Of a stretch of DNA of 64,000 nt, positions 1-64,000 are shown piece after piece. This DNA is from a virus. The stretch's first letter is position 1; the number at the start of each line of letters is the position of its first letter. Where the stretch lies: IMG/VR virus record IMGVR_UViG_3300046799_000011, positions 47,670 to 111,669 of that record. The stretch is one strand, 5' to 3'. The notes beneath the pieces were generated by a model, which was given only the letters and a program-made list of their open reading frames with translations, was not told where the DNA came from and searched no databases. The position numbers were made by a program, and so were the translations under genes.

Positions 1-430
1 TATCATCACGTATTCCGTTCTTGTGATGTACGTTCTCCCCCGCAATGAGCGGCCTACCTAAATGCGCAGACATTACTAGCACGTGCTCTAGTATGTACCC
101 AGATTTAGATGCATTAGGGTGCCCATGATTATACGGAAGAAGAATATATCCGTCAGACGTTTTTGACGGCTTAGCCTCTCCTGGGAGGGCTTTAATAATT
201 ACTGGGTATTCTGCGTCTCCGTATTTTCTTAGTCTTTGGTAATGCTTACTACATATGCCTAGACATTTAGTTATATTTTTACAGTCAAGAATTTTACAAA
301 CAGTACGTTTAATCCGCTTGTCAGCCAAAGGGTCTCCGTAATGTAACCATTGTCGATAATGATTCTCACAGAAACCCTTTGACCTATGCTTCTTGTTACA
401 GTTTTCTACTGTACAACTAGATATTTTCAC
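1..430 (-). CDS. HNH homing endonuclease (3' end truncated by window)
   Basis: Manual translation, not in ORF track: two CxxxxC...CxxHY repeats, then [29 protein letters not shown] (HNH_3-type motif). Confidence 0.85.
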
Positions 431-854
431 TTAGAATTCTCCGAAACAGTTCCGCCGCCCTTACTGCGAAGTCTGTATCAGACAATCTTTTTCCCTTGTC
501 TGGCCATAAGACGCCACAGTCACGAGCTATAGTTACCAGACCCTCAACCATGGCTCTATTATACATTCTTCTGCGGCCACGAATGTCTTCAGATGGCCTA
601 GTGAAAGGGGATCGGGGTAAGATTCCTTCCCGTTCCCATTTTCTCAGTGTTACTGATGAACGATTACCTAGAGCTTTACCAAGTTGTCCTATAGCGAAGA
701 ACTCCACCTCCTTGCCCTTCATTAAGAAAATAAAGGGCTTGGCATCCCACTTCTCTATGTCTTTTTCCTGAACCTCTCGTACCTTCTCAAAGATGAGAGG
801 GGTTGTGGATCCCGGAAAGACTTTTGCTAACTGCTCTTGCCAAGTATTAGCCAT
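417..854 (-). CDS. MerR-like HTH DNA-binding protein
   Basis: [26 protein letters not shown]...RRMY matches the MerR HTH pattern. Confidence 0.75.
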
Positions 855-1044
855 CTACATCCCGAATGTCACTAATAGCAGTCTCAGCAAACAGGTGGTC
901 AGAAAGCTCTGTCTCCATAAGAGAATAGAAATCCTCCCAGGAATACTCATCCATAGCCGCTGCGTACTGCTCATCCGTTAGTTCCAGAGTAAGTGATGGG
1001 GGATTCTCAAAGATAATCTTTACCTTACGCATCAGTACCCACAA
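847..1044 (-). CDS. hypothetical protein
   Basis: ORF tightly packed with neighbours. Confidence 0.55.
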   Translation of the reverse strand: MWVLMRKVKIIFENPPSLTLELTDEQYAAAMDEYSWEDFYSLMETELSDHLFAETAISDIRDVDG

Positions 1045-1586
1045 TCGTATTCAAACTGAACAACACGGGTAGGAGTTACAACTACCTTAGTATCATTACC
1101 GAATACTCCACGTAAGGCATCCTCAAATCTACCAGCGTCCACGGGAACGTCAATCTCACTCATGATATCTCCGTCAGGATGATCGGAAGACTCAAAGTCA
1201 TACTCGGAATAGTAGTAGTCCTTGCCCGGATATGCAAGGTCCATGTCAGGCTCATCCTCTTCAAGCCATGCCGCAGCCACAATGGCGTTGGTAGTGATCT
1301 TGGGCTCACGTACACCGAACTCACAGGGGTCTCCGTCATTGAATCCTGGTGTGTACTGCTCCCACATAACCGCCGTAACACCGTACTTCTCAAAAGCTAC
1401 CTTGAAATACTCATACAAGTTTTCAATAGGCTCCTGAATAGCACGAGACCAACCACCATAGTTACCCTCAATCTTGATATCCATGAAGGTAGCGTCAGGC
1501 TTGCTGTCCTTGGTTAAAAATGTCATTAAAGCTCCCAGCTTCTTTACGAATCGATCCGGACATCCAACGACTTGTGTCATCGTCAT
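1032..1586 (-). CDS. hypothetical phage protein (true start probably near 1526)
   Basis: Acidic ORF with WEQYTPGFNDGDPCEF motif. Confidence 0.7.
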   Translation of the reverse strand: MTMTQVVGCPDRFVKKLGALMTFLTKDSKPDATFMDIKIEGNYGGWSRAIQEPIENLYEYFKVAFEKYGVTAVMWEQYTPGFNDGDPCEFGVREPKITTNAIVAAAWLEEDEPDMDLAYPGKDYYYSEYDFESSDHPDGDIMSEIDVPVDAGRFEDALRGVFGNDTKVVVTPTRVVQFEYDCGY

Positions 1587-1887
1587 AAGGAATGTGCTTC
1601 AAATAGTGTTCAGGATTCGGAAGGAATCCCAAGTCTTCTACAATATGCCGCTCAGCAATAAGACGAACAGGCACCTGAATTGTCTTCTTATTCTTCTGGA
1701 TAGTAATAGTAGTACCGAATAGCTCCTCACACAGGTAAACACCAAGGGTGTGATGGTACATGGCGCGATGGCGGTAGTCACCGAGGGTCTTCTTAGAACT
1801 GTCAATGAAGTTCTCTATAGGAAGATAGTCCTCGGGAACTCCGCCCCATTTATGTGAGGCGGAGACCGCGTGGTACCAGGAATTCAT
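1495..1887 (-). CDS. conserved His-rich phage protein (DUF6915-like)
   Basis: HAVSASHKWGG...HRAMYHH...AERHIVEDLGF pattern. Confidence 0.7.
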   Translation of the reverse strand: MNSWYHAVSASHKWGGVPEDYLPIENFIDSSKKTLGDYRHRAMYHHTLGVYLCEELFGTTITIQKNKKTIQVPVRLIAERHIVEDLGFLPNPEHYLKHIPYDDDTSRWMSGSIRKEAGSFNDIFNQGQQA

Positions 1888-2088
1888 TTAACTGAACTCC
1901 TTTACCTCTGCCTTATAGTGCTTGTGCTCCTGCTTGAAGAACTTATAAAGTTCCTCAGTGAAACTCCAGTCAGCCACATAAAGATCAAGAGTCGTAATAA
2001 ACTCAATAAGTTCTTCGTGGGTGAGCTGACCGGACAGTTCCTGAGCGATATCATCTGTATCAAGATTAATAAAAGCACCGAATTCCAT
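1888..2088 (-). CDS. hypothetical protein
   Basis: Abutting ORF in operon. Confidence 0.65.
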   Translation of the reverse strand: MEFGAFINLDTDDIAQELSGQLTHEELIEFITTLDLYVADWSFTEELYKFFKQEHKHYKAEVKEFS

Positions 2089-2333
2089 TAGACTCCCTTA
2101 AGTTCCATGTAGTACTTATCCAAATGGGCTTCACATACTAGGTCTACTTCATCCTCGTAATACCAAGCGCCGGATAGCATCTTCTCACCGTCGCGGGCTA
2201 CGTCAATACACTTGACGATATAGTAGACTACTGAGTCATCAGGATCAATCCATGTGGACATGATCTTGATAGTTACAGCATTACGACTGACTTCAAATTC
2301 GTTTGTCAGCAACTGATTGATCTGAAACAACAA
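2088..2333 (-). CDS. hypothetical protein
   Basis: Abutting ORF in operon. Confidence 0.6.
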   Translation of the reverse strand: MLFQINQLLTNEFEVSRNAVTIKIMSTWIDPDDSVVYYIVKCIDVARDGEKMLSGAWYYEDEVDLVCEAHLDKYYMELKGV

Positions 2334-2610
2334 CGGGCACCCACTTAATAGTAGTAACTTCCTTAGGCTCTACCTGAACAGCCTCTACATAGCCACGGGT
2401 ATCTTCCCAACAGTCCTGACCCTCTTGATTCTCTGTGGCAGGATCCATGTAGTCAACCGCGTAATGCTTACCATCATCCGCTAGGAATATAAGCTCACGC
2501 CAGGTATACCAGCGATGCTTATCCAGTTCCCGATTGGCGATGGCTTCCCAGGGAAGTTCATACTCCTCTTCCAGCTCTTCAACAGAGAACTTACGAATTA
2601 CCTTAGCCAA
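2293..2610 (-). CDS. hypothetical protein
   Basis: Acidic phage-like ORF. Confidence 0.7.
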   Translation of the reverse strand: MAKVIRKFSVEELEEEYELPWEAIANRELDKHRWYTWRELIFLADDGKHYAVDYMDPATENQEGQDCWEDTRGYVEAVQVEPKEVTTIKWVPVVVSDQSVADKRI

Positions 2611-2842
2611 AATTCTCTACCTCTTCCAATACTTGGTCAACAATCCTGAATAACTTTACAATATCTCCGCAATAAGGACTGCTAGCAGTTGCGGTAACAC
2701 TTCGTCTAGTCTTATGAAATCTCCAGACACCAGCGCTATCAACGCTAGCGAATTCTGGGAAAGCAATACCATGTGCGACCATCTGTTCTCCTCTAATAAT
2801 CCATAGCCACTCTCCTCGTTAAAGGAGAATGACTAAAGACAA

Positions 2843-3190
2843 TTAGCGACGCTTACGAGTAGTAGACTTCCAACCCGGAACCGGCACAGCCTTGCGCGGA
2901 GTAGTGGTTGTGGGCTTGTACGTCTTGGGCTTAACCATAGGCTTCGGGGTGGCAACCTTGATGGTGTGCTGAGTGCCGTGAGGCTTGTACTGGTAGGTAT
3001 GAGTAACGTAGTACTTGTGGGTAACACGAACCGTCTTGGGGTGCGTGTAGTAGTGATAGTGGTGCGCGGTGTCATAGTAACCATACTGAACCACGTAGTC
3101 ATACTGCGGAGTAGCGGGACTAGACCCACATGCAACAGCACCAGCAATAATTGCCGTGGCAATACCCGCAGCAGCAAAAACCTTACGCAA
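2843..3190 (-). CDS. putative lipoprotein, His/Tyr/Thr-rich
   Basis: Basic N-terminus, hydrophobic core, lipobox AVAC-GSS. Confidence 0.7.
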   Translation of the reverse strand: MRKVFAAAGIATAIIAGAVACGSSPATPQYDYVVQYGYYDTAHHYHYYTHPKTVRVTHKYYVTHTYQYKPHGTQHTIKVATPKPMVKPKTYKPTTTTPRKAVPVPGWKSTTRKRR

Positions 3191-3208
3191 CGTACTCTCC
3201 TTTGTTGT

Positions 3209-3637
3209 TTAAACCTTGGTCGGGCTGAATGCCCAGGTTACATTGACATCCTGTAGACTGTCAAGTTCCTCTTGAGTCAGTTCCTCATTGACGAACAAGT
3301 CCCACAGTACATCCTGATCCACGTGTTGTACAGTCACCAACAGCCTCTCGCGGTCATACTCAGTCAGATTTTCGTAGGCCCATCTGACTACCCGCTCCTC
3401 ATTGAGAACCTTACTGGTCTTCTTAACTCTTTGCAAGCTAGCGTACTGCTGACCACTAACCTCAAGAGGCTCCTCAAACGCTAGCACATGAGAGCCACGT
3501 GCGTTAGTCTCTGCTGCGCTCAAGTAGGGAGACAGCTCATTCTTAATGTCTTCCTGCTGCTGCTTGAGATCCTTGATCTCTTGATTGAGTAATAGATAAC
3601 GGCCTACCTTGGCCTTGACTACGGGATTATCATTCAT
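3209..3637 (-). CDS. hypothetical coiled-coil protein
   Basis: Long ORF in operon. Confidence 0.7.
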   Translation of the reverse strand: MNDNPVVKAKVGRYLLLNQEIKDLKQQQEDIKNELSPYLSAAETNARGSHVLAFEEPLEVSGQQYASLQRVKKTSKVLNEERVVRWAYENLTEYDRERLLVTVQHVDQDVLWDLFVNEELTQEELDSLQDVNVTWAFSPTKV

Positions 3638-4178
3638 ATCTCACCTTATTAATAACCATACGGGAGTCAGATGTACGAAGCTGCTTAGTAACATAGGTAT
3701 TTACCGCTTCAACATCATCAAACGAAAGCTTAGCGCTCGTTATACCACTAGAAATAAGAACTTCCCAGTAGTGGTCGGGGCGTACACGGAATACAATAAG
3801 ACCTGCACGCCCGTTATTGAAATATGTTCCAGAAGCCCAACTATCCTGCCCAGTTGTCTTGAACTGGATATTCCTACTAGCCAGAAGCTGACTCACGGTA
3901 ACTGTGGCTCGTGTCTGTCGCTGAATACTCACAGCACAGCCCTCATCAATAAGTTTTGCAACTCGTGACATAGCTGTATCCTTCGAACCTGTAACGAGAT
4001 CAGGCTTATCCGCTACATCCAAGACATAAGTGTGACTGGGCTTTACGCGAAACTCTACGCCAGAATTGTAGGTCAAGGTACTATCAGCATCCTGCCATTC
4101 CCCATAGGGATCTACATTCCAGGTAGGTATCTCTGCTTTCTTCTCTCGGTACTGAATTCCTTCTAGAAAGTTAGTCAT
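3630..4178 (-). CDS. hypothetical protein
   Basis: 182-aa ORF with GAGGAG RBS. Confidence 0.75.
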   Translation of the reverse strand: MTNFLEGIQYREKKAEIPTWNVDPYGEWQDADSTLTYNSGVEFRVKPSHTYVLDVADKPDLVTGSKDTAMSRVAKLIDEGCAVSIQRQTRATVTVSQLLASRNIQFKTTGQDSWASGTYFNNGRAGLIVFRVRPDHYWEVLISSGITSAKLSFDDVEAVNTYVTKQLRTSDSRMVINKVRYE

Positions 4179-4228
4179 TTAATTCTCCTCATATACTTAC
4201 TTATAAGTTTACCTGTAGGGTAAGACAA

Positions 4229-5227
4229 TCAGCGGTACTGAATCATACTATATGCATTCAGTACCGCTGATTGAATATCACTGTTAGTTACGCCCTCAGT
4301 TCCCAGGTCTTTTGCTTCTGGGATATGAGAATAGTTAATAAACTTTATTCTTCTACCGCTGCGAAGATATCGCTCCCGCAAGGAACGCATTTTATTCAGA
4401 CCCACAGTGTCATTGTCCAGGGCAAAGATTACTATCTCTGCTCTGTCGAATAGAAGATCTAGTTGTTTGTCAGAAATCTGTACGCCGTAGGAAGATACAG
4501 CGCCAGAGATCCCAGCAGTATAAAGGCGTAGACAGTCCAACGGACTTTCCAGGACGATTGCTGTTGATCCACGTAGAACCTCAATTCCAAATAGTGTGTC
4601 ACCCTTGGGAACTCTTCCCGGCTTATTACAAAACCAGCCTTCTCCCTTTTCCTGGTACCCCCATAGCTCTCCTGTATAAGGAGAACGTATGGGGAGTATC
4701 CAGTTATTCTTCTTCGGATCCCATAGGACTCCGTAGTGACTTACAGCTCCCGCAGAAACTCGTCGTCCGTCCAGTGCCGAGTGCGGTGGAGCATCGAAGA
4801 GCGCCAGTCGTGCTTCATTCCACGGCTGTACCCAGTCGTCTCCTTGGAGACCACCAGTCCGCCCTTCGGGATCCGCCAGAATTCGTCGTAGTCGAGAGAC
4901 TCCACCGCGACTACGGACCCATTGTTCTGCATCTGATCGATCATATCCTTTAACCTCCTGGACTAGGTAAACGAATGAACCCTTGAAACCACAACTGAAA
5001 CAACTGTGTTGGCCTGTTTCAGTATTAATACTCCACTTATCAGGCCGGTTATTGTACTTTCCCCGCCTTTCAAAGTGGCCTGGACACAGAGCCCAAGCTT
5101 CCTCATGAACAATGCGGGCTACTTCGATGCCCAGTTCCTCAAGACAAGCTAGCACATCCCCCGGAATAGGGGTACCTGTACTAGCCCACCCATTAGAAAC
5201 CGGAGAACGCTGTCCCGTATTCTTCAT
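4229..5227 (-). CDS. DNA primase (zinc finger + TOPRIM); start uncertain
   Basis: CPGH...CFSC zinc finger; ESPLD and ALDND TOPRIM motifs; adjacent to helicase. Confidence 0.9.
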   Translation of the reverse strand: MKNTGQRSPVSNGWASTGTPIPGDVLACLEELGIEVARIVHEEAWALCPGHFERRGKYNNRPDKWSINTETGQHSCFSCGFKGSFVYLVQEVKGYDRSDAEQWVRSRGGVSRLRRILADPEGRTGGLQGDDWVQPWNEARLALFDAPPHSALDGRRVSAGAVSHYGVLWDPKKNNWILPIRSPYTGELWGYQEKGEGWFCNKPGRVPKGDTLFGIEVLRGSTAIVLESPLDCLRLYTAGISGAVSSYGVQISDKQLDLLFDRAEIVIFALDNDTVGLNKMRSLRERYLRSGRRIKFINYSHIPEAKDLGTEGVTNSDIQSAVLNAYSMIQYR

Positions 5228-6464
5228 TCATTAGCTCCTGATCAATATCGTCGTCCAGATCGAAGCCTTCCAACTCTACAAACTGTCCTGTATCGTAGTC
5301 GAACATTAGCACAATCTCGCATGGAGCACAAGAACGAGAGAGAAGGATCTTCATCTTCCGCATCTTAGGATCTTCTGTGCGCTCAATACCAATGACGGTA
5401 TTAGAGTACTGTATGAACGCACGAGAACCCATGATGGAGTCGTTGTTCAGAGTCTCACCCTTAGTACGTGCTGGGGTTGACTGTGTCACAGCGACAATAC
5501 AAATACTACGTCGCATGGCCATGAACTTCAAGCCGGAGATGATGTTGGTCAGGGCTGCGGGTGATCCCTTGTTCTCACCATTCTCGTCGTCCAGCATATA
5601 GGTACCGTCAATAATGACAACATGCGGCTTAAAGATATCAACCTTCGCACCAATAGCCGTGACTGTCATACAGTCCTCAGAGATCATCATAGGCTCATAC
5701 TCTTCAGTAGCCTGGATTCCCTCTTGAAGTTTCTGCCAATTCTCCTGATTAATGTTTCCACTATTCAGGAGGTTGTCATTGAACCCCGCACGATAGGCAT
5801 CAAGCCTACGCTCCTGCTCTTCAACTGTCTGTTCGTACGTCAGGTACAGTACTCGGTAACCACTCTCCTGGATAGTCATAGCCATCCGTAGGGCAAGGGT
5901 AGACTTACTAGCCTTTGCCAGACCTGTCACTGTGACAAGCTGACCAGGCTGAAGGCCCTGTGTGGCTCTGTCGATCGTTGGGAAGCCTGTCGGGACACCT
6001 ACTAGGGTACCGGGGTTGTTCTTGCGTTCTAGGTACCTTGCAAGCCGTTCTGAGCCGTTCTGAGAGACATCCACGTCACGGCTATTGGGGATTGCAGTGT
6101 GCGCCTTGGAAAGAGTGACACCCAGGAAGTTAATTGCGTCCTCAATACGGTTGTCCTCATACGCATCATTGAACTTATCCAAGTTCTCTGCGAGGACTCC
6201 CTTGACATACTGGAGTTCAATTCTCTTCTTAATGTCTGCCCAAGGCTCATCTACTGGAACCAGAATTGCGCCAGGACAATCCAGCATAAAGACACGCTTA
6301 GTAGGTACAGAACCTATCTCAGAATAATACTTTCTGATGTACTCAAAAGCCTTGCGATAATCACTGTCATGCAAGAAGTATGAAGGAACATCAGCGACTT
6401 CCACCATGTCTTGCTCTTGGATTATCTTTGAAATAAATAGCTTCTCGACATTGAACGTCGCCAA
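5193..6464 (-). CDS. dnaB: DnaB-like replicative helicase
   Basis: GVPTGFPTIDRATQGLQPGQLVTVTGLAKASKS Walker A region; LTYEQ, VIIDG, VAVTQ motifs. Confidence 0.92.
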   Translation of the reverse strand: MATFNVEKLFISKIIQEQDMVEVADVPSYFLHDSDYRKAFEYIRKYYSEIGSVPTKRVFMLDCPGAILVPVDEPWADIKKRIELQYVKGVLAENLDKFNDAYEDNRIEDAINFLGVTLSKAHTAIPNSRDVDVSQNGSERLARYLERKNNPGTLVGVPTGFPTIDRATQGLQPGQLVTVTGLAKASKSTLALRMAMTIQESGYRVLYLTYEQTVEEQERRLDAYRAGFNDNLLNSGNINQENWQKLQEGIQATEEYEPMMISEDCMTVTAIGAKVDIFKPHVVIIDGTYMLDDENGENKGSPAALTNIISGLKFMAMRRSICIVAVTQSTPARTKGETLNNDSIMGSRAFIQYSNTVIGIERTEDPKMRKMKILLSRSCAPCEIVLMFDYDTGQFVELEGFDLDDDIDQELMNEEYGTAFSGF

Positions 6465-6472
6465 AACCCCTC

Positions 6473-6925
6473 CTAGGTAATAAGGTTGATCAAGTTGAAC
6501 TGGTCTGAGGAACAGTACCTACCCTTACTACCCCAAGTCAAGTAGCGTTTAGGTTCAGGATCCAACACACTGATGATGGCAGGATCGTAGGTCAAGTCTG
6601 CTAGTAGTAGCTCTGTGTCGTAGTAGTGTACATCTCCGAATAGTAGGTTACGGCTGTCCAATTTATCTCTGATAGCTGAAACAAAGGCGGGATCTATAAA
6701 GGTAATAACGTCTACTCTGAAACGTTGTCTCCAATATAGATCCCGAATTCCCTGTGAAGTCTTTATATTCAATTGATAATAGTCTGCTGCCTGTTCCCAC
6801 TTTTTCCTTTTTCGCGCCAACTGCTCTGCGAGTCGGTCCTTGGTATTAGGCAGTAGACCAATTAAGTTTTCGAATACTACATAGATTCTTGGGAGAGTTT
6901 CAGAACTTAACTCACCCTTCCTCAT
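6473..6925 (-). CDS. hypothetical protein
   Basis: 150-aa ORF directly upstream of helicase. Confidence 0.75.
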   Translation of the reverse strand: MRKGELSSETLPRIYVVFENLIGLLPNTKDRLAEQLARKRKKWEQAADYYQLNIKTSQGIRDLYWRQRFRVDVITFIDPAFVSAIRDKLDSRNLLFGDVHYYDTELLLADLTYDPAIISVLDPEPKRYLTWGSKGRYCSSDQFNLINLIT

Positions 6926-7071
6926 TCAGCATCTTCTCAATACGATACTGGGCACGGTCAGCGTAGAACTGAATCCACCGGTCATCCAACTCTCCCATAT
7001 CCAGGGGGTCAGTTGCTACCTTGTTATCCTCAGGGGTCCAGTCTCCCGGATCCTCTCCACCGTACGTTACA

Positions 7072-7398
7072 TTAGCCATGCTGAATCTCCTCGTAAGTTC
7101 CATTACAACAACCGTCACAGCCATGGATTCCCATGCCGTGAGCACCTTGCCTTGAAAAGAAGGCTACACTGTCCGGATCACTATGTCCAATCCCATGAGG
7201 GCAGAAACGCTCAGCTAATCCGTACTTGAATGAATCTCTGCGAATAGCGATAGGCGCATCCTTTAAGGGATGATCAGAAGGATTATGTATGGCACAGAAC
7301 TCTCCAGCACATACCGCTGCCTTGTGTACGTTCCATACTTCGGGAGAATCGTCCGTAAATTTATCATACTTCCATGTTTTGTTTTGTCTTAACTTCAT
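7072..7398 (-). CDS. hypothetical Cys/His-rich protein
   Basis: CAIHNPSDH...ERFCPHGIGHSDPD...HGCDGCC. Confidence 0.7.
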   Translation of the reverse strand: MKLRQNKTWKYDKFTDDSPEVWNVHKAAVCAGEFCAIHNPSDHPLKDAPIAIRRDSFKYGLAERFCPHGIGHSDPDSVAFFSRQGAHGMGIHGCDGCCNGTYEEIQHG

Positions 7399-7404
7399 AT
7401 ATTC

Positions 7405-7626
7405 CTACTGGGGATCGGCTTGGACATAAACGGTATTACCTCTGGTGCGGTTGACTACCCGATGAGGATTTTTGGTTTCCTTTGCTGCTCTACGTGTACG
7501 CTGGGCAGCTCCTAGTTTACCTGCGGTCAGTTGCATGTCATCATGCCAATTACCATTGACTAATACCTGAAGCCAGTAAACGTCTCCTACTTCATGCTTT
7601 GGCATTACGTAAAGTCCAATCCACAT
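7405..7626 (-). CDS. hypothetical protein
   Basis: Packed ORF. Confidence 0.55.
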   Translation of the reverse strand: MWIGLYVMPKHEVGDVYWLQVLVNGNWHDDMQLTAGKLGAAQRTRRAAKETKNPHRVVNRTRGNTVYVQADPQ

Positions 7627-7850
7627 CCGGGGCAGACAAGATTCTGCTCGTAGTTAATCCATACACCAAAGGGCTCATCCGCTCTTGGGCATTCGTCTGG
7701 CTCATAGGTACCAATACCTAGATGCCGTTCCCGGTATTCAATATCGTGGGTAAAATGCCCAAGACCAAAGAAAGACCGATGCTCGGGTGGAAGCTCCTTA
7801 AGGGTAAGAACCTTACCGTCAAACTCTACTAGCTCCTCCGGATTGACCAT
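7605..7850 (-). CDS. hypothetical protein with C-terminal CxxC
   Basis: Packed ORF; CPGC. Confidence 0.6.
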   Translation of the reverse strand: MVNPEELVEFDGKVLTLKELPPEHRSFFGLGHFTHDIEYRERHLGIGTYEPDECPRADEPFGVWINYEQNLVCPGCGLDFT

Positions 7851-8215
7851 GGAATTATTCCCTTCAAGTCTAGTTCAATTGTTAGGTTACAGGCATAAGA
7901 GTTACAGAAGAAACCGTTGTAATCAATATCTATACGGCGCGTCTTACGATTACAGATAAAACAGGGCATTGGCCAATTAAGCGCAGCAGATTTCAGGTAA
8001 TCAATATCAAATCCAGAAGGATCTAACCAGGTGTACCCATGTTCATCAGTCCATGGGTACACCACAGTCTCACTCGTAGTCATCATAGTCTTTCTCCTCC
8101 ACCTCACAGGCATGGTCATCCATTTCCATGAACGTACCATTATCCTGCGGAGCAAAAGCCCATGCCTGATCACACTCACCACAATACCAATGACCATAGA
8201 AACTAATCTCATCCA

Positions 8216-9130
8216 TCAGAAGTCTCCCTCGGCAACCTGTAGTACCTTGATACCCAGCTTGCGCATACGACGGACTACACGGTCACGATCGTCCAACCAG
8301 AATTCCACATTGAAGTTGTCCCGAATGTGGGTGTCAAACAGGAACTGCTTAACATCCGCGTCGTTGTCCTTCAGCATATCAGCCGGACGCATGAACAGGT
8401 GGTCGCAAGGAACATTCTTACGAGACAGCCAGTCCAGAGTCTGAACCCGGTTGTTACTAACATCAGGGCGACCCGACAGAGCAAGCGCAAAGTACCCATC
8501 GTAATTGGAGTACTTACTGATGATATCCGCAATCTCCATGTGCAATCCATCCGTGTCAAGACGGCTGTAGTCATAAGGACTACGGTGATCATGCCTTGCC
8601 ACAGTACCATCCAGATCATAGACGATGGCCAGTGGCTTACTCTGATCTGGAACGTAAAGAGGTGACAGCGTAACATCATTCATGAACTCAGCCGTAAGCC
8701 TCCAGGGCTTCTCAAGCTGACGTGCCATATTCTTGATGACAGTTGAACCAACAGGATTATCCCGCTGGGCATCCCGCTCAATGCATACGTCAACAGGAAC
8801 ATCAGTGAAGTCGGCAATGGAAAAGAGAACATCTCCGTCAAAGAGCTTCTTAATCCGGGTAGGGGACTTACTGTTCAAATTGGTATCGTGAACGATAACA
8901 TCCTTGCCCGCCTTAATCCCACTAACAATAACGCCATCCTGAATCTTGGATACTAGATTCTCCTGATCCTTATTCCCGATAGGAAAACATCCGATCATCT
9001 TGCGAATGTCATCTCGGGAAACCAAGATGATCTGCTCAGGGTCTCGGTTCTGCGTTGCAACTGCCCACGTACTCTTGCCTGATCCCGGGAGTCCCGTTGT
9101 CAGAATAATGCTTGGCATTACTTCTCCCAT
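8216..9130 (-). CDS. pseT: polynucleotide 5'-kinase/3'-phosphatase (T4 PseT-like)
   Basis: GLPGSGKST P-loop, SRDDIR; C-terminal HAD DLDGT, SGR and DDR motifs. Confidence 0.93.
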   Translation of the reverse strand: MGEVMPSIILTTGLPGSGKSTWAVATQNRDPEQIILVSRDDIRKMIGCFPIGNKDQENLVSKIQDGVIVSGIKAGKDVIVHDTNLNSKSPTRIKKLFDGDVLFSIADFTDVPVDVCIERDAQRDNPVGSTVIKNMARQLEKPWRLTAEFMNDVTLSPLYVPDQSKPLAIVYDLDGTVARHDHRSPYDYSRLDTDGLHMEIADIISKYSNYDGYFALALSGRPDVSNNRVQTLDWLSRKNVPCDHLFMRPADMLKDNDADVKQFLFDTHIRDNFNVEFWLDDRDRVVRRMRKLGIKVLQVAEGDF

Positions 9131-9324
9131 TCATAAAAGTTCTTGGCGTAGATAGTAGCGAATATTACACAGATCCATATGAAACCGTACTGATGTGTGA
9201 CGATAGCATAGGGAATCCACAGTACTTGGTACAAGAACCCAATAGCCCAGCCGATTCGTTTCTTACCAGCTAGGTAAGCACCTAATGCACCTACTGAGGA
9301 CAGAAACCAACTGGTCAGTTCCAT
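9118..9324 (-). CDS. small membrane protein (PnuC-like)
   Basis: Three short TM segments; LAGKKRIGWAIG pattern. Confidence 0.6.
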   Translation of the reverse strand: MELTSWFLSSVGALGAYLAGKKRIGWAIGFLYQVLWIPYAIVTHQYGFIWICVIFATIYAKNFYEWEK

Positions 9325-9734
9325 TAGTTACCATGTCTTCCGCTATGCCACGGCAGTGCCAGCCGATCATTAATTTTTCGAGGAATAATGTGTAGATGTA
9401 GATGAAATACACTCTGTGTAGCTACTCTGCCTTTAGAGGTAATAAGATTGAAATCCTCTCCTGGTAGCTCCTGCGTAAGTTGTGCTGCCCTAAACATAGT
9501 TGAAGCAGAAATAGCAGGTACGTGTGAAAAGTTTACAGAATGTCTCTTTGGGATAACAATAGTATGCCCAGCAACTACGGGGTCCAGCGGGATGATAGCC
9601 AGCGCGTCATCCCATTCTCTAACAATGTCTGCGGGCTCTATTTTTTCCACAATTTCACAGAATATACAGCCTGCGGTACTCCATCCCATATCTCTCCTTA
9701 AGATAAATCCAACAAGGCTGAGGGACTTATTCAC
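9324..9734 (-). CDS. HIT-family nucleotide hydrolase
   Basis: CIFC, GHTIVIPKRH, QSVFHLHLHIIPR. Confidence 0.92.
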   Translation of the reverse strand: MNKSLSLVGFILRRDMGWSTAGCIFCEIVEKIEPADIVREWDDALAIIPLDPVVAGHTIVIPKRHSVNFSHVPAISASTMFRAAQLTQELPGEDFNLITSKGRVATQSVFHLHLHIIPRKINDRLALPWHSGRHGN

Positions 9735-9771
9735 TATGCCTTATATTACCCTCAGCCAAGTTAAACCGATC

Positions 9772-10017
9772 TTACATATTGTCTAGTGCTGAGTAGATCT
9801 TTTCCATTGCAGCATCATGACCGCTCTGCCAACCGTCATCGTACGTATCCTCGTTACGATTCTCACCGCCATCAGAGTAGGCTGACTCAAAGAACCTGTC
9901 AAGGAAGTCATAGAGCGCGTCTTCCAGGTTGTTGGCATCGTAAGGATTGGAGGGCAGGAGGACACCATGATCCTCAAGAATATTCCGTACCTCTACGCTG
10001 GCCTTGTGAGCATCCAT
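9772..10017 (-). CDS. hypothetical protein
   Basis: Packed acidic ORF. Confidence 0.65.
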   Translation of the reverse strand: MDAHKASVEVRNILEDHGVLLPSNPYDANNLEDALYDFLDRFFESAYSDGGENRNEDTYDDGWQSGHDAAMEKIYSALDNM

Positions 10018-10289
10018 TAGACTTCCTTCTCCTCGTTGTACTTGGTCTCTGTCTTGTGAAGCATAGCGTAGACTGCCTCTTCCAGCAACTCGAACTCTGC
10101 GTAGCAGTCCGCCATCTCTTCCCAGGCTTCCTTGAGTTCATCAGGAAGATCATAGTCATCCACATCCCGAATACCGTACTCCAGTACAGCAGAGATGCCA
10201 CCTTCCCACTCAATCTTTCCGAGTAGGTCAAAAATATTACGCGATTCTGTCATATTAATCCTTAGTCTTTCGGGTATCCTGACCCACAA
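10017..10289 (-). CDS. hypothetical protein (true start near 10253)
   Basis: Packed acidic ORF. Confidence 0.65.
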   Translation of the reverse strand: MWVRIPERLRINMTESRNIFDLLGKIEWEGGISAVLEYGIRDVDDYDLPDELKEAWEEMADCYAEFELLEEAVYAMLHKTETKYNEEKEV

Positions 10290-10926
10290 TGACTAGTGGA
10301 TCAAATGCATCGTAACGAAAACTGTCAAAAGAGTCACCATAAATAAATGGGATCTGGGACTGACTTATGTTAGTAGTGATAATAGTAGGCTTTCCCGCTT
10401 CATACCTTACACGGGTGAATTCATGGAGAGAACTCTCCGTAAACCCTGTGGAGGTACGGTGCTCCTGACCTACATCATCAAAGACGGTAAGAGTTGCCCT
10501 TTCAGCACGGATAAGAAGTTCCTTAGCCCTGGTCTTAACGTCTGAATCCTCCTTGGCAAAGGTATCTGTAAGCGCCTTCTTCCAATCGGAGAAGCGAACA
10601 TAGAATACCTTGTAGTTAGGACTACGGTACTGAACTTCTGTCAGAACAGCGCACGCAAGAGTGGACTTACGGGTACCATTAGGCCCAATGAGCATGAGGC
10701 CCCGCCCAATATTACTACGATCCTCAGGAAATATGCCCGATTCAGCCCTCTTGTCTGATACGTAATGATCCTCAAAAGTATTTACAAACTGCATAGCCTT
10801 TTCTCGGGCCAACATACCTGAAGTATGAGGATTACTATACTCGGCCAGCCGGATTCCCCGGAACTTGACGGGAATATTAGACCTGCTCCATCGGCCGCCA
10901 TAGAATTCGTCAGACATCTTAACCAT
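10255..10926 (-). CDS. DnaC/IstB-like AAA+ ATPase (helicase loader)
   Basis: GPNGTRKST Walker A, VFDDVGQE Walker B, PTIITTN. Confidence 0.88.
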   Translation of the reverse strand: MVKMSDEFYGGRWSRSNIPVKFRGIRLAEYSNPHTSGMLAREKAMQFVNTFEDHYVSDKRAESGIFPEDRSNIGRGLMLIGPNGTRKSTLACAVLTEVQYRSPNYKVFYVRFSDWKKALTDTFAKEDSDVKTRAKELLIRAERATLTVFDDVGQEHRTSTGFTESSLHEFTRVRYEAGKPTIITTNISQSQIPFIYGDSFDSFRYDAFDPLVIVGQDTRKTKD

Positions 10927-11241
10927 TTAGTCTCCTAGTGAATTGACATGCCTGATCTTGAGGGATACCCCAGTAGTATTACCATCCTCATAAAGATGGT
11001 AAAGATTCTTACTGATGAACTCCCAAGTAAAGTTACCAGGCTCCTCAGCGTCATTGTAACCCGCCTTCCAGCGGGAGTAAAAGATGTCCTCATAATCCTG
11101 AATGGCACAGAATGCTGCAAACGACTTATCGTCGTACAGCTCATTACCTTCCCATTCAGGCCACTCGTCCATAATAACTTCGAAAACGTAGTCAGAAGTC
11201 ACGTTCGGCATTCTGCTTTTCCCTTTCAATAAGGTAATCAA
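10927..11241 (-). CDS. hypothetical protein
   Basis: Packed ORF. Confidence 0.6.
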   Translation of the reverse strand: MITLLKGKSRMPNVTSDYVFEVIMDEWPEWEGNELYDDKSFAAFCAIQDYEDIFYSRWKAGYNDAEEPGNFTWEFISKNLYHLYEDGNTTGVSLKIRHVNSLGD

Positions 11242-11518
11242 TATGGTGCCTAGCCTTTTCTAGATCTTCTATACCGTTCTTGGCTCGGTAGCGCATGACG
11301 TACTTAACCACGTTTCCTTCCCAGAAGTCAAGCTCTCCCCGGGCTATCACTTCCCAAGGTTGAATAGCCATCGTCTTATAATGACTCCCCCCTACTTGCT
11401 TCTCAGAAGCCAACAAGGGTACAGATGCGGTGTAGTTATGAAGACCATGCTTAACGCAGCCTCGGGGCAGTCCCATATGATCAGCTTCAGGGCATTCACA
11501 TATACATGGGGGTAGCAT
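11192..11518 (-). CDS. DUF3310-family protein
   Basis: QVGGSHY...FWEGNVVKYVMRYRAKNGIEDLEKARHHI. Confidence 0.88.
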   Translation of the reverse strand: MLPPCICECPEADHMGLPRGCVKHGLHNYTASVPLLASEKQVGGSHYKTMAIQPWEVIARGELDFWEGNVVKYVMRYRAKNGIEDLEKARHHIDYLIEREKQNAERDF

Positions 11519-11730
11519 TATGCGTTCCCCAAATCGTATCGGATAGTAGTAAGACCTACATAGGCTTCCCTTATAGCATTATGGAGATTCTGATTCTCTA
11601 TTTCGAGATCCTTTGTATAGTCTGACTGCTCCTGTCCTGTGGCCTTTGCCCGTAGATAGTCGTACTCTTCTACGGTTAGAAAGTAGCCTACCTCACCATC
11701 AAAACTCATACCAATTGGCTGAGCACTCAC
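11518..11730 (-). CDS. hypothetical protein
   Basis: Packed ORF. Confidence 0.65.
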   Translation of the reverse strand: MSAQPIGMSFDGEVGYFLTVEEYDYLRAKATGQEQSDYTKDLEIENQNLHNAIREAYVGLTTIRYDLGNA

Positions 11731-12038
11731 TTGTGATCTCCCTCAAACTCTCGGAATTCATCCCACCAGGTACGTGTGGAAATTCGGGTTTCAAATACAT
11801 GCTTGTGTGCCGCGTTAGCCGCCTTGCTAATAGATGCTTTAGGCGAAAGCTTTATAGGCAAACCTACCTCATCATATGAATCTTGAAGACCCATAGTCTC
11901 ATGGATAGTTTTATCCAGCCACTTACGTTCCTTACGGATAGCAACAAAGATATAACCCCAGCCATTACTACGGACACGATAGTAATAACCTTCAGGCAAT
12001 TCTGGTGCTCCTATACTAAGGAGTTCTGCCATAGTCAT
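11727..12038 (-). CDS. hypothetical protein
   Basis: Packed ORF. Confidence 0.7.
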   Translation of the reverse strand: MTMAELLSIGAPELPEGYYYRVRSNGWGYIFVAIRKERKWLDKTIHETMGLQDSYDEVGLPIKLSPKASISKAANAAHKHVFETRISTRTWWDEFREFEGDHK

Positions 12039-13018
12039 TAGCTATCCTTAAGGATTCGGGTAAAGGTCTCCATGATATTGCCAAAGGCGGTAGTCAGTTC
12101 CTTGATATCGGAACTGAGCTGTGCCAGATCCGCCTTCTTTACAGAGAGGCTGTCGGTAACAGGGGCGATATTCTCACGAACATAGTCCACAGTCAAACCC
12201 AGCATGTCATCTGAAGTTACCGTAACAGTAGCCGAAAGCTCCCGCTTCTCTTCCTCACGAGCCACGGACTCAGCAACAAGCTTATCCAGTCCAGCAACTA
12301 CCTCAGACTTAGCCTCAGGAACGTCCTGAGGGGCCTTCTGAGGCTCTTCCAGAGCCTTGGTGGGTACAGATGCCACCGCCTTCTTTGCGGCCCTCTTACG
12401 GGGCGCTGTGGCCTTCTTAGCCGGTACGGGAGCAACACCTTCAGTCTCTTCCCGATTGGCCTCAAAGACTGCAACAGAGGCTTCACGCTCAGCAATATCC
12501 TCAGCAGACTCATAGCCCTCAAAGGCATCGATAAGTCCCTCACAGATATTCAGAGTCTGGAGATGCTTGTCATTCTTAGCGTAGCCAATGATCTCGAAAT
12601 CAGAAAGAACAGAGCTACCCTGCTCATAAGTACTCTTCGGGTTATGCGCCATAAGGAATGCTGTCTCATTACCAGTCATCTTCTCAATGACAAGCTGAGC
12701 AAGACCATACTCAAGAACAGCAAGCTCAGTCTTCCGATGGACAAAGCACTCTTCCGGAAGAGCGGAAAGCTCAGGAGTCATCGGAGCCATATCAGACTTG
12801 ATAACTGTAAGCTTGAATTCCCACTCTGCGGCAATCTTGATAATGTTACGAATTGCCGGACCCATGTACTTGAAGAGCGGAAGGATAAGATGCACCTCAC
12901 GCTCTGCATCAGGATCCGGAAAGATCCAATCACCAAGGGATTCTTGAAGATGGGACAGGCTTGCATTACCAGAGCCTGCGACCATAATCGTCAGGTCCCT
13001 ATTGAAATCGCGGGTCAT
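12038..13018 (-). CDS. hypothetical protein with basic Ala/Lys-rich linker
   Basis: 326-aa ORF with GGAGG RBS, first gene after a promoter; PAKKATAPRKRAAKKA. Confidence 0.8.
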   Translation of the reverse strand: MTRDFNRDLTIMVAGSGNASLSHLQESLGDWIFPDPDAEREVHLILPLFKYMGPAIRNIIKIAAEWEFKLTVIKSDMAPMTPELSALPEECFVHRKTELAVLEYGLAQLVIEKMTGNETAFLMAHNPKSTYEQGSSVLSDFEIIGYAKNDKHLQTLNICEGLIDAFEGYESAEDIAEREASVAVFEANREETEGVAPVPAKKATAPRKRAAKKAVASVPTKALEEPQKAPQDVPEAKSEVVAGLDKLVAESVAREEEKRELSATVTVTSDDMLGLTVDYVRENIAPVTDSLSVKKADLAQLSSDIKELTTAFGNIMETFTRILKDS

Positions 13019-13048
13019 TTATCCTCCTGTAAGACGTTGATGGGTTGA

Positions 13049-13077
13049 ACTCTACGAGTAGCTATCGGATCTGTCAA
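13049..13077 (-). promoter_or_regulatory. housekeeping-sigma-type promoter for the leftward replication operon
   Basis: TTGACA-17-TAGAGT on minus strand. Confidence 0.75.
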
Positions 13078-13337
13078 GGGGGTGGAGGAATATTTGATCT
13101 CCGCTTGTTGACAGTAGGCTTGGGCGCTGGTACATCTCTAGTAGTTACAAGTTGTACCAGCAAGACACCTCCCGCTACGGCAAGAATCTCACGTAGTCCG
13201 GTGGGTGTACGCCATGAAAGATACGCGGTAGCTGGGATGACTGTCAAGTGGATGAACCAGTCAGGTGCCCGGTAGATGTACGGACGTAAAAACTCCCATA
13301 ACCATAGGGCCATGAGAGCTGAAGTGATAAGTTGCAT
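13074..13337 (-). CDS. small membrane protein (possible holin)
   Basis: 2-3 hydrophobic segments, basic C-terminus. Confidence 0.55.
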   Translation of the reverse strand: MQLITSALMALWLWEFLRPYIYRAPDWFIHLTVIPATAYLSWRTPTGLREILAVAGGVLLVQLVTTRDVPAPKPTVNKRRSNIPPPP

Positions 13338-13447
13338 AGATTCTCCTTGGTAGATTTCAGAGTCTACCAGACCTTGACAGACGAAGTCTCTCCTTGACAG
13401 GTACCACAGATATATGTATACTTTTCTTTATAATCTTTTAGTTATAT

Positions 13448-13500
13448 AAATAAAGAAAAAGAGATACCTAAGTAAATTAAGTATCTCTTTTTCTTTATTT
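13448..13500. terminator. 20-bp perfect inverted repeat ending the structural operon
   Basis: AAATAAAGAAAAAGAGATAC-13 nt-GTATCTCTTTTTCTTTATTT in an AT-rich intergenic region. Confidence 0.7.
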
Positions 13501-13503
13501 TAA

Positions 13504-15888
13504 TTATGTTATTGGTTGTGCAAATAGAAGATTATAATCTTCTCCTACAGGTAGTACTGAAGTTATAGCTTCATTTAAACTAAGGAATTTATTATTGTAA
13601 TCCTTATAGTAATAAGATCTAGCTAAATTAGCTGTCCCTCCGGACTCCCACTTGTAATCAGCAGAGGCGTAGCCTCCATCAAAGTAACCATTGTAAGTTT
13701 CAGTTTCTTCTACCAGAAGGGAATCAATCCAGTAAGAGAAAGGAGCATGGGCTAAGTCTTGGAATTGTACAAAGATATTAAAAATATAATCTTGTAGGCC
13801 CTCTGGTGGAATAGTATAAGTGAATTGGAATCTAGCCCAATTACCATCTATATTTTCAGGATTAGTTATCTTCTGGTCATTGATAGAGTGTCTCGATACT
13901 CCTAAGAAATTACCATCATAAAAATCTACAAACACGTCTGGACAATTATCACCTTGTAAAAGCCAACCAGAAATAGTATAAGTATGTCCTGGCTTAAGCC
14001 CCTGAACTACTGGATACAACCCCGCAGTAATTTTTGGTTTATTTGCTACACCAATCTTTGCATTAGAAGCTCCAGTAAACGTACCGCTAGGAGCTACTAC
14101 ATTTACCCGTAAAGAACCTAAAGATTGATAACCAACTGTGCTGTCCCAAGCCACTGTTGCCGGAGTTGGTGTTCCCGTAGTACCTGAATTCGACTGGAAC
14201 CATTGAGCAATTCCGGTATTGAATCCTGAGTTAACTACATAGTTTACCCTATCAGCTTTTACATTAATCTGTGCAGCTCTTGGGTGCTGGTAGTCTGTTG
14301 CTGCCTCTGTGAACTTAAGAGAGGCAGTTGTGATGGAATTGTTGCTGGTATACACCGTTTCCACTAATGGGGCTGTAACCTCAACTACGGGAACTACAGC
14401 CACCCAGGCAGCGTTAGTAGGAACCACAGTTTGATCCGCGTAAACTACACCGCTCTGCCAAATATTACTTCCAGGATGAGTGTTCTGGTTATTGATCAGA
14501 GCCTGTTGGTATGTGGATTCCACAAGGATATTATACGAAGCATCATAGAATACAAGACTGGCAAACCAGATGGTATTAGCTCTTGCAGTAGACAGATAGA
14601 CACTTCCAAAGAATGCCTCAGGATTTCCACTGTCATAACGTACAGGTACTAACGCTTCAAACTGAGGTAATACAAAGTAACCGAGAGTTGCATCACCTAA
14701 GGTGGCAGGACTTGTATTGGAAATTATCTTTCCTGAGTATTGTCCGTTCAAAGCCAGGTCAGTACTTCGGGTAATAGATGTAACACCCGTACCCGGAGAA
14801 TACGCACAGCTATCAGTATAGATAGATGCGTTCAAAGGTAGTCTATTACCCAAACCTGTTGTTGTTTCTACTTGGGCATTAGTAAATAGGGTTGGGTTGG
14901 TATCTATAGGACTTAACGTGTTTCTTACATTTACGTAAGCTGCTGGTTGGAAGTAACTACCATCACGGTAAGGCATAGGAGCTGCAATAGGAGTTGAGTT
15001 ATTGAACCAGCCGTTGACTGCCAATGTTCCTGCGAACTCCAGCGGATTGAGGGGTGCCCACGCATTGGTAACCAGAGGATCCACAGTTTGTACCGCTGCT
15101 GTGTAAACGAAGTCGGTCAGTCCTCCCTCAGGTATCCCTAGAGTGACGTTAAACGCCGCTCTGAAGCCCGCTGAGGCGTTAACAGAACCCGATAGGGCAT
15201 TGGGGTCAGTCAGGGAAATCTGACCGCTTACAGAGGCTGTGGCGGTTCCTGTGGAGCTGAGTTCAAGGCTGTCGTACGGATTGTTTACATGAGAAATATA
15301 GGCAAAGTTATCCGGATTCTCTAGCCCAGTGAATCCAGAGAATATGGTTACCGTTACGGAAGAACCATCCCATGTGTATGGGACGCTACCTTGTTGTGTC
15401 CACGTAGATCCGTCAGGGGAAGTATCAAAGTACAAAGTAACCTTTGCTACGTCTCTAATACGCCAGTAAGCATGTGCCACGGGATCGTACGTAGGCATTT
15501 GATTAATAGTGATATTGGAATCATCAGAGACATAGGCATTGAACTGACCATTAGGCCCTTGAGAGATTTCAACATAGTTATGTCTGTCAAATCGTATAAG
15601 GAGACCTGTTTGAATTCCGCCATTACCAGCGGGAGCCGGAACTATCTTCGCAAAGAAGTAACTGTCTTCCAAGTCATACAGTGAGGCACCCATATAACTT
15701 GGGGTATCTGTAGCTTCTACATAGACCAATTCCTGTACAGCATCGAACCCATAGTTACCGCTATTGGTATTCCATTGCGGATTGATGAAGTCGCTGGAGT
15801 CTCCAAAACCCCCATCACCAAAGCCGAAGAAACCAAAGCCACCGCCCAAAAAGATATCGGTCAGGGTACTTGTTTTTGGATTTGCCAT
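13504..15888 (-). CDS. tail/baseplate receptor-binding protein with carbohydrate-binding-like domains
   Basis: Last gene of tail operon; beta-rich; NYVVNSGFN...YTISGW...IDSLLVEE CBM-like pattern. Confidence 0.7.
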   Translation of the reverse strand: MANPKTSTLTDIFLGGGFGFFGFGDGGFGDSSDFINPQWNTNSGNYGFDAVQELVYVEATDTPSYMGASLYDLEDSYFFAKIVPAPAGNGGIQTGLLIRFDRHNYVEISQGPNGQFNAYVSDDSNITINQMPTYDPVAHAYWRIRDVAKVTLYFDTSPDGSTWTQQGSVPYTWDGSSVTVTIFSGFTGLENPDNFAYISHVNNPYDSLELSSTGTATASVSGQISLTDPNALSGSVNASAGFRAAFNVTLGIPEGGLTDFVYTAAVQTVDPLVTNAWAPLNPLEFAGTLAVNGWFNNSTPIAAPMPYRDGSYFQPAAYVNVRNTLSPIDTNPTLFTNAQVETTTGLGNRLPLNASIYTDSCAYSPGTGVTSITRSTDLALNGQYSGKIISNTSPATLGDATLGYFVLPQFEALVPVRYDSGNPEAFFGSVYLSTARANTIWFASLVFYDASYNILVESTYQQALINNQNTHPGSNIWQSGVVYADQTVVPTNAAWVAVVPVVEVTAPLVETVYTSNNSITTASLKFTEAATDYQHPRAAQINVKADRVNYVVNSGFNTGIAQWFQSNSGTTGTPTPATVAWDSTVGYQSLGSLRVNVVAPSGTFTGASNAKIGVANKPKITAGLYPVVQGLKPGHTYTISGWLLQGDNCPDVFVDFYDGNFLGVSRHSINDQKITNPENIDGNWARFQFTYTIPPEGLQDYIFNIFVQFQDLAHAPFSYWIDSLLVEETETYNGYFDGGYASADYKWESGGTANLARSYYYKDYNNKFLSLNEAITSVLPVGEDYNLLFAQPIT

Positions 15889-18273
15889 TTATAGTGCTCC
15901 AGTTGCTGAATACTTCTGAATAATACCAACGCGGCCTACACTACCAGCACTAGGACCAGTGGCTACAGAATGACAGATACGTGTAAGAGATCCGTCACCA
16001 TTGCGAGTGTATTTGTATACATCGATATTAGCATTTACATCTACTAAGATTCTGTCTTCATCTTCTAGCCGAGTCCAGGAAGCCAATGAAGTATCTACAC
16101 CTCCGTTTACTCTACGTAAGCTGGTTCTTGTAACGTAGTAGAAGTTCAGACTGTCTTGCCAATCGAATATAACTCCGTGAGTCTTATGCCCCGTGTCTGT
16201 ATAGTCCGTGGCAAAAGTTACACCTAATCTGCCGCGTGTATTTCCTACATCCAAAGTCAGATATAAATACGCAGTAGTGCCCGCTGCTACCTGGTCAACC
16301 CAAGCCATACCATAACTTGAACGCCATAGACTGTCGGCTCCCTCTTCTTCTATGCTGGGAAGCCAGAAGGCATTACCAATAGTTCCATCGGTTGCGGCAT
16401 TTGCGAGTGATGGTTCTGTAGTGCCTGCCAGATCAGCGTAGTCCGCTACATAACGTGCAACTACACCTTCAGCATTTACGTTATAGCCGGAATAGAAACT
16501 GGAAGTATTGTTAATTAAATTACCATTTTTATCGTAGAACCACAGGGTAGTGAATACCTCGTTGATTCCGGCGTCAGCAACATTTCTACCCCAAGCACCA
16601 GAGGAAACCAAAGTCTTCTGTGAAGGTGAGATAAATACCCAATTAGCGTTGGAGTAGTAGTAACCACTTGGCTGGCTATTAATATTGTCGAAACCGGCCT
16701 GGTAAACAATACCCAAGTATTCAACCTGAGTACCCTCAGCGTACTTAGTGGTTGAATTCCATTGAGGTAGCTGGGCTACAGGAATTCCATCCCTAATAAT
16801 GTTAGGTCTGTCTGCTGTTGTGAAGTAGAACGGCTGCCAGAAAGACTGATCTGTTCCCGGAGTCTTTGCTCCATATGCCGTTCCTGGTCCTGAGGGCTTT
16901 AGCGCCTTGTAGTAATAACCATCAGTGTAAAGAACATTGTTGTCTATTACGTAGTTTGTACCAGAGGAGTAGTTAGGTGTGTACAGCGCAGTTGTTGAAT
17001 CTAATAGATCTGTGCCACCTACGTTCGTCTGTACTATAGACAGTGCATTCCAATTATTTATAGCGGTATCTGTTGGATGCGGTAGTCCTGTACGAACTCC
17101 TACAATACTTCCGGTTGCCCCACCAGCACCTGTGTATCCCCAAGTGGACTGCTGATTGGTCTGAGGATTCTTATTGGTAGTCGTATCCGAAATGTACTGC
17201 TGTACTGTCCACCAAGTATTGGCAGAAGTTGTACCTGTGGGAGCCTGAGCTTGTCCCTTGGATTGCACAAGGTTCTTATAGTTATAACCGTTGTACTGAA
17301 TTATCTGGTTGACAAAGTATGTAGTATTAGCACTCCACAAATCATAAGTTGGATGTACAAAAGCAGTTTGATCCGCGTCATTGTACATATTGGGACCATA
17401 AGTAATCTCAGAATCCCAGCCCGCTAACTCAGCAATAAGATTATGAATACTCTGAGTCTGACCCTTCATACGGTAGTTGACAGCCGCGTTCTTTACGCGC
17501 TGTCTACGTTGTTGTGGCGTAGACAGATAATCAGACTGTATGCCTAGTTGTTGACCTAACATATCCAGGTAAGTTGCTGACACAGTATCTGCATTGCCCA
17601 GTTCAAGGTATGAGTCGTACTCTGCCTTCAGCATATCCAAACCGAATCCAAATATAGATTCATAATTGAATAGCGCCTGGTTGTCAACAGCCGTATTAGA
17701 GAAAGTATCTGAGGTACTGATCTTATACGGCTGAGGAGTTCTGTCGTACAGGCGTGTTGTATATCCTTGATTACCAATAGCCAGCGTGGCAGTAAACCCG
17801 GCCGGATACCAGGTAGGAATGTAGTTAGTAGGTGACCAGAAAGAGGAACCGGCTGCTGGAATGTGGTTTGTATTACTGTTCTGAGTGCTTGTCCAGTACA
17901 GGCCATTGTAAAGAACTTGCTGGTTGAGAATGTAAGTGGATCCGGAGTTCCAAGTAGGTGCCTCTACAGAGATGAACATGGAGTAGTAGTAGATAACACC
18001 AGAGTCTAATCCGGGATCATCATACGTTCTTACAATTGTTCCAGGATAAATAGTAGTAAGTACTACACCATCCTCAGGTCTACTTGGATAACCGTAAGTA
18101 CTTCTAACCAACTCCATAACTTTCCAGGACGTTGTATTAGGGGACGCCCAAGATAGAGTAATGTCACCGTAGTCAGTCTGTGTAGCTACAAAAGGTGCAA
18201 CACTGTAATCCGCTGGCTGAGAATACCCGTAAGTCGCCAGACCATAGATATCAACACCAAATCCTTGACTCAT
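15889..18273 (-). CDS. baseplate wedge/tail protein (P2 gpI-like) with CBM5/12-like repeats
   Basis: YLDMLGQQLG...YRMKG wedge motif; repeated WxxxxxYxxxxxVxYNG units. Confidence 0.75.
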   Translation of the reverse strand: MSQGFGVDIYGLATYGYSQPADYSVAPFVATQTDYGDITLSWASPNTTSWKVMELVRSTYGYPSRPEDGVVLTTIYPGTIVRTYDDPGLDSGVIYYYSMFISVEAPTWNSGSTYILNQQVLYNGLYWTSTQNSNTNHIPAAGSSFWSPTNYIPTWYPAGFTATLAIGNQGYTTRLYDRTPQPYKISTSDTFSNTAVDNQALFNYESIFGFGLDMLKAEYDSYLELGNADTVSATYLDMLGQQLGIQSDYLSTPQQRRQRVKNAAVNYRMKGQTQSIHNLIAELAGWDSEITYGPNMYNDADQTAFVHPTYDLWSANTTYFVNQIIQYNGYNYKNLVQSKGQAQAPTGTTSANTWWTVQQYISDTTTNKNPQTNQQSTWGYTGAGGATGSIVGVRTGLPHPTDTAINNWNALSIVQTNVGGTDLLDSTTALYTPNYSSGTNYVIDNNVLYTDGYYYKALKPSGPGTAYGAKTPGTDQSFWQPFYFTTADRPNIIRDGIPVAQLPQWNSTTKYAEGTQVEYLGIVYQAGFDNINSQPSGYYYSNANWVFISPSQKTLVSSGAWGRNVADAGINEVFTTLWFYDKNGNLINNTSSFYSGYNVNAEGVVARYVADYADLAGTTEPSLANAATDGTIGNAFWLPSIEEEGADSLWRSSYGMAWVDQVAAGTTAYLYLTLDVGNTRGRLGVTFATDYTDTGHKTHGVIFDWQDSLNFYYVTRTSLRRVNGGVDTSLASWTRLEDEDRILVDVNANIDVYKYTRNGDGSLTRICHSVATGPSAGSVGRVGIIQKYSATGAL

Positions 18274-18293
18274 ATGTTTATTCTCCTAGTTGA

Positions 18294-18971
18294 TTACAGG
18301 TTGTTCAATGTTGGTGGATCTCTATGATAAGTAATAGCACAGAATGCTGTAGCTATAAGTTGTGGTGTATACCCGCTCTGTCTTACCTGCATACGCACTG
18401 AACTACCATTGGCCCAAGGCGCTGTAATAGATGCGGACTGATGTGTGGACTTCTGCCAACCTATGGGGAAGAATCCTCCCTGGTTTACTACATTGGCTAC
18501 TTGACCTGAAGGTACTAGAGCAATAAATAGCTCACCATTTCTATTGAATACCGGCTGCTGGTTATCTAGATAAGTAGAATCATGGTGCCATCTGATATAG
18601 ATATCAAAAGTATAAATACCTGAGCGCTTACATGTCAGGCTAGAACCTGCGGTCCACATGTTGTGGGTGTCGTAAGTTTGGTTAGTCCAGTTTACTGTAG
18701 TTGTAGTATTGTACGGAACTGTAAAGTTATGTGCTGATACATATACATAGGGATTTGACACACCCTTGCGAACGGCAGATATTCTGGAACTTACTGAGGG
18801 CCAGGTATTTACTGCTCCGTCAATAGTATCAGTTTGAGGATTCGTACCTAATGTAGTTTGGATGGCACGAATTTCATCATAGGAAACATTGACATCCGCC
18901 GCTTCAACCAGTTCCGTAAAGTCCTGACGGTATGCGAATGTTTTAATAGCTGAAGGATAAACCGCTACCAT
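18294..18971 (-). CDS. minor tail/baseplate protein
   Basis: Position; beta-rich C-terminal domain. Confidence 0.65.
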   Translation of the reverse strand: MVAVYPSAIKTFAYRQDFTELVEAADVNVSYDEIRAIQTTLGTNPQTDTIDGAVNTWPSVSSRISAVRKGVSNPYVYVSAHNFTVPYNTTTTVNWTNQTYDTHNMWTAGSSLTCKRSGIYTFDIYIRWHHDSTYLDNQQPVFNRNGELFIALVPSGQVANVVNQGGFFPIGWQKSTHQSASITAPWANGSSVRMQVRQSGYTPQLIATAFCAITYHRDPPTLNNL

Positions 18972-18981
18972 CTAGCTCTCC

Positions 18982-20508
18982 TTAGGTAGTTGCTGTAACA
19001 GTAACGATGATGTTTCCAGCAGTGGGTAATTCATTATTTCTCATAAGAATATCTGCTGCACCAGATTGTGTTGCATCGCTTCTGACGAATAGGGGGATAT
19101 TAACGTACTGTACACCTGGAATCTGGGATAGCGCCGAGTAGACAGCACTTAAAGTTACACGCCCGCCCAGAAGGGTATTAGCTGGGGCGAAGAGATTCTG
19201 AATAGCCTGAACCGCAAGTATCTGAATAGATGTAGGACTGTAACGAGAACTACAACCAATGAGTACTGGGCTACCTGTTGACCCCACGTTAATCGGTACC
19301 AAGGTAGCGGCTGTGCATGTAACTAAAGTTCCGGCAAGAGACAAAGGCTGTAGGTACGCGGTAACGTCATCCAACGTGGCCTGAGTGGGTACGGTATTAC
19401 CTTGCCCTGTAATATAAACCGTTATGTTTGTGTAGGTATTAGCTACAGCTCTGGCCTGGGAAACGATAGGCAGGGACATAGCTAGATTGCCATAGTCAGT
19501 TAGCGTTACTGCCCGCTGTTGGGTAGTGAAGGCCAACGGTGCGTTAGTGCGGATCTGATCTATGGTCTCTGCCTCGGTGCCTCCTGTAGTAGAGGTAGAG
19601 GAGGCAATAGAAATACCGGTTATAGCTGAAGCTATATCAACAATGGAATTAGCTGACAGGTTACCGATAGTTCCCCCGCCTACACGGTAATTAGCATAGA
19701 TGCTTAATCCGGATGGTGGGACAGAACCATTGATGCCATCACCAAAGTGAATAGAAACAACACCATCAGCATCCACGGATTCAGCCCAAGCCAGATCGGC
19801 AGAACCGGATTGCTGTAGAGAAGGAACTTGATTCCAGGGAAGAATAGGATCCTGGCCACTGGTAGTTCCGAAGGCAGGGTTCTGTACATAAACAGTAATG
19901 GAACCACTTACTACAGGATTGTTGGCAAGAGTAAATGCCTGTAGATCTGCGCCTGTGGATGTGCCCAGAAGTTCTGTAGTAATAGAGAAGGGGGAAGTAG
20001 TGGAGTTACCTATAGTAAATACCGCTGAGCCCTGAGTAATTCCCTGGACTACGGGAACGGCTATTGTTCCTCCGGCTGCGGGAACTGTAGCGGCTGCGGT
20101 TGTCTCAAAGACAATAGGGCCATTGATGCTGGACACGTAGTTAGTAGTAACCTGTGTAGCTAATGGAACAGCTACTGCACCAGAAGTACTATCGGTTTGG
20201 AAAGTAACTGTACCTGTGGCTGCAAGAGCTTGTCCCGGCGTATAGCCTAGTAACGCAGCTAATTGAATAACTGAGGAAAGCTGAGTGGCAGTACCTATAT
20301 AAGCTTCGGAAACTATACGGTCACCATAGTAGGAAAGCACGTCAAGTTCTCTGGCAAGGGATTCCAGAAGCATGACTTCAAGACTACCCGGATTCTGATT
20401 GGTCCATTCTGGAAATGCTGTTTTAGCAAAGTCCAGCATAGAACCTATGAAACCTGTGTAGTCCTTACTTGTGTAATCGATTGCGGGAACGCCATTAACT
20501 GTTGCCAC
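18982..20508 (-). CDS. baseplate J-like wedge protein
   Basis: IDYTSKDY...LSYYGD; YRVGGG; GGTEAETIDQIR; RAVTLTDY. Confidence 0.92.
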   Translation of the reverse strand: MATVNGVPAIDYTSKDYTGFIGSMLDFAKTAFPEWTNQNPGSLEVMLLESLARELDVLSYYGDRIVSEAYIGTATQLSSVIQLAALLGYTPGQALAATGTVTFQTDSTSGAVAVPLATQVTTNYVSSINGPIVFETTAAATVPAAGGTIAVPVVQGITQGSAVFTIGNSTTSPFSITTELLGTSTGADLQAFTLANNPVVSGSITVYVQNPAFGTTSGQDPILPWNQVPSLQQSGSADLAWAESVDADGVVSIHFGDGINGSVPPSGLSIYANYRVGGGTIGNLSANSIVDIASAITGISIASSTSTTGGTEAETIDQIRTNAPLAFTTQQRAVTLTDYGNLAMSLPIVSQARAVANTYTNITVYITGQGNTVPTQATLDDVTAYLQPLSLAGTLVTCTAATLVPINVGSTGSPVLIGCSSRYSPTSIQILAVQAIQNLFAPANTLLGGRVTLSAVYSALSQIPGVQYVNIPLFVRSDATQSGAADILMRNNELPTAGNIIVTVTATT

Positions 20509-20914
20509 TGACTGTGACCTCCTTTACTGTTCCGCCGACTTCTACCGTTACTACATTAGCAACAGAGCTGCTAGCAGATGCTTGGAGAAGAGGTCTGTAG
20601 TTTACGCTGACAGCGGCAACGCCATCGTTTGCTTGGTCTGTTTTAGGTGTTACTGAAAGTACTTCAATTCCAGGTTCAAAGGTGTTAAGTTGCTGAGTAA
20701 CTAAAGTTCCTAGCTCTGTTGCAATAAGACTATTATTGGCATCGAATAGCAACTGGGATAAAGGAAGTCCCATGTCAGCGCGCATTGCTCGTTGCCCAAG
20801 TTCTGTGGAAACGATTGCGTCAATTCTTTGCAGTACCTGAACTGCTTGGTCAGTCTCTACTGACACCGCCCCATTTTCCAGGACAGCAAACGGTATGCTA
20901 ATTTGTGTACCCAT
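20495..20914 (-). CDS. gp25-like baseplate wedge subunit
   Basis: TELGQRAMRADMG...LLF...FEP. Confidence 0.88.
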   Translation of the reverse strand: MGTQISIPFAVLENGAVSVETDQAVQVLQRIDAIVSTELGQRAMRADMGLPLSQLLFDANNSLIATELGTLVTQQLNTFEPGIEVLSVTPKTDQANDGVAAVSVNYRPLLQASASSSVANVVTVEVGGTVKEVTVSGNS

Positions 20915-20932
20915 ATATTTATTATCCCAGAT

Positions 20933-21538
20933 TTAGATGTAATAGCTAAGGCCATTAAGAGACGCCCAAGGGGGTTGGTCTGTTGTTGTATTAGTTCCTA
21001 CCAGTGCCGCTGTTCCGTCAGTACGAAAATCTGCTTTAAGCGAATTAACTGTACTGGAAGCGGAAGAACATGCAGCAGCTAAAGATCTCAGCGTACTTGG
21101 TCTGGCTGCCACAGGGATGGTAGAACACCAGTCTCCCGCGTTAGCAATAGTACTGCTGGGGTAGGTAATATTAAGACCGCCCTTTAAGTTAACTTTAACA
21201 GAATTAAATTCACTTACGATTTGAAATTGTGGAGTTCCATTACTATTACCGTTCCCGGTGAAGCCACTGAGGATAGTAAAGTTGGTCCAGTCCTGTATCA
21301 ATAAGAAAGAGGAAGTGTTAGCAAAGTACATGGGCTTGGTAAGATCCCCGCCGTTGAACGCTACCCATACAGTTGTTCCCACTAAGGGGATTGGCAAACC
21401 AAAGTTAACTGGTTCTGCTGATCTAATTTCCGCTGTCCCAGCAACTTGTGGGCACTGTACTTTAATCTTACCCAAACCCGTGGGATCTGCTGTGGAAGTT
21501 ACAAGGGCTCTATACAGGGCCTCATACTTAGGTTGCAT
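20933..21538 (-). CDS. baseplate spike (gp5/gpV OB-fold)
   Basis: YRALVTSTADPTGLGKIKVQCP...VWVAFNGGD. Confidence 0.88.
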   Translation of the reverse strand: MQPKYEALYRALVTSTADPTGLGKIKVQCPQVAGTAEIRSAEPVNFGLPIPLVGTTVWVAFNGGDLTKPMYFANTSSFLLIQDWTNFTILSGFTGNGNSNGTPQFQIVSEFNSVKVNLKGGLNITYPSSTIANAGDWCSTIPVAARPSTLRSLAAACSSASSTVNSLKADFRTDGTAALVGTNTTTDQPPWASLNGLSYYI

Positions 21539-22769
21539 ATACTGTCGCTCCTATATTAGCGGATCTCCACTTACCTCCCACGAGTTTAGCACCTACTCGC
21601 TTAGTTATATCCTGTGTCTCTGCCAAGGCTGTGGTATTAGCTGTATAGATTTGGTCCCTTACCAATTCGGTTTCCGTGGTATATGTTGCGTCAGTCTTAC
21701 TGCCTGTCGGTGCTGCCTTAGTTAGATGGTGAGTAGCACATTGTATTAACCATAAGCCAGCGTCATCAGAAGGTAAGGCAGACCCAATAAGACTTACCAA
21801 AGTATTGGGACGTATACGAGCATCCCCACGTAGTTCTGTATCAGCAGTATTCCAATAGATATTACGCAGAGAATCCGCACTTACTTTCTGGGAAGCCTCA
21901 TAGTAAGACTCTGCCGGAGCTGCTGTGTAGTACTTTGTAATATAAGAAGCTACTGGTGTTGTATTAGTAGGTGACACATTTACACTGGAAAGTGCGGTAG
22001 CTTGGGTAAGGGTATTCGTAGTTGGATTAAGGCCAACTACATTTCTATTAGCAACAATACCGCCATCAGGTGTAATAGTTCCTACTACTGGAGTAAACTT
22101 TCTTACCGTGTCCCATAGTCCTGGCTGATTGTATGACCAGAACTGTGGGACATTTCTAGTATTTCTACTATCCAGAATCTGCTTAGGGTTTATGAAATAT
22201 AGGTCTGTATTATCTACGTAGAATCTAAAACCTATTTCGTCTGCCAGTTGTGCCAGGAACTTGAAGTCACTGGAGTTTTGTAGCCGGTAGTCAATAGCGG
22301 ACTGGTAAGTATGAATGATTCCCCGGAAACCATTCTTAGTAGCTATGGCTCCTGCAATAGCGGAAGGGCTGGTATGCTTCCATGCCACATTGTTAGTTGA
22401 CTGCATTGTCTGTGACGCACCCGTTATGGTGTACTGCACCGTAGTAGTAGATATATTGTTATACCCTGGGTCCTTACCTGTACGAATAAGTTTATAGGAA
22501 GAAACATAACCAACAAAAGGAACTACGTAATGCGGCTTCTGCCCATAGTTAATCTGAATAGGTGTCTGTTCCTTTAGATAACTCCACTTATGTGAAGTAC
22601 CTACACCTGACGTGCCTATGCTCTTGCCTACATAAACCACATCTAAGAATGCCACAGGGTGTGCGTTGGTCTTCTGCACGATAGTTAGCTTGGGAGTGTA
22701 CTGAGGCAGCGGGGTAATACCGTTGGTGAATACCTCAAAATACGGAAGTGACGGAGAGGAATTAAGCAT
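21528..22769 (-). CDS. baseplate hub (P2 gpD/Mu gp44-like)
   Basis: QNSSDFKFLAQLADEIGF; LRGDARIRP...GLWLIQCATH. Confidence 0.85.
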   Translation of the reverse strand: MLNSSPSLPYFEVFTNGITPLPQYTPKLTIVQKTNAHPVAFLDVVYVGKSIGTSGVGTSHKWSYLKEQTPIQINYGQKPHYVVPFVGYVSSYKLIRTGKDPGYNNISTTTVQYTITGASQTMQSTNNVAWKHTSPSAIAGAIATKNGFRGIIHTYQSAIDYRLQNSSDFKFLAQLADEIGFRFYVDNTDLYFINPKQILDSRNTRNVPQFWSYNQPGLWDTVRKFTPVVGTITPDGGIVANRNVVGLNPTTNTLTQATALSSVNVSPTNTTPVASYITKYYTAAPAESYYEASQKVSADSLRNIYWNTADTELRGDARIRPNTLVSLIGSALPSDDAGLWLIQCATHHLTKAAPTGSKTDATYTTETELVRDQIYTANTTALAETQDITKRVGAKLVGGKWRSANIGATVYAT

Positions 22770-23049
22770 TCGGTACTCTAATCTGTGTGCCCGCAGTTAT
22801 ATCATTCCACATAAGGATCTCAGGATTGGCATCTGCAATTCTCCACCACTGAGTTTCATCCCCATAAGCAGAGGAAGCCAGGTAATCAATCTGGTCACCT
22901 GTCTGCCATTCATAAGTACTAATGCTATAGGTTACAGAATTGGTAGGAGGTTCAATGATTATGGTTGATCTAGTTACCCCAGACTTATCCATAATCGGCG
23001 TAACAGTGTTGTCAGCGTAGCGGCTGAATAGGCTTATAGTCATGGTTAC
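22762..23049 (-). CDS. LysM/Tail X-like baseplate protein
   Basis: SRY...GDQIDYLASSAYGDETQWWRIADANP...GTQIRVP; start uncertain. Confidence 0.85.
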   Translation of the reverse strand, partial: VTMTISLFSRYADNTVTPIMDKSGVTRSTIIIEPPTNSVTYSISTYEWQTGDQIDYLASSAYGDETQWWRIADANPEILMWNDITAGTQIRVPNA

Positions 23050-23831
23050 CCTGTGCTCACACTTCCAGCTAGTTCGGACAATACGGTAAAACCAACATCT
23101 ACTGCACAACGAGCAGGTGTCATAGTTGATGTGAAATGCGTATAGGTAATATCGATACTGCTGACATAACCGAAGTAAGACAAGGCACCCTTGGAATGGT
23201 TACCGAAGATCAGCTTAACAGGACTGAATGTCATTGGGCCCTGAACAACGTTAGTAGCTCTTCCTGGAACATCTCCAGTTCCCGTGAAAGGAACTACGCT
23301 ACTTGTGTTCTGCACACTCAATTGGTTGATTCCCAGTAGGTTATAGAAAGCCTCAATGTCTACACGGACACCATATACACCAGATAGAGAATCCTTGTAA
23401 GACTTATCCCACAACTCAAATGTTCTGTCGAATAGCAAAGAGAAGCCTAATGTTGTATTCAGTGTTGTTGCGTAGGTACCAGGGTCATCAGGATTTCTTG
23501 CGTAAGACGGAAGTACCCCGCTGTTAAGGTCAATAGAACGACTCTCCGAAATAGTGGAAGGGTTGTAAAGGAAGTTCACGCGGTACTGTGTACTTCCTTT
23601 GGCCCCCTTGATTGCTCCAGCCCCACCTATAAGTAATCCTCGGTAAAGACTTCCACCACCAGTATTGAACTGGTTGTTAGGGGAAGGGTTGATGGCCTTG
23701 TTTGCTCCACCTACAGTAAGGATATTAGGGTGGAAAGGCGGGTTCTGATAAACAATAGTCCCTGGCTTTCCTCCGATAGCCTGATATTGTGTACCGGAAA
23801 TAGGCTCATTAAATAAGAAGTTCAGAGACAT
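23046..23831 (-). CDS. tail tube initiator/baseplate protein
   Basis: FLYNPSTI, FSLLFDRT, GYVSSIDITYTHF; follows tape measure. Confidence 0.75.
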   Translation of the reverse strand: MSLNFLFNEPISGTQYQAIGGKPGTIVYQNPPFHPNILTVGGANKAINPSPNNQFNTGGGSLYRGLLIGGAGAIKGAKGSTQYRVNFLYNPSTISESRSIDLNSGVLPSYARNPDDPGTYATTLNTTLGFSLLFDRTFELWDKSYKDSLSGVYGVRVDIEAFYNLLGINQLSVQNTSSVVPFTGTGDVPGRATNVVQGPMTFSPVKLIFGNHSKGALSYFGYVSSIDITYTHFTSTMTPARCAVDVGFTVLSELAGSVSTG

Positions 23832-26791
23832 TATTGTCCGATCTGTAGATTCTTGATACGAAGCTGCTCATCCATGGCATCTACGATCATCTTACCTGTT
23901 AGCTTTGCCTCTGTGGCAGTACCTGAATAACCAGTAGGTAATGTGACATAGATATTACCTACCTGAACTGAACTGCTTGAGGATCCCTTAGTCAGATTAG
24001 GGTTGAACGTATTGTTCAATAGTGTCTGACGAATAGTCTCAGCCTGATCGGCAGGGATAATCATCTCACCCTTGTGAACTGTAGCTCCCTGATCCTTGTC
24101 AATATTCCAAGCACCAGCGGCATACCAATTGTTCTTCTGGTGGAATGACCATGCCTTTGACGGAGAACCATAACGACTGTCGATATAACTCATCATCCAA
24201 CGAAGCTGAGTCTCACCGTTGGTCTTCCAGTCGCTTCCCGCACTGTTGTACTTGGATGCTGGAAGAGCCTGAGCTAATCCATAGGCACCAGAGGAAGCAT
24301 TCTTAGCCTTAGGATTCCAGCCAGCCTCTGACATTTCCAGGGCATTGAAGTCATCCCACTGTCCTGCCCAACCGTACTGACCTAGCAGTTTCTTGGCGTA
24401 AGACTTTAGAGAGGAAGTCTTGTTACTACCCGAACCAACTACTGATGTAGGGGATGAAGTAGTTGCCTGAGAAGATGTTGAACTTGTCATACCTACGCTA
24501 CCGCCTGCGCTGGTTCCTCCTAGAGCAGACATGATTGCAGCTAATTCAGAAGTTCCACCATAAGATCCTCCGATATTACCTCCGGAATTTCCGGCTGTGT
24601 CATTCTGAGTATCTGATGAAGTACTGTCCCCATTTGTAAGAGACTTCATATCCCCGACTGATCCAAGGATTCTTCTGGCATTTGTGAACTCTCCTGGAGA
24701 GAACTTACGGATACGAACCTTCAGACCTGTACGTGGAGCTTCAATGATCTGACCGCCACCAATAGCCATAACAACGTGGTGGGCAGGATTACCACTGAAT
24801 AGCAAATCTCCGGGCTGAACCTTATTAGTATCTACTGGCTTACCAATCTTCTGCTGAGCAGCGGCAACACGAGGAAGTTTTACTCCAGCCTTACCGTAAG
24901 CCCATTGCATTAATCCGGAACAGTCAAAACCTTTTGGACCTGTTCCGCCCCAGATATAAGGCTTACCTAGATTCTTCTCGGCATAGCCAATAACTTCTGC
25001 GGCGGTTGCCCCGCTGTTAGTTCCGGTAGCTCCACCGCCCGTGTTGGTAGTTCCAGTTGAACCACCTCCGCTAACACCATCCGTGGAAGTAGAACGTCCA
25101 TGGGAACCAAAAGGATTCAGGGCACCTAACCAGGATTCTTCGTTATTCCCATTCCACTTATCCCAAAGACGCTTTGCCATATTACCTTGCAGAGCAGCAA
25201 TACCTATAGGACCAGCAGCGAACAATCCAGCCTTACCTATAACATTGGCATAGCCTGGCACACCTGTTCCGGCATTGGCAGCCTGTTGTTCCTTACCACC
25301 CATCCACCAACCAGTAGCAGCAGAGGCTCCCATAACAGTTGCACCTAAACCTAAGGGCCCTGCCATACTTAAACGACTACCCGCAGTAGCGCCTAGTGAC
25401 GTAATATTGTAGGCTCCGCTTGCTCCACGGGTAGCATTGATAAGACCCCCAGCAACGCCCCCACCGCCCCCGCCAAAGCCCCCAAATAGGCGGGCAGCAC
25501 CTAGGAGACCCATGCCCGCTCCGAAGCCGCTAGAGAGCCCTCCTAGGGCTCCTGAGATAGGAGACAGAGCACCACTTGCGCCACCAATTAGCTTGTCCAT
25601 ACCAGTAGCTTGTAGAGTAGCGGTAAGGGCTTGACTGAACTTGGTTACGGCTTTAGTAGCAGTATCAAATGCGGGGGCTAGACTTTCCAGAATATCTTCT
25701 TGTCTTGTCAGACGAGTGGCATTAAGGTTTCTCTGGTTTTCAAACATGGAAGTTCCCATGCCTGTTGTCTTAGCCAATTGATTAATAGCTGACTTGTTTC
25801 CGCCTGAGGCTTGTCCTAGCAAGTTGTAATACTTACTCTCGGACATTCCCTTGTTCTGTGCGGCTACCTGTCCCTGAAGAACATTACGGTATTCCTGTAC
25901 AGTACTCTGATTCCAGCCCATAGCTTGACCGAAGTACTGCAAGTTAACGTCAAGAGATCCACCCTGAGACAGCGCGGCACTCATTTGTCTATTAGACAGA
26001 GCTTGCTTACCGAATGTACGGGACATAATAGACTGGGCGATAGCCCCCATCGTATTAGGTTTTCCACCAGCAAGGATAGGGCTAGCCAAACCTAACGCGG
26101 GAGCAACCATAGTTGCACGGGCAGAGAAGGTTTGCTGCGCTGCTAGCGCGCCGCCATAAGCACCCTGGGTTGGATTAGCGTACGCAAAACCTCCGGCTTG
26201 TCTCATACCAGAAGTGAAAGCCGGATTAGCTTGGCCATTGAACTGAGAGTTACCGAATGTATATTGATTCAGATAACCAGATCTAGCAGCGTCTGTCGCA
26301 TTCAATGCTGCGTAGTTATTACTGAATACCTGACGTTGTGCTGTTACAGCTCCGGCTCTTCCACCGCCACCAGCTACGGATGCCTGCGTACCAAAGTAGT
26401 CCATCTGCATATTAGTGGACATATTCTTATTGGCGTAACTAGTAAGGGCAGAAGCCACACCCATTACAGCGCCACCAGTAGCAGACATACGGGACATACC
26501 CATAAGGTTACCGAACTGGCCACCTCCGCCGTTAGCTGCTCCACCCCTCTGGGAACCTACAGTAAATCTACCGCCGCCTCCATTAGAGGAATAGGTATTT
26601 CTATTGGAATTGTTATTCCAATTACTTTCCATTCCGTAGCTACTAGCACTTGAGGAACGTGTAGTTGCACTAGCAAATTGCCCAATGCTATTGGTAAGCT
26701 TTCCTACTTGAGACGTCAAAGAAGCAACCGCCTGCTGTAGACCGTTGGTCCCCAACAAGCGGCTGGCTCCGATGTTATTTTCCTCAGCCAC
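23831..26791 (-). CDS. tape measure protein with NlpC/P60 peptidase and lytic transglycosylase domains
   Basis: Ala/Gly-rich; GKPYIWGGTGPKGFDCSGL...HVVM (NlpC/P60); EAGWNPKAKNASSGAYGLAQ (SLT). Confidence 0.92.
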   Translation of the reverse strand: MAEENNIGASRLLGTNGLQQAVASLTSQVGKLTNSIGQFASATTRSSSASSYGMESNWNNNSNRNTYSSNGGGGRFTVGSQRGGAANGGGGQFGNLMGMSRMSATGGAVMGVASALTSYANKNMSTNMQMDYFGTQASVAGGGGRAGAVTAQRQVFSNNYAALNATDAARSGYLNQYTFGNSQFNGQANPAFTSGMRQAGGFAYANPTQGAYGGALAAQQTFSARATMVAPALGLASPILAGGKPNTMGAIAQSIMSRTFGKQALSNRQMSAALSQGGSLDVNLQYFGQAMGWNQSTVQEYRNVLQGQVAAQNKGMSESKYYNLLGQASGGNKSAINQLAKTTGMGTSMFENQRNLNATRLTRQEDILESLAPAFDTATKAVTKFSQALTATLQATGMDKLIGGASGALSPISGALGGLSSGFGAGMGLLGAARLFGGFGGGGGGVAGGLINATRGASGAYNITSLGATAGSRLSMAGPLGLGATVMGASAATGWWMGGKEQQAANAGTGVPGYANVIGKAGLFAAGPIGIAALQGNMAKRLWDKWNGNNEESWLGALNPFGSHGRSTSTDGVSGGGSTGTTNTGGGATGTNSGATAAEVIGYAEKNLGKPYIWGGTGPKGFDCSGLMQWAYGKAGVKLPRVAAAQQKIGKPVDTNKVQPGDLLFSGNPAHHVVMAIGGGQIIEAPRTGLKVRIRKFSPGEFTNARRILGSVGDMKSLTNGDSTSSDTQNDTAGNSGGNIGGSYGGTSELAAIMSALGGTSAGGSVGMTSSTSSQATTSSPTSVVGSGSNKTSSLKSYAKKLLGQYGWAGQWDDFNALEMSEAGWNPKAKNASSGAYGLAQALPASKYNSAGSDWKTNGETQLRWMMSYIDSRYGSPSKAWSFHQKNNWYAAGAWNIDKDQGATVHKGEMIIPADQAETIRQTLLNNTFNPNLTKGSSSSSVQVGNIYVTLPTGYSGTATEAKLTGKMIVDAMDEQLRIKNLQIGQ

Positions 26792-26829
26792 TTGAGACTC
26801 CTAAAGTAAAGTTGTTACTTTCAATTATA

Positions 26830-27066
26830 TTACCTATAAGGCACTCCACCGAAAGTGACATCTTGACCCACGGATCTCATATTGACCTGAGTTGAATTAT
26901 TAAGTTGGTGCATTCTATCGTATTCTTGCTCCAGCTTATAGAGATATCTTTTGATCCAATGCTTTCGTTCTCTGTAAGTAAGCCTACGTATTTCTACAAG
27001 AGGCCAATGGAATGCATCTGTAAGTTGTTCGTACTCTTTGTATAAACTCCTATAGTCAGAGTTCAC
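26830..27066 (-). CDS. tail assembly chaperone, C-terminal (frameshift) part
   Basis: FHWPLVEIRRLTYRERKHW; overlaps the upstream chaperone in the +1 frame. Confidence 0.75.
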   Translation of the reverse strand: MNSDYRSLYKEYEQLTDAFHWPLVEIRRLTYRERKHWIKRYLYKLEQEYDRMHQLNNSTQVNMRSVGQDVTFGGVPYR

Positions 27067-27940
27067 GAAACAGGATACCCACGTTCAGTGGGACAGGAAC
27101 CTCTCCTTCACAGGAGGAACACTGAGCTGTTACTTGGTCGTATCGTGGACCAGGTTGGTTGTCATAGATGTAGTCTCTAAGGGTATTTCTATCCGCAAGA
27201 CCCAAGGACTTCACATCAGCTAAGCCGTTGGACATCTTCTCTGTTCCGTCAGCTTCTACAAAGGAGATTACACACTCAGCCAAAGTCAGAGAATTCATTT
27301 CCGGAACCGTAAGACTATTCTTAAAGATCTCATTCTGTACTGCACCAGTAGGGAACTGTACCTTGGCCTTACGCCCCTTGCGAAGATCTATAAGAAACTC
27401 CCTAGACTCGGGATCTTCTAATTCCTTTACAGGGATGTTCTTAAGATCTAATTCCAAGTCATTCAGCTCATTGCAGTGAGGGCATTCTATTTCAAATACC
27501 TCAAAGGTATCTCCAAAGGTAGCTCTACGAATACCTAGCATTAGCATATCCAAGTCACCTTGTAGAAGGCTGTCCAGTAGTCCAGCGGTAACCGGCTTAC
27601 TTCCTATTGTTACTGCTCCGCACAGTAGTAAAGTATTGACATACTTGGCGGGATTATTAGAAGTACGCGCCTTGGCTAACTTCTCTTCGTGATCACCAGT
27701 AAGTTCCTGAACTTCCGCGTCTTGTACTACTCGACCATCTATGATAATTCCGGCAGGTAGCTTTACATAAGTGTCAGGCATATCACCGATAACAGGGGCA
27801 GGGCTAAGGGATTGCAGTACTTTCTTTGTAAGAGAATTAAGATCTGCATTCTCGGCGTTAACTACCTGCCCCTGACTGTCATCGAAAGTCATAGAGTACT
27901 GAGGCATCTGCTGTTCCATACATTCTCCAAATATTGTCAC
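27056..27940 (-). CDS. tail assembly chaperone (T4 gp26-like Zn-binding)
   Basis: Between tube and tape measure; CPHC and CSSC; ELTGDHEE. Confidence 0.8.
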   Translation of the reverse strand: MTIFGECMEQQMPQYSMTFDDSQGQVVNAENADLNSLTKKVLQSLSPAPVIGDMPDTYVKLPAGIIIDGRVVQDAEVQELTGDHEEKLAKARTSNNPAKYVNTLLLCGAVTIGSKPVTAGLLDSLLQGDLDMLMLGIRRATFGDTFEVFEIECPHCNELNDLELDLKNIPVKELEDPESREFLIDLRKGRKAKVQFPTGAVQNEIFKNSLTVPEMNSLTLAECVISFVEADGTEKMSNGLADVKSLGLADRNTLRDYIYDNQPGPRYDQVTAQCSSCEGEVPVPLNVGILFREL

Positions 27941-27963
27941 GAAAATTATTACATCATTCTAGC

Positions 27964-28539
27964 TTAAAAACTAACGCCATTCAGTCCCGTAGTTGAGGCC
28001 AGCTTGAAGTCAAAGCCCTCATGAGCTAGAGAAAGCTGCTGCATAAGTACTGCATTGGCTCCCGCGTCTAGGTCAGAGAATGCAATGCTTGTTGGCCATG
28101 CATTATACACACGATAGATGGCCTTGACAGGAACAATAGAAGTAGTTACTGGATGGTCCAAAACCATAATGTCTACTGTCGCACGGAAGTCCTGGCCTGG
28201 TGCACCTGTACCAGTACCTTGTTGTACCTTAAATAGTTCTAGCATCCATTGCCACATAGGACCTGAACCCACAGCAACACCCTGAGATAGGGTAATTGGT
28301 GCGAAGTCACTCTGCCCTGGCATCTTCTGAGTAGTTGTGTTCATTCCGCCCTCACGGTACGGAATCACCTCAGTTGTGATGTTAAGACCTGAAACAGTCA
28401 TAAAGCCCAAGGTCGCAAAGCCCTTGATGTGGGGGTGCATGATATTCACATTGAACTTAAAGTTTCTTAAGGGATCCGTCGCCAAGTGAGCAATAGACGG
28501 AGTTGCCTTTGCGAGAGGCGCGGCATTTGTTGTAGCCAT
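27964..28539 (-). CDS. tail tube protein (T4 gp19-like)
   Basis: DPLRNFKF, YREGG, ITLSQG, YNAWP, SDLDA, LAHEG. Confidence 0.95.
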   Translation of the reverse strand: MATTNAAPLAKATPSIAHLATDPLRNFKFNVNIMHPHIKGFATLGFMTVSGLNITTEVIPYREGGMNTTTQKMPGQSDFAPITLSQGVAVGSGPMWQWMLELFKVQQGTGTGAPGQDFRATVDIMVLDHPVTTSIVPVKAIYRVYNAWPTSIAFSDLDAGANAVLMQQLSLAHEGFDFKLASTTGLNGVSF

Positions 28540-28550
28540 TTAGTTACTCC

Positions 28551-30458
28551 TTAGGATGAAGTGGTTGAAGAAGAGGCCATCTGGTTAATATCAATAACGA
28601 TGAACTCAGCAGGACTATTCAAAGCCAATCCAACCTGAATATGAACTTCACCAGAAGCGATTGAGGTAGGTGTGTTATTTCCAGAGTCACACTCAACGAA
28701 GTAGGCTTGGTCAGCGGTATCTCCTTGAAGAACACCCTGCTGCCAAATTCCCTGCAAGTACTGAGTAACAATAGCGCTCAGTGTTGCCCATAGCGTGGAG
28801 TTGTTATTCTCGAAGATAGCGATCTGAGTAATCTCTTCCAGATTTCTGGTGATACTCATAAGCGTACGCTGAATAGAAACGTAACGGTTAGGAACATTTG
28901 TCAGCAGAGTTCTAGCGCCCATAACACATACACCATAGCTGGAAACATTACGGATAATATTTACACCATTTGTATTAAGGGTATCAAGATTACTGTTCTG
29001 GAATGGAAGCTCTGTGCTTGCTACTCTCTGTACTGGAATTGTTACACCAGCAGGAGACTTCTGAACACCGAAGCGGGCATCAGTCTGAGAGTACAAACCA
29101 AGTACAGCCCCACCAGGCGGAAGCTTTCTTGTAGCTCCGGGTGTTGAGGAGATAGGGTCTGGAATATTTAACCAAGGGGCGTAAAGGGATACGGAAGCGG
29201 AAGGAACGATTTCAGAGTTTCCTACTACCATTGCAAGGTAGTTATTCACTGTTGCGGACTCAGAAGGAGTAACACCATCAGAACCAATGATTGCCTGAGG
29301 CGCATCTACGACTACGAAGATGTTCTCTTGTGTGGTTGTCCAGGCCAGTACTGGATTCAGCGTAGTAGTGTCGGTAACTCCTGGCAGATTAAGATCCAGG
29401 TTTCCTTCAATAGTAGAAAGTCTCTGTGTGGCTGTTAGAAGGCTTGGAGTTGCTACACCATCAGATCCTCCACTGAGAGCTGTTGCGCTCTGTAGACGTG
29501 GAGTTATGTCTGTTGTCCAGGTAGTGTAGGCACCTAGGTCCGTTGCCTGAATGTACTTTGATCCCAGTAGTGTTGAGTTAACCATAGCTACGGCATAGCG
29601 CTGGTCTGTACGATCCATAGTTACATCAAGGAAACGCTCTACGATATTTGAATCCGCAGTTCCGCCGTAACGAACCAATAGATTGAATCGTCCGGCACCG
29701 GTTGAGCTATCGGTAATATCAATGTAAATGCTATTACCCCATACACCCACAGCTACACAAGAAAGCTTAAGGATAGGAACCGCAGTTCCTGTGTTGTTGA
29801 ATGTAGGAATGGCCCCAGCAGGAGTAAAGGAACCGTCGTCAGTGAAGGTAACAGTTGTACGTCCTGACACGGCACCTAGTAGAAGTGGTGTAGCTGTTAC
29901 ACCATCTAGTGTTAGGTTTCTACGATAGATCTTGTACCCAGTAGTAGCAACAGGAACGTTGGCAGTCCAAGTAACCGTTACCTTGTTAGTGGGAGTCAGT
30001 ACCTGATTAGCTACTGCTGTAACGGCAATTCCACCATCAGTCTCACCGGTAGAAGTTGTGGCAGTAACTGTGTACTCATATGTGTAGGAGGGAGTTACTG
30101 TTCCCGCAGGAGTAGCAGCAACACCTACAGGAGGTTGAATGGCACCTACTCCGTCTTCACGGTCATCAAGAGTTTCTGTGGCTGTTACAGCATCAGAAGC
30201 AGCGGCACGAACAATGTATGCCTGGTTACCGTTGTTGGCGAAGTACTGCCATACAGCGAATGGAAGATATGTAGTGGCATTTCCAAATCCACCATACAGG
30301 TTAAGGAAATCGTTCCAACTCGTAACAAGAGTTGGGGCTGTTGGTCCTTGTGTATGTGTACCTACAAAGGCAGCCGTAGACTGTCCTGGGGTTGTAGTCC
30401 CAGTAGACAGCGGAGTTAATGAGGTATTTACGTATACCCCTGGACGTTGATAAGTCAT
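28551..30458 (-). CDS. contractile tail sheath protein
   Basis: YQRPGVYV; FANNG; LNTNGVNIIR; GARTL; FENN; PAEFIVI. Confidence 0.96.
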   Translation of the reverse strand: MTYQRPGVYVNTSLTPLSTGTTTPGQSTAAFVGTHTQGPTAPTLVTSWNDFLNLYGGFGNATTYLPFAVWQYFANNGNQAYIVRAAASDAVTATETLDDREDGVGAIQPPVGVAATPAGTVTPSYTYEYTVTATTSTGETDGGIAVTAVANQVLTPTNKVTVTWTANVPVATTGYKIYRRNLTLDGVTATPLLLGAVSGRTTVTFTDDGSFTPAGAIPTFNNTGTAVPILKLSCVAVGVWGNSIYIDITDSSTGAGRFNLLVRYGGTADSNIVERFLDVTMDRTDQRYAVAMVNSTLLGSKYIQATDLGAYTTWTTDITPRLQSATALSGGSDGVATPSLLTATQRLSTIEGNLDLNLPGVTDTTTLNPVLAWTTTQENIFVVVDAPQAIIGSDGVTPSESATVNNYLAMVVGNSEIVPSASVSLYAPWLNIPDPISSTPGATRKLPPGGAVLGLYSQTDARFGVQKSPAGVTIPVQRVASTELPFQNSNLDTLNTNGVNIIRNVSSYGVCVMGARTLLTNVPNRYVSIQRTLMSITRNLEEITQIAIFENNNSTLWATLSAIVTQYLQGIWQQGVLQGDTADQAYFVECDSGNNTPTSIASGEVHIQVGLALNSPAEFIVIDINQMASSSTTSS

Positions 30459-30505
30459 TAATGTCTCCTAGCTAATTTAAGTAGCGGCTACTATCAGTGT
30501 ATCGA

Positions 30506-31126
30506 TTAGAGCTGTTGCGGCAGAATAGTGATAGTATCCACAACTTCTGTAACCTTAGAGTAGGTATTGATTTCAATGGGAAGAAGTTCTGTAGAAACTC
30601 GCACCGTGTATATAGTATGGAATACTCTCTTGCCATCTGCGTCGTGAGTATTCTGTCTCTCCGGACCTGTCATTACATCTAGTCTTCTCACTGTGCCATC
30701 TTCTTCTATAGCAAGGTAGCCGTGGCGAGTACTGAAATAATCCGGTCCGGACAATACAGCGGAGAGGAATGTAGAATGCTGATTATTTCTGGATAACACT
30801 TCTATTTGATAATCAATATTATACGGTATTGGAGTGAAACCCCAGTAAGGTGAATCAGTTACGTCATTATTACTGTCACTAATCCAGTCCGGAAAATTCT
30901 CAGGAGTATAAGGTAACTGAGCCCAACCTGAATGCGCTCTTTCCGCATCGAATGAAATACCAGTATTAGTAATAACGATTGACGGATAAGTAAGATTAAC
31001 TAACTCAATATCGGAATCAAGCCAGATAACTTGTACTGGTCTCCCTGTATCAGGCGCGTTAACATCCGTTACTACAAGGTTAGAGAACTTAGCCTTCATA
31101 GCCTTGTCCTCATTAAATATGAACAT
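30506..31126 (-). CDS. tail terminator/neck protein
   Basis: Position before sheath; PYNIDYQI motif. Confidence 0.7.
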   Translation of the reverse strand: MFIFNEDKAMKAKFSNLVVTDVNAPDTGRPVQVIWLDSDIELVNLTYPSIVITNTGISFDAERAHSGWAQLPYTPENFPDWISDSNNDVTDSPYWGFTPIPYNIDYQIEVLSRNNQHSTFLSAVLSGPDYFSTRHGYLAIEEDGTVRRLDVMTGPERQNTHDADGKRVFHTIYTVRVSTELLPIEINTYSKVTEVVDTITILPQQL

Positions 31127-31135
31127 CGTTCCTCC

Positions 31136-33214
31136 CTAGCCTATAGCTGCCCAATAAGAGAATTGGGCAGATGTATTACTAGCAGGTGTAATACTTCCTG
31201 GTAGCGCAATGAGCCCAGTACCGTTGGTACCATAACGAGTTGTTGCTGCGGTTGTATTGAAATTAAGCACCGTAGAGTTAAGATCTTGGGCGCGGTATAC
31301 AGCGGGCATCGTTGTTGCATTAAATAAGAAAGCTACCCAATACAGTCCAGGAGTTAGCGCGGCGGAAATTGTTTCGGTAAACATACCAGTGGTAGTAACT
31401 CTAGCGTCTACACCAACACTTGCCATTTGAGTTCCTGCTGAATTATACAGACCCACAAAATTCTCTGCGGCAGTGATAGAGGCCCCAGCCGTATTGATAC
31501 CCCAAAATAATTTAGTTGCGGTAATTACTCTGGGAACATACACAGCAGCCAGGTAAAGTGTGCCAGCGGTACCGGCTTTACCTGAAGCAATATTACTAGG
31601 GTCATAGGTCCAAGCAATAGCGCTGTGTGCCACGGTTGAAACTATTCCGTGTGAAGGCCCCACTGAGTAAATACTATTGTCTGTCTGCATATATCCAACG
31701 CCACCACGGTACCAATTCGCATCTCTGGTAGCTGAGCCGCTTCCGTAAGTTGCTTTACCTGTGGCATCCACATTAAACCGAGTAACGGAATCTCCAGTAA
31801 CCAATGCCTCAAAAGCGGTATTGGCAGTAGCTCCCCGGCTAGCAATGTAACCTCCCGCAGTGGCAGTTACTGGTCCTGCAAAATTCCAAGTCTCTGTAGT
31901 ACTTCGTGTGGGTGAAGCTGTTGTACCTGTTGCCAACCCCACACCGGGACCTTTTTGCAGGAAGGTATTAGTGCCACCATCATTGAAAGCTGTAGTAGCT
32001 GCATGTAGATAACCAGAAGAAAGATTAACCCAAGTAGATCCGGAAGCATTGAATCCTCTCTCAGGGGAATTAACTCCTGAGCCGTTGTCGTCTACTCCCG
32101 GATATACAGTAAGACCATCACAGTAAACTGGCGTAGTGGCGGCACTTACATTAAAACCTGCGTAACTTCCACCTCCGGCATTACCATTACGGCCATCACG
32201 ACGAAGTACAAGACCGTTAAATACTAGAGTCGCAGAACCCGTAGCGTCTACCAGGAAGCCGTTATTATTGCTACGGTCAGTTGTACAGCCTGTCCATATA
32301 GCGCCACCAGATCCTGTACCCGTGCCCCAGCTAGAAGTTATATACCAACCGTTCTCCCCAGCGAATTCCGAACGACAAGCGGTAAATGTTGAATTAGCCA
32401 TACCATCAAGATAATACCCTCGGCGACCACAACCAATAGCACGACACCCGATCATTGTAGTATCAGTCATATTTGAGAAACGAAAACCGTCAAGTGTGGC
32501 GGTCGATACTTGAACGTTATCAAGGTACCAAGAATACGGATGCCCAGAACCATTTGATATAGACTGCACCCCACGATCCGTTACTTTATCAATGGACACG
32601 TTGTGCATTACCACGCCATGTACAAGTCCTGTTGCAGCAACTCCAGTAGTAGTCCCGGGTAATACACTTCCATCAATAGTTATATCAACCAGTCTTTGAC
32701 CCTCACTAGTAGTGCTATAACCCCCAGTGGTGGCGTCAACCATAGAAATTACTGATGTTCCACTAAAAGAGGAAAGGGGCTTTATGATGGACTGCTGAAT
32801 ATTAGTTCCACGCATAGCGTAACTACCCTTAAGTGTTACATAGGGTGGGACTATCAAAGGTGCAGAAGTTCTGTAATTACCCGGAGGCAGTAGGACTATC
32901 GCTCCTCGGGGAATAGTAGCAGAGTCTGTGTACGCGGCATTGAGAGTAGCTTGGATAGCAGCATAATCATCCGCAGCTCCGTTACCTAATGCTCCGTGGT
33001 CCTTTACATTAAGTACTTCCCCGTCAACTACCGCGCCTAAACTTAAACCTAGATTGGTTCTAGCTTGTGCAATATTCGACAGATCCGAAAGGTTGTCTGC
33101 TGCCTGTAGTGAATCCCCTGCGGAGGAAATTATATCTGAATCCAATTGTGCAAACGCGGCGTTTACTGGTACATCCCAATTCTGGGTACCTTTAGGGATT
33201 GGCGTAAATGTCAT
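31136..33214 (-). CDS. pectate-lyase-like beta-helix appendage (depolymerase candidate)
   Basis: NVKDHGALGNGAADDYAAIQ...LPPGNY followed by beta-helix repeats. Confidence 0.85.
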   Translation of the reverse strand: MTFTPIPKGTQNWDVPVNAAFAQLDSDIISSAGDSLQAADNLSDLSNIAQARTNLGLSLGAVVDGEVLNVKDHGALGNGAADDYAAIQATLNAAYTDSATIPRGAIVLLPPGNYRTSAPLIVPPYVTLKGSYAMRGTNIQQSIIKPLSSFSGTSVISMVDATTGGYSTTSEGQRLVDITIDGSVLPGTTTGVAATGLVHGVVMHNVSIDKVTDRGVQSISNGSGHPYSWYLDNVQVSTATLDGFRFSNMTDTTMIGCRAIGCGRRGYYLDGMANSTFTACRSEFAGENGWYITSSWGTGTGSGGAIWTGCTTDRSNNNGFLVDATGSATLVFNGLVLRRDGRNGNAGGGSYAGFNVSAATTPVYCDGLTVYPGVDDNGSGVNSPERGFNASGSTWVNLSSGYLHAATTAFNDGGTNTFLQKGPGVGLATGTTASPTRSTTETWNFAGPVTATAGGYIASRGATANTAFEALVTGDSVTRFNVDATGKATYGSGSATRDANWYRGGVGYMQTDNSIYSVGPSHGIVSTVAHSAIAWTYDPSNIASGKAGTAGTLYLAAVYVPRVITATKLFWGINTAGASITAAENFVGLYNSAGTQMASVGVDARVTTTGMFTETISAALTPGLYWVAFLFNATTMPAVYRAQDLNSTVLNFNTTAATTRYGTNGTGLIALPGSITPASNTSAQFSYWAAIG

Positions 33215-33236
33215 TTATTATCCTTAGTCCTTTGGC

Positions 33237-35420
33237 TTAGCTCTTAGTGTACCAATTCCACGCGGAAGAAACTCGTGCTGGGTATATTGTTACTGAATTT
33301 CCTTGGGCTGCAAGGGTATACGTTGTTGCAGGTGCGCCAACCCCTTGAATAGTTTCACTATTAACTGTGTGGATAACTACGGGATTAGCACTTGAGTCAG
33401 TCTTCTTGAAGGTATATACATTAGGTGTCCATGCCGCGCTAATGAGTGTTATATCTTTCTGTGCAGACGTGGCATCTATCAGTACTACTTCATCAAGAAC
33501 ACTTACTGTATAGTTCGCCGATACCGCTGTAACTGGGAACGCCTTCTGCCCATCCACAATCTTAAGTCCGGTTGAAGCGCTTACTGTCGTATTGGCTGCT
33601 GTGTACAGTCCTGTAAGTCTGATATTTCCCAAGGCTGCGTTAAGAGCCGCTCCGGAATTTCTATCCGTAAAGGAAGGTGCACCAGTCTCTGTGTCTAGCT
33701 GGTCAATATTAAGGAAGGGGCCTATACCTGCTGATCCGGCACCAACAATATTGATCAGGTGAGTACATGCCTCAACGGAGATTTGATTAATCCAGAAAGC
33801 GTGAGTGGCACCAACGCCCCCAAAGTAAACACCTACTGGGCAGAAGCCTGACCAGCAATAAAGGATTCTCATATTGTCTACTGTGGTGTGCTCTGTGGCA
33901 AAGAATCCAAAAGTGAATCCTCCGTGACAAGTAACATTACTGATCGCGCAGTTATCGTTATTACCGTTGGCGGGCATAAGCCATCCGATAGACAAACCAT
34001 TGGCAAAGCTGTTAGGACTTGCAAAGTCGTTGTGCGGAACGGTACCTGTAGTTCCATAGGCGAAGTCAAATAGATTACAGTTGGAAACTCCTGTCATATC
34101 TCCAGCGCTGTAACTCAAGCCGAAGGAACTGTAGGTAGTAAGGATAGACATGTCTTTGAACGTAACACCCATGTTGCTGAAGATTCCGGGAGCAACACCA
34201 TAACCACCGGGTTGTGACGGGCCACCAATAACACAGGCATTTCCGCCATTGTTAATACTTGTAGTCTGGGCACCAGAGGACGCAAATACTCCAAAGGAAA
34301 CAAGGGTACTTCCAGAAAACTGAGGAGTAAGCTGTTCCCAGTGCTGAAGGATGGAACCGTTGCCTACACCAAGGAAAATGAGATTGCTCTTATTTCCTGT
34401 AGTAACTAGCGGAGGAAGATATAGCTGGGAATTTCCTGCGTGTGCTGTAGTAAGTGCGCCCGCGATTCCGTAGAATAATCCGGAACCTGTTGGGAAGAAT
34501 ATTGTGGCTGCACCATGTAATCCCGCGTAAGTAACAGCAGCATTGATAGCGCTCTGAACTGCCACAGTATCATCAGTTGCCCATAGAAGCAGGGCACCAG
34601 AAACTGTATTAGACGCGGCGACACTGATAGTTACTTGTCCCGAGTTAACGAAGGCTGTGATCTGCGCGATTAGGGAGGTAACTCCTGCGGCTGCTGCACC
34701 CTTGAGCATTACCCATTTACCCACATCGCCTAGTACAAAGGGATTAGACGGAGAAGTAAGATCTGTCTGCCCCGAAATAATGGCACCATCAAGAACTAGC
34801 TTTCCGTCACCCAATGCCCCGTAGGTGGCAACATTGAATACGTCTGCTCGCTTAAGTGCATATGCCCCATTAGCACGAGTAACCTCAGAAGCTATCTGTG
34901 TGTCCGTGTAAGAGGCCGCATTTGTCTGGGCGGTAGTTGCTGCCCCAGCCGCGTCAAAGGCGCTAGAAGAGGCCGTAGCGGCTGTTCCTAGGCCAAGATT
35001 GTTGCGTGCTGTAGCTGCGTTAGCTAGGTCCGATAGGTTGTTCGCCTTGAACAACGCATTAGTTGTAGTAAAGGCATTAGCATTTGTCTGTGCTGTAGTA
35101 GCTGCGCCCGCAGGATCAAAGGCTGATGTAGCCGATTGGGCAGCAGAACCCAAGCCTAGATTGGTTCTGGCCGTTGCTACATTCGTAAGATCAGAAAGGT
35201 TATTGGCTGCAAGCAAGGAACCCGCGCCTGATGGGGCTGTCCAGGTAGCGGTGTTAACGCTAGTTGCGGTAAGGACTAAGCCGTTAGCCGGAGTACCCGA
35301 TACAGTTACCCCATTTACCTTTGAGGAGTTAGTAGATATCTCTCCTTCTAGTTCAAGCAGAGCATCATTAAGAATGATGTCCCAGTCGGTTTGTCCCTTA
35401 GTGGGAATTACAAGTGCCAT
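33237..35420 (-). CDS. second beta-helix appendage/fiber
   Basis: NNLSDL...ARTNLGLG repeats; FNVATYGALGDG; DDTVAVQSAINAA. Confidence 0.8.
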   Translation of the reverse strand: MALVIPTKGQTDWDIILNDALLELEGEISTNSSKVNGVTVSGTPANGLVLTATSVNTATWTAPSGAGSLLAANNLSDLTNVATARTNLGLGSAAQSATSAFDPAGAATTAQTNANAFTTTNALFKANNLSDLANAATARNNLGLGTAATASSSAFDAAGAATTAQTNAASYTDTQIASEVTRANGAYALKRADVFNVATYGALGDGKLVLDGAIISGQTDLTSPSNPFVLGDVGKWVMLKGAAAAGVTSLIAQITAFVNSGQVTISVAASNTVSGALLLWATDDTVAVQSAINAAVTYAGLHGAATIFFPTGSGLFYGIAGALTTAHAGNSQLYLPPLVTTGNKSNLIFLGVGNGSILQHWEQLTPQFSGSTLVSFGVFASSGAQTTSINNGGNACVIGGPSQPGGYGVAPGIFSNMGVTFKDMSILTTYSSFGLSYSAGDMTGVSNCNLFDFAYGTTGTVPHNDFASPNSFANGLSIGWLMPANGNNDNCAISNVTCHGGFTFGFFATEHTTVDNMRILYCWSGFCPVGVYFGGVGATHAFWINQISVEACTHLINIVGAGSAGIGPFLNIDQLDTETGAPSFTDRNSGAALNAALGNIRLTGLYTAANTTVSASTGLKIVDGQKAFPVTAVSANYTVSVLDEVVLIDATSAQKDITLISAAWTPNVYTFKKTDSSANPVVIHTVNSETIQGVGAPATTYTLAAQGNSVTIYPARVSSAWNWYTKS

Positions 35421-35423
35421 CTT

Positions 35424-36170
35424 TTATCCTCCATAAGGACCTGAACCGTATTGACCTTCACCATAACCGGTATGTGTTGGCACCACATAAGCAGGGGAGC
35501 GCAGGGAAGGAGTTACCTGATTTATTATCTTGGTAAGAGGGCTTGTACCACTAGGGGCATAACTGAGTGGGAATATACCTCTACCACTATTGTACGGATC
35601 ATAGACCGTATCGTTTAAGCTGAGTCTCTGAGAGAACTGCTTGTCATTAGGTGTTACGTACTGAGCAAATTGAATATCATTTACCATCTCATCAGGCTTA
35701 ACCTGAGTAGCATCAATAGATACAATAATATCTTTCTGCTGAATCTGTCCCATAACCTGAACACTGGTTACCCGGAATACCTTAGTATCATATACGAATC
35801 TATCTTTTAGATAATTCTGATTGTTAAGGTCCATACGATCCAAGCCCATACGTTTTATCTGGTCAAAAGATAAAGTTACGTGGGCTCTGTCATTGGAGTA
35901 GAAACCATATTCTGTATTATCGTTATCCCCTTCTATGTGGATAACATGTAATGCTGGAATTGTATTGGGTCCGAAATAAACTCTCCCCAATGTTCCTGCG
36001 GCTTCTCCGTATACAGGATCTATAGTTGACTGGTCATAGGCGAATCTGAAGTAATAGATCTCATCGCCAGTCCATCTCTGCCAATCACGAAGACCCTTAT
36101 AGATTTCAGATGTCTCGAAATCGACGGAGAATCTTCCGCCCTTCCACCCGATACGTCCGATCGGAATCAC
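35424..36170 (-). CDS. head closure/neck protein
   Basis: Position; YLKDRFVYDTKVFRV. Confidence 0.7.
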   Translation of the reverse strand: MIPIGRIGWKGGRFSVDFETSEIYKGLRDWQRWTGDEIYYFRFAYDQSTIDPVYGEAAGTLGRVYFGPNTIPALHVIHIEGDNDNTEYGFYSNDRAHVTLSFDQIKRMGLDRMDLNNQNYLKDRFVYDTKVFRVTSVQVMGQIQQKDIIVSIDATQVKPDEMVNDIQFAQYVTPNDKQFSQRLSLNDTVYDPYNSGRGIFPLSYAPSGTSPLTKIINQVTPSLRSPAYVVPTHTGYGEGQYGSGPYGG

Positions 36171-36198
36171 ATCCTTTTTCTATAAGGGTCTTCACTGT

Positions 36199-37023
36199 TT
36201 ATAATCCCCACATCCCACCAAAGATCGGACTCTGAAGATTACTCTCATCTTCGTCTCTAGCATCAATTGGTGGAAGCTGACGACGCGGCAGATCGTAGTC
36301 ATCGTATTCTCTGTCTTCAAAGATCGGTACCAGACGGTTGGTAGTCTTGGATACTCTTCTGATCTTGGACATTTCAATTCGATTAAGACCGATATTGAGC
36401 ATGGCACAAAGCTGATTGTACCTAGCTGTCATAGCGTCTATCTGGTCTCTGATCTGGCGGTATCTCTGGCTGCGGGGAACTGTAGTTCCATCAGCGGATG
36501 AGATATCGATATCAGTACTCGCGTCTGTAGCCAAAGCCCACAGGGCATCTATTGTTGCGCGGAGTGCTACTAACGTACCTTCTATCTCAGGGAGATTAGA
36601 AAGATCGATTGGTACCGTTACATACTTGACAAAGCCGTTTGAATCTTTGAATCGGGTCTTTACTGTTCTGCCATTCGCATGTTGAATAACAGCGTCATTG
36701 ATAAAGGCACCCAATTCTTCATCGGAGAACATACCACTAGCCTGCCCCGAAACTACTAAGGTGTCTCCTTGAGGTAATGGGGAAGGCGTACCAGTAAGGA
36801 AGATTCTTCCCTCTTGGTAGTTCATCGCATAGTCTGTTCCCTTTACCAGAAGAACAGGTACTTGATTGCGTATCCACGTTACTGTCTCATTCCAGATATT
36901 GAAATCTGTTAGATCATAAGTGGAAACCATTCCAGTACCCAGGAAGGTATCCGAAAAGGGGGCGCCCGTATCTCCTAACTCAATGCGGACTCGATTAATG
37001 ATGTCCTGTGTAGTGAAAGCCAT
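36199..37023 (-). CDS. head-tail adaptor
   Basis: INRVRIELGD...FSDEEL...RSQRYRQ. Confidence 0.75.
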   Translation of the reverse strand: MAFTTQDIINRVRIELGDTGAPFSDTFLGTGMVSTYDLTDFNIWNETVTWIRNQVPVLLVKGTDYAMNYQEGRIFLTGTPSPLPQGDTLVVSGQASGMFSDEELGAFINDAVIQHANGRTVKTRFKDSNGFVKYVTVPIDLSNLPEIEGTLVALRATIDALWALATDASTDIDISSADGTTVPRSQRYRQIRDQIDAMTARYNQLCAMLNIGLNRIEMSKIRRVSKTTNRLVPIFEDREYDDYDLPRRQLPPIDARDEDESNLQSPIFGGMWGL

Positions 37024-37029
37024 AGAGAC

Positions 37030-37482
37030 CTACTGTTGTGTGAGAGTTAGATTAGCGATTGGAATAGTAATGGATTGGTTCTGAGGTGCAGTAACCGGAA
37101 CATCCCATTGCCATACGCAGATTACTTCACCGGTTGTTCCTGACGCTGCGTTTACCAAAGCCCCATAGGTTGTTGGTGTTCCGGATCCGGAGGCAGCAGT
37201 AAAGGGGCCAAAGGTAAGAAGGTTACTGTTCTGAATTTGGCTGGTACCTTCTGAGGGAGACGTAGCCGCTGAGAATGTAGCTATCTCTCTTGTGTATCCC
37301 GTAGCAGCTAATTCAGTTAACTCGGAAAGCTGCGGATCGGTAGGGGTAGCTGCCGTTGTACTCGGGTCTGCTGTAAGCAAAGCCACATAGGCTGTTGTTG
37401 GAGGAGTCCAGCCACCTAGCGATGTACCTGTTATCCAATTGAGGATTGCACGGTCTGTCGTATCAGTTAGATTACCTGACAT
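37030..37482 (-). CDS. virion protein (head fiber/decoration-like)
   Basis: YVALLTADP...GYTR...TFGP pattern. Confidence 0.65.
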   Translation of the reverse strand: MSGNLTDTTDRAILNWITGTSLGGWTPPTTAYVALLTADPSTTAATPTDPQLSELTELAATGYTREIATFSAATSPSEGTSQIQNSNLLTFGPFTAASGSGTPTTYGALVNAASGTTGEVICVWQWDVPVTAPQNQSITIPIANLTLTQQ

Positions 37483-37496
37483 AGTTTATTTCTCCC

Positions 37497-37874
37497 TTAG
37501 CGGTATCCGCCCTCCCAAAGGAGGCCCTTACTTGATAGGTGTCGTGCCAGTTCTACAGGAACAACATACTTGCGTCCCTCTTCAAAGTTATAGTGATTTC
37601 CGGCACCAAAAGTTACCTGGTCAAGAGTAATAAGAGGGATGATGGTACGTGTAGGAGATTCTAATTCAATTTCCTTGTCTACGTCCAACTCATCCTTCAC
37701 TACAGAAGTGATAGGTCCGTTGGAGTAATCAACAGGAACATCATTGATTTCATTCTCTACTTCGGCCATCATAGAAATTTCTTGAGCACGTCTCTTAAGC
37801 TCAGCCTGATTTTCCTTCTGAAGACGCTCAGTTTCAATACCGGTAAGATCTCCGGCGCGCTTGCGTGGTGGCAT
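37497..37874 (-). CDS. hypothetical head-associated protein
   Basis: MPPRKR start with RBS; follows capsid gene. Confidence 0.7.
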   Translation of the reverse strand: MPPRKRAGDLTGIETERLQKENQAELKRRAQEISMMAEVENEINDVPVDYSNGPITSVVKDELDVDKEIELESPTRTIIPLITLDQVTFGAGNHYNFEEGRKYVVPVELARHLSSKGLLWEGGYR

Positions 37875-37973
37875 TCTATTCTCCAAATTTATAGCTCGTG
37901 TGTTAGTTAAATTATATAAGAAAACCCTGCCCATAACAGGCAGGGCTTCTTATAGTTTCACTCTAGATAAAGA

Positions 37974-39011
37974 TTAGTTTGTAGATGCAACTACAACAGA
38001 AATGTCAGTGATAAGACCAAGACCCCAAATTGCATACCATGCCAAGGCGTGCTCTCTTCCGAAGTCTAGAATACCACCATCGCGCAATTCAACAGGAAGT
38101 GAAATAGCGTGACCGAAGGCGTTGTCTCCAATGAAGATGGAATCATAACGGTTAGCTGCACCGTTACCAGTTGTTACACCACCAGTTGTTGTGTCAGTTG
38201 TCCAACCGGCTCCGGCCCCACCTACGACGTTACGTACCTGAGTTGTCTCGATAAATACGACATCGTTCAAACGTCCGATTTCTCCCAGCATAAAGTTACC
38301 TGGGGCTGCATACTTAGTCATCTCGATAAACTGAGGATCGTTACGTAGCCAACGGCTCTGGTGAGGGTGGACAAAGCAGACATAAGTCTCGCCTAAGCGG
38401 GGGACATTCTTGGTTGCCAGTGTCTCGACTGCGTCGTATACAGTCTGAGAGCTGAGGTTGAAGTCACCAGTCATGGATGCGTTAGATGTACCCGCAGTAC
38501 CAATGTTGTAGAAGACCTGGTTATTGATTGCGCCGGAATCCTTCTGGTATCCGAAGATCTGTGAGGAAGCCTGAAGCAATGTGTTTCTGGCACTTACGTC
38601 AAGGTAAGTAGCCATGTTACGACCTAGAAGACGGGAAGCAGAAGCCATAACATCATCGAAGGAAGCGTTAAGTAGAAGCTCAGATACAGCAACAGCAAAT
38701 CCCTGCTCAGCAACTGTAATGCTGAACTGGCTGGCTGTTAGTGGAGCTGTCTGCATACGGATACCTTCAACAAGCTGAGAAGCATTGCCTAGGTTGTTGT
38801 AACGCATAAAGTTAATAGTAAGACCCGGAGTTACTCCAAGCTCTGTCTTCTTTACAGCGAATTGCTCGAAACGGAGTATCGGCATTGCCTGGAATAGGAT
38901 TTCCTTACTCCAGATTGTTTGGATTGCTGGAGAAAGTGCTGAACTTCCACCCGGGTAAGCTGTTGGAGCACCGGAGATATTCGGTGTGCCCGTAATTGCT
39001 GAACCAGCCAT
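37974..39011 (-). CDS. major capsid protein (N4-gp56-like family)
   Basis: IWSKEILFQAMPILRFEQFA; HPHQ; GEIGRLNDVVFIETT; LAWYAIWG. Confidence 0.95.
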   Translation of the reverse strand: MAGSAITGTPNISGAPTAYPGGSSALSPAIQTIWSKEILFQAMPILRFEQFAVKKTELGVTPGLTINFMRYNNLGNASQLVEGIRMQTAPLTASQFSITVAEQGFAVAVSELLLNASFDDVMASASRLLGRNMATYLDVSARNTLLQASSQIFGYQKDSGAINNQVFYNIGTAGTSNASMTGDFNLSSQTVYDAVETLATKNVPRLGETYVCFVHPHQSRWLRNDPQFIEMTKYAAPGNFMLGEIGRLNDVVFIETTQVRNVVGGAGAGWTTDTTTGGVTTGNGAANRYDSIFIGDNAFGHAISLPVELRDGGILDFGREHALAWYAIWGLGLITDISVVVASTN

Positions 39012-39068
39012 ATTTAGTCCTTATCGCTTATATGGGTTCGGGCACTAGCCGTACCCAGTGTGTTTAAA

Positions 39069-39887
39069 TTATCCGAAAAGGCCACGAGATCTCGCAGCAT
39101 CGTTTCCGGCTAGTCCCGACTCTTGACGGAACTTCGTGTACTCAGCCATGGTCATGTTGTTAATGTCCTCTGGCGTATATGTCTTCTGACCCACAGCACC
39201 ATCTAAGGGGCCTAGAGCTGTGTATCCTGTAGGTGCTACTCCACGTACTTGCGCTGCCTGCTGTTGTCTTGCCTGAGCCACTTCATCCGCAATGGACTGA
39301 GTAGCAACCTTTGCTTGTGCTATAGCGTTATCGATTTGTTCCTTGTTATCACCTGTGATGAAGTTATGGAACTGTGGGGCAATGTCATTAGCATTGGCTT
39401 GCAGTTGTGCAGTTCTATAGTCTACAAGATCATTATATTCTCTTTCCTTGGTACGTAGCGCAGCTTCGGCATCACGTTCTGTCTGGAGCTGCTTGAAACG
39501 CTCTTCCCAAGTATTTGTTGTTTCTTGTAACTTCTTCTCAAGGAGTGCCTTTGCAGACATCTCCTCTTCTTTTCTAGCTGTTTCTGCTGCTAGCTTCTCG
39601 GCTTGCTTACGCTCGACTTCAGCAAGTTCCTGTGCCTTCTGGTCTTGAATATCTTGAAGTGTCTTCTGCGCAGAAGACCATTGATTCTTTAGTGATTCAA
39701 TTTCAGTATAGAGCTTATCCTTCTCTTCCTTACGCGCTCTAGCAATGTCAGCCTCAGAGAATATTCTCTCTCCAGAAGCGCCATGCTGAAAAGCTGATGG
39801 GGAAGGTGCAGGACTCTGAGCACCGTTATCAGTATTTGGAGTCCCAATTGGTGAGTCCAAAGGCTGTGTTGGAGTTGCCATTTTCAT
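39069..39887 (-). CDS. capsid scaffolding protein
   Basis: Coiled coil between portal and capsid; ARKEEKDKLY. Confidence 0.85.
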   Translation of the reverse strand: MKMATPTQPLDSPIGTPNTDNGAQSPAPSPSAFQHGASGERIFSEADIARARKEEKDKLYTEIESLKNQWSSAQKTLQDIQDQKAQELAEVERKQAEKLAAETARKEEEMSAKALLEKKLQETTNTWEERFKQLQTERDAEAALRTKEREYNDLVDYRTAQLQANANDIAPQFHNFITGDNKEQIDNAIAQAKVATQSIADEVAQARQQQAAQVRGVAPTGYTALGPLDGAVGQKTYTPEDINNMTMAEYTKFRQESGLAGNDAARSRGLFG

Positions 39888-39952
39888 ATCTCCTAGAATT
39901 TAACTTGATGTTTTCCGAATATATCCCAAATGAATTTACTTAAATGTGTACG

Positions 39953-41659
39953 TTAATCGTCGGTTGGAAGCTGTCGAGTACCTAGCTTAGTTCCGTATGC
40001 ATTGACGACTGCCTCGCGTAGAGCGTCCATAGAGCCCACGCCATCCAGTTCTTGCAGATCTATCTTATTGATAGTCCCTGGTCCACCAGAAGGCGGTACA
40101 GGATTCCCTAGAGCATCTTCACCCGTTTCAGCAGGCTCAGAAGTTCCATCCGGTTGAGGTGTCATTCCAGTCAATTCTAGAATTACTGAATCGATCTGAG
40201 TTCTTAGCATACGTAGGGCACCATCACGGATGGCATCCTGGTGCAGCTCATCAAAGATCTCTTGAAGCTTCTCGTCTGGGAATTGTTCGCCCAGATCCTT
40301 CAAAGCTCCTCTACGAGATTCGAGATCCATATTCATCATTGCGCCGATTTCATTCAGCTTAACCAACTTATCCACAGGTAGTGGAGAAGGCCAGTCAATA
40401 TCACTGAAATAAACTAATGGGTCTCTTGGGTCAATAGCTAGAGGTTGACCCTCTTGGATGATTCCCTCTGTATTTGGATCGTACAGAGTAGCTTCAGGTT
40501 CAAAAATAAAGAGAGTCTTTAATGCTAACTCATTTATTTTTTGTAGTCCCTTACCATATTGTATCTTCTTTAGTTCAAACTTTTGCATTAGTGGTAAGAA
40601 TTGCATAGCAAGAGCTACACCTGAAGTATTTGAAATGGCTTGACTCTGTCCTAGAGCTGTCTCAGGAACACCAGTCATCTCGTGCATGGCTACCTTGAGC
40701 ATATTCAGAGCGTCCAGTGGACCTTCTAGTTCCACACCATTTTCAAGGTTGTTAACTGTAACGTCCTTGTTTCCAATGGACCATACACGATTAGTTCCCT
40801 TCTCAAGCTGAGAGGGCTTCGCACCGATAACAACAGTAATAGGTGCGGCATGGTAATTAACGATGTCAGCAATATCAGTTGCTGTTTCGTTGTACTGACG
40901 ATTCAGGGTAATAAGATCCTGCACATCAGACATTCCCCAAGGGGATCCGGAAGCAGGGTGATTAGCAATATGCACAATAGGAATAACACCTAAGGCATTG
41001 GGACGCTCATCAATTAGTTCATCGTTAACATACTCACGAATTATGTCAGAGCGAATTAATTCTGTGTATGTATAAACGGAACGAGTTCCCTCAGTGTTGG
41101 TTCCCCAGAAACGATACTTGAGCTTGAACTCCAGGAGTCTGTCTCTATCGTGTGGATGCCAAGTAGGGAAGCAGTAAGCGGAGTTAAGGGGAAGGATACG
41201 TACTCGACCTGCATGGTTATTCCCAGCGTCATCTACCCAAGCAGATTCATACGCCACCTTAACGAATGAATCTCCAGAGACACCACCTTGCTGTCCCATC
41301 TCCCAAGTAACGGCCTTCATATTGTTATCTAACTGCCAAACTCTTTTCAGCAAGGCAGGAACAATGTGGTCGTACTCTTTGACAGTATCGAAGGAAATGC
41401 CTCTGGAGAAACAGAAGCTATTAATATAATCGGCGAAAGCCTTTACGTAATTGAAGGTTAATTGTGGATCACCAAACTCTCTACGAGTTCCCCAGTGATG
41501 TCCTAGGTACCAAGCCCAGTATTCGGCGTATCTATTAAGGCGAGGTCCATGCATTTCAAATTCTTCATCAGACAGCTCAACCAAGCCTAGCGGGCTAATA
41601 GCAATAGCTAGGTCTGATGCAGAAGCTCTCATTGATGGAGAGTAGAAAGACATTGACAT
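39953..41659 (-). CDS. portal protein (SPP1 gp6-like)
   Basis: TFNYVKAF; GVIPIVHIAN; WGMSDV; SNTSGVAL. Confidence 0.92.
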   Translation of the reverse strand: MSMSFYSPSMRASASDLAIAISPLGLVELSDEEFEMHGPRLNRYAEYWAWYLGHHWGTRREFGDPQLTFNYVKAFADYINSFCFSRGISFDTVKEYDHIVPALLKRVWQLDNNMKAVTWEMGQQGGVSGDSFVKVAYESAWVDDAGNNHAGRVRILPLNSAYCFPTWHPHDRDRLLEFKLKYRFWGTNTEGTRSVYTYTELIRSDIIREYVNDELIDERPNALGVIPIVHIANHPASGSPWGMSDVQDLITLNRQYNETATDIADIVNYHAAPITVVIGAKPSQLEKGTNRVWSIGNKDVTVNNLENGVELEGPLDALNMLKVAMHEMTGVPETALGQSQAISNTSGVALAMQFLPLMQKFELKKIQYGKGLQKINELALKTLFIFEPEATLYDPNTEGIIQEGQPLAIDPRDPLVYFSDIDWPSPLPVDKLVKLNEIGAMMNMDLESRRGALKDLGEQFPDEKLQEIFDELHQDAIRDGALRMLRTQIDSVILELTGMTPQPDGTSEPAETGEDALGNPVPPSGGPGTINKIDLQELDGVGSMDALREAVVNAYGTKLGTRQLPTDD

Positions 41660-41720
41660 GTATACATCCTATAGTTTATCCGAATTAGTATCTCTAGGGT
41701 ACAGGTTACCACAAATTTAA

Positions 41721-42050
41721 TTAAGCCTGATCTCCCTCAACAATAATCTTTACGGATATCCCGGAACCCGCAGCAGTTAAATTAAGAACACCCAGTGTCG
41801 TGGTAAATACAAATGCGGTGCCTGTGAGAGTGGAAGTACTCATTGTAGTAAGAGAAATAACGTGTGCCTGGTTTACTGCTGCGCCCGCTGCAATAATTGT
41901 TGCGTAGGCGTTACTAACGTGGGTAAGACCGGCACCGCTTATATCTACAGTAAATACACCACTACTATTGGTCGTAGCTGTTGTACGTACTTGCACGGGA
42001 CTTGGTGTACTTGCACCTTGCTCATCAGATACAAAATAATCAAAAGCCAT
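41721..42050 (-). CDS. putative virion protein
   Basis: Thr/Ala-rich beta protein in structural operon. Confidence 0.65.
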   Translation of the reverse strand: MAFDYFVSDEQGASTPSPVQVRTTATTNSSGVFTVDISGAGLTHVSNAYATIIAAGAAVNQAHVISLTTMSTSTLTGTAFVFTTTLGVLNLTAAGSGISVKIIVEGDQA

Positions 42051-42061
42051 TATAGTTCCTT

Positions 42062-43615
42062 CTATGGATTAGCAAATTTAGCTGCCTTGAAAAATACCGC
42101 TTGTGATGTATTAGCCAAGTTAGTCGCAACTTTAGTTGCAGCAATGTAACCGATAAGACAAGCCTGTGAGCCAATTAAATCAGGGTTAGTGACAAACGCT
42201 TCCTGCCCAACTGCCGCATTGGCTAAGGCTAGTGAAGTATAGTCTACTTGGCCATATTGAATAACCAACTGCGTACCTGTAGCACCTGTCGGAATTAACC
42301 AAATTCTATGAATTGCTGCGTGTCCATTAGCGGACAGGGCTGTAATAGTTCCAGCATTATCATAATTTGCAACGTCTAATGTAGTTCTAGTTCCAGATTG
42401 TGACGAGGTAGTCTGAGTAACGTACCGAAAGGTTGCTAGAAGGTCTGTGGGATTAGTAACTAAGTTGGGCTTATTAATTCCGTTAAAACTGTAATTACGG
42501 CCGATTGAAAGCTGCGTACCTGCTGACTTATCCAGACTTAAACTAGTAGCATTGGCAGTAATAATATTTCCAGATACTGAGAAAGATCCTAGATTAGTGA
42601 AAAGACCAAATAAAGTATCAGTTGGATATGATTCGATGATCGGTGCAGACATTATATTGTACAAAGCGCCCGTTGGAACGACTGACCAGGTAACTCCAAG
42701 TTGAATATTTGCACGACGCTGTGGACCATCAAGAGGTGTGGCCTGTGAATGAATATTTCCAGAGCTATCCGCGTACCAATAGTTAACTACACGAGTATTC
42801 TCAGAAGCTCCCAAGGTGACAGTTTGAGCGTTAATAGTTACTGGAGTAAGCACGGGGAGCGTAGGGGTAGTTACATAATCAGCTACTAATCCTGTACCTG
42901 CTGTGATATTAAAAGCGGTTGGACTAGCATTTTGGGACATAACGCCGCCAGTGAGGATACCTGTACTAACAAAGTTAGGAAGAACTGACCAGGCGGCTGT
43001 AGTGCTTGTTAGGGCTGAAGGTGAAGCTCCATAGGTGGGTGTTCCCGTGATAGCAATGCCATTTACCTTTGCCACCGTTGGTGCTGGATATATACCAGTG
43101 AGATCGCCAGTTGCTGCGCCATTAGGCGGCAAAGCTACAGGAATTTGTCCGAATGTAGCCGAATCTGCTGAAGCACTTCCATTTGCTAGGCCAGTTAGCT
43201 TTTGGTTGTTCATAGAAATTGAAGCTGATGGGGCTGCCATTTGATCTAGACGATTAGCTCTAACAATAGTATTTACATTAGATGTAGCAGACAACGTAGG
43301 CGCTGGATATGTACCTGTCAAATCTCCAGTGGCACTACCGTTAGGTGGAAGTGTCGTAGGAATCTGCCCAAATGCCGCCGCGTCGGTAGCAGCAGTTCCA
43401 TTGGATACTCCAGTAAGTTTATGGGTATTTAGGCTTACGTTAGCTGTAGGCGCTGCCATCTGGTCAAGTCTAATGGCCTCTATAATGCCCTGTACGTTTG
43501 CTGTGGACATTATCGTAGGGTTAGGAAAAGTTCCTCCCAAGTCCCCTCCCGCAGCGCCTTCAGAATTTCCTGCGGGCCCTTGTGGTCCTACACCAAAACT
43601 TCCTCTACGCGCCAT
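42062..43615 (-). CDS. fiber-like virion protein with internal repeats
   Basis: Repeats GDL(G/T)GxxPxPT x3 and RLDQMAAP x2; short GPQGPAG. Confidence 0.7.
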   Translation of the reverse strand: MARRGSFGVGPQGPAGNSEGAAGGDLGGTFPNPTIMSTANVQGIIEAIRLDQMAAPTANVSLNTHKLTGVSNGTAATDAAAFGQIPTTLPPNGSATGDLTGTYPAPTLSATSNVNTIVRANRLDQMAAPSASISMNNQKLTGLANGSASADSATFGQIPVALPPNGAATGDLTGIYPAPTVAKVNGIAITGTPTYGASPSALTSTTAAWSVLPNFVSTGILTGGVMSQNASPTAFNITAGTGLVADYVTTPTLPVLTPVTINAQTVTLGASENTRVVNYWYADSSGNIHSQATPLDGPQRRANIQLGVTWSVVPTGALYNIMSAPIIESYPTDTLFGLFTNLGSFSVSGNIITANATSLSLDKSAGTQLSIGRNYSFNGINKPNLVTNPTDLLATFRYVTQTTSSQSGTRTTLDVANYDNAGTITALSANGHAAIHRIWLIPTGATGTQLVIQYGQVDYTSLALANAAVGQEAFVTNPDLIGSQACLIGYIAATKVATNLANTSQAVFFKAAKFANP

Positions 43616-43926
43616 TAGACACCTGCTTGCACTGTGAAGGTGGCGTTAGCGGCCGAGATCATCTTAACTACGGTATTTGCAGTTACCCCTAAGGCGGGTT
43701 CTGGTGGATTATTTAAGTTAATAGCATCAACATAGCCTAGGGGAGATACAAAGTAACACTCATCCCCAGCAACTGTGGGATCCACACCATCTACCCGTGC
43801 CCACATATCTCCAGAACTTCTATTAATAATTGTAATATTACGGTAGCGGTTGGCGAAGGTAATTGTAGTTACAACTCCGCCTACAGTTGTACCACTTGTA
43901 ATGTGAATAGCCATATGGCTCTCCAA
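43615..43926 (-). CDS. small beta-sandwich virion protein (paralog 1)
   Basis: ITIINR...WARVDGVDPTVAGD. Confidence 0.7.
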   Translation of the reverse strand: MESHMAIHITSGTTVGGVVTTITFANRYRNITIINRSSGDMWARVDGVDPTVAGDECYFVSPLGYVDAINLNNPPEPALGVTANTVVKMISAANATFTVQAGV

Positions 43927-43991
43927 TTGTGGGGGGGTGGATGGAGGAGAGTCCGAATAATAAGGCGAGTTAAAGTTCTAAAAGTTCCCCG

Positions 43992-44294
43992 TTAAGAAAC
44001 ATATACTGTGAAAGGGATAGCTACATCTGAAATCATCAGAACGCTAGTTCCACTTATAACACGAGTTATAGGTTCTTGAGTCAGAATCCCATTAGGGAAA
44101 GTGACTGCCTGTCCTGGAAGAACAGGAAAATTATCATCGGCAAGAATTACTGGATTAATTCCATCAGTTCTCAACCAGATTGTACCTGTAGTACCTCTGT
44201 GTACAATCGTTATATTTGCAAAATACTGAGGGAAGTTAACGGGCTCAACAGTGTTAATCGTTAACGTACCTGATTGTGCTCTGCTTGCAGCCAT
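43992..44294 (-). CDS. small beta-sandwich virion protein (paralog 2)
   Basis: ITIVHR...WLRTDGINPVILAD. Confidence 0.7.
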   Translation of the reverse strand: MAASRAQSGTLTINTVEPVNFPQYFANITIVHRGTTGTIWLRTDGINPVILADDNFPVLPGQAVTFPNGILTQEPITRVISGTSVLMISDVAIPFTVYVS

Positions 44295-44484
44295 CGCATT
44301 CCTATCTCATATCAACCACAGAAGCAGTTTGATCTACTGGATACTGGGGATCTATATCTGGTCTGGAGGGTAATTGTCCTCCGCTATATGTTAAGTTCAG
44401 AGAACTGGGGATTGTTAGGTCCCCAGTTAACTCTTCATAAGCATCGGTACGTCTATCATGAAATACCGTCACTATTGACTCCGA

Positions 44485-44871
44485 TTAGGCCAGTACGATA
44501 GCTGAACCTGGACTTGGTGATAGCTCAATAGTGTAGGCGTGAGTCTGAGCAGAGATAATCTTTACTACTGTCTGAGCTGTAGTAAAGGCTGGAACTGCTG
44601 AAGGATCTGTAGCCAAAGGTGTTGTTGTAGAAAGGTTTGGCTTTGGTGCCAAGTTCTTCAGAGCTACAGTCAGTGTTCCAGAAGCGGCAACCTGTGCCTG
44701 AGTTTCATCAGCGCCACCTACTGTAGGTGTTGTTCCATCAACAGTAATGTAAGCTGCTGCGGCTGTTCCGGAACTTGTAAAGGTAACAATTACATAAGGC
44801 TGCCAAGATGTAAGCGTGTTAGATGCAACTGTGGATGCGGTAAGAGTTCCGCTAACGGCATGTACGGCCAT
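44485..44871 (-). CDS. small beta-sandwich virion protein (paralog 3)
   Basis: YITVDGTTPTVGGAD...TVVKIISA. Confidence 0.7.
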   Translation of the reverse strand: MAVHAVSGTLTASTVASNTLTSWQPYVIVTFTSSGTAAAAYITVDGTTPTVGGADETQAQVAASGTLTVALKNLAPKPNLSTTTPLATDPSAVPAFTTAQTVVKIISAQTHAYTIELSPSPGSAIVLA

Positions 44872-44904
44872 AATTCACGTCCAATATGGGAAAGGGATAA
44901 TTAC

Positions 44905-45114
44905 TTAGTGTCTCGCAATTGAAGCATTAGCCCAGAAGACTACTTCTTCGAGATGTGTGATAGCTAAGGATTTCTCTCGGCTATCGGGCACAGCTTCATC
45001 CAACCACAGCGCAAAGTCCAAAGCGTGCGCACGAACGGATTCGTAACGCTTACCTTGGTCTACACCTGTTACAGGATGAAAAGTGAATCGATTCTTAATA
45101 TCTGTGGTGTCCAT
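44905..45114 (-). CDS. Acb2/Tad1-like helical hairpin protein (candidate signalling-nucleotide sponge)
   Basis: RFTFHP...PDSREKSLAITHLEEVVFWANASIAR. Confidence 0.65.
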   Translation of the reverse strand: MDTTDIKNRFTFHPVTGVDQGKRYESVRAHALDFALWLDEAVPDSREKSLAITHLEEVVFWANASIARH

Positions 45115-45552
45115 TTAGTCTGTGATCACAGCTCCGTGGAGTCTTTCATATCTACCACCACTACGGCTAACTTCCTCAAATCTACGAGCAGCATTAGCAT
45201 CTACGTTAACACCATGCATGAACTCACCAGTCATACCGGCAGAGTCAATCCAAGCAGCAGATCCTACATGAGCACGCTCACGCATTGTCTCAGCAGCAGG
45301 CTTCTCGAATACATTCATATTGTGGTTTGGGCGTCCAGGCGCAGTTCTATACCCCTGCATAGCACCCAATTGGAAGTCATTAGGTACGTCAGTATCTGTG
45401 GCGATTCCCTCTTCAAAACGAAGGGGTCCACGACGCTCAGGGTTAGAAGCGCTCTTGGCCTCGTAATTAACCGCACCGCGATCTCTCTCAGGGAATGTAG
45501 GTGACGGAGCCAGTAATGCTACACGTCCCGCTTCCTTGTACATTTCTGCCAT
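45115..45552 (-). CDS. conserved hypothetical phage protein
   Basis: RRGPLRFEEGIATDTDVPNDF; follows terminase. Confidence 0.75.
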   Translation of the reverse strand: MAEMYKEAGRVALLAPSPTFPERDRGAVNYEAKSASNPERRGPLRFEEGIATDTDVPNDFQLGAMQGYRTAPGRPNHNMNVFEKPAAETMRERAHVGSAAWIDSAGMTGEFMHGVNVDANAARRFEEVSRSGGRYERLHGAVITD

Positions 45553-45596
45553 ATTAGTTCCTTAAGTTAAAACACTAGTGTTGTTTATATCATACA

Positions 45597-47171
45597 TTAA
45601 GAACGTCTTCTATCGTAGAAGGGATTATTCGAGATTTCTATTTCCTCATTCTTATTCTCTGGAATTACGCTTAGAGCAATGGCCAAGGAGTCGCAATAGT
45701 CATCATGGGCATTAACTTCCTTAGGAGCTTCAGCCAGCATATAGGGACCTTCAAACTTTACCTGGAGGTCTGACATCTGCTGAATGAAGTTTCTATACGT
45801 TCTCAGGTTACGAGTTTTAGCGTGGGCAGGCCAACCGATACGGCCACGGTCCAGCATCTCTCTTAGATACTTCCATCGATCTGACTGGGCAGGTCGCATG
45901 GACGAAACATCTACTATCTCTATATGGGGTAATAGCACTCGCAATCTGGATATGAAAATGTCTCCCATACCACCAACATCTACGCCGATAGCCCAGACAT
46001 TGTACTTGGATACGAATTCTACAATTCGATGATACTGGGATTCCCAGTCATGCCCTTGTAAGTCCAGCCAATTTAAAACACGAGTGTTGTAATATCCATA
46101 TTCATCTTGATGTTCCCAGTCAACAAATACTGCCGTGACAATAGTGCTGTCAATCTTACGGGCAGGATCTATACCAATAATAATAGGTGTCGTGTAATAG
46201 CTCTTGACAATCTGCATAGTCTTATCCCCAAGCTCATCAAGACGCTCAGAGGTTGTGAACATTCCTTGTTCCAGAAGCCACATAAGACGGTAGGACAGTT
46301 TGAATTCGTCTGAGTCATATCCCATACGAAGCATGTCACCAGCTACGGCCTTTTCGTATCTCTTGTTCCACTTGGATACTTCTCTATAGTCTGATTCAAA
46401 GTGGTTTACTCGGGCACCACGCTTAGTAGCGTTACGCTTGTTATGTCCAATTTCTCGGTAGAATACGCCCTTCTCATATGTAGGGGTTCCTGTCATAACA
46501 AAAGTTCCGTTAGTAGACGCAAGCATAGGACGAATAGACTTGTCCACAACCTTCTGGTCAGCTACCTGTGCCTCATCCAATAGAGCAATGTGGTAAGTCT
46601 TACCCTCAATATTAGCTCTTGGGTGGGCTGTCTGACGACGTACCAGGGAGCCACAACGGGCTAGTTTCATCTCGGAGCCACGGCCTTTTATCTTCTCGTC
46701 AATAGACGGATCAGAAAGGATAGCCTGCGCTCTCTCGGATTCAAACATAGAGATAATACGAGAATACAAAGTCTTGGCCATGTCATCAACGGGAGCAAAA
46801 GCCCCTACCCATACGCCCTCTTTGAAATCTTCGAGCCACACGTTAAAGCGCTCAATCTTGGCCAAACGGGGAAGCATGATCATCAGAGTAGCTACGGTAG
46901 CTGCTACTGTCTCAGTCTTACCGGACTGACGAGAGAATAAGGCCGTTACTGTAGCTCCGTCATTGATGATAACGGATTCCATAAGCCGAGCAGCAAAAGG
47001 TCGCTGGTAACCATAAAGTGGATGTCCGGATAGTTCATCGGCAAATAGCAGAAGACCTTCTACAATCTCGTCAATAAATGCCTGGGATCTGGGATCCAAC
47101 TCAATAGCAGTCTTCTTATGGGCATCAAGTTCTTCAGCAGTTAATTCATCTAGGTCAATCTCAGTAGCCAT
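45597..47171 (-). CDS. terL: terminase large subunit
   Basis: YQR, SRQSGKT Walker A, LLDEAQ Walker B, TGTP, GIDPA, HDDYCDS; RBS-supported start at 47171. Confidence 0.95.
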   Translation of the reverse strand: MATEIDLDELTAEELDAHKKTAIELDPRSQAFIDEIVEGLLLFADELSGHPLYGYQRPFAARLMESVIINDGATVTALFSRQSGKTETVAATVATLMIMLPRLAKIERFNVWLEDFKEGVWVGAFAPVDDMAKTLYSRIISMFESERAQAILSDPSIDEKIKGRGSEMKLARCGSLVRRQTAHPRANIEGKTYHIALLDEAQVADQKVVDKSIRPMLASTNGTFVMTGTPTYEKGVFYREIGHNKRNATKRGARVNHFESDYREVSKWNKRYEKAVAGDMLRMGYDSDEFKLSYRLMWLLEQGMFTTSERLDELGDKTMQIVKSYYTTPIIIGIDPARKIDSTIVTAVFVDWEHQDEYGYYNTRVLNWLDLQGHDWESQYHRIVEFVSKYNVWAIGVDVGGMGDIFISRLRVLLPHIEIVDVSSMRPAQSDRWKYLREMLDRGRIGWPAHAKTRNLRTYRNFIQQMSDLQVKFEGPYMLAEAPKEVNAHDDYCDSLAIALSVIPENKNEEIEISNNPFYDRRRS

Positions 47172-47215
47172 GTATTTCTCCAAATTAATTTCTCGATAGA
47201 TCCATTGTACCGGAG

Positions 47216-47244
47216 TTGACACATAGCAGTACGCACCGTACAGT
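47216..47244 (+). promoter_or_regulatory. promoter for lone plus-strand gene
   Basis: TTGACA-17-TACAGT. Confidence 0.7.
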
Positions 47245-47277
47245 AAGACTATAACCAACCACTACCAAGGGAACCTG

Positions 47278-47535
47278 ATGAACGAGTACATGGGAGACAA
47301 CGGAGTTTTTGATTCTAGTACCAACAGCTCACACAGTAGGGAATTCTTTCATGGCTTTGTTTCAGCCTTTACTGGAACCCTGATAGGTGCTGCCCTGGAT
47401 AACACTCGGTTCGGTCGCTGGTTCAATACCAGTCCGACTATCGGATGGATCTACCATAAGCTACGCCAGGTATTTACTATTGGCGTTATTATCTTTGTAG
47501 TAATTTATGTATACGAGCTTATAAAGATTTGGTAA
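47278..47535 (+). CDS. small membrane protein
   Basis: Two hydrophobic segments; has its own promoter. Confidence 0.7.
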   Translation: MNEYMGDNGVFDSSTNSSHSREFFHGFVSAFTGTLIGAALDNTRFGRWFNTSPTIGWIYHKLRQVFTIGVIIFVVIYVYELIKIW

Positions 47536-47809
47536 GCCGTTCTTCTATGACTTGCATAGCTGCCAATAAAGATACTGCTCCTACCTTTATGTCCTCTGTG
47601 TATATAAGAGCCTGATCCGAAGTTCCATGGGTCAGGCTCTTTCTCATTTCTGTGATGTTCTTACCGATACCCGTATGGATATTATCCACCCATCGTATTA
47701 GTTCATCATTGGGTGCCTTACGTAATCTATTAAGTAACTTAGCTTTTATCTTCTCATCCGGCTTACTACTTCTGAATCTCTTTAACATATTACAAATCCA
47801 ATGCGTCAA
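47519..47809 (-). CDS. hypothetical protein
   Basis: Packed ORF. Confidence 0.65.
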   Translation of the reverse strand: MTHWICNMLKRFRSSKPDEKIKAKLLNRLRKAPNDELIRWVDNIHTGIGKNITEMRKSLTHGTSDQALIYTEDIKVGAVSLLAAMQVIEERLTKSL

Positions 47810-48143
47810 CTAGTAGTTCTTGTTGTTCTGCCGTAAATTGCTTCTTAATCATAGTTCTACGGATGTGTGTCTTCTCCGCATCCATAAACGCCTCATCGGT
47901 CATCTGACGCCCTTCCAGCGCATCTAGTAGGGTTTGCTCCTCCGTGCGATTGGTAGAGCGCCACAGGCCCACTACAAGCCCTTGACGGCACCATGGGATA
48001 CGTATGATGAGAGAGTTGGACCATCGGTATGGTTCCTCTAGTTCATGAGAAGGATACCGATGGAATAGCGGGGACTTCTTTTGTAGTTTAATGCCATGTA
48101 CGAATAGTGGTCCGAAATCGTGTGTCTTATTATGAATGGCCAA
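47790..48143 (-). CDS. hypothetical protein
   Basis: Packed ORF. Confidence 0.65.
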   Translation of the reverse strand: MAIHNKTHDFGPLFVHGIKLQKKSPLFHRYPSHELEEPYRWSNSLIIRIPWCRQGLVVGLWRSTNRTEEQTLLDALEGRQMTDEAFMDAEKTHIRRTMIKKQFTAEQQELLVDALDL

Positions 48144-48144
48144 T

Positions 48145-48600
48145 CTAAGTCAATCCTCTGCTGTAAGGGAAACTATTGAGTGTGGAGTTTATATAACGAC
48201 CAGGAGACTGGGCTCTCTGGAATTTCCACCATACTGATGGAGGTACATTGTAATAGGTATAGTAGTCTCCGTCTCTGAATTTTATACGAAGAGACTGACT
48301 TCTTTCATCATAACCGGCAGCAAGAGTTCTAGGTCTTCCCGGATTGATGGTAGGCGTAGGCTGGTAGGGCAACAGAGGCTCATCGTCACCATTAATAGCC
48401 ATCTCAATCTCTTGATAAAGACGTAGGTCAGTAAGGCGTCCTGCCTGATTGCGAGTAGCATTGACATCAAGGTAAGAGGACGGGGCTACCCGGTTGGTCT
48501 CAGGAACCGCGCCTAAGAACTCTCGATCCCACGCCGATCCGGCTCTGCCACGTACAGGCTGAATACGCGGAACTCTATTGACTCTCTTTTGTCTTGCCAT
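48145..48600 (-). CDS. KTSC-domain protein
   Basis: AGYDERSQSLRIKFRDGDYYTYYNVPPSVWWKFQRAQSPGRYI. Confidence 0.85.
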   Translation of the reverse strand: MARQKRVNRVPRIQPVRGRAGSAWDREFLGAVPETNRVAPSSYLDVNATRNQAGRLTDLRLYQEIEMAINGDDEPLLPYQPTPTINPGRPRTLAAGYDERSQSLRIKFRDGDYYTYYNVPPSVWWKFQRAQSPGRYINSTLNSFPYSRGLT

Positions 48601-48616
48601 ATCCTCTCCTTAAATT

Positions 48617-48658
48617 AAAAAGACCTCAGTCCCTAATCTTACAGGGCTGAGGTCTTTT
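48617..48658. terminator. bidirectional intrinsic terminator
   Basis: AAAAGACCTCAGTCC...GGGCTGAGGTCTTTT hairpin. Confidence 0.75.
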
Positions 48659-48873
48659 TATCGTTGTTGTGCTGTCCATCCCGGATTTAAATCGTCTGGT
48701 GTATCGTGCGGGCAATTGTGGCCTGCGTAATGTACACCATCCATATAGGTACAGGAGACATGGGCTTCTACAGTAAAGTCATAAGGAACTTCGGGAGAAG
48801 AATGGAATGTCCAGCTCTCTTCTCGCCAAATGTCACCCTCATCATGTACTGGTCTGTAGAAGTTAATACTCAT
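48658..48873 (-). CDS. hypothetical protein
   Basis: Packed ORF. Confidence 0.55.
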   Translation of the reverse strand: MSINFYRPVHDEGDIWREESWTFHSSPEVPYDFTVEAHVSCTYMDGVHYAGHNCPHDTPDDLNPGWTAQQR

Positions 48874-49276
48874 TAATAAAACTCAAATCTGGCTTGACGT
48901 AAGTATCGGGCTTAAGAATCTTCCCAAAGTGGTTACGTACAACCATACCATCAGACCAAACCTTGGACATATTTGATTCATGCACTACCTTGAATACCTC
49001 TTCAATAGGGATACCAAGTTCTTCAGCAGTTCCATAAACTACATAAAGCAGATCAGCCAATTCCTTGGCCAGCTCTTCCCTCGCCTCTGCCATAGAACTG
49101 GAAGTCTCATTAAAGTAAGTATTCTCCAGGTACTCAATAGCTTCAGCTACTTCCCGGGATTCCTCCGTAATAAGGTTATGTCGCCGAGTAGTTTTCATAG
49201 GGAGAAAATCATTACGCTGTTCAGGGGCAAACTTATCATGAAATTCCTTGAGATCAGCCATAGGATTATAAGTCAT
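48863..49276 (-). CDS. MazG-like NTP pyrophosphohydrolase
   Basis: LITEESRE...KELADLLYVVYG...VHESNMSK...KILKP. Confidence 0.9.
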   Translation of the reverse strand: MTYNPMADLKEFHDKFAPEQRNDFLPMKTTRRHNLITEESREVAEAIEYLENTYFNETSSSMAEAREELAKELADLLYVVYGTAEELGIPIEEVFKVVHESNMSKVWSDGMVVRNHFGKILKPDTYVKPDLSFINEY

Positions 49277-50250
49277 TAGTAAAGGACCCCATTAACGGAG
49301 AAGTTACCATCCTGAACAGATACCAGGTGGGGGAATACCTTATCTCCGTATACTTCAAGAATTCCGAATGCTTGCTGCCAGTTAGCAGTAGCCCCCTTCT
49401 TCTTAAGGTAATCAGCAGATTTGATATCCATAAAGTGCCCAACTTCCATACCAGTAAGCTGTCGCTGATTCCCTCCATTGTATCCGAGGGTTTCAGGGGT
49501 GATACCAGCACGGTGAGTGTGACCACAAACCACAGAGACGCCAAACTTGTTCTTGGCCAAGCCTAGAGCAGTCTTACCACCAGAAGGGCTAAGAGAGCCT
49601 TCATCCCCATGTGCCATGACCCAACCGGGTGCAAGTTCTACAACCGCGTCACGGATAAACTCAACATCGTTGTCATCAAAACCTACCTGCTTCTCTATGG
49701 TCAAATCACGAAGATTCAGTCCCGGTCCACAAGCATCAATATAAAGTTCAAGGCGATCGTCGTGGTTAGACCGAACGATACGGAATCGTCCATCAAATAC
49801 TTCTCGAATCTCTTCTAGAATCCAACGAGAAGCATCAAATCCTGCCTGAAGATCTCCGCCGAATTCACCCTTCTTTCCACGAACCCAACGGCTGATCTCA
49901 GTAGAGTCCGTAAAGTCTCCTACCTGAGCAAGCTCATCCGGCTGAAAGTCTCCAAGGAACTTGATGAACTTGTCAACAAGAATCGTGTCATGTAGCGGAG
50001 CCTGCACATCCGGCATGATGACAATCGTCTTTGCTCGCTCGCTGCCAACATTGGTTACGGGAGCAATTACTACAAGATGCTTGTCACGCCAAGTACGGAT
50101 AAGCTTCTCGGATACAACAATGTTCTTCTGTTCAATAAGATTTGCCTTTGCGGAAAGGCGGCCTAGATTCTGGTTGTTGAGAATATTGTAGATATCCTGG
50201 TCAACCTTGGCCAGAATTTCCAGCTCAACAATACTTGTTACGGGCTGCAC
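49276..50250 (-). CDS. calcineurin-like metallophosphoesterase
   Basis: PDVQ, GDFTD, SNHD, HGD, GHTH. Confidence 0.88.
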   Translation of the reverse strand: MQPVTSIVELEILAKVDQDIYNILNNQNLGRLSAKANLIEQKNIVVSEKLIRTWRDKHLVVIAPVTNVGSERAKTIVIMPDVQAPLHDTILVDKFIKFLGDFQPDELAQVGDFTDSTEISRWVRGKKGEFGGDLQAGFDASRWILEEIREVFDGRFRIVRSNHDDRLELYIDACGPGLNLRDLTIEKQVGFDDNDVEFIRDAVVELAPGWVMAHGDEGSLSPSGGKTALGLAKNKFGVSVVCGHTHRAGITPETLGYNGGNQRQLTGMEVGHFMDIKSADYLKKKGATANWQQAFGILEVYGDKVFPHLVSVQDGNFSVNGVLY

Positions 50251-50317
50251 TGCGCCTCCTCCTAAAGTAAAAGACCTGCATAATGCAGTACATACTACAC
50301 TACGCAGGTCTTGTTGT

Positions 50318-50749
50318 CTACTTCTTGAATAATAGGTCTACTACGCCAATGGCCAAAGGAATCATTACCATGGACACCAGCCATCTGAATTGAGACTGAC
50401 GGGCCTTTATGTAACTTTTGTGTTCTTCTGTTCGTAGTTTGGCCTCATCTGTTATAGCCTTTTCATAACGCTCACGTTCTGTTTGGATATCGCGTCTGAA
50501 GGTTTCAAAAGATGCTCGTACTTCTAGTTTAATAGCCGTTATATCATCTTCGGAATCGTGAACTTTCTCATTAAGATTATCAAATCGGATATCGGATGCG
50601 CGCTTATCCGCATCGTATTCAAGTTTTGTCAGCAGTTTATCCAGGCGGCTGGAAAAATCAGTAAACCGAGTTTCAACGTTTCTTTGCAAACCGTCTAACT
50701 CTCTCTGTACCGCCCCGGACCACTGTATTGGCTCTGGTTGTGTCGTCAT
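50318..50749 (-). CDS. coiled-coil protein with C-terminal TM helix
   Basis: Heptad-rich region; FRWLVSMVMIPLAIGVV. Confidence 0.7.
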   Translation of the reverse strand: MTTQPEPIQWSGAVQRELDGLQRNVETRFTDFSSRLDKLLTKLEYDADKRASDIRFDNLNEKVHDSEDDITAIKLEVRASFETFRRDIQTERERYEKAITDEAKLRTEEHKSYIKARQSQFRWLVSMVMIPLAIGVVDLLFKK

Positions 50750-50918
50750 AATGGCAACTCACTTGGGGCTAGATCTGAAAAGGACAACAGCATAAGACCT
50801 TGTCATCCGTTCATTTCTCCAAATTTCCTGCCCCAAACGTGTTTGAGTGAATTGGTCTAGTGCTATTTCCCCTTAAGGATAACACTAGACCAATCACTTT
50901 TGTGCATACTGAAAGTAA

Positions 50919-51956
50919 TTACTCAGCACTTGGACGAACCAGATCCCATAGCTTACTTGTCAGGTCTCTGCCGTCCAGAATACCGAACATAAAGCTTTCA
51001 TACTGCATACCCTTCACCCTTAATGCGAAATCCTTTCTGGTGTGATTTACTGGCAGATCCAACGTTACTAACCAGTAATCGTCCTTGATACAACCATACG
51101 TTATGGCAAAATCGTCATTGATAGTCTGGTAGGTGTCGCGCAGCCACTCGTGCCATTCATCCGGAACAAACTCACAAAGATCCTGAAAGGTCTTGCCTTC
51201 TTTCATAAGTTCCCAGACACGTCGCGCTGTTAACCCAGTTACGATCTTGTGCAGAATGATGTAATCCTCCTGCTTGATCTTGATACGGTAGTCCAGATCT
51301 GGGAAGTAGACTACGTAACCTTCCGCATTGAGCCTAGGAGGGGCCTCCAGGGCCTCTCTAAGCGTCTTGTAGTGGTAGGTAGCGGCCCTAGGACCCCGCC
51401 ACGTTACAACGTCCTTAGGAAGCAATACAGAGCCTTCCTCAATGTCACGTACGCCTAGTAGCACCAGCTCATCCATCTCACCGTAGTTAAGGACGATACG
51501 GTTAGTAGGATAAACGATTTCGAATAGATAAGTCCATTCGGGAGCTACAGAGAAACCGTACTTGGCCTGCCATACCAGAGTTGCATGGATAGCTTGTTCA
51601 GAAGTAAAAGAGCCACGAGTAGCAATACCCTGAACACCTTCGTAATCCCAGAGGATACCAAGAGAGCCATCCATCTTGTCGGTAGCCACTATAGGATAAT
51701 CCATAAGCAACTTGTCAGCCTGATTCTGTCCATAGTTCATGAACTTGTCAAAGGGCCGAGCAATTACCTTGTTCTCCGAGTTAACGATAAGACCACGACA
51801 CTGGGTAGTTACGGGATTCCATAACTGCTCGTACTGCGCCTTTTCCGTATAGTTGAGAATTCTAAGGTCTAGATACGGGTGAGAGTTCTCTCGTATATAC
51901 CCGTTGGATAAATTAGATTGGTACAGGTCATAGTCAAATAGATCGAACAGATACAC
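50919..51956 (-). CDS. RNA ligase (T4 Rnl1-like)
   Basis: CRGLI...RPFDKFMN; KMDGSLG motif I; ATRGSF; LFEI; EGYV; KIK. Confidence 0.93.
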   Translation of the reverse strand: MYLFDLFDYDLYQSNLSNGYIRENSHPYLDLRILNYTEKAQYEQLWNPVTTQCRGLIVNSENKVIARPFDKFMNYGQNQADKLLMDYPIVATDKMDGSLGILWDYEGVQGIATRGSFTSEQAIHATLVWQAKYGFSVAPEWTYLFEIVYPTNRIVLNYGEMDELVLLGVRDIEEGSVLLPKDVVTWRGPRAATYHYKTLREALEAPPRLNAEGYVVYFPDLDYRIKIKQEDYIILHKIVTGLTARRVWELMKEGKTFQDLCEFVPDEWHEWLRDTYQTINDDFAITYGCIKDDYWLVTLDLPVNHTRKDFALRVKGMQYESFMFGILDGRDLTSKLWDLVRPSAE

Positions 51957-51985
51957 AGCTCCTCCTTCGTTGTCGTTGTGGTACG

Positions 51986-52014
51986 AGACTAAGGCATAGA
52001 AAAACCTCTGTCAA
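51986..52014 (-). promoter_or_regulatory. promoter of RNA ligase
   Basis: TTGACA-17-TAGTCT. Confidence 0.75.
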
Positions 52015-52045
52015 GTTCTACAAACTGTAGAGACAGAGGTTTGAG

Positions 52046-52129
52046 TGGATGCAGAGAGACTTGAACTCCCAGAGCCCGAAGACGACGGCTTTACAGGCCG
52101 TAACGCTACCAATTACGTGTTATACATCC
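52046..52129 (-). tRNA. tRNA-Tyr(GTA)
   Basis: Cloverleaf; ACGGC-CT GTA AA-GCCGT; long variable arm. Confidence 0.9.
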
Positions 52130-52231
52130 ATTGGCGCCTGAGCCGCTCCTTCACCTTCCTCGCTCTAGGCAAGGCGTGCAAGGCACCAGACGCATCCCCG
52201 AAAGGTGGATTTTTTCTATTCGGGACCTAAG

Positions 52232-52303
52232 GGTGATTAACGGGGCTCGAACCCGTGATGCCTGAGTCACAGTCAGGTATGTTACCTCTACATCATAACC
52301 ACC
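52232..52303 (-). tRNA. tRNA-His(GTG)
   Basis: CCTGA-CT GTG AC-TCAGG; G-1 present. Confidence 0.92.
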
Positions 52304-52339
52304 ATGGCTAGTCTAACATCTAGACCAGCTTTTTGCAAG

Positions 52340-52412
52340 TAGGAACGGGAGGAATTGAACCTCCGACTTCCACATTATCAGTGTGGCACTCTTACCCCTG
52401 AGTTACGCTCCC
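52340..52412 (-). tRNA. tRNA-Ile(GAT)
   Basis: CCACA-CT GAT AA-TGTGG. Confidence 0.93.
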
Positions 52413-52421
52413 ATAATTTAG

Positions 52422-52730
52422 TTATCTATTATCGTTAAGCATACCAAGGATCTTGAACTTTGGCAAGGCCCCTACGTGGTACTCCACAACCTTACCATTC
52501 TTAAATAGTAAGAACGTAGGCACGGAACTAATATCGTAGCGCTTAGCCAGTTCTGCGTTCTCATCGATATTAGCCTTGACAACATTCACCCAGGATACTT
52601 CCTGGTCTAACGACTCTAGCACAGGTACCATCTGCTTACAAGGGCCGCACCAGTCTGCCCAAAACTCAACTAGTACAAGGCAGTCCGTCTTGAGAACTTC
52701 CATGAAATTGTCGTCAGTAATATCCCGCAT
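52422..52730 (-). CDS. trxA: thioredoxin
   Basis: EFWADWCGPCK...SVPT. Confidence 0.95.
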   Translation of the reverse strand: MRDITDDNFMEVLKTDCLVLVEFWADWCGPCKQMVPVLESLDQEVSWVNVVKANIDENAELAKRYDISSVPTFLLFKNGKVVEYHVGALPKFKILGMLNDNR

Positions 52731-52752
52731 TAGTTCTCCTTATAGTATCAAG

Positions 52753-52825
52753 TACTCCAGGTAGGATTTGAACCCACAGTCGGCTGTTAATAAGACAGAT
52801 GCTTTAACCGTTAAGCTACTGGAGC
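52753..52825 (-). tRNA. tRNA-Ile(TAT)
   Basis: CTGT-CT TAT TA-ACAG; canonical D and T arms. Confidence 0.85.
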
Positions 52826-52877
52826 AGGTTAGGCCAGACTATAACATAGCCATTCAACAGTCAATACTGCCAGCCAG

Positions 52878-52962
52878 CGGAAGCAGAGAGACTTGAACTC
52901 CCAAGGGCTTTCATACCCCAGCCGTTTTCAAGACGGTGTCCTCATCCAGCCGGATTACTTCC
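52878..52962 (-). tRNA. tRNA-Ser(TGA)
   Basis: CCGT-CT TGA AA-ACGG; long variable arm. Confidence 0.88.
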
Positions 52963-53042
52963 ATTGTGGAGAGCGCTTAAGGGACGCTCTATAAGATAAC
53001 ACCATACGGGCCTCCCCGTATAGCCACCCTTGTTACGTGCTG

Positions 53043-53126
53043 CGGTAGGTGCGGGGATCGAACCCGCGCGGGCTTGAGACCCTTACTACATTTCCAATGT
53101 AGCTGCTAACCGTTCGCTTACCTACC
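53043..53126 (-). tRNA. tRNA-Ser(GGA)
   Basis: CTACA-TT GGA AA-TGTAG; long variable arm. Confidence 0.88.
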
Positions 53127-53134
53127 AAGTTCGA

Positions 53135-53219
53135 AGGAAGAGATGGGATTCGAACCCACGGAGCTTTTACACTCGACGGTTTAGCAAACCGTTGCACTAG
53201 ACCACTATGCGACTCTTCC
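53135..53219 (-). tRNA. tRNA-Ser(GCT)
   Basis: ACGGT-TT GCT AA-ACCGT. Confidence 0.92.
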
Positions 53220-53223
53220 AAAG

Positions 53224-53301
53224 AGCGCACAAGCGGAATCGAACCGCTAACCAACAGTTTTGCAGACTGTCTCTGAATCCCATCAGATTAGGTTTATGCG
53301 C
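53224..53301 (-). tRNA. tRNA-Cys(GCA), atypical D region
   Basis: ACAGT-CT GCA AA-ACTGT; long connector before D stem. Confidence 0.8.
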
Positions 53302-53305
53302 ATTG

Positions 53306-53383
53306 TGGATCTGCTCGGAATCGAACCGAGGTCCGAAGAAGTTCCGCGTGCGGCCTTAATCTTCGTCGAAACCTACCAAACCC
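53306..53383 (-). ncRNA. minimal tmRNA-like RNA (tRNA-like domain only)
   Basis: 5' GGGTTTGGTAGGTTTCGAC and 3' GGACCTCGGTTCGATTCCGAGCAGATCCA match tmRNA termini; G3:U70, A73; only about 30 nt between them. Confidence 0.8.
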
Positions 53384-53387
53384 AGAG

Positions 53388-53460
53388 TACGCAAGGTGGG
53401 ACTCGAACCCACGATAGCCACTTTGTAAGAGTGGTGCTTTGGCCGCTAAGCTACCCGCGC
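53388..53460 (-). tRNA. tRNA-Val(TAC)
   Basis: CCACT-CT TAC AA-AGTGG. Confidence 0.92.
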
Positions 53461-53483
53461 AAACGCCCCGAAGGGCTTTGTAC

Positions 53484-53621
53484 TTACTTCAAATTCTTTA
53501 CTGGAACACTAAGACGATTATCAGTACCCGTAACGATAACCTCCGCCTTGTCTCCCTTTACTTCTACAACAGTAACCTTACGACCATCAGAAAGCGTCGC
53601 ACTCTGATTTGCCTTTGCCAT
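53484..53621 (-). CDS. small SH3/KOW-like protein
   Basis: GGAGG RBS; MAKANQSATLSDGRKVTVVEVKGDKAEV. Confidence 0.65.
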   Translation of the reverse strand: MAKANQSATLSDGRKVTVVEVKGDKAEVIVTGTDNRLSVPVKNLK

Positions 53622-53641
53622 TTTTCCTCCTTGTTTGGAAG

Positions 53642-53719
53642 TACCTTGGACAGGATTCGAACCTGCATACTCCATTACGCTTTTAATGACCGGTTAGAAG
53701 CCGGGGGCGATACCAAGGC
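53642..53719 (-). tRNA. tRNA-Arg(TCT)-like, lacking D arm, with long variable arm
   Basis: Acceptor GCCTTGG/CCAAGGT; CCGG-CT TCT AA-CCGG; GCAGG TTCGAAT CCTGT. Confidence 0.7.
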
Positions 53720-53773
53720 AAGCGCAGAGACTTTTCTAATCCAACCCGTGGTATCTCTGCTAAGGAAGATCTA

Positions 53774-54301
53774 TCAGTCCCACCAACAAGAACTAGCATA
53801 CTTGGTATCAGGAGCTACGTCAACATCGTACCAGACTGCTTCATCTTCACAGTAACTGCCATAGTCTCGTACTGCGTTGTGCAACTGCTGTCTTACCTTA
53901 GAGCGCATGGCCCCATTTGTCAATCTCTTGTAATCCTTGTGACTTTTGATGTTGGGATAGTATTCCAGCCACCAGTAACAGTTCTTATTGGCAAGACGAT
54001 CCTCATTGGAAGATGAAAGTCTAAGCCGCTTAGAGCGCCAAGATGAAGGATTTCCCTCAGGGATATCAAGAGTACAGTCGGTATTAGCAGTCCAGCGTTT
54101 GAATAGCTTTCGGGTATACCAAACCTCATCTTCCCAATGCCAGCCATCTTTAGTTGGTACGCGACGATAAACGGGCTCTTCGGCTATTTCCTCTCGGAGT
54201 ACTACATGATGTTGATGTGTAGCATATCTGGACATACTAGGATCCTGCTTAAGAACCCAATAAGGTCTGTCTTTAAGCGTACGGGACATATCAACTCCCA
54301 A
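53774..54301 (-). CDS. hypothetical basic protein
   Basis: MSRTLKDRP start motif; 170+ aa. Confidence 0.7.
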   Translation of the reverse strand: MGVDMSRTLKDRPYWVLKQDPSMSRYATHQHHVVLREEIAEEPVYRRVPTKDGWHWEDEVWYTRKLFKRWTANTDCTLDIPEGNPSSWRSKRLRLSSSNEDRLANKNCYWWLEYYPNIKSHKDYKRLTNGAMRSKVRQQLHNAVRDYGSYCEDEAVWYDVDVAPDTKYASSCWWD

Positions 54302-54405
54302 GATAGTGCTAGAAGTTAGCCGGATTTTGGTATCGCTGTCCGGTTCAGCGCCGATGTCTACATTTTTAATTAGGTGAACAAGTCATCGGATTTTGCAAAC
54401 ACCCG

Positions 54406-54477
54406 CATTCCCAGAGGGATTCGAACCCCCAATAACAGATTCGTAATCTGTTGTGATATCCATTTCACTATAGGAAC
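54406..54477 (-). tRNA. tRNA-Arg(ACG)
   Basis: ACAGA-TT ACG AA-TCTGT. Confidence 0.92.
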
Positions 54478-54484
54478 AAACTTA

Positions 54485-54631
54485 CTAGTGCTTATTGGCC
54501 ATATGTTCGTTACCAAAGCCCTCTACTATTAACTTACTAGTATGGTCACTGGATTTATACGTACATCTTGGGCATTGAAAATACCAACTTTGAGGCTTCC
54601 CTGGCAGCCTTTTATACGGCAGTACTGGCAT
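54485..54631 (-). CDS. small C2H2-like zinc-finger protein (48 aa)
   Basis: Manual translation MPVLPYKR...FQCPRC...EHMANKH; GGAGAG RBS. Confidence 0.55.
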   Translation of the reverse strand: MPVLPYKRLPGKPQSWYFQCPRCTYKSSDHTSKLIVEGFGNEHMANKH

Positions 54632-54642
54632 AATCTCTCCGG

Positions 54643-55191
54643 TTACTTAACTTGACTGGCTAACATGCTGTAGTTCTTCAACCTTAGCAGGTACTTAGTC
54701 AAACGTCCAGGAGTTACTAGGTGTGGAGGATAATCCGTAAGAAGTACTCCAGCATCCGCATAATCCTTGGCTACTAGCTGAGAACAGATAAGGTGCTTAG
54801 AGCTTAACACATAGTTAGCAATTCCGGGATGGCGTACGCCTACACGGTAGGATGCTATGGCTAGGTAGTCCAGGAAGCTATAGGGCGTACCAACTTGGCT
54901 GACGGCTGTCTCTACTATCGCAGTGCGCTGTTCCTCTGTCAAGGGGATCAAACCACTAGACCACATGACTGGGCGACCATCGTATTCATCTAACTGAGTA
55001 ATACGTGCTCCACCAGGTTCGGCTTCTACGATCTGGCCATTACCGATGTAAACAAAGGCATGTTCATAGTCGAAGTAGCCATCTCCGTTTAGCCATTGGC
55101 ATAAACGTATTAACCAGCCTACACCACCTTGAATGGATACTAAACCGAAGTCTCCCGGAATAGGTAGAAGAGGTGAACTCATGCTTGACAC
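54643..55191 (-). CDS. permuted NlpC/P60 (YaeF/YiiX-like) amidase
   Basis: PGD...EHAFVY...VEAEP...GTPYS...ICSQLV...TPG (His before Cys). Confidence 0.85.
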   Translation of the reverse strand: MSSMSSPLLPIPGDFGLVSIQGGVGWLIRLCQWLNGDGYFDYEHAFVYIGNGQIVEAEPGGARITQLDEYDGRPVMWSSGLIPLTEEQRTAIVETAVSQVGTPYSFLDYLAIASYRVGVRHPGIANYVLSSKHLICSQLVAKDYADAGVLLTDYPPHLVTPGRLTKYLLRLKNYSMLASQVK

Positions 55192-55308
55192 CTTACTTTG
55201 TGTGCTCGTAGAAGTACTTCCGCGCCTTGCTGTGTGGCAAAACCTTTTATGTTCTTACCACAATGGCATTTGTACGCCCATTTCTTATCTGCCGTTTGAT
55301 ATACCATG

Positions 55309-55380
55309 TATTCCCTGTCGGGATCGAACCGACGACCGTTGGTTTAAAAGACCACTGCTCTGCCGCTGAGCTAAGGGAAC
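55309..55380 (-). tRNA. tRNA-Lys(TTT)
   Basis: TGGT-CT TTT AA-ACCA. Confidence 0.93.
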
Positions 55381-55384
55381 AAAG

Positions 55385-55456
55385 TACTCCGTGTCCGGTT
55401 CGAACGGACGACCTGTCGCTTAAGAGGCGAATGCTCTACCACTGAGCTAACGGAGC
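55385..55456 (-). tRNA. tRNA-Lys(CTT)
   Basis: TCGC-CT CTT AA-GCGA. Confidence 0.93.
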
Positions 55457-55532
55457 ATAGAATATGATCTGACCTAAAGATAACAGATAGTAATTGTAGT
55501 CAATCGCGTATTGACTTCATAGCATATTCAAG

Positions 55533-55600
55533 TGGAGCCACGGGGAATCGAACCCCGCTGGAGTTGCTTGCAAAGCATCTGTGTCACCTTGACCAGCCCC
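55533..55600 (-). tRNA. tRNA-Ala(TGC), shortened D arm
   Basis: G3:U70; TGC anticodon; 68 nt. Confidence 0.8.
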
Positions 55601-55649
55601 ATTTGGTGGTTTTTTACTAGAGGGCGGTCCACCAACCGCTCTTAATACT

Positions 55650-57245
55650 TTACCAGAAGATCTTGCCGTTGGCAAACTCCCATGGCCACTTCTGGCTCTG
55701 ACCTGCTTCCAGCAAAGGAATCATCTGGAAGCCCTTGTCAGTCAGTCCTCCGAAGGTGTGACGCTTCTTAGAACCGGACTCACTCTGACCCACACGATAC
55801 CCTTCCAAGTTCCAAGTGTACACCGGAGTGCTAACCGGAACAGACGCTAGCGGATCTCCACCCCAACCGTTGCACTGCTCATCCGTGACGATGATAACAC
55901 GGTCATGACCCTTGAAGCTACCCTTAACCGCCGCAGCGGTATCAGTGCCGCCCATGTCACGGAACTTATCCATCATCGGAAGAAGAGAATCACCCTTTCG
56001 GAATGAAACCTTCTCAAAACCCACTCCACGCCAAGGAGAACCAAACTGAACCAGATCCGCACTCTCGGCACGAAGCGCAAGCGCAGAACCGAAGATAGCA
56101 GCCTTGTCAGCCATAGTCAACTCGGAATCGGTACGGTGATGCTGGAACATAGAACCGGAACGGTCAACCAGGATCAGAGTACGTCCAGCCAGGGACGGAA
56201 CGTTACTCAGAGATGCATTAAGAGCTTCCTCAAGTGCCGCAGCAATCTTAAGGTTACCCTTATTGGCCTGGTAAGCCGCAAGGTAACGGAATGGGAACTG
56301 CTTACCCTTTGCTACCTGCTCAGGATCAGAGATCTTAGCCAGAACGAACTTCATAGTAGCGCTAGATACGCGTGCATCCGCAATGTTACGCAGGTTACGC
56401 AGCAGAGCCATGTGTCCCATGTTCGGAATAACAGCAGTCCAAGCCTGAGTATCCATAGGGCCCTGAAGCCATCCGGACAGAGCTTCCCACGTCATACCTG
56501 CACGTGACAGAGTCTGCATACCTGCCTGAGTACCAATAAGCTGCTTACGCTTCTCAACTGGTGCAGACATCAGATTAGCACGAGTGCTGATCATGTCAAG
56601 ACTCTGAGGAACACTAATGGCATTACCATAACGGCGGTCAAGAGCGTACTTGAATAGGTCATTCTGCTTAGCATCGTTAGCTTCTACGTGAGCAAGCTGG
56701 ATAACGTCAGCAAAACGGAATGCCTTATCCGTGTCGTACTTCAGAAGAGAATACTCGTTGTACAGCTTACGCGCACCATCCTCAACACCCTTCTTGACAG
56801 CCGCAGGGATGTTCTTGCCGTACTTAGAAGTCCAGTACGCAAGGAACTCACCCGGCTCATCGGCACGGGCCATAGAAGCCGCTACAAGGGCCCTAGGAAC
56901 GCCTGGGACATGCCCAGAGTCCAGAAGTGCCTTAACACCTTCCGCAGCCGCTACAATCGACGCTGAGCGCATGAATGCCTCATTACGCAGCCAGCCGACA
57001 AAGCCTAGGAACCAAGCGGAGTCCTGAACAGCAACTTCGCGTACCAGAGAGGAAAAACGGTCATCCCGGCTCTTGGCCTTCTCGTAGAAGGTATCCTGGC
57101 CAACCATGTTGGCAACAGCCAGCAAAAACAGCTCACTCTTCTTCTCACGCTCGAACCCTGCCTTGAACTCAGCATTCAGAGCAGACTTAGTGGACTTGAC
57201 AGGGGAAGTTACCCCCAACTTTACTGCCTGATTGAACTTTGCCAT
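55650..57245 (-). CDS. rsr: Ro60/Rsr TROVE-domain RNA-binding protein with vWA domain
   Basis: ELFLLAVANMVGQDTFYE; WLRNEAFMRS; MTWEALSGW; MALLRNLRN; QFPFRYLAAY; MIDAS DRSGSM, GGTD, VTDEQ. Confidence 0.95.
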   Translation of the reverse strand: MAKFNQAVKLGVTSPVKSTKSALNAEFKAGFEREKKSELFLLAVANMVGQDTFYEKAKSRDDRFSSLVREVAVQDSAWFLGFVGWLRNEAFMRSASIVAAAEGVKALLDSGHVPGVPRALVAASMARADEPGEFLAYWTSKYGKNIPAAVKKGVEDGARKLYNEYSLLKYDTDKAFRFADVIQLAHVEANDAKQNDLFKYALDRRYGNAISVPQSLDMISTRANLMSAPVEKRKQLIGTQAGMQTLSRAGMTWEALSGWLQGPMDTQAWTAVIPNMGHMALLRNLRNIADARVSSATMKFVLAKISDPEQVAKGKQFPFRYLAAYQANKGNLKIAAALEEALNASLSNVPSLAGRTLILVDRSGSMFQHHRTDSELTMADKAAIFGSALALRAESADLVQFGSPWRGVGFEKVSFRKGDSLLPMMDKFRDMGGTDTAAAVKGSFKGHDRVIIVTDEQCNGWGGDPLASVPVSTPVYTWNLEGYRVGQSESGSKKRHTFGGLTDKGFQMIPLLEAGQSQKWPWEFANGKIFW

Positions 57246-57281
57246 TACTGCCTCCTTTGTAGTGTGGTACGTCAATAAGTC

Positions 57282-57315
57282 AAAATAAAACCCACCAGTA
57301 TCGGAATACGGTGGG
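57282..57315 (-). terminator. hairpin plus U-tract between the Y RNA array and rsr
   Basis: CCCACCGTATTCCGATACTGGTGGG followed by TTTTATTTT. Confidence 0.6.
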
Positions 57316-57326
57316 TATCAAAAATA

Positions 57327-57435
57327 AATACCTAGAAATAACGGTTTGAGGTGTATAGGCCCCATGCCTTAAGGGGATTCGAACCCCATGGTTTCATTAG
57401 CAATTGAAGTAACCCCATACCAACGCATCGGTATT
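57327..57435 (-). ncRNA. Y RNA-like unit 4 (T-arm mimic)
   Basis: AATACC/GGTATT closing stem; CGATGCG, GTTACTTC, TTTCTAG; GGGG TTCGAAT CCCC. Confidence 0.8.
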
Positions 57436-57444
57436 GTAAATTTA

Positions 57445-57520
57445 TTACCCTAGAAAAAGTCGCATACAGTGTCTTGTATTCCATAATGAGTGAAGTAACT
57501 GTTTGCTGCGCATCGGGTAA
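57445..57520 (-). ncRNA. Y RNA-like unit 3 (minimal, no tRNA-like insert)
   Basis: TTACCC/GGGTAA stem; CGATGCG, GTTACTTC, TTTCTAG. Confidence 0.75.
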
Positions 57521-57538
57521 AGCTTATTTAATTATAAA

Positions 57539-57646
57539 AGCCTAGAAATAGCGACCAAGGAAAGGGCACCAGCCCATAGGCGTTGGAATCGAACCTTCGC
57601 CCTCATATTGTTGGTTGAGGAAGTAACCCTAGTCTTCGCATCGGCT
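57539..57646 (-). ncRNA. Y RNA-like unit 2 (T-loop mimic)
   Basis: AGCC/GGCT stem; CGATGCGAAG, GTTACTTC, TTTCTAG; GGTTCGATTCC. Confidence 0.8.
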
Positions 57647-57658
57647 ATTAAGTTTTAA

Positions 57659-57800
57659 GACAACTAGAAAGAGCGATAAAAGTGCTATTATCTGACCGGT
57701 GCTCTGCCACTGAGCTATCAACCATCGAATTGGCTGAGAAGGATTCGAACCTTCGACACTCGGTTCCCTGTGAAGTATCTCTTATCTTCGCATCGTTGTC
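57659..57800 (-). ncRNA. yrlA: YrlA-like Y RNA (unit 1) with full permuted tRNA-like domain
   Basis: GACAAC/GTTGTC stem; T arm GAAGG TTCGAAT CCTTC, then closed acceptor TCAGCCA/TGGTTGA, then D arm GCTC AGTGGCA GAGC; next to rsr. Confidence 0.88.
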
Positions 57801-57808
57801 AAATCTAA

Positions 57809-57913
57809 TTGGTAAGTCGTAGCATCCCGGACTCAAACCGGGGCGACGAATCTGCGGACTCGTACTCTATCCCTGAGTTAATACTACGAGACCTTACGAT
57901 CTCGACTTACCAA
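57809..57913 (-). ncRNA. tRNA-like RNA embedded in an extra three-way junction
   Basis: TTGGTAAGTC/GACTTACCAA outer stem, GAGATC-GTAA-GGTCTC hairpin, tRNA core with abnormal anticodon loop. Confidence 0.65.
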
Positions 57914-57915
57914 AG

Positions 57916-57987
57916 CTCCTCGTGCTGGATTCGAACCAACAACCGGTCGATTAACAGTCGACTGCTCTGCCGTTGAGCTAACGAGGA
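57916..57987 (-). tRNA. tRNA-Asn(GTT)
   Basis: GTCGA-CT GTT AA-TCGAC. Confidence 0.94.
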
Positions 57988-58028
57988 ATAAACCTTACCC
58001 ACAAGGAATAAGGTGAGTTATACCTGGG

Positions 58029-58058
58029 ATACTACCAGAGGTTGTTAATCTCTGTCAA
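58029..58058 (-). promoter_or_regulatory. promoter for the tRNA-Asn/Y RNA cluster
   Basis: TTGACA-18-TAGTAT. Confidence 0.7.
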
Positions 58059-58059
58059 G

Positions 58060-58130
58060 CACGGGCTAGAGGATTCGAACCCCTGATGGCGGTTTTGGAG
58101 ACCGACGTGTTACCACTACACTAAGCCCAT
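58060..58130 (-). tRNA. tRNA-Trp(CCA)
   Basis: CGGT-CT CCA AA-ACCG. Confidence 0.92.
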
Positions 58131-58146
58131 ATAGCCCGAAGGCTTC

Positions 58147-58368
58147 TTACTTTGCAATAGAATTTATTACGTTGTGCACACTATCGTAAATAGCGTTTGG
58201 AAGTGCTGGATTACCTGAAGCTAGCATAAGTCCGAAGATTAGTCCAGCTACAATCTGTGCGAGCTTCCAGCCTTGCTTCTTAATCATAGTGAATATGAAG
58301 AATCCTGTCAAGCCTATGGGTCCGAAGTAGGCTATCAAACCTAGTAGAACCTTCAAAAAGGCTTCCAT
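58147..58368 (-). CDS. small membrane protein
   Basis: AAGGAG RBS; two TM segments. Confidence 0.7.
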   Translation of the reverse strand: MEAFLKVLLGLIAYFGPIGLTGFFIFTMIKKQGWKLAQIVAGLIFGLMLASGNPALPNAIYDSVHNVINSIAK

Positions 58369-58436
58369 GCTTATCTCCTTTGATAACTCCCGGTTGCTGT
58401 GGTTAAACAGTACCACAGCTTGTGAAGCTAATCAAG

Positions 58437-58520
58437 TACGGGTGACAGGAATCGAACCTGCACGCCACAAGGACAATAGGACCTAAACCTATCGCGTCTG
58501 CCTAGTTCCGCCACACCCGC
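58437..58520 (-). tRNA. tRNA-Leu(TAG)
   Basis: ATAGG-TT TAG GT-CCTAT; long variable arm. Confidence 0.93.
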
Positions 58521-58568
58521 ATAAATGGTTCCGTTGTTTACCGCGCACAACGGTTTCCGTAAAGCTCG

Positions 58569-58641
58569 TACTCCCTGCCGGATTCGAACCGGCACTTAAC
58601 AGGACTTAAATCTGTTGCTTCTACCGTTGAGCGAAGGGAGC
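58569..58641 (-). tRNA. tRNA-Leu(TAA), short variable arm
   Basis: ACAG-A TT TAA GT C-CTGT. Confidence 0.85.
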
Positions 58642-58760
58642 ATAAAGTATTACCAACCTGGTGACCAACCACAGGCAGGACATTGATTACTACCAGTCAT
58701 GTCTGTGCCACACTTTAAACAATGATTTCTAGCCACTTGTTTTCCTTAATGTTATTCGAG

Positions 58761-58834
58761 TACTCCGAGTCGGACTTGAACCGACACTAGCATAGTTTTT
58801 GAGACTATGTCCTCTGCCCTTGGGATACCGGAGC
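58761..58834 (-). tRNA. tRNA-Leu(CAA), short variable arm
   Basis: ATAGT-CT CAA AA-ACTAT. Confidence 0.88.
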
Positions 58835-58929
58835 ATAAGTACCCTCAGTTGCGAGTTCAGGGTACCATTCAGACTCAATGGGCGCAACCTCTCCGTTGCT
58901 CGCACCGTATTTGCGCGTAAAGAGTCCAG

Positions 58930-59001
58930 AGCCCCCAGTACGATTTGAACGCACGACCTGCTCATTACAAGTGAGCTGCTCTACCGCTGAGCTATAGGGG
59001 C
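58930..59001 (-). tRNA. tRNA-Thr(TGT)
   Basis: GCTCA-CT TGT AA-TGAGC. Confidence 0.93.
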
Positions 59002-59007
59002 AAGGCC

Positions 59008-59036
59008 ATAGTACCACTGGGATACTATGGTGTCAA
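59008..59036 (-). promoter_or_regulatory. promoter immediately upstream of tRNA-Thr
   Basis: TTGACA-17-TACTAT, overlapped by the palindrome CCATAGTA...TACTATGG. Confidence 0.75.
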
Positions 59037-59038
59037 AC

Positions 59039-59353
59039 TTAGGCAGTTCCAGTTGCCTTGACTACGAAGTCAACAGTATCGTTGATTGTAGCCTGATTTG
59101 GAAGGGCGAACTGAGAAGCGTTATTCAGATAAATAGTCCATAGGACGGAAGTATTGGTAATAGTACCACCAGCACTATCCGTTCCGGCAGGAACATCAGC
59201 AGCCACAATTCTCTTCACTGTGGAAGGGAACGTAGCACCACCAGTTGTAGGAACTGGGAATGAATAAGCATGTCCATCAGCACATACGATGGCACGTACT
59301 TGGTCGTTCACAGCAAGGGCATCTGCCTTGACTACGGTATATGTAAAAGCCAT
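59039..59353 (-). CDS. hypothetical protein (virion-like composition)
   Basis: Thr/Ala/Val-rich 104 aa. Confidence 0.75.
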   Translation of the reverse strand: MAFTYTVVKADALAVNDQVRAIVCADGHAYSFPVPTTGGATFPSTVKRIVAADVPAGTDSAGGTITNTSVLWTIYLNNASQFALPNQATINDTVDFVVKATGTA

Positions 59354-59436
59354 GTTAAACCTTTCTAGAAAGAATCACAAAGTGATCGCTATAGCAATTC
59401 CATAATACACTAGAAAAGTTCTATTAAGTTATAAAG

Positions 59437-59508
59437 TACTCCGGACGGGATTCGAACCCGCGCCATCCTGATTGAAAGTCAGGGGACCTTCCCATAGTCT
59501 ACCGGAGC
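59437..59508 (-). tRNA. tRNA-Glu(TTC)
   Basis: CCTGA-CT TTC AA-TCAGG. Confidence 0.92.
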
Positions 59509-59693
59509 ATACCTACTGATACCTTTGCCAAATAACGGTGCCCCATTATGCATACCTATATCAGTAGTACCCGAGTCTAGTCCCACACATACTACCTCGG
59601 TTTGCAGTATCTGACAAGCAGCCTATCTCTATTTTGGCTAACGGAAGCGGGTGCATCCCCCTGTTCTCCCTAGAGACTTATCAGGTGTGTTAC

Positions 59694-59767
59694 TGGTACC
59701 CCTACAGAGATTCGAACTCTGTCTACGACCTTGAGAGAGTCGCGTACTACCTATATACGATAGGGGT
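59694..59767 (-). tRNA. tRNA-Glu(CTC)
   Basis: CGACT-CT CTC AA-GGTCG; encoded CCA. Confidence 0.9.
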
Positions 59768-59783
59768 ATATTAAATTATAAAG

Positions 59784-59855
59784 CGCGCCCAGGGGGACTT
59801 GAACCCCCACCCTCCTGAGTGACAATCAGGTGCTCCGCCTTTGAGCTATGAGCGC
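59784..59855 (-). tRNA. tRNA-Asp(GTC)
   Basis: CCTGA-TT GTC AC-TCAGG. Confidence 0.92.
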
Positions 59856-59857
59856 AT

Positions 59858-60139
59858 TTATTCCGGCCAGACTAATTCAGGTTTTACTTCCTTGACTTTG
59901 CCATCTGTCACAATGGCTGCTGAAATATCTGGTGAATCCTCACCGTACCGAATGATACGTAAGTAACTTGTTGGGAAGAGCTTAGCAACTGTCTCTAAGT
60001 CTGTCAACCAGGCATACCACTTGACTCCGTGGAGTGCCCTTGTGTCTTTATCCCATGTGTAACTGGACACTCCATTTAATAAATCATGAATAAATGGTAT
60101 ATCTGTTTTGTCTACATAGAAATCTGAATAGTAACCCAT
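59858..60139 (-). CDS. hypothetical protein
   Basis: MGYYSDF...KWY...RYGED phage motif. Confidence 0.75.
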   Translation of the reverse strand: MGYYSDFYVDKTDIPFIHDLLNGVSSYTWDKDTRALHGVKWYAWLTDLETVAKLFPTSYLRIIRYGEDSPDISAAIVTDGKVKEVKPELVWPE

Positions 60140-60255
60140 ATTTGTATTCCTAAACTGGAAGCCAGGTGGACGCCTTCTTTCCCGTACATCTTATGCCTGG
60201 CCGGGCTGAGATGTCAATAGGGTATTGTATCCATGTTGTGGACCCGGCTCTAAAG

Positions 60256-60326
60256 CTCCCCCGTCTGGAATCGAACCAAAACTAACTGTTCCAAAGACAG
60301 TTGTGCTGCCATTACACCAAGGGGGA
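60256..60326 (-). tRNA. tRNA-Gln(TTG)
   Basis: ACTGT-CT TTG GA-ACAGT. Confidence 0.92.
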
Positions 60327-60482
60327 ATACGGTCTTTTAGCCTCGTACCTAAGGAGGATTACTTTAATAGTAAGTGTTTGACGCGGTGGGGTATCGAATT
60401 TCACGTACCCAACTCTATTGGTTGCCCTATCACACAGAGTATCGCGAATCCGTGCGCTTACTATCCCCATTCTGTGCGTCAG

Positions 60483-60553
60483 CTCCCCACCCTGGATTCG
60501 AACCAGGAATGCCGATTTCAGAGACCGGAGTGTTGCCGTTACACCAACGGGGA
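60483..60553 (-). tRNA. tRNA-Gln(CTG)
   Basis: CCGGT-CT CTG AA-ATCGG. Confidence 0.92.
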
Positions 60554-60594
60554 ATAATATCCCTTACTTAGGAGCGCCAGGGATCACAGCGCAG

Positions 60595-60665
60595 AGCGGT
60601 ATGCGAGAATCGAACTCGCGTGGTCACTTTGGAAGAGTGGGGCTTTACCATTAAGCTAATACCGC
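60595..60665 (-). tRNA. tRNA-Gly(TCC)
   Basis: CACT-CT TCC AA-AGTG. Confidence 0.92.
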
Positions 60666-60737
60666 AGGGCTCCGATATTTTATAATGCCCATGCATTACT
60701 ATTCCACCTCGGGAACGGGTGGTGTGCTATTTAAAAC

Positions 60738-61091
60738 TTAGTCCTCATAGGCGTAAGGATTATCAGGAATATCGTCCCAGTCGTATGGGTACCCGATCAA
60801 CCTTACTTCACCACCATATGAGGTGTCAATATCTACAATTCGATCTTCTCCGTCACCAACATCCGCAGAGATTCCGTAACCGGTCTCCAGCCCGATCGCA
60901 CCATGAGCATTGATAATATACTCAAAAACAATACGGGTAAAGTATGCTGTGTCTTCTCTGCGGTTCTTCGCACGCTCAGTTGCCATGGCATCCCGAGTGT
61001 ACTGAGGTAACTCTGTTCCATCCCAGTGGGTATATAAATATACTCCCGGACGATCACCCTCATGGATATAAACGTTTGCCCTATTTCCCAC
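60738..61091 (-). CDS. hypothetical protein
   Basis: GGAGG RBS; MGNRA...YLYTHWDG motif. Confidence 0.75.
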   Translation of the reverse strand: MGNRANVYIHEGDRPGVYLYTHWDGTELPQYTRDAMATERAKNRREDTAYFTRIVFEYIINAHGAIGLETGYGISADVGDGEDRIVDIDTSYGGEVRLIGYPYDWDDIPDNPYAYED

Positions 61092-61150
61092 AGTTCCTCC
61101 TAGTAGATGTTAACTGGAGTGTACTACAGATTATAGGGCTTGTAAAGAAG

Positions 61151-61227
61151 TGGTGGCGCATTCCGTACTCGCAACGGACGATACCTAGCTTATGAGGCTA
61201 TTGAGACGCTATTTCTCCATATGCGCA
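61151..61227 (-). tRNA. tRNA-Met(CAT), atypical T loop, 1:72 mismatch
   Basis: TAGC-CT CAT AA-GCTA; T loop TGCGAGT; encoded ACCA. Confidence 0.7.
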
Positions 61228-61228
61228 G

Positions 61229-61301
61229 TACCTGATATCGGATTCGAACCGATGACCACCGGCTTATGAGTCCGGCGCTCTGACCACTGAGCTAATCAGG
61301 C
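61229..61301 (-). tRNA. tRNA-Met(CAT) (elongator Met or Ile2)
   Basis: CCGG-A CT CAT AA G-CCGG. Confidence 0.9.
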
Positions 61302-61439
61302 AAAACATGGTTTTTGTTGTGGACCGCTACGGGATAACCATGAACCCGCAATAAGTTTGAGAAGGGCTAATCTAACTTTGCATTAGATTCTTTTTAATCT
61401 ACGCACCCAACAATAACGTAAAACCGGTAAAGGCAAGGG

Positions 61440-61512
61440 TGGCTCCCCTCGGACTCGAACCGAGACTACGCGGTACTTCACACCGCTGCACTACCAATTA
61501 TGCTAAAGAGCC
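61440..61512 (-). tRNA. tRNA-Phe(GAA)
   Basis: GCGGT-GT GAA GT-ACCGC. Confidence 0.9.
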
Positions 61513-61931
61513 ATTTCTGAGCGCCAAAATCCGAATTGGTGAATAGTTCTTCTCCTATGGCAATTGGCACATAAAATATCACATTTGTCAATCTCTTTCT
61601 GAATTGTTGATTCAGCCAGATTGTACATATCTGTGATGTTATATACCTTAGTCTCAGGGTCTCGATGATCAAATTCCAATACTAAGGGATCATCAAGTCC
61701 ACAGACTTTACATTTTGATGCTGTGAGAATATTCCAAATAAAATTTTGGCGCTTCTTTATAATAGTCGCTCTGTTTTTCTCTTTACGTACACGATCGCCA
61801 TTTTGGTAACGATCCCGTTCATACTGAGCAAAGCATAGCTTACACCACGAATGTCGTCCATCCTTGGTTTTGCCATTTTTACTAAAATTTTCAAGGGACT
61901 TGGTTTCGCTGCACTTCGAACATGTTTTCAT
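61503..61931 (-). CDS. HNH endonuclease inserted between tRNA genes
   Basis: KTCSKC...SWCKLC; CKVC...LEFDHRDP...KCDILCANCHR. Confidence 0.88.
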   Translation of the reverse strand: MKTCSKCSETKSLENFSKNGKTKDGRHSWCKLCFAQYERDRYQNGDRVRKEKNRATIIKKRQNFIWNILTASKCKVCGLDDPLVLEFDHRDPETKVYNITDMYNLAESTIQKEIDKCDILCANCHRRRTIHQFGFWRSEMAL

Positions 61932-61975
61932 GCTTCTAGTATAGCGTGTTTGGGATTTAAAACCAAATCCTGAAG

Positions 61976-62046
61976 TCGGGCTACCCGGAATCGAACCGAG
62001 CCTAAAAGTTCCCAAAACTCACGTGCGACCAATACACTATAGCCCG
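61976..62046 (-). tRNA. tRNA-Pro(TGG)
   Basis: GAGT-TT TGG GA-ACTT; C1:G72. Confidence 0.9.
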
Positions 62047-62291
62047 AGGACTTCCAGAAGGGAAACAATAGGAGTGTAAATACCTTCTGGAAGCTTTTGA
62101 AAGGAGGCTAGACCAGTATAACACTGGAGGTCTAACTTCGCAACTTACGTTCTGCGCTAGGTCCATACTGTTTACCGTGGATCTTACAAACAACTCGTTT
62201 ATGCCCTTGAATGGTTACTGTACCAGCAGCCAAACGCTTACAAGAGAATATCCAGCACTGATCCTTCAGAGGTACGTAAGTACCAACCATC

Positions 62292-62519
62292 CTACAACTC
62301 TTCCTTCACCATGTCAACCTCAGTAGATTTTTCTACAGTCAACATGATAACTTCATTACTGATTACCGCAAGAGTAATCAGACCGGGCTCTGATGTTGCA
62401 TCCCACACTAGTCTTACCGGAGCCATGTTGTCAAGTAGCTCCTTGGAGACTTTAAGATGACCACCAAGATTCTGGATAGCCAGAGCCAGGAATCTAGCAA
62501 GATCTTGTTCCTGTGTCAA
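62292..62519 (-). CDS. hypothetical protein
   Basis: Packed ORF. Confidence 0.65.
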   Translation of the reverse strand: MTQEQDLARFLALAIQNLGGHLKVSKELLDNMAPVRLVWDATSEPGLITLAVISNEVIMLTVEKSTEVDMVKEEL

Positions 62520-62523
62520 GGAC

Positions 62524-62718
62524 TTAACCTTCCTTGGAAATTCTTCTAATAGTTTCTTTTAGATGAGAAATAGATTCTTCCAGATCAGAGATATACCTTT
62601 GAGCGCCTTCGGCGGCCAGAGAAGTAAGTTCATGTACAACTATACTATTTTCTTCTGTTTCCGGATCAATAAGTTCAGTAAGAGATTTATAAATATGATC
62701 ATAAAGTTCTTGATCCAT
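62524..62718 (-). CDS. hypothetical protein
   Basis: GAGGAG RBS before MDQEL. Confidence 0.65.
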   Translation of the reverse strand: MDQELYDHIYKSLTELIDPETEENSIVVHELTSLAAEGAQRYISDLEESISHLKETIRRISKEG

Positions 62719-62719
62719 A

Positions 62720-62911
62720 TTACTTTGTCTCCTCAAATAACTTTGATAGTTCTTCCTGAACCTTAAGATTCTCAACCAGAGATTCCAGAACTCTTCTTAT
62801 ATAAACAGTTATTCCTAATCCTTGAAGATCAGCTTGTTCCTTAAGAACTTTAAGTGTATCTAATCTTAGTCTTAGACTTCTGGAAACCATAGCTTTACTG
62901 GTCTTTTCCAT
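62720..62911 (-). CDS. ribbon-helix-helix DNA-binding protein
   Basis: SRSLRLRLDTLKVLKEQADLQGLGITVYIRRVLE. Confidence 0.65.
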   Translation of the reverse strand: MEKTSKAMVSRSLRLRLDTLKVLKEQADLQGLGITVYIRRVLESLVENLKVQEELSKLFEETK

Positions 62912-62956
62912 ATAGTTTTCTTCTCCTAGTTTTTCTTATTTAAAAGTATAAAGAGA

Positions 62957-62985
62957 AGTATACATTGGTGTAGTACATCTGTCAA
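62957..62985 (-). promoter_or_regulatory. leftward promoter at the strand-switch region
   Basis: TTGACA-17-TATACT. Confidence 0.75.
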
Positions 62986-63187
62986 GACCTTGAACTTCTA
63001 GGTACCAGGATAGATACTTGAGAAGCGAAGCTTTGAGAGTATCTATCTATTCTTAACTACTTTTCGATCATTGGTGCTTCGATCATACACTAGGATCCCA
63101 AATGGATCAAGTCTTGTGGTTCATTCCTCTACCTGGTAGAGTACTGACTAGAGGGTTGGGGATACCACCAACAAGAAAGACGAGAAC

Positions 63188-63367
63188 ATGGCGTTGGACA
63201 AATATAAAAGTACCGATGACACAATATATGACGAGATGGGTCCGTGTCTAGTACCTGGTCATCCGAAGGAACACAAGCTAGGCGTTCCTTGTTTATCAGA
63301 AATGAGAAGATTCCTTTATCCGAATAAGACTTTCAGAGAGTTTCTGGAAGCAGTAAAAAGAAAGTAG
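63188..63367 (+). CDS. hypothetical protein (59 aa)
   Basis: Manual translation MALDKYKST...; directly precedes HNH gene. Confidence 0.55.
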   Translation: MALDKYKSTDDTIYDEMGPCLVPGHPKEHKLGVPCLSEMRRFLYPNKTFREFLEAVKRK

Positions 63368-63370
63368 TAG

Positions 63371-63781
63371 ATGATGGGGCGGAAGAACGAAAGTTCTTAC
63401 TACTCTAAACCACTGGCACGGATACACGCTGATTTCAACGGTATCTGTGCCTTATGTGGTGAGTACGTAGAACTTGCAGATGCTTCCCGGGACCATATTC
63501 ACCCCCGTGCTGAAGGCGGGGGAAATGGCAGGGACAACATTCAATTGGCACACAAGCAATGCAATAACCTGAAGGGGGATATGGTTTACCCCTCGGACTG
63601 GCAGGAACAGCTTAAGCGGGAGATGGTCATACCTCACGGTTATCGCTGCCGTTACTGTTCCACGGAAATCACTAAATTCCACAAGACGAATAACTACATA
63701 ACAAAGATTATCTATAAGGGAAAGCTACTGGCACTGCATAGCTGGTGCAATAAGGAGAGATTGAAGTATGGACGACTCTAA
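63371..63781 (+). CDS. HNH endonuclease
   Basis: GICALCG...SRDHIHPRAEGGGNGRDNIQLAHKQCNNLKG. Confidence 0.9.
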   Translation: MMGRKNESSYYSKPLARIHADFNGICALCGEYVELADASRDHIHPRAEGGGNGRDNIQLAHKQCNNLKGDMVYPSDWQEQLKREMVIPHGYRCRYCSTEITKFHKTNNYITKIIYKGKLLALHSWCNKERLKYGRL

Positions 63782-64000
63782 ACCAGCCATCCTGTTGGAT
63801 GTGGACGGACCATTGAATCCGTACACGGCCCGTAACGGCCTTCCAGAGGGGTTTACAGAGCATTTGATGCGGCCTAGGGGCTGGGAGGTGGGTAAGCCTC
63901 TGAAAGTCCGTCTACGGGGCTCTGACGGCTTCCGGCTCATGGAGACCGGATGTGAGATTATCTGGGCTACAGCTTGGGAAGATGAAGCCAATGATTGGAT
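63768..64000 (+). CDS. HAD-domain protein (Swiss-Army-Knife RNA repair type; truncated by window)
   Basis: Manual translation MDDSKPAILLDVDGPLNP...EIIWATAWEDEAN. Confidence 0.75.
   Translation, partial: MDDSKPAILLDVDGPLNPYTARNGLPEGFTEHLMRPRGWEVGKPLKVRLRGSDGFRLMETGCEIIWATAWEDEANDW

Follow-up and report, generated by a model that had tools for sequence, protein, structure and literature searches.

The window analysed here, a stretch of 64,000 nucleotides, makes up the right-hand 64 kb of a complete IMG/VR phage genome of 111,669 bp, which has direct terminal repeats; BRock, LuckySocke, Alone3, GiJojo and pSt2308, all Streptomyces phages, are relatives of this phage. Its tRNA genes form a same-strand array, comprising 25 genes called by ARAGORN and several atypical ones, and inside the array lies a 78-nt sequence (G1 to A73; positions 100975-101052 of the whole genome) that reads as a tmRNA reduced to its tRNA-like domain (TLD), hereafter the mini-tmRNA (Table 1). 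It is the sole match to the Rfam tmRNA model in the complete 111,669-bp genome. The tRNA-Val gene on its upstream side adjoins it in all five BRock-like relatives too; the Cys-type gene on the other side has an enlarged D region and was not called by ARAGORN.

Table 1. Features of the mini-tmRNA locus, in window coordinates.
Feature	Position	Strand	Evidence
TLD-only mini-tmRNA, mature length	53306..53383	-	RF00023 54.2 bits, model 1-374; R1 95.6 bits
Acceptor stem, 5' strand GGGUUUG (G1, G2, G3)	53377..53383	-	7/7 pairs with 53307-53313
Acceptor stem, 3' strand CAGAUCC (U70, C71, C72), and discriminator A73	53306..53313	-	Sequence and conservation
D-loop analogue GUAGGUUUCGA, unpaired, no D stem	53366..53376	-	Aligned to tmRNA consensus GGaUUCGAC
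Helix 2 (P2a), 5' strand CGAAGA(U)	53359..53365	-	Partner strand 53334-53340
Helix 2 cap: A-rich internal loop and CCG-CACG-CGG mini-hairpin (53344-53353)	53341..53358	-	Element common to DS6A and BRock-like phages
Helix 2, 3' strand (U)UCUUCG, then tmRNA GGAC motif	53331..53340	-	Model alignment and covariation
T arm CUCGG-UUCGAUU-CCGAG	53314..53330	-	Model alignment; 99-100% of cells paired, 3-4/5 pairs compensatory
tRNA-Val(UAC), 3-4 nt upstream of mini-tmRNA	53387..53460	-	ARAGORN; Rfam 64.6 bits
tRNA-like gene, anticodon GCA (Cys), starting 5 nt past A73	53224..53301	-	Rfam tRNA 40.4 bits
Terminator-like hairpin after two tRNA-Ser genes	53001..53024	-	Consensus scan only, weak

The acceptor stem is built of the pairs G1-C72, G2-C71, G3-U70, U4-A69, U5-G68, U6-A67 and G7-C66, and is followed by an 11-nt D-loop analogue (G8 to A18) whose last two bases are the G-A of the 'GAC' motif known from tmRNA; the tmRNA motif GGUUUCGAC covers nt 11-19, and its final base, C19, starts helix 2. 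Alignment with the model consensus gives the features expected of a TLD, namely the D-loop analogue without a D stem (GGNUUCGAC), the T arm (GGUUCGAUUCC), and, where helix 2 starts, G-A pairs formed with GGAC; an acceptor stem of 7 bp containing G3:U70, together with A73, supplies the alanine identity elements. The gene does not encode CCA; A73 is followed by CAA. Helix 2 has 6 bp (CGAAGA/UCUUCG), and its strands are only 20 nt apart, the CCG-CACG-CGG hairpin included, so that there is no space for a tag frame. No mRNA-like domain (resume codon, tag frame, stop codon) was found in the mini-tmRNA, ARAGORN reported no tag peptide, and no sequence is left in the 78-nt RNA for the pseudoknots PK1-PK4. 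Re-reading of the minus strand thus gave the same sequence as an earlier note on this DNA, and the 20 nt measured between the helix 2 strands agree with its description of a helix closed by about 20 nt with a small hairpin, leaving no room for pseudoknots or a tag ORF.

The Rfam tmRNA model (RF00023; gathering threshold, 47 bits) matches 53303-53383 on the minus strand with 54.2 bits over model positions 1-374, including both termini, with 14 nt standing in for 306 internal model positions. The score drops to 45.7 bits if the search covers only 91 nt, and since ordinary tRNA-Ala genes reach 37.7-42.2 bits with RF00023, the score by itself is a modest discriminator. No tRNA or tmRNA was called at the locus by ARAGORN, either in the window or in the whole genome; no match to the tRNA model RF00005 was found there at E<=10, in a loose first look that weak matches could escape, and no match to the mitochondrial tmRNA model RF02544 at E<=10 in the whole phage genome. 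These results side with the earlier note, which had read the D-loop analogue, GGAC, G3:U70 and A73 as a tmRNA signature and had named a better score as an ordinary tRNA as grounds for refutation. A covariance model built in this study (R1) gives the mini-tmRNA 95.6 bits, the RNA of mycobacteriophage DS6A 61.6 bits, and tRNAs at most 27 bits. Because the Rfam score is modest and the single-sequence fold is not unusually stable in relation to shuffled sequences (z = -1.31), the case for the mini-tmRNA rests on comparison. This comparison, which provides the decisive support, confirms at the level of sequence that the locus encodes a real TLD-only mini-tmRNA.

ARAGORN found no tRNA-Ala in the whole phage genome and several of the phage tRNAs are atypical, as might suit a reading of the RNA as a decoding tRNA of unusual form, such as an aberrant tRNA-Ala with an intron or an enlarged anticodon loop; but this reading is practically negligible, given that the RNA has no D stem, that a 7-nt anticodon loop is impossible between the helix 2 strands, that neither ARAGORN nor RF00005 recognizes it, and that the conserved GGUUUCGAC and GGAC are specific to tmRNA. 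A separate candidate for a compact tRNA-Ala(UGC), which the phage may possess, also speaks against it. This candidate is a 68-nt tRNA-like RNA at 55533-55600 on the minus strand, with the acceptor GGGGCUG/UGGCUCC (including G3:U70), A73, a short D hairpin and the loop UUUGCAA with anticodon UGC; it is missed by ARAGORN and scores 16.8 bits with the Rfam tRNA model and 23.6 bits with R1. In view of this candidate, the lack of a tRNA-Ala was dropped as an argument. Two further atypical tRNA-like genes were noted on the minus strand, one at 57818-57887 (Rfam tRNA, 38.2 bits), with an anticodon loop of 6 or 8 nt, and one at 53642-53719 (29.3 bits).

The genes of the array are tightly packed, from which it is inferred that the mini-tmRNA is co-transcribed with the array and processed like a tRNA. 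The hairpin at the end of the two tRNA-Ser genes possibly terminates a putative Val / mini-tmRNA / Cys / Ser / Ser unit; in the promoter and terminator consensus scan, site counts were not above shuffled expectation. Open reading frames on the plus strand across the array region are not credible, as they overlap tRNA genes. No SmpB, RF-1/ArfB domain, Pth or AlaRS was found to be encoded by the phage, nor was an integrase. Lacking SmpB, AlaRS, ArfB and Pth of phage origin, the mini-tmRNA must act through host factors.

Copies of 77-78 nt (G1-A73) were found between tRNA-Val and tRNA-Ser genes in LuckySocke, GiJojo, pSt2308, BRock and Alone3, with flanks that cannot be aligned. Four of these copies are intact and score 57-64.5 bits with RF00023. 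The Alone3 copy (contig L005, 1476-1552) scores 36.8 bits and has two T-stem mismatches (GCGGG vs CCCAG) and an altered D-loop, GGCACGAC; it may be decaying or recombinant, and the copy in LuckySocke, a close relative of Alone3, is intact. Because the Alone3 copy is damaged, the gene may be dispensable in the laboratory. The earlier note had proposed a search of related phages and had allowed that relatives might carry a full tmRNA at this locus, in which case the gene would be a recent deletion relic. All five BRock-like phages carry same-size syntenic versions, none has a full tmRNA at the locus, and the tmRNA model has one match genome-wide; to judge from these sequences, the mini-tmRNA is not a deletion relic.

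Related RNAs were sought with two patterns. Pattern 1 consists of the inner hairpin and the T loop and leaves the acceptor stem unconstrained; it found 45 IMG/VR contigs, which, together with the window and the cultured relatives, yield 35 distinct RNAs of 77-82 nt, all with 7/7 acceptor pairs. It also found minis in six bacterial assemblies (Patescibacteria, Saccharibacteria, Pseudonocardia with two copies, Sideroxyarcus, Poriferisphaera, and an Actinomycetota MAG), and a normal full-length tmRNA is present as well in each of the five such assemblies that were searched for one. In Pseudonocardia sp. (G003), the two minis (C99:7886-7968 and C30:36375-36457) differ from each other and occur besides a normal tmRNA of 397 nt; presumably they are located in prophages. 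Pattern 2 ignores the inner hairpin and found at least 120 viral contigs in IMG/VR; among the matches listed, there are 56 distinct minis of approximately 69-85 nt, confirmed with R1. A further version, with a compensated inner hairpin, occurs in Stenotrophomonas virus Jojan60. TLD-only RNAs are thus common in phages, and mostly unannotated.

The DNA fetched around 60 of 85 loci contains no tRNA gene besides, which argues that the mini-tmRNA is selected in its own right. The ORFs within 4 kb of 45 loci were compared all-against-all by BLASTP and then with Pfam, and no protein neighbour conserved across lineages was found among them; only lineage-specific replication and structural genes were present, with no integrase and no translation factor. 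Two different minis, at 1565-1638 and 5111-5183 on the minus strand, lie 3.5 kb apart on one 17.9-kb viral contig (L009). The RNAs of L008-L011 form a subtype in which the T stem is bulged, the inner hairpin is missing and CCA is encoded. Two jumbo-phage contigs of 332 and 235 kb (L012, 1200-1268; L013, 6611-6679) share an identical stretch ending in GGGGACCGCGGUUCGAAUCCCGGUAGACUCCACCA, with no obvious 5' acceptor partner close by; it is possibly the 3' part of a tmRNA that is permuted or split. Several weak matches to the tmRNA model were noted in genome G002.

Model R1 was built from eight gap-free 78-nt sequences, and the remaining members of the family were aligned with it, since MAFFT alone misplaced the 5' acceptor strands. 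Alignments fitted to R1 are biased toward the structure of the model, and RNAalifold was also run on an unfitted MAFFT alignment with flanks, where it predicted the same four helices. Among the 40 distinct sequences of the hairpin-pattern set, 97.5% of cells form a standard pair, compared with 70.5% after shuffling (0 of 500 shuffles reached the observed value); for the 56 distinct sequences of the hairpin-independent set, the figures are 97.2% and 68.2% (again 0 of 500). When the partners were slid by 1-3 columns, only 35-51% of cells in the 40-sequence set and 39-51% in the 56-sequence set were paired. Compensatory changes were found in 16 of 22 pairs in each set; in helix 2 all 7 pairs are compensatory across the family, and in the hairpin-independent set all three pairs of the inner hairpin covary. 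The acceptor was not set by the search pattern, and G1:C72, G2:C71 and G3:U70 are unchanged in all 40 sequences of the first set, whereas 13-16 of these sequences have both partners replaced at pairs 4-6. Taken over both sets, G3:U70 shows no or almost no variation. A73 is A in 40/40 by a boundary rule that demanded it, one locus without A73 (L050) having been left out. Positions G12, G17, A52 and C53 are invariant (alignment A5). A G:U wobble that is never 'repaired' is a mark of selection for recognition by AlaRS, as in the identity of tRNA-Ala and tmRNA. The pattern of substitution indicates that selection maintains both the fold of the mini-tmRNA and its alanine identity pair.

These observations also bear on whether the RNA could be a non-functional remnant, either of a decayed phage tmRNA or of a host tmRNA piece from an integration site. 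The attachment sites of temperate phages often consist of a 3' piece of tmRNA, and pieces of this type do occur among the viral contigs: in three IMG/VR contigs (L156, L158 and L159), a 3' piece of an ordinary tmRNA has kept the segment GACUAYGCAUGUAGA and has no pairing 5' acceptor strand (4-5/7); these are probably attachment-site fragments of temperate phages and not minis. The apparent damage to the Alone3 copy would likewise be in keeping with a remnant. The mini-tmRNA, however, has both halves of the TLD with 7/7 pairs, whereas the attachment-type fragments lack the 5' strand and keep the segment mentioned; the compensatory changes in its pairs contradict decay, and the phage has direct terminal repeats, no integrase, and no relative with a full-length gene at the locus. 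A remnant is therefore very improbable.

The window RNA belongs to a class that has already been described and is widespread. Its founding member is the 'TLD only' (CDS-less) tmRNA published for mycobacteriophage DS6A (Hudson, Lau and Williams 2014, PMC4131195; PMC11915505), located at JN698994 28478-28557 (tmRNA Website tmID 11587); in the literature searched, DS6A was the only phage named as bearing a TLD-only tmRNA. Both RNAs are phage-borne, 78-80 nt long, and provided with G3:U70, A73, the D-loop analogue, helix 2a, GGAC and the T arm, and neither has pseudoknots or a tag frame. They also share an inner element, GAAAaCCGCACGCGGuAC in DS6A and AAGGCCGCACGCGGAAC in the window phage, with GAAAgCCGCAYGCGGaAC common to DS6A and the BRock-like phages, which marks the two RNAs as homologous. 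By eye, this element gives the impression of similarity to the conserved strands of helix 2 in actinobacterial tmRNAs of full length, but it is too short for a significance test. The window RNA shares the hallmarks of the DS6A type: it is carried by a phage, falls within 75-85 nt, links the two halves of its TLD through helix 2a with a short cap, and keeps its fold by compensatory change. The two phages differ in that DS6A is a temperate siphovirus of 60 kb with a solitary gene, whereas the window phage is a virulent-looking BRock-like phage of 112 kb with terminal repeats and a gene within a tRNA array; the host genus differs also, and with RF00023 DS6A scores 43.2 bits as against 54.2 bits. 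Specific to the window are the syntenic copy of the BRock lineage in a tRNA array, the inner hairpin of DS6A type, and the damaged copy in Alone3.

Canonical tmRNA (ssrA, RF00023) has the same tRNA-like domain as the mini-tmRNA, with the same alanine identity elements and the same basal G-A pairs in helix 2, and both presumably use SmpB, EF-Tu and AlaRS; but the mini-tmRNA is short by approximately 290 nt (PK1-PK4, resume codon, tag ORF and stop codon), and therefore cannot perform the mRNA half of trans-translation. Full-length tmRNAs, known from mycobacteriophages of cluster C (e.g. Bxz1) and Streptomyces phages of cluster BE1 (PMC5764925), are similarly ssrA relatives encoded by actinophages beside a large tRNA set, but they keep the tag-coding domain and are detected by ARAGORN, neither of which holds for the mini-tmRNA. 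CDS-less tmRNA is known from jakobid mitochondria, and forms of approximately 65 bp from plastids (PMC11915505); these too are tmRNAs cut down to the tRNA-like part (RF02544 for the jakobid form), but they are organellar, AT-rich, and of independent origin.

Trans-translation is the main pathway of ribosome rescue and quality control in bacteria, and the presence of the SmpB-, AlaRS- and EF-Tu-binding part of tmRNA in many unrelated phages points to a common, little-studied form of tampering with it. On balance we lean towards the view that the phage mini-tmRNA is functional and would serve as a charged decoy against host tmRNA, lowering ssrA tagging. It would be cut from the array transcript like a tRNA, a host enzyme would add CCA, and host AlaRS would charge it with alanine by way of G3:U70 and A73. 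Host SmpB and EF-Tu would bind the product, which, having no resume codon or degradation tag to supply, would compete with the tmRNA of the host for SmpB and for ribosomes that have stalled; in this way trans-translation and ssrA tagging in the host would be damped or short-circuited during infection. In the literature (PMC4131195, citing Mao et al. 2009; PMC11915505, which says likewise for the DS6A form), a TLD-only molecule is described as a strong inhibitor of tmRNA in E. coli, perhaps through titration of SmpB, and PMC4131195 states that a chargeable RNA was not required for this inhibition. Pure titration of SmpB therefore leaves the invariant G3:U70 unexplained, and this invariance points to a step after charging, with real scope for a charged RNA that enters the ribosome.

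Such a step would be provided by tag-less productive rescue, the main rival reading, which, like the SmpB sponge also raised in the earlier note, has already been discussed for the 'TLD only' RNA of DS6A (PMC4131195, PMC11915505). The alanyl-mini-tmRNA, with host SmpB and EF-Tu, would enter stalled ribosomes and accept the nascent chain, and the resulting peptidyl-RNA would be resolved by a host hydrolase (Pth after drop-off, or ArfB) or by a further round of rescue; ribosomes would be recycled during infection, and phage proteins would not be marked for degradation by ClpXP or Lon. The constancy of the alanine identity pairs (G3:U70, G1:C72 and G2:C71 in 40/40) makes charging seem to matter, CDS-less tmRNAs in the mitochondria of jakobids and in some plastids are believed to act in this way with SmpB (PMC11915505), and stalling at rare codons would be favoured by the approximately 28 phage tRNA genes and by a G+C content far below that of Streptomyces (52% in BRock, PMC7453282). 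Productive rescue is nevertheless rather unlikely: an RNA without resume and stop codons has no built-in means of peptide release, no ArfB/RF-1 or Pth domain was found in the phage, truncated proteins that had been rescued would be of little use to it, and the experiment described in PMC4131195 is reported to show inhibition and not rescue.

A broader proposal, which we consider doubtful, is that phage mini-tmRNAs are not passive SmpB sponges but active charged substrates that would enter stalled ribosomes and re-route rescue, either by adding an untagged alanine that would spare phage proteins from ssrA proteolysis or by repeated rounds on an mRNA-less A site that would build short alanine tails. 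On this proposal the RNA must be charged to work, since its alanine identity is invariant, and phages would have a widespread strategy for seizing ribosome quality control.

The target of a decoy might also be something other than SmpB, with the shape of tmRNA or tRNA-Ala being presented to a host nuclease or defence sensor, interfering with RNase R control, or affecting AlaRS. The location of the mini-tmRNA among phage tRNAs and near genes of RNA repair or quality control (thioredoxin; in BRock, an RNA ligase) accords with this, and there are known phage proteins that weaken defence nucleases by their handling of fragments of tmRNA and tRNA (PMC11662646). Such a target is quite improbable, in that the conserved features all fall in the part of tmRNA that binds SmpB, AlaRS and EF-Tu, and no conserved defence or counter-defence gene was found near the loci. 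For the charged-decoy reading and its competitors, the cultured BRock-like phages, which grow on Streptomyces lividans, are a tractable system, and Streptomyces mutants of ssrA and smpB have been published (PMC2635970).

Mini-tmRNA genes are largely invisible in current annotation, ARAGORN having overlooked 82 of the 85 loci. The RNA is unannotated in LuckySocke, pSt2308, BRock and Alone3; the BRock genome paper reports tRNAs only (PMC7453282), and the published BRock annotation has no tmRNA entry. On a 3-kb scan, the BRock copy (L004, 1501-1578) received the ARAGORN label 'tmRNA*', the flag for a permuted form. In GiJojo (L002), a 'hypothetical protein' CDS, gp44 (1500-1742), has been drawn over the mini-tmRNA (1502-1582), with its start placed right on the RNA, and is probably a mis-annotation.

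What the first reader, a model, noticed from the sequence alone, without database searches (positions are those of the whole stretch)
55650..57800. Phage Ro60 gene with a tandem array of four modular Y RNAs: constant handle, swappable tRNA-mimic insert
Seen in sequence: four consecutive 76-142 nt units (57659-57800, 57539-57646, 57445-57520, 57327-57435; minus strand) sit directly upstream of a TROVE/Ro60 gene. Each has a terminal stem whose sequence differs but still pairs (GACAAC/GTTGTC, AGCC/GGCT, TTACCC/GGGTAA, AATACC/GGTATT). All share CGATGCG near the 5' end, G(T/A)TACTTC internally and TTTCTAG near the 3' end. The interiors differ. Unit 1 has a complete permuted tRNA mimic (T arm, closed acceptor stem, D arm). 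Units 2 and 4 keep only a T-loop hairpin in different contexts. Unit 3 has none. Established: bacterial Ro60 (Rsr) binds Y RNAs; YrlA RNAs have this T-acceptor-D permuted domain; Y RNA can tether Ro60 to effectors such as PNPase; some phages encode Ro60 and YrlA. Inference: this phage encodes a diversified repertoire of Ro60 adaptors or decoys, one protein with four interchangeable RNA effector domains. These could redirect Ro60 to different host RNA enzymes or act as decoys for tRNA-targeting defences. I am not aware of such an array being characterised.
Basis: partly seen in the sequence, partly recalled or inferred. Interest (0 to 1): 0.92.

Follow-up and report, generated by a model that had tools for sequence, protein, structure and literature searches.

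The report
Four Y RNAs beside phage Ro60
A Streptomyces-type phage carries four small structured RNA genes in a row in front of its gene for the ring-shaped RNA-binding protein Ro60; they are very probably that protein's partner "Y RNAs", a known kind of particle that the phage's likely hosts also encode, here as a slightly larger, unannotated set.

Summary
Four units (57659-57800, 57539-57646, 57445-57520, 57327-57435, minus strand) share one handle. It runs: closing stem S1, loop GAUGCG-N-A, second stem S2, single-stranded UACUUC, variable interior, then UUU(N)CUA back into S1. Both stems covary strongly.

A covariance model of the handle finds exactly these four sites in the 111.7-kb phage genome. 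In five other complete actinophage genomes all 19 hits lie within about 0.7 kb of the Ro60 gene, on its strand.

The same RNA family sits upstream of chromosomal rsr (Ro60) in Streptomyces and relatives: 168 hits in 71 loci, one to four units per locus by a separate motif count. The array is therefore not a phage invention. The Ro60-Y RNA module resembles an actinobacterial one, grown to 4-5 units in BRock-like phages and embedded in their tRNA cluster.

Unit 1 is a YrlA-type permuted tRNA mimic. Units 2 and 4 keep only a T arm, and unit 3 has none. Modules are gained and lost between phages, but the units are orthologous positional classes, not freely swapped cassettes.

The decoy idea has no support, because no unit has an anticodon arm. 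Ro60 binding and expression as discrete RNAs remain untested.

This scan found the same family earlier on other DNA. Verdict: real, a new member of a known kind, moderate interest.

The parts
58029..58058 (-). Sigma-70-like promoter (TTGACA-18-TAGTAT, TG before -10) between tRNA-Trp and tRNA-Asn; candidate start of the transcript that carries tRNA-Asn, the tRNA-like element and the Y RNA array
   Evidence: Consensus scan, 10 of 12 matches. This is a pattern match only.
57659..57800 (-). Unit 1 / class A: YrlA-type Y RNA. Handle plus permuted tRNA mimic (short V hairpin, T arm, 7-bp acceptor-like stem closed by a loop, D arm)
   Evidence: Rfam YrlA 35.1 bits, E 2.3e-5. Consensus fold of six orthologues has 12 pairs with compensatory changes. 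Handle model R2 gives 54.4 bits, E 9e-12, although this copy was not in the training set.
57539..57646 (-). Unit 2 / class B: handle plus three small hairpins, the middle one an imperfect T-arm look-alike
   Evidence: R1 39.4 bits, R2 68.9 bits, class alignment, fold.
57445..57520 (-). Unit 3 / class C: minimal Y RNA, made of the handle plus one short hairpin, with no tRNA-like part
   Evidence: R2 72.3 bits. Class alignment with covarying S2.
57327..57435 (-). Unit 4 / class D: handle plus a perfect T arm and a short hairpin. Orthologues in GiJojo, pSt2308, BRock and Alone3 carry a full second T-acceptor-D mimic
   Evidence: R2 65.1 bits, class alignment, unit sequences.
57282..57320 (-). Hairpin followed by a U run (terminator-like) between the array and the Ro60 gene
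   Evidence: Fold -15.3 kcal/mol, z -2.7. An equivalent hairpin plus U run with a different stem sequence is present in G001, G002, GiJojo, pSt2308, Alone3 and BRock.
55650..57245 (-). Ro60 (Rsr-like) protein gene, 531 aa, TROVE plus vWA with intact MIDAS residues; ATG at 57245 preceded by AGGAGG
   Evidence: Pfam TROVE 45.9 bits, VWA_2 21 bits. PDB matches 9KOP, 9L5Y, 2NVO. D361, S363, S365, T434 and D455 are invariant in nine phage Ro60s. It is 51-55% identical to chromosomal Ro60 of Streptomyces and relatives.

Best explanation
The four units are Y RNAs, the small RNA partners of the Ro60 protein encoded just downstream. Shown here: each RNA closes its 5' and 3' ends into stem S1. Next comes an asymmetric internal loop of conserved sequence (5' GAUGCG-N-A, 3' G-N2-3-UUU(N)CUA). 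Then follow a second covarying stem S2 and a conserved single-stranded UACUUC. Inferred: this handle is the Ro60 docking site. Its 5' strand resembles the GGUCCGA that Xenopus Ro60 contacts and the bacterial GNCGAAN0-1G motif. The variable interior then gives each Ro60-RNA particle a different surface: a full permuted tRNA mimic in unit 1, a T arm only in units 2 and 4, a bare hairpin in unit 3. As in Deinococcus, Salmonella and Thermus phage phiLo, that surface would tether or gate Ro60 towards host partners such as PNPase or enzymes that recognise tRNA. Also inferred: the RNAs are made as part of the phage tRNA transcript, cut out by host RNases, and end at the hairpin plus U run before the Ro60 gene. 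Ro60 may be translated from read-through or from its own promoter. The module resembles the actinobacterial rsr locus, which carries the same RNA family in tandem. BRock-like phages have expanded it to 4-5 units with a phage-specific handle variant.
For: The handle motif occurs 4 times against 0 expected. S1: cognate ends form 4.56 of 5 pairs, against 2.07 for non-cognate ends. S2: cognate duplex -10.7 kcal/mol, against -5.2 for non-cognate. For classes A and C, a phage's own partner pairs 4-5 kcal/mol better than the same class from another phage. On 31 distinct sequences, 91.6% of cells pair against 59.5% in shuffles. 13 of 14 pairs show double changes, and slid controls give 34-50%. Specificity: R2 finds only the four units in the 111.7-kb genome. 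All 19 hits in 685 kb of five other phage genomes lie beside Ro60 on its strand. All 168 hits in 71 bacterial loci lie 10-560 nt upstream of rsr on its strand. The only two hits found in a 10-Mb Streptomyces scabiei genome are at rsr, though only 150 of about 1,470 candidates were scored. Unit 1 matches YrlA about as well as the mycobacteriophage Bxz1 RNA at the position where YrlA-like RNAs were published (32.5 bits). Published precedent: at least two Rsr-bound Y RNAs per species, encoded next to rsr and cut from one precursor in M. smegmatis, with YrlB also carrying a T arm (PMC4201824). Phage phiLo Ro60 binds two upstream Yrl RNAs and forms a complex with PNPase (PMC12135203).
Against: There are no expression, processing or binding data for any of these RNAs. 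Only unit 1 matches an Rfam Y RNA model, and it scores below the gathering threshold. The metazoan Y_RNA model gave no hit at E<=10. Single-sequence folds are not better than shuffles. The alignment used for the pair counts was fitted to the model's structure, which biases it towards that structure. A sigma-70-like match (TTGACA-17-GATACT) overlaps the 5' handle of unit 1. If it is active, some transcripts would lack that handle. Distinct partners for each interior are pure inference.
Confidence: 0.82

Rival explanations
1. The units are decayed or rearranged tRNA genes, that is, debris of the phage tRNA cluster with no function of their own.
For: They lie inside a cluster of more than 25 tRNA genes. 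Three units contain T-arm sequences. Annotators of related phages called parts of class D units tRNA-Arg(cct) and tRNA-Ser(gct).
Against: Unit 3 has no tRNA part yet has the best handle score. The non-tRNA handle is the conserved part, with compensatory changes. The family follows Ro60, not tRNA clusters, including in bacterial chromosomes where no tRNA cluster is nearby. ARAGORN and the Rfam tRNA model call none of the four units.
Confidence: 0.03
2. The array is a cis-acting leader of the Ro60 mRNA: repeated Ro60 binding sites that let the protein control its own synthesis, rather than free-standing RNAs.
For: It is always on the Ro60 strand and immediately upstream. In bacteria the last unit ends 10-60 nt before rsr. 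A conserved ACGTACCAC motif sits between the array and the Ro60 ribosome-binding site in all BRock-like phages.
Against: A conserved hairpin plus U run separates the array from Ro60 in every BRock-like phage. In Atuin four of the five units lie downstream of Ro60. In M. smegmatis the RNAs upstream of rsr accumulate as discrete Rsr-bound species (PMC4201824). The two roles do not exclude each other.
Confidence: 0.08
3. The RNAs are decoys that soak up host tRNA-targeting defence nucleases or tRNA-modifying toxins, and Ro60 merely stabilises them.
For: tRNA-like elbows are present: T plus D arms in unit 1, T arms in units 2 and 4. Phages are known to counter tRNA-directed defences, and this phage invests heavily in tRNAs.
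Against: No unit has an anticodon stem-loop, which is the target of anticodon nucleases. The acceptor end is closed by a loop, so there is no free CCA end. Unit 3 and class B of several relatives have no tRNA-like part. The same RNA family is chromosomal in the likely host genus, where a phage-decoy role makes no sense.
Confidence: 0.05

Closest known systems
Mycobacterium smegmatis YrlA and YrlB with Rsr (Chen et al. 2014, PMC4201824)
   Same: Actinobacterial Ro60 with more than one Y RNA encoded directly upstream on the same strand and cut from one precursor. One RNA is a permuted tRNA mimic with a 7-bp acceptor-like stem, and the other carries only a T arm. There is a short conserved motif near the 5' end next to the terminal stem.
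   Different: Two RNAs there, four here (five in the nearest relatives). I could not test whether the M. smegmatis RNAs match my handle model, because no named locus was on hand. A Rhodococcus rsr locus does match, with two units. Binding is shown there and only inferred here.
Chromosomal rsr loci of Streptomyces, Kitasatospora, Actinomadura and Nonomuraea
   Same: Same handle architecture: S1, conserved loop, covarying S2, UACUUC, U-rich 3' strand. Tandem sets of one to four units sit just upstream of a Ro60 that is 51-55% identical to the phage protein.
   Different: The host handle reads (C/A)GGUGCG(C/A)AG ... GAUCUC(G/U). The phage handle reads CGAUGCG-N-AG ... UUUCUAG. Host sets usually have 2-3 units and are not inside a tRNA cluster.
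YrlA family, Rfam RF02553, including YrlA-like RNAs of mycobacteriophages such as Bxz1
   Same: Unit 1 has the T arm, closed acceptor and D arm order, and matches the whole model. Bxz1 carries two stem-closed units upstream of its Ro60, with GCCGA(A/G)G near the 5' end and GGUUAYC after the second stem.
   Different: Scores are below the Rfam gathering threshold: 35.1 here, 32.5 for Bxz1, against 69. My handle model does not hit Bxz1, so the two phage lineages carry different handle variants. Units 2-4 are not YrlA.
Thermus phage phiLo Ro60 with Yrl1 and Yrl2 (PMC12135203; PDB 9KOP, 9L5Y)
   Same: A phage-encoded Ro60 with partner RNAs directly upstream. This is the best PDB match of the window's protein (E 3e-20). 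The paper reports a ternary complex with host PNPase.
   Different: Two RNAs, no tRNA mimic reported, an unrelated host and only distant protein similarity.
Vertebrate Y RNAs (up to four per species)
   Same: One Ro60 serves several RNAs that share a Ro-binding terminal stem and differ in the loop that binds other proteins. The Ro-contacted 5' strand GGUCCGA resembles GAUGCGA here and GGUGCGA in Streptomyces.
   Different: The Rfam Y_RNA model gives no hit at E<=10. Those RNAs are polymerase III genes without tRNA-like domains. Further likeness that I recall from memory was not tested: an upper stem followed by GUUAUC, and a 3' strand UUGACUAG.

Membership tests
Ro60 / Rsr protein (TROVE plus vWA ring) | TROVE domain | tested here: met
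   Pfam PF05731, 45.9 bits against a cut-off of 23, E 5.9e-12.
Ro60 / Rsr protein (TROVE plus vWA ring) | C-terminal vWA domain with MIDAS residues (DxSxS, T, D) | tested here: met
   The VWA_2 profile scores only 21 bits against a cut-off of 27. However D361, S363, S365, T434 and D455 are invariant across nine phage Ro60s, and the region aligns to the vWA domain of 9L5Y.
Ro60 / Rsr protein (TROVE plus vWA ring) | Sequence homology to structurally solved Ro60 rings | tested here: met
   9L5Y and 9KOP at E 3.1e-20; Deinococcus Rsr 2NVO at E 1.7e-6.
Y RNA (Ro60 partner RNAs) | Encoded next to the Ro60 gene | tested here: met
   The four units lie 82-555 nt upstream on the same strand. The same holds for all hits in five other phage genomes and 71 bacterial loci.
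Y RNA (Ro60 partner RNAs) | 5' and 3' ends pair into a stem that carries a conserved Ro-binding motif, with a variable loop beyond it; 70-150 nt long | tested here: met
   S1 and S2 covary. The units are 76-142 nt long. The motif GAUGCG-N-AG resembles the published GGUCCGA and GNCGAAN0-1G, but the exact register of that alignment is uncertain.
Y RNA (Ro60 partner RNAs) | Physical binding to Ro60 and Ro60-dependent accumulation | not testable with these tools
   Needs co-immunoprecipitation, gel-shift assays, or Northern blots in a Ro60 deletion.
YrlA (Rfam RF02553) | Score at or above the Rfam gathering threshold | tested here: not met
   Unit 1 scores 35.1 bits against 69; units 2-4 give no hit. 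The mycobacteriophage Bxz1 RNA also scores only 32.5 bits, so the threshold excludes phage members in general.
YrlA (Rfam RF02553) | Permuted tRNA-like domain: T arm, acceptor-like stem closed by a loop, D arm, joined to the Ro-binding stem through an anticodon-stem analogue | tested here: met
   Met for unit 1 only. All four helices are predicted on six orthologues, with compensatory changes in the T, acceptor-like and linking stems. Units 2-4 do not have this domain.
tRNA | Cloverleaf with anticodon arm, called by tRNA finders | tested here: not met
   Inside the four units there is no ARAGORN call and no Rfam tRNA hit at the gathering score.

The most novel reading that the evidence does not exclude
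BRock-like phages run a private Ro60 system. Their handle variant (GAUGCG ... UUUCUAG, against the host's GGUGCG ... GAUCUCG) would make the phage Y RNAs specific for the phage Ro60 and blind to the host Rsr. The expanded set of 4-5 interiors (two full tRNA mimics, T-arm-only forms, a bare hairpin) would direct that one protein to different host RNA enzymes. The purpose could be quality control of the burst of phage tRNAs made from the same transcript, or redirecting host PNPase.
Probability: 0.15. Interest if true: 0.7.

Novelty: new member of a known kind. Interest (0 to 1): 0.4.

Why it matters
The result gives a clean, covariation-backed definition of an actinobacterial and actinophage Y RNA handle that Rfam does not cover. 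It shows that several Y RNAs per Ro60, laid out in tandem, is the rule in Streptomyces and its phages rather than an oddity. It also flags database errors: Y RNA modules annotated as tRNA-Arg, tRNA-Ser or tRNA-Pro, or overlapped by small 'hypothetical protein' ORFs. Several of these phages (BRock, GiJojo, Alone3) are cultured isolates on tractable Streptomyces hosts. They offer a practical system for asking what different Y RNA interiors do for one Ro60, and whether phage and host Ro60 particles cross-talk. The finding does not reveal a new kind of system.

Tried and rejected
Only L042, L065 and L115 held credible units.

2. A single-protein scan of viral contigs found only two close relatives, both cut at the contig end. 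The arrays were recovered from the other end of those records.

3. RNAalifold on the MAFFT alignment of class A chose a wrong register for S2, pairing the purine run with the U-rich 3' loop. Anchored duplex folding gave the register that covaries.

4. I considered that the tRNA-Arg(cct) and tRNA-Ser(gct) annotated inside class D units of GiJojo and Alone3 are real tRNAs that use GAUGCG as the acceptor strand. That pairing is not kept in BRock or pSt2308, so I rejected it.

5. I looked for a link to RNA repair, as in the Salmonella rsr-yrlBA-rtcBA operon. The phage has no RtcB and no CCA-adding enzyme.

6. I tested whether the handle model also covers mycobacteriophage Bxz1. It does not, although Bxz1 has Ro60 and a YrlA-like RNA.

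7. Two Y RNA reviews (PMC10870794, PMC6047535) and the supplements of Chen et al. 2014 were not held. I therefore could not check whether Streptomyces or its phages are listed there.
Full report
**Setting.** The window is part of a complete 111,669-bp virus record with direct terminal repeats. The region lies in a minus-strand cluster of more than 25 tRNA genes. The nearest named relatives are Streptomyces phages GiJojo, pSt2308, BRock, Alone3 and LuckySocke, whose Ro60 is 63-66% identical. Two IMG/VR contigs, G001 and G002, are closer at 83%. Gene order is shared: tRNA-Trp, tRNA-Asn, an unannotated gap of about 0.6-0.7 kb, Ro60, tRNA-Ala, two tRNA-Lys.

**The protein.** The ORF at 55650-57245 (minus strand, ATG at 57245 after AGGAGG) matches Pfam TROVE above its cut-off and VWA_2 weakly. 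It matches the solved Ro60 of Thermus phage phiLo at E 3e-20 and Deinococcus Rsr at E 1.7e-6. The MIDAS residues are invariant in an alignment of nine phage Ro60s. It is a Ro60.

**The observation.**
- The 5' motif joined to WTACTTC occurs four times in 64 kb, against none in 100 shuffles.
- Unit 1 matches the whole Rfam YrlA model at 35.1 bits, E 2.3e-5, below the gathering score of 69. No Rfam RNA family (YrlA, Y_RNA, tRNA) credibly matches units 2-4; the only hit is a chance-level snoRNA match in unit 4 (E 0.7).
- Single-sequence folds are not better than shuffles, so the case rests on comparison.

**Anatomy of the handle.** Related phages carry four or five units with the same motifs in the same gap. 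Lining up 32 units gives this plan:
- S1, 3-8 bp of free sequence closed by an invariant C-G pair.
- A 5' loop GAUGCG-N-A.
- S2, 8-9 bp, which starts with G-C.
- Single-stranded UACUUC, followed by the variable interior.
- The 3' strand of S2, then a 3' loop G-N2-3-UUU(N)CUA, then the 3' strand of S1.

The 5' loop resembles the GGUCCGA contacted by Xenopus Ro60 and the bacterial GNCGAAN0-1G motif, both quoted by Chen et al. 2014. The exact register of that alignment is uncertain.

**Covariation.**
- Cognate S1 ends form 4.56 of 5 possible pairs beyond the invariant pair. Ends taken from units of another class form 2.07.
- Cognate S2 duplexes average -10.7 kcal/mol, against -5.2 for non-cognate ones.
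- Within classes A and C, a phage's own partner strand pairs 4-5 kcal/mol better than the same class from another phage. This shows compensatory change between orthologues.
- On the model-guided alignment of 31 distinct sequences, 91.6% of cells pair against 59.5% in shuffles. Of 14 pairs, 13 have double changes, and sliding the partner by 1-3 columns drops pairing to 34-50%.
- That alignment was fitted to the structure, which favours it. The anchored analysis does not depend on it.

**Positional classes.**
- Class A (unit 1) is a YrlA-type mimic. Its T arm, 7-9 bp acceptor-like stem closed by a loop, D arm and linking stem are kept, with 12 compensatory pairs.
- Class C (unit 3) is the minimal form.
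- Class B (unit 2) has an imperfect T arm in the window, G001 and G002, and none in GiJojo, pSt2308, BRock and Alone3.
- Class D (unit 4) is a second full T-acceptor-D mimic in GiJojo, pSt2308, BRock and Alone3. It has lost the D arm in the window's lineage.
- Class 0 follows tRNA-Asn in five relatives. It is absent from BRock and from the window, where a different tRNA-shaped RNA sits at that place.

Interiors therefore change by gain and loss within orthologous slots. I saw no sign of cassette exchange.

**Specificity for Ro60.**
- A covariance model built from class C (R1) found the other classes. It also found units beside Ro60 in Arthrobacter phage Atuin, Gordonia phages Rabbitrun and VanLee, and the large Streptomyces phages Quantum and Frankenweenie.
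- A second model built from those hits (R2) finds exactly the four units in the whole 111.7-kb genome. This includes unit 1, which was not in its training set.
- In five other complete phage genomes (685 kb) all 19 hits lie within about 0.7 kb of Ro60 on its strand: GiJojo 5, BRock 4, Atuin 5 (one upstream, four downstream), Rabbitrun 3, Quantum 2.

**The host side.**
- A scan of bacterial genomes with the Ro60 alignment returned chromosomal homologues at 51-55% identity in Streptomyces, Kitasatospora, Actinomadura, Nonomuraea, Actinocatenispora and Rhodococcus.
- R2 gives 168 hits in 71 of these loci. Every hit is on the Ro60 strand and 10-560 nt upstream of it.
- A separate motif-plus-stem count finds 173 units in 77 loci, one to four per locus, most often two or three. 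WTACTTC is about 860 times denser there than in the rest of the loci.
- In a 10-Mb Streptomyces scabiei genome the only two hits are at rsr, although only part of the candidates were scored.
- In an even sample of 151 genomes of the class, 13 have hits, mostly two or three clustered. Five of six sampled loci carry Ro60 next door.
- The host handle reads (C/A)GGUGCG(C/A)AG ... GAUCUC(G/U), and the phage handle reads CGAUGCG-N-AG ... UUUCUAG.

A tandem array of handle-sharing Y RNAs is thus the normal state of the actinobacterial rsr locus. The phage carries a diverged and enlarged copy. Direction of transfer was not tested with a tree.

**Expression context (inferred).** A promoter-like site lies upstream of tRNA-Asn. 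After unit 4 there is a hairpin followed by a U run. Every BRock-like relative has one at the same place, with a different stem sequence. This suggests that the array ends a tRNA/Y RNA transcript. The phage has no RtcB and no CCA-adding enzyme, so Ro60 and its RNAs stand alone.

**Literature.** Chen et al. 2014 reported YrlA-like RNAs near Ro60 in 254 bacteria and 22 phages, and at least two Y RNAs in each species studied. In M. smegmatis they found YrlA and a T-arm-bearing YrlB cut from one precursor upstream of rsr. Phage phiLo Ro60 binds two upstream Yrl RNAs and assembles with host PNPase. Searches found no paper on Y RNAs of Streptomyces or its phages in the held library. Mycobacteriophage Bxz1 has Ro60, a YrlA-like RNA at 32.5 bits and a second stem-closed unit. 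My handle model does not hit it, so it carries another handle variant.

**Earlier notes of this scan.** The same Streptomyces-phage family was reported before on other DNA, with four or five units, and was judged an expanded example of a known partnership. Similar handle-sharing arrays beside Ro60-like genes were noted in unrelated phages. I reached the same reading from my own tests. The addition here is the host-chromosome census.

**Verdict.** The main interpretation (Y RNAs for the phage Ro60) is well supported by comparative evidence but untested at the bench. The claims of free module swapping, defence decoys and an unprecedented array are not supported. It is a new member of a known kind, of moderate interest.

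Noticed in passing
window 57809-57913 (minus strand): In the slot where relatives have a fifth Y RNA (class 0), the window has a tRNA-shaped RNA (Rfam tRNA 38.2 bits, no ARAGORN call, possible GCA anticodon). It is enclosed, together with a small hairpin, by a roughly 10-bp outer stem. MFE is -45.7 kcal/mol, z -5.4. It has no Y RNA handle and is not hit by R2.
   Followed up: partly
window 55533-55600 (minus strand): Just downstream of Ro60, where relatives have a canonical tRNA-Ala(UGC), the window has a degenerate tRNA-like RNA with a shortened D arm. It keeps a UGC anticodon and a G3:U70 pair. The tRNA model scores it at only 16.8 bits, and ARAGORN does not call it.
   Followed up: partly
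L001:1269-1343, L004:1274-1347, L005:1274-1347, L009:1745-1835, L007:1224-1778: These look like annotation errors in GenBank records. tRNA-Arg(cct) of GiJojo and tRNA-Ser(gct) of Alone3 and LuckySocke lie inside class D Y RNA units. The 91-nt tRNA-Pro(tgg) of Frankenweenie overlaps a YrlA-like hit. Small 'hypothetical protein' ORFs gp92-94 of Gordonia phage Rabbitrun are overlapped by Y RNA hits.
   Followed up: partly
window 57264-57272 (minus strand) and the same place in L001-L004, L135, L136: An invariant ACGTACCAC motif lies between the terminator-like hairpin and the Ro60 ribosome-binding site in all BRock-like phages. Its function is unknown. It could be a promoter element or a regulatory site.
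   Followed up: no
window 57774-57802 (minus strand): A sigma-70-like match, TTGACA-17-GATACT, is formed by the S1 stem and the GAUACU of unit 1. Class A has an unusually constant S1 (UGACAGC in five of six phages) and alone reads GAUACUUC instead of GUUACUUC. The RNA handle may double as an internal promoter for units 2-4.
   Followed up: no
spacers 5' of each unit, e.g. window 57647-57658, 57521-57538, 57436-57444: Each unit is preceded by a short A/U-rich spacer that ends in a recurring AA(A/G)(C/U)UU-like motif. This is also seen in the relatives. It could be an RNase processing signal.
   Followed up: no
L135:1810-1973, L003:3579-3742, L004:3467-3699: Rfam manA RNA motif hits (48-55 bits, gathering score 55.2) lie among the tRNA genes: between the two tRNA-Lys genes in BRock and Alone3, and upstream of the Y RNA array in G001. 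The window has no such element: its two tRNA-Lys genes are 3 nt apart.
   Followed up: no
window 53303-53383 (minus strand): An 81-nt match to the Rfam tmRNA model (54.2 bits, gathering score 47) spans model positions 1-374. It has a tRNA-like domain with almost no mRNA-like part.
   Followed up: no
window 54643-55191 (minus strand): A 182-aa ORF inside the tRNA cluster matches Peptidase_C92, a permuted papain-like amidase of the YaeF/YiiX type (27.7 bits, cut-off 27).
   Followed up: no

What the first reader, a model, noticed from the sequence alone, without database searches (positions are those of the whole stretch)
57809..57913. tRNA-shaped RNA with an extended, branched acceptor arm at the head of the Y RNA array
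Seen: a tRNA core (acceptor GTAGTAT/ATGCTAC, D arm ACTC-AGGGATA-GAGT, T arm CCCGG-TTTGAGT-CCGGG) whose anticodon loop has 6 or 8 nt (CGAGT-CCGCAG-ATTCG) instead of 7. The core is enclosed in a three-way junction with no unpaired linkers: a 10-bp outer stem TTGGTAAGTC/GACTTACCAA plus a GTAA-capped hairpin. The 3' strand ends in ACCA. It lies between tRNA-Asn and the first Y RNA, downstream of the same promoter. Inference: a non-decoding tRNA mimic, either a decoy for nucleases, RNase P or synthetases, or a substrate or fifth partner of the Ro60 system.
Basis: partly seen in the sequence, partly recalled or inferred. Interest (0 to 1): 0.7.

Follow-up and report, generated by a model that had tools for sequence, protein, structure and literature searches.

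The report
Stem-clamped non-decoding tRNA look-alike in phage
An uncultured soil phage related to Streptomyces phages encodes, between tRNA-Asn and its Ro60-partner Y RNAs, a 105-base tRNA-shaped RNA whose ends are locked in a helix and whose decoding loop is one base short; it is real and non-random, but near-identical strains carry or lack it, it has no Ro60-binding motif, and its function is unknown.

Summary
On the minus strand, 57913-57809 folds as described: a canonical tRNA core, a 6-nt anticodon loop, a 16-nt hairpin and a perfect 10-bp terminal helix meeting in a linker-free three-way junction. Whole-RNA z is -5.45. Shuffling only the flanks gives z about -6 (0 of 2000).

It is not a Y RNA of this phage family, because it lacks the conserved CGAUGCG / UUUCUAG / UUACUUC handle. 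No homolog was found in about 125 related Ro60 loci.

It occupies a hypervariable "slot 0" after tRNA-Asn. In relatives this slot holds a fifth Y RNA, other stem-closed RNAs, or nothing.

Metagenome contigs show three states:
- near-identical strains that lack exactly 112 nt;
- one strain that keeps the element with a remodelled but still paired hairpin and a changed loop base;
- strains identical to the window.

One architectural twin turned up in an unrelated crAss-like phage. It has a 4-nt anticodon loop and a 7-bp leader-trailer helix. Only 1 of 522 ordinary phage tRNAs reaches 7 bp.

Best reading: a strain-variable, stem-protected, non-decoding tRNA mimic whose partner is unknown. A role as a Ro60 partner is not supported.

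This scan has noted anticodon-less tRNA look-alikes in other phage genomes before. I found none described in the papers searched.

The parts
57809..57913 (-). Whole 105-nt tRNA-shaped RNA: terminal helix, 5' hairpin and tRNA core
   Evidence: MFE -45 kcal/mol, z -5.45. The same fold appears in the precursor context.
57904..57913 (-). 5' strand of the 10-bp terminal (outer) stem, UUGGUAAGUC
   Evidence: In the control the leader-trailer helix scores 11 counting C(-1)-G73; the maximum in 522 ordinary tRNAs is 7.
57809..57818 (-). 3' strand of the terminal stem, GACUUACCAA. It continues directly from the acceptor 3' strand, so there is no free discriminator or CCA.
57888..57903 (-). Hairpin GAGAUC-GUAA-GGUCUC inserted at the -1/+1 junction. 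This is the variable part.
   Evidence: In run X5 the segment CGUAAGG is replaced by AAUCAGUUCAUA, yet a 6-bp stem GAGAUA/UAUCUC remains.
57819..57887 (-). tRNA-like core: 7-bp acceptor, D arm, anticodon arm, 4-nt variable loop and T arm
   Evidence: Rfam RF00005 scores 38.2 bits at 57818-57887. The core alone folds as a cloverleaf at -25.3 kcal/mol.
57847..57862 (-). Anticodon arm CGAGU-CCGCAG-AUUCG: a 6-nt loop, or alternatively a 7-bp stem with a 4-nt loop
   Evidence: The X5 allele has CAGCAG (57856 G>T on the plus strand), so it is still 6 nt.
57801..57912 (-). The 112-nt segment present or absent between near-identical strains: the element plus the linker UUAGAUUU
   Evidence: Contigs of runs X7 and X12 join 57800 to 57913. 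The joint reads GAGCUU|GACAAC, as in relatives L018, L025 and L056.
57916..57987 (-). tRNA-Asn(GUU), immediately upstream
   Evidence: 65.4 bits.
58029..58058 (-). Promoter-like site TTGACA-18-TAGTAT upstream of tRNA-Asn
   Evidence: This is a consensus match only.
57327..57802 (-). Four Y RNA units downstream, each with a terminal stem, the CGAUGCG ... UUUCUAG handle and UUACUUC
   Evidence: (YrlA 35.1 bits, below the gathering score).
57281..57316 (-). Hairpin plus U-run (terminator-like) that closes the RNA array before the Ro60 gene
   Evidence: Read directly from the sequence.
55650..57245 (-). Ro60 (TROVE plus vWA) gene

Best explanation
The element is a gene for a stable, non-decoding tRNA look-alike. 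It is one of several interchangeable stem-closed RNA cassettes that can occupy the first slot of this phage family's tRNA-Asn / Y RNA / Ro60 transcription unit.

Proposed working, all inferred. It is transcribed with tRNA-Asn and the Y RNAs. Processing of the tRNA-Asn 3' end and trimming by exonucleases stop at the 10-bp terminal helix, as they would at the terminal stems of the neighbouring Y RNAs. This leaves an RNA of about 105 nt. Its L-shaped body and elbow look like tRNA to shape-reading proteins. As made, it cannot be charged, because its 3' end is buried and it has no CCA. It cannot read a codon, because its anticodon loop has 6 nt.

It would then act as a free-standing version of the tRNA-like module carried by YrlA-type Y RNAs. 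It would work without Ro60, as a competitor or decoy for a tRNA-binding factor. The setting is a phage region devoted to RNA damage and tRNA supply: at least 25 tRNAs, a mini-tmRNA, Ro60 with Y RNAs, an Rnl1-type RNA ligase and a metallophosphoesterase.

Shown: the sequence, the fold statistics, the slot polymorphism, the absence of the Y handle, and one architectural twin. Inferred: transcription, stability, and any binding partner.
For: - **Fold far beyond chance.** The element forms autonomously in the precursor context.
- **Intact tRNA core.** It scores 38.2 bits, within the range of this phage's real tRNAs (36.7-69.8). The canonical tertiary pairs can be read in the sequence.
- **Extreme terminal helix.** Of 522 distinct ordinary tRNAs from the same set of loci, only 1 has a leader-trailer helix of 7 bp and none is longer. 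The element has 10-11 bp.
- **A second allele keeps the design.** X5 shares flanks about 1% diverged. It keeps the terminal stem, the core and a 6-nt loop. Its hairpin is remodelled but still pairs over 6 bp, with C-G changed to A-U at the closing pair.
- **An independent twin in an unrelated phage.** L135:933-1018 lies in a crAss-like phage contig. It combines a 5-bp anticodon stem with a 4-nt loop and a 7-bp leader-trailer helix that is continuous on the 3' strand, with a GA bulge exactly where the hairpin sits here. The pattern that found it did not ask for either feature.
- **Slot 0 in relatives always holds stem-closed RNAs.** The L020/L058 terminal stem shows a compensatory pair, and L061 has a terminal stem similar in sequence to the element's.
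- **RNA-repair neighbours.** An Rnl1-type ligase and a phosphoesterase lie nearby.
Against: - **Orphan.** Blastn against phages found nothing. Two covariance-model searches over about 767 kb of related loci found nothing. Pattern scans of viral contigs found nothing.
- **Probably dispensable.** Strains with the same flank haplotype as X5 lack exactly this segment.
- **No expression or end-mapping data.**
- **Thin covariation.** It rests on one hairpin pair and one distant twin. The twin may be convergent or a coincidence of searching with tRNA-like motifs.
- **Processing not excluded.** RNase P cleaves the closed acceptor stem of M. smegmatis YrlA (PMC4201824), so processing into a free tRNA-like species remains possible.
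Confidence: 0.45

Rival explanations
1. It is evolutionary debris: a captured tRNA gene that lost one anticodon-loop base and sits in a recombination-prone slot, with no function of its own.
For: It is a singleton among about 125 related loci. It is present or absent between near-identical strains. The loop base varies between alleles. The slot shows many unrelated fillings.
Against: Decay does not create a perfect 10-bp leader-trailer helix plus a perfect abutting hairpin (0 of 2000 flank shuffles; 0 of 522 tRNAs). All four core stems and the tertiary pairs are intact. The same combination recurs in L135. The nearest tRNA in any related locus aligns only weakly with the core (best global alignment score 17.5 over 70 nt), so it is not a fresh copy of a neighbouring gene.
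Confidence: 0.22
2. It is a processing or stabilising signal. In one version it is a tRNA-shaped mark, like mascRNA or plant-mitochondrial t-elements, that recruits RNase P or RNase Z to separate tRNA-Asn from the Y RNA precursor. In the other it is a 5' structure that shields the downstream Y RNAs from 5'-end-dependent decay.
For: It lies at the boundary between a tRNA and the Y RNA array, and L135's twin lies between an ORF and tRNA-Thr. Relatives have simple hairpins in the same slot, for example the L017 GUAA hairpin. RNase P can cut a closed acceptor stem in M. smegmatis YrlA (PMC4201824). The helix discontinuity sits exactly at the -1/+1 RNase P site.
Against: Relatives and sister strains with an empty slot evidently process the array without it. 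Each Y RNA already has its own terminal stem. Extensive leader-trailer pairing is generally unfavourable for RNase P and RNase Z (my own knowledge, not tested here).
Confidence: 0.15
3. It is a fifth Y RNA of a different type, like D. radiodurans Yrn1: the Ro60-binding stem sits at the acceptor position and the tRNA-like body has a 6-nt anticodon loop.
For: It occupies exactly the slot that holds a Y RNA in G001, G002, Alone3, GiJojo and pSt2308, and it shares the downstream linker UUAGAUUU with them. Chen et al. 2014 (PMC4201824) model Yrn1 with a 5-bp anticodon stem and a 6-nt loop, in an orientation different from YrlA. GUCGA at the stem/hairpin junction resembles GGUC(C)GA and GNCGAA.
Against: It has no CGAUGCG, no UUUCUAG internal loop and no UUACUUC, which are invariant in every unit of every relative. 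Its terminal helix is uninterrupted. Rfam gives no meaningful YrlA or Y_RNA match for it; the only overlapping YrlA match is 15.3 bits, E 7.4, and spans tRNA-Asn as well. The L135 twin has no TROVE gene in its MAG.
Confidence: 0.1
4. It is a decoding tRNA with an expanded 8-nt anticodon loop that reads a four-base codon or suppresses frameshifts, and it is released from its clamp by RNase P and 3' trimming.
For: ARAGORN -ps draws it with a 5-bp stem and an 8-nt loop, UC-CGCA-GA. The phage's other tRNA genes also lack an encoded CCA.
Against: The base that differs between alleles lies in the putative anticodon. There is no position 26 and the variable loop is 3 nt in that drawing. The ends are buried. 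It has no recognisable identity set: A3-U70, G73. L135's twin has a 4-nt loop that cannot decode.
Confidence: 0.03
5. It is a miniature mobile element: a cargo bounded by 10-bp terminal inverted repeats that inserted after tRNA-Asn.
For: There is a precise 112-nt presence/absence difference with 2-nt ambiguity at the joint. It has perfect 10-bp inverted repeats.
Against: It is single-copy in the genome and absent from all collections searched. The inserted segment extends 8 nt beyond the 3' repeat, and that tail is shared with relatives that carry a Y RNA in the slot. There is no clear target duplication and no transposase.
Confidence: 0.05

Closest known systems
YrlA-type Y RNAs of bacteria and Ro60-encoding phages (Rfam RF02553; Chen et al. 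2014, PMC4201824)
   Same: A stem-closed ncRNA encoded just upstream of Ro60 on the same strand, in a polycistronic array with tRNAs. It contains a tRNA-like D arm and T arm and cannot decode.
   Different: In YrlA the tRNA-like domain is permuted (T arm, acceptor hairpin, D arm) and hangs on the Ro60-binding stem at the anticodon position. Here the order is that of a normal tRNA, the closing helix extends the acceptor stem, and the family's Ro60 handle is absent.
D. radiodurans Yrn1 as modelled in Chen et al. 2014 (PMC4201824)
   Same: The terminal stem occupies the acceptor side. The "anticodon arm" has a 5-bp stem and a 6-nt loop. It is made in one precursor with a tRNA.
   Different: Yrn1 carries the conserved Ro60-binding bulged helix and has only partial D-loop features and no variable arm. 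This element has a complete D arm and an uninterrupted terminal helix. I could not compare sequences directly.
Canonical tRNA (Rfam RF00005)
   Same: A cloverleaf with a 7-bp acceptor, a 4-bp D stem, a 5-bp T stem and the canonical tertiary positions. It scores above the gathering threshold.
   Different: The anticodon loop has 6 nt. The 5' leader and 3' trailer are fully paired. There is no free discriminator or CCA. There is no assignable identity.
mascRNA / MEN-beta tRNA-like elements (RF01684) and plant mitochondrial t-elements
   Same: tRNA-shaped, non-decoding structures embedded in longer transcripts.
   Different: Those work by being cut by RNase P and RNase Z at accessible acceptor ends. 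Here the acceptor ends are clamped, and the slot can be empty without evident loss of the array.
Anticodon-less tRNA look-alikes noted earlier in this scan in other phage genomes (e1-3109779, e1-5409231, e1-5758674 and others; unchecked AI notes)
   Same: tRNA bodies with a closed or shortened anticodon arm, located in phage tRNA clusters.
   Different: Those are reported as conserved families. This one is a strain-level orphan. Its distinguishing features are the 10-bp terminal clamp with a hairpin at -1 and its position at the head of a Y RNA array.

Membership tests
tRNA (RF00005) | Cloverleaf with acceptor, D and T arms that scores above the Rfam gathering threshold | tested here: met
   38.2 bits against a gathering score of 29 at 57818-57887. 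The core alone folds as a cloverleaf.
tRNA (RF00005) | 7-nt anticodon loop presenting a triplet | tested here: not met
   The loop is CCGCAG (6 nt) in the window and CAGCAG in X5. Alternative drawings give 4 or 8 nt. ARAGORN at default settings makes no call.
tRNA (RF00005) | Free acceptor end: mature 5' end at +1 and a single-stranded discriminator plus CCA | not testable with these tools
   As encoded, both ends are paired for 10 bp. Whether RNase P or 3' trimming frees them requires RNA end mapping.
Y RNA of this phage family (YrlA type) | Terminal stem formed by the 5' and 3' ends, encoded upstream of Ro60 on the same strand | tested here: met
   The element lies about 560 nt upstream of the Ro60 start codon.
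Y RNA of this phage family (YrlA type) | Conserved handle: 5' CGAUGCG opposite 3' UUUCUAG as an internal loop next to the terminal stem, plus UUACUUC | tested here: not met
   All three motifs are absent from 57809-57913. They are present in all four downstream units and in every unit of the relatives.
Y RNA of this phage family (YrlA type) | Match to the Rfam YrlA model | tested here: not met
   The only match is 15.3 bits, E 7.4, and it spans tRNA-Asn plus part of the element. Unit 1 scores 35.1 bits.
Y RNA (any type) | Binds Ro60 | not testable with these tools
   No RNA-protein binding tool is available. This needs EMSA or co-purification.
Yrn1-type Y RNA | Ro60-binding helix motif (GGUCCGA-like / GNCGAA) in the 5' strand of the terminal stem | tested here: inconclusive
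   GUCGAG at the stem/hairpin junction matches 5 of 6 positions of GNCGAA, which is too short to weigh (motif from PMC4201824).
tRNA-like processing elements (mascRNA, t-elements) | Cleaved by RNase P and/or RNase Z at the acceptor end | not testable with these tools
   The structure argues against easy access. There are no cleavage data.
Miniature inverted-repeat mobile element | Multiple dispersed copies with terminal inverted repeats and target-site duplication | tested here: not met
   It is single-copy in the 111.7-kb genome and has no copies in the collections searched. There is only 2-nt joint ambiguity.

The most novel reading that the evidence does not exclude
Stem-clamped tRNA look-alikes with shortened anticodon loops are a recurrent phage device found in unrelated lineages, here an actinophage and a crAss-like phage. 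In this reading they are tRNA-shaped RNAs made deliberately unchargeable and undecodable. They soak up or misdirect a host factor that recognises tRNA shape, for example a tRNA-cleaving defence nuclease. In Ro60 phages they are exchangeable with Y RNAs as cassettes of one stable-RNA operon.
Probability: 0.2. Interest if true: 0.75.

Novelty: new variant of a known kind. Interest (0 to 1): 0.5.

Why it matters
Phage Y RNAs and their tRNA-like modules are known, but what the tRNA mimicry is for remains open (PMC4201824). This locus offers a natural experiment. In one phage lineage, the same slot of the same operon carries one of four things:
- a Ro60-handle Y RNA;
- a handle-free full tRNA mimic;
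- other stem-closed RNAs;
- nothing.

The last difference is seen even between strains about 99% identical. If the tRNA mimic is functional, the tRNA-shaped module can act without Ro60. That would point to a tRNA-binding partner, and the pair of strains with and without the element would make the question directly testable. If it is not functional, the locus still documents how quickly this RNA operon swaps cassettes.

Tried and rejected
**Homolog searches that found nothing**
- Blastn of the element against 50,697 phage records.
- Exact or gapped patterns in viral contigs. The 16-mer D-arm pattern gave 17 hits, all non-tRNA coding sequence.
- The pattern ATAGAGT...GGTTTGAGTCC gave 25 hits. 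These were ordinary tRNAs or unrelated sequence, and they show that the UUUGAGU T loop is common in phage tRNAs.
- Covariance model R1 over 46 and then 78 loci returned only ordinary tRNAs. R1 scores cannot separate the L135 twin (32.9 bits) from ordinary tRNAs with chance flanks (up to 35.2 bits).
- No close relatives of the L135 phage were found, by terminase in viral contigs, by the palindrome pattern, or in the phage records at 29% identity or less. Covariation in that lineage therefore could not be tested.

**Origin of the core**
- The best global alignment to any of 486 tRNAs in related loci is weak (score 17.5 of 70). No donor isotype could be named.

**Tools and data not available**
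The many Logan contigs that encode Ro60 proteins 77-83% identical could not be fetched.
There is no evidence either way on expression.
- Complex prediction and the structure tools were not used, because the question concerns an RNA.

**Features rejected as significant**
- The 3' ACCA and the GUAA cap are conserved neither in X5 nor in L135.
- The idea that the TTGACA at 57802 is a separate promoter for Y RNA 1 was left open. It is part of a covarying terminal stem.

Full report
**1. What is there**

The window is the right-hand 64 kb of a 111,669-bp IMG/VR virus record with direct terminal repeats. Its nearest cultured relatives are Streptomyces phages BRock, Alone3, LuckySocke, GiJojo and pSt2308. 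These share the gene order tRNA-Trp, tRNA-Asn, about 0.5 kb of RNA genes, then Ro60.

All the genes discussed here lie on the minus strand. Reading that strand, tRNA-Asn (57987-57916) is followed after 2 nt by the 105-nt element (57913-57809). Then come the linker UUAGAUU, four Y RNA units, a hairpin plus U-run, and the Ro60 gene (TROVE plus vWA).

**2.

The minimum-free-energy structure is exactly the drawn three-way junction, at -45.0 kcal/mol, z -5.45. It forms unchanged inside a 366-nt precursor together with the tRNA-Asn cloverleaf and the stem-closed Y RNA 1. The core alone folds as a cloverleaf. Shuffling only the flanks gives -31.0 +/- 2.3 kcal/mol, and none of 2000 shuffles reaches -45.

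Rfam's tRNA model scores the core at 38.2 bits (gathering 29). This is within the range of the phage's real tRNAs.

Reading the sequence against standard tRNA numbering, the tertiary set is intact:
- U8-A14;
- G15-C48;
- C13-G22-G46;
- U12-A23-A9;
- G53-C61;
- U54-A58;
- G18G19 facing U55U56, where position 56 is U rather than C. This variant is common in phage tRNAs.

The anticodon arm is the anomaly. It reads as a 5-bp stem with a 6-nt loop (Rfam), a 7-bp stem with a 4-nt loop (RNAfold), or a shifted 5-bp stem with an 8-nt loop (ARAGORN -ps, "tRNA-?(Ala|Cys)(cgca)"). ARAGORN at default settings does not call it.

**3. Is the terminal clamp unusual?**

I measured, for 522 distinct ARAGORN tRNAs from the window and all fetched loci, the longest Watson-Crick helix between the 3' trailer abutting the acceptor and the 5' leader. 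I allowed up to 20 nt of 5' insertion. The distribution ends at 6 bp (10 cases) and 7 bp (1 case). The element scores 10-11 bp. The clamp is therefore not a general property of tRNA flanks in these phages.

**4. It is not one of this family's Y RNAs**

Each Y unit here and in relatives has four parts:
- a terminal stem;
- an internal loop made of 5' CGAUGCG and 3' UUUCUAG;
- a second stem;
- a multiloop that starts with UUACUUC.

Stems covary between phages. For example, UGACAAC/GUUGUC in the window corresponds to UGACAGC/GCUGUCA in relatives, and GAUAAGAG/CUUUUAUC corresponds to GUUGAGAG/CUUUCAGC. Unit 1 gives a sub-threshold YrlA match of 35.1 bits.

The element contains none of the three motifs, and its terminal helix is uninterrupted. 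The only resemblance is GUCGA at the stem/hairpin junction, compared with GNCGAA or GGUCCGA (PMC4201824). That is too short to count.

Chen et al. 2014 describe D. radiodurans Yrn1 as modelled with a 5-bp "anticodon" stem and a 6-nt loop, in an orientation different from YrlA. This is an architectural parallel. It keeps the Ro60-partner idea alive at low probability.

**5. The slot is hypervariable**

Immediately after tRNA-Asn, relatives show three kinds of content.
- **Nothing.** GAGCUU|GACA(A/G)CGAUGCG in BRock, L018, L025, L056 and L059.
- **A fifth Y RNA, "Y0".** Seen in G001, G002, Alone3, GiJojo, pSt2308, L024, L057 and L064.
- **Other stem-closed RNAs without the handle.**
  - L017 has a small GUAA-capped hairpin.
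  - L020 and L058 have an element of about 65 nt whose terminal stem changes U-A to C-G between the two phages.
  - L023 and L026 have other stem-closed inserts.
  - L061 has an RNA of about 100 nt with a T-arm hairpin. Its terminal stem, (A)GGAAGUC ... GCUUCC(U), resembles the element's GGUAAGUC ... GACUUACC.

The element shares with the Y0-bearing relatives both the upstream CUU and the downstream linker AUUAGAUUUGACA. It therefore sits in the Y0 frame with a different interior.

**6. No homolog in relatives**

Blastn against the phage records found nothing at E of 10 or less. A covariance model of the whole element (R1) found only ordinary tRNAs in 46 sources (272 kb) and 78 further Ro60 loci (495 kb).

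**7. Strain-level evidence from public metagenomes**

Twenty-two DNA runs, from soil, root and rhizosphere metagenomes plus one groundwater and one sediment run, hold words of the stretch laid, at shares from 1.00 down to 0.13. Laying contigs of four of them gave the following.
- **X6** is identical where it is covered.
- **X5** has flanks about 1% diverged (5 substitutions and 1 indel in 516 nt) and keeps the element. The terminal stem and core are unchanged. One loop base differs (CCGCAG to CAGCAG). The hairpin segment CGUAAGG is replaced by AAUCAGUUCAUA. Rebuilt in a script, this allele still folds the same way, with a 6-bp hairpin GAGAUA/UAUCUC. The wobble U-G becomes U-A and the closing C-G becomes A-U.
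- **X7 and X12** carry the X5 flank haplotype but join 57800 directly to 57913, skipping exactly 112 nt. The joint is the "empty" sequence seen in L018, L025 and L056.

The cassette is thus gained or lost on a very short time scale and is probably dispensable under some conditions. The GUAA cap is not a conserved feature.

**8. One architectural twin**

A single scan of 596 Gb of prokaryote genome contigs, for the D arm plus the T loop, returned one locus, L135. It is a 128-kb contig binned with an archaeal MAG, but it encodes terminase and portal proteins distantly related to crAss-like phages. No TROVE gene was detected in that MAG.

At L135:933-1018, between a small ORF and tRNA-Thr, lies a tRNA-like RNA with these properties:
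- Rfam tRNA 42 bits, ARAGORN silent;
- a 5-bp anticodon stem and a 4-nt loop;
- a 7-bp leader-trailer helix, AAGUAGU/ACUACUU, continuous with the acceptor 3' strand;
- a 2-nt GA bulge on the 5' strand at -1, exactly where the hairpin sits in the window's element.

The pattern did not require a shortened loop or a clamp. A 7-bp clamp is reached by 1 of 522 control tRNAs. With only two cases this is suggestive, not proof, of a recurrent design. Homology versus convergence is open.

An earlier first-reader note of this scan appears to describe the same or a related cluster (e1-1097219). Several follow-ups describe anticodon-less tRNA look-alikes in other phages. I treated these as leads only.

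**9. Context**

The same strand carries 25 ARAGORN tRNAs and an 81-nt match to the tmRNA model. It also carries an Rnl1-type RNA ligase (50919-51956; PF09511, phrog_562) next to a metallophosphoesterase (49276-50250; phrog_221). By analogy with T4 Pnkp and Rnl1 acting against anticodon nucleases (established knowledge), this phage seems equipped for tRNA damage. That makes a tRNA-shaped decoy plausible, but it is not evidence for one.

**10. Verdict**

| Reading | Probability |
|---|---|
| Strain-variable, stem-protected, non-decoding tRNA mimic acting independently of the Y RNA handle | about 0.45 |
| Non-functional debris | about 0.22 |
| Processing or stabilising signal | about 0.15 |
| Yrn1-like Ro60 partner | about 0.10 |
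| Mobile element | about 0.05 |
| Quadruplet-decoding tRNA | about 0.03 |

The literature searches found YrlA and Yrn1 tRNA mimicry and phage Ro60-Y RNA complexes (PMC4201824, PMC12135203). They found no description of clamped, anticodon-shortened tRNA look-alikes in phage tRNA or Y RNA arrays. I class the element as a new variant of a known kind (tRNA-mimicking ncRNA), of moderate interest. What limits it is its orphan status and the lack of any expression data.

Noticed in passing
window 53303-53383 (-): An 81-nt match to the Rfam tmRNA model covers model positions 1-374 (54.2 bits, gathering 47). It looks like a tRNA-like domain of tmRNA with essentially no mRNA-like domain. It lies between an odd tRNA-Cys-like gene and tRNA-Val.
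   Followed up: partly
window 53224-53301 (-): A tRNA found by Rfam (40.4 bits) but not by ARAGORN. Its anticodon loop reads CUGCAAA (Cys GCA), and the D region is unusually long or rearranged.
   Followed up: no
window 49276-51956 (-): An Rnl1-type RNA ligase (PF09511, phrog_562) lies next to a metallophosphoesterase (phrog_221). This is a probable RNA end-healing and sealing pair flanking the tRNA array.
   Followed up: partly
L020:1792-1860 and L058 (same slot): A stem-closed RNA of about 65 nt without the Y handle sits in slot 0 of two relatives. Its terminal stem changes AGAUCU/AGAUCU to AGAUCC/GGAUCU, a compensatory pair.
   Followed up: partly
L061:1829-1935: Slot 0 holds a stem-closed RNA of about 100 nt with a T-arm-like hairpin (ACGGUUCAAUUCCGU) and no CGAUGCG motif. 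Its terminal stem resembles that of the window's element in sequence.
   Followed up: partly
L135:933-1018 (+): A crAss-like phage contig binned in an "uncultured archaeon" MAG carries a stem-clamped tRNA look-alike with a 4-nt anticodon loop at the head of a Thr-Met-Asp-Cys tRNA cluster. The binning is probably wrong.
   Followed up: partly
window 58029-58058 and 59008-59036 (-): Promoter-like sites upstream of tRNA-Asn and tRNA-Thr share TTGACA-N17/18-TA(G/C)TAT followed by CCCAG. They overlap or precede palindromic hairpins. This may be a phage-specific promoter or operator motif.
   Followed up: no
window 57797-57802 (-) and the same place in relatives: The invariant TTGACA at the start of Y RNA 1 scores as a -35 box, with GATACT 17 nt downstream. 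It is also the 5' strand of a covarying terminal stem, so a dual role as promoter and RNA is possible.
   Followed up: no
L077:2065-2130, L105:2846-2942, L134:1125-1218: ARAGORN -ps reports tRNA-??? calls with 8-nt loops close to the Ro60 gene in more distant Ro60 loci. They are probably tRNA-like parts of Y RNAs.
   Followed up: no
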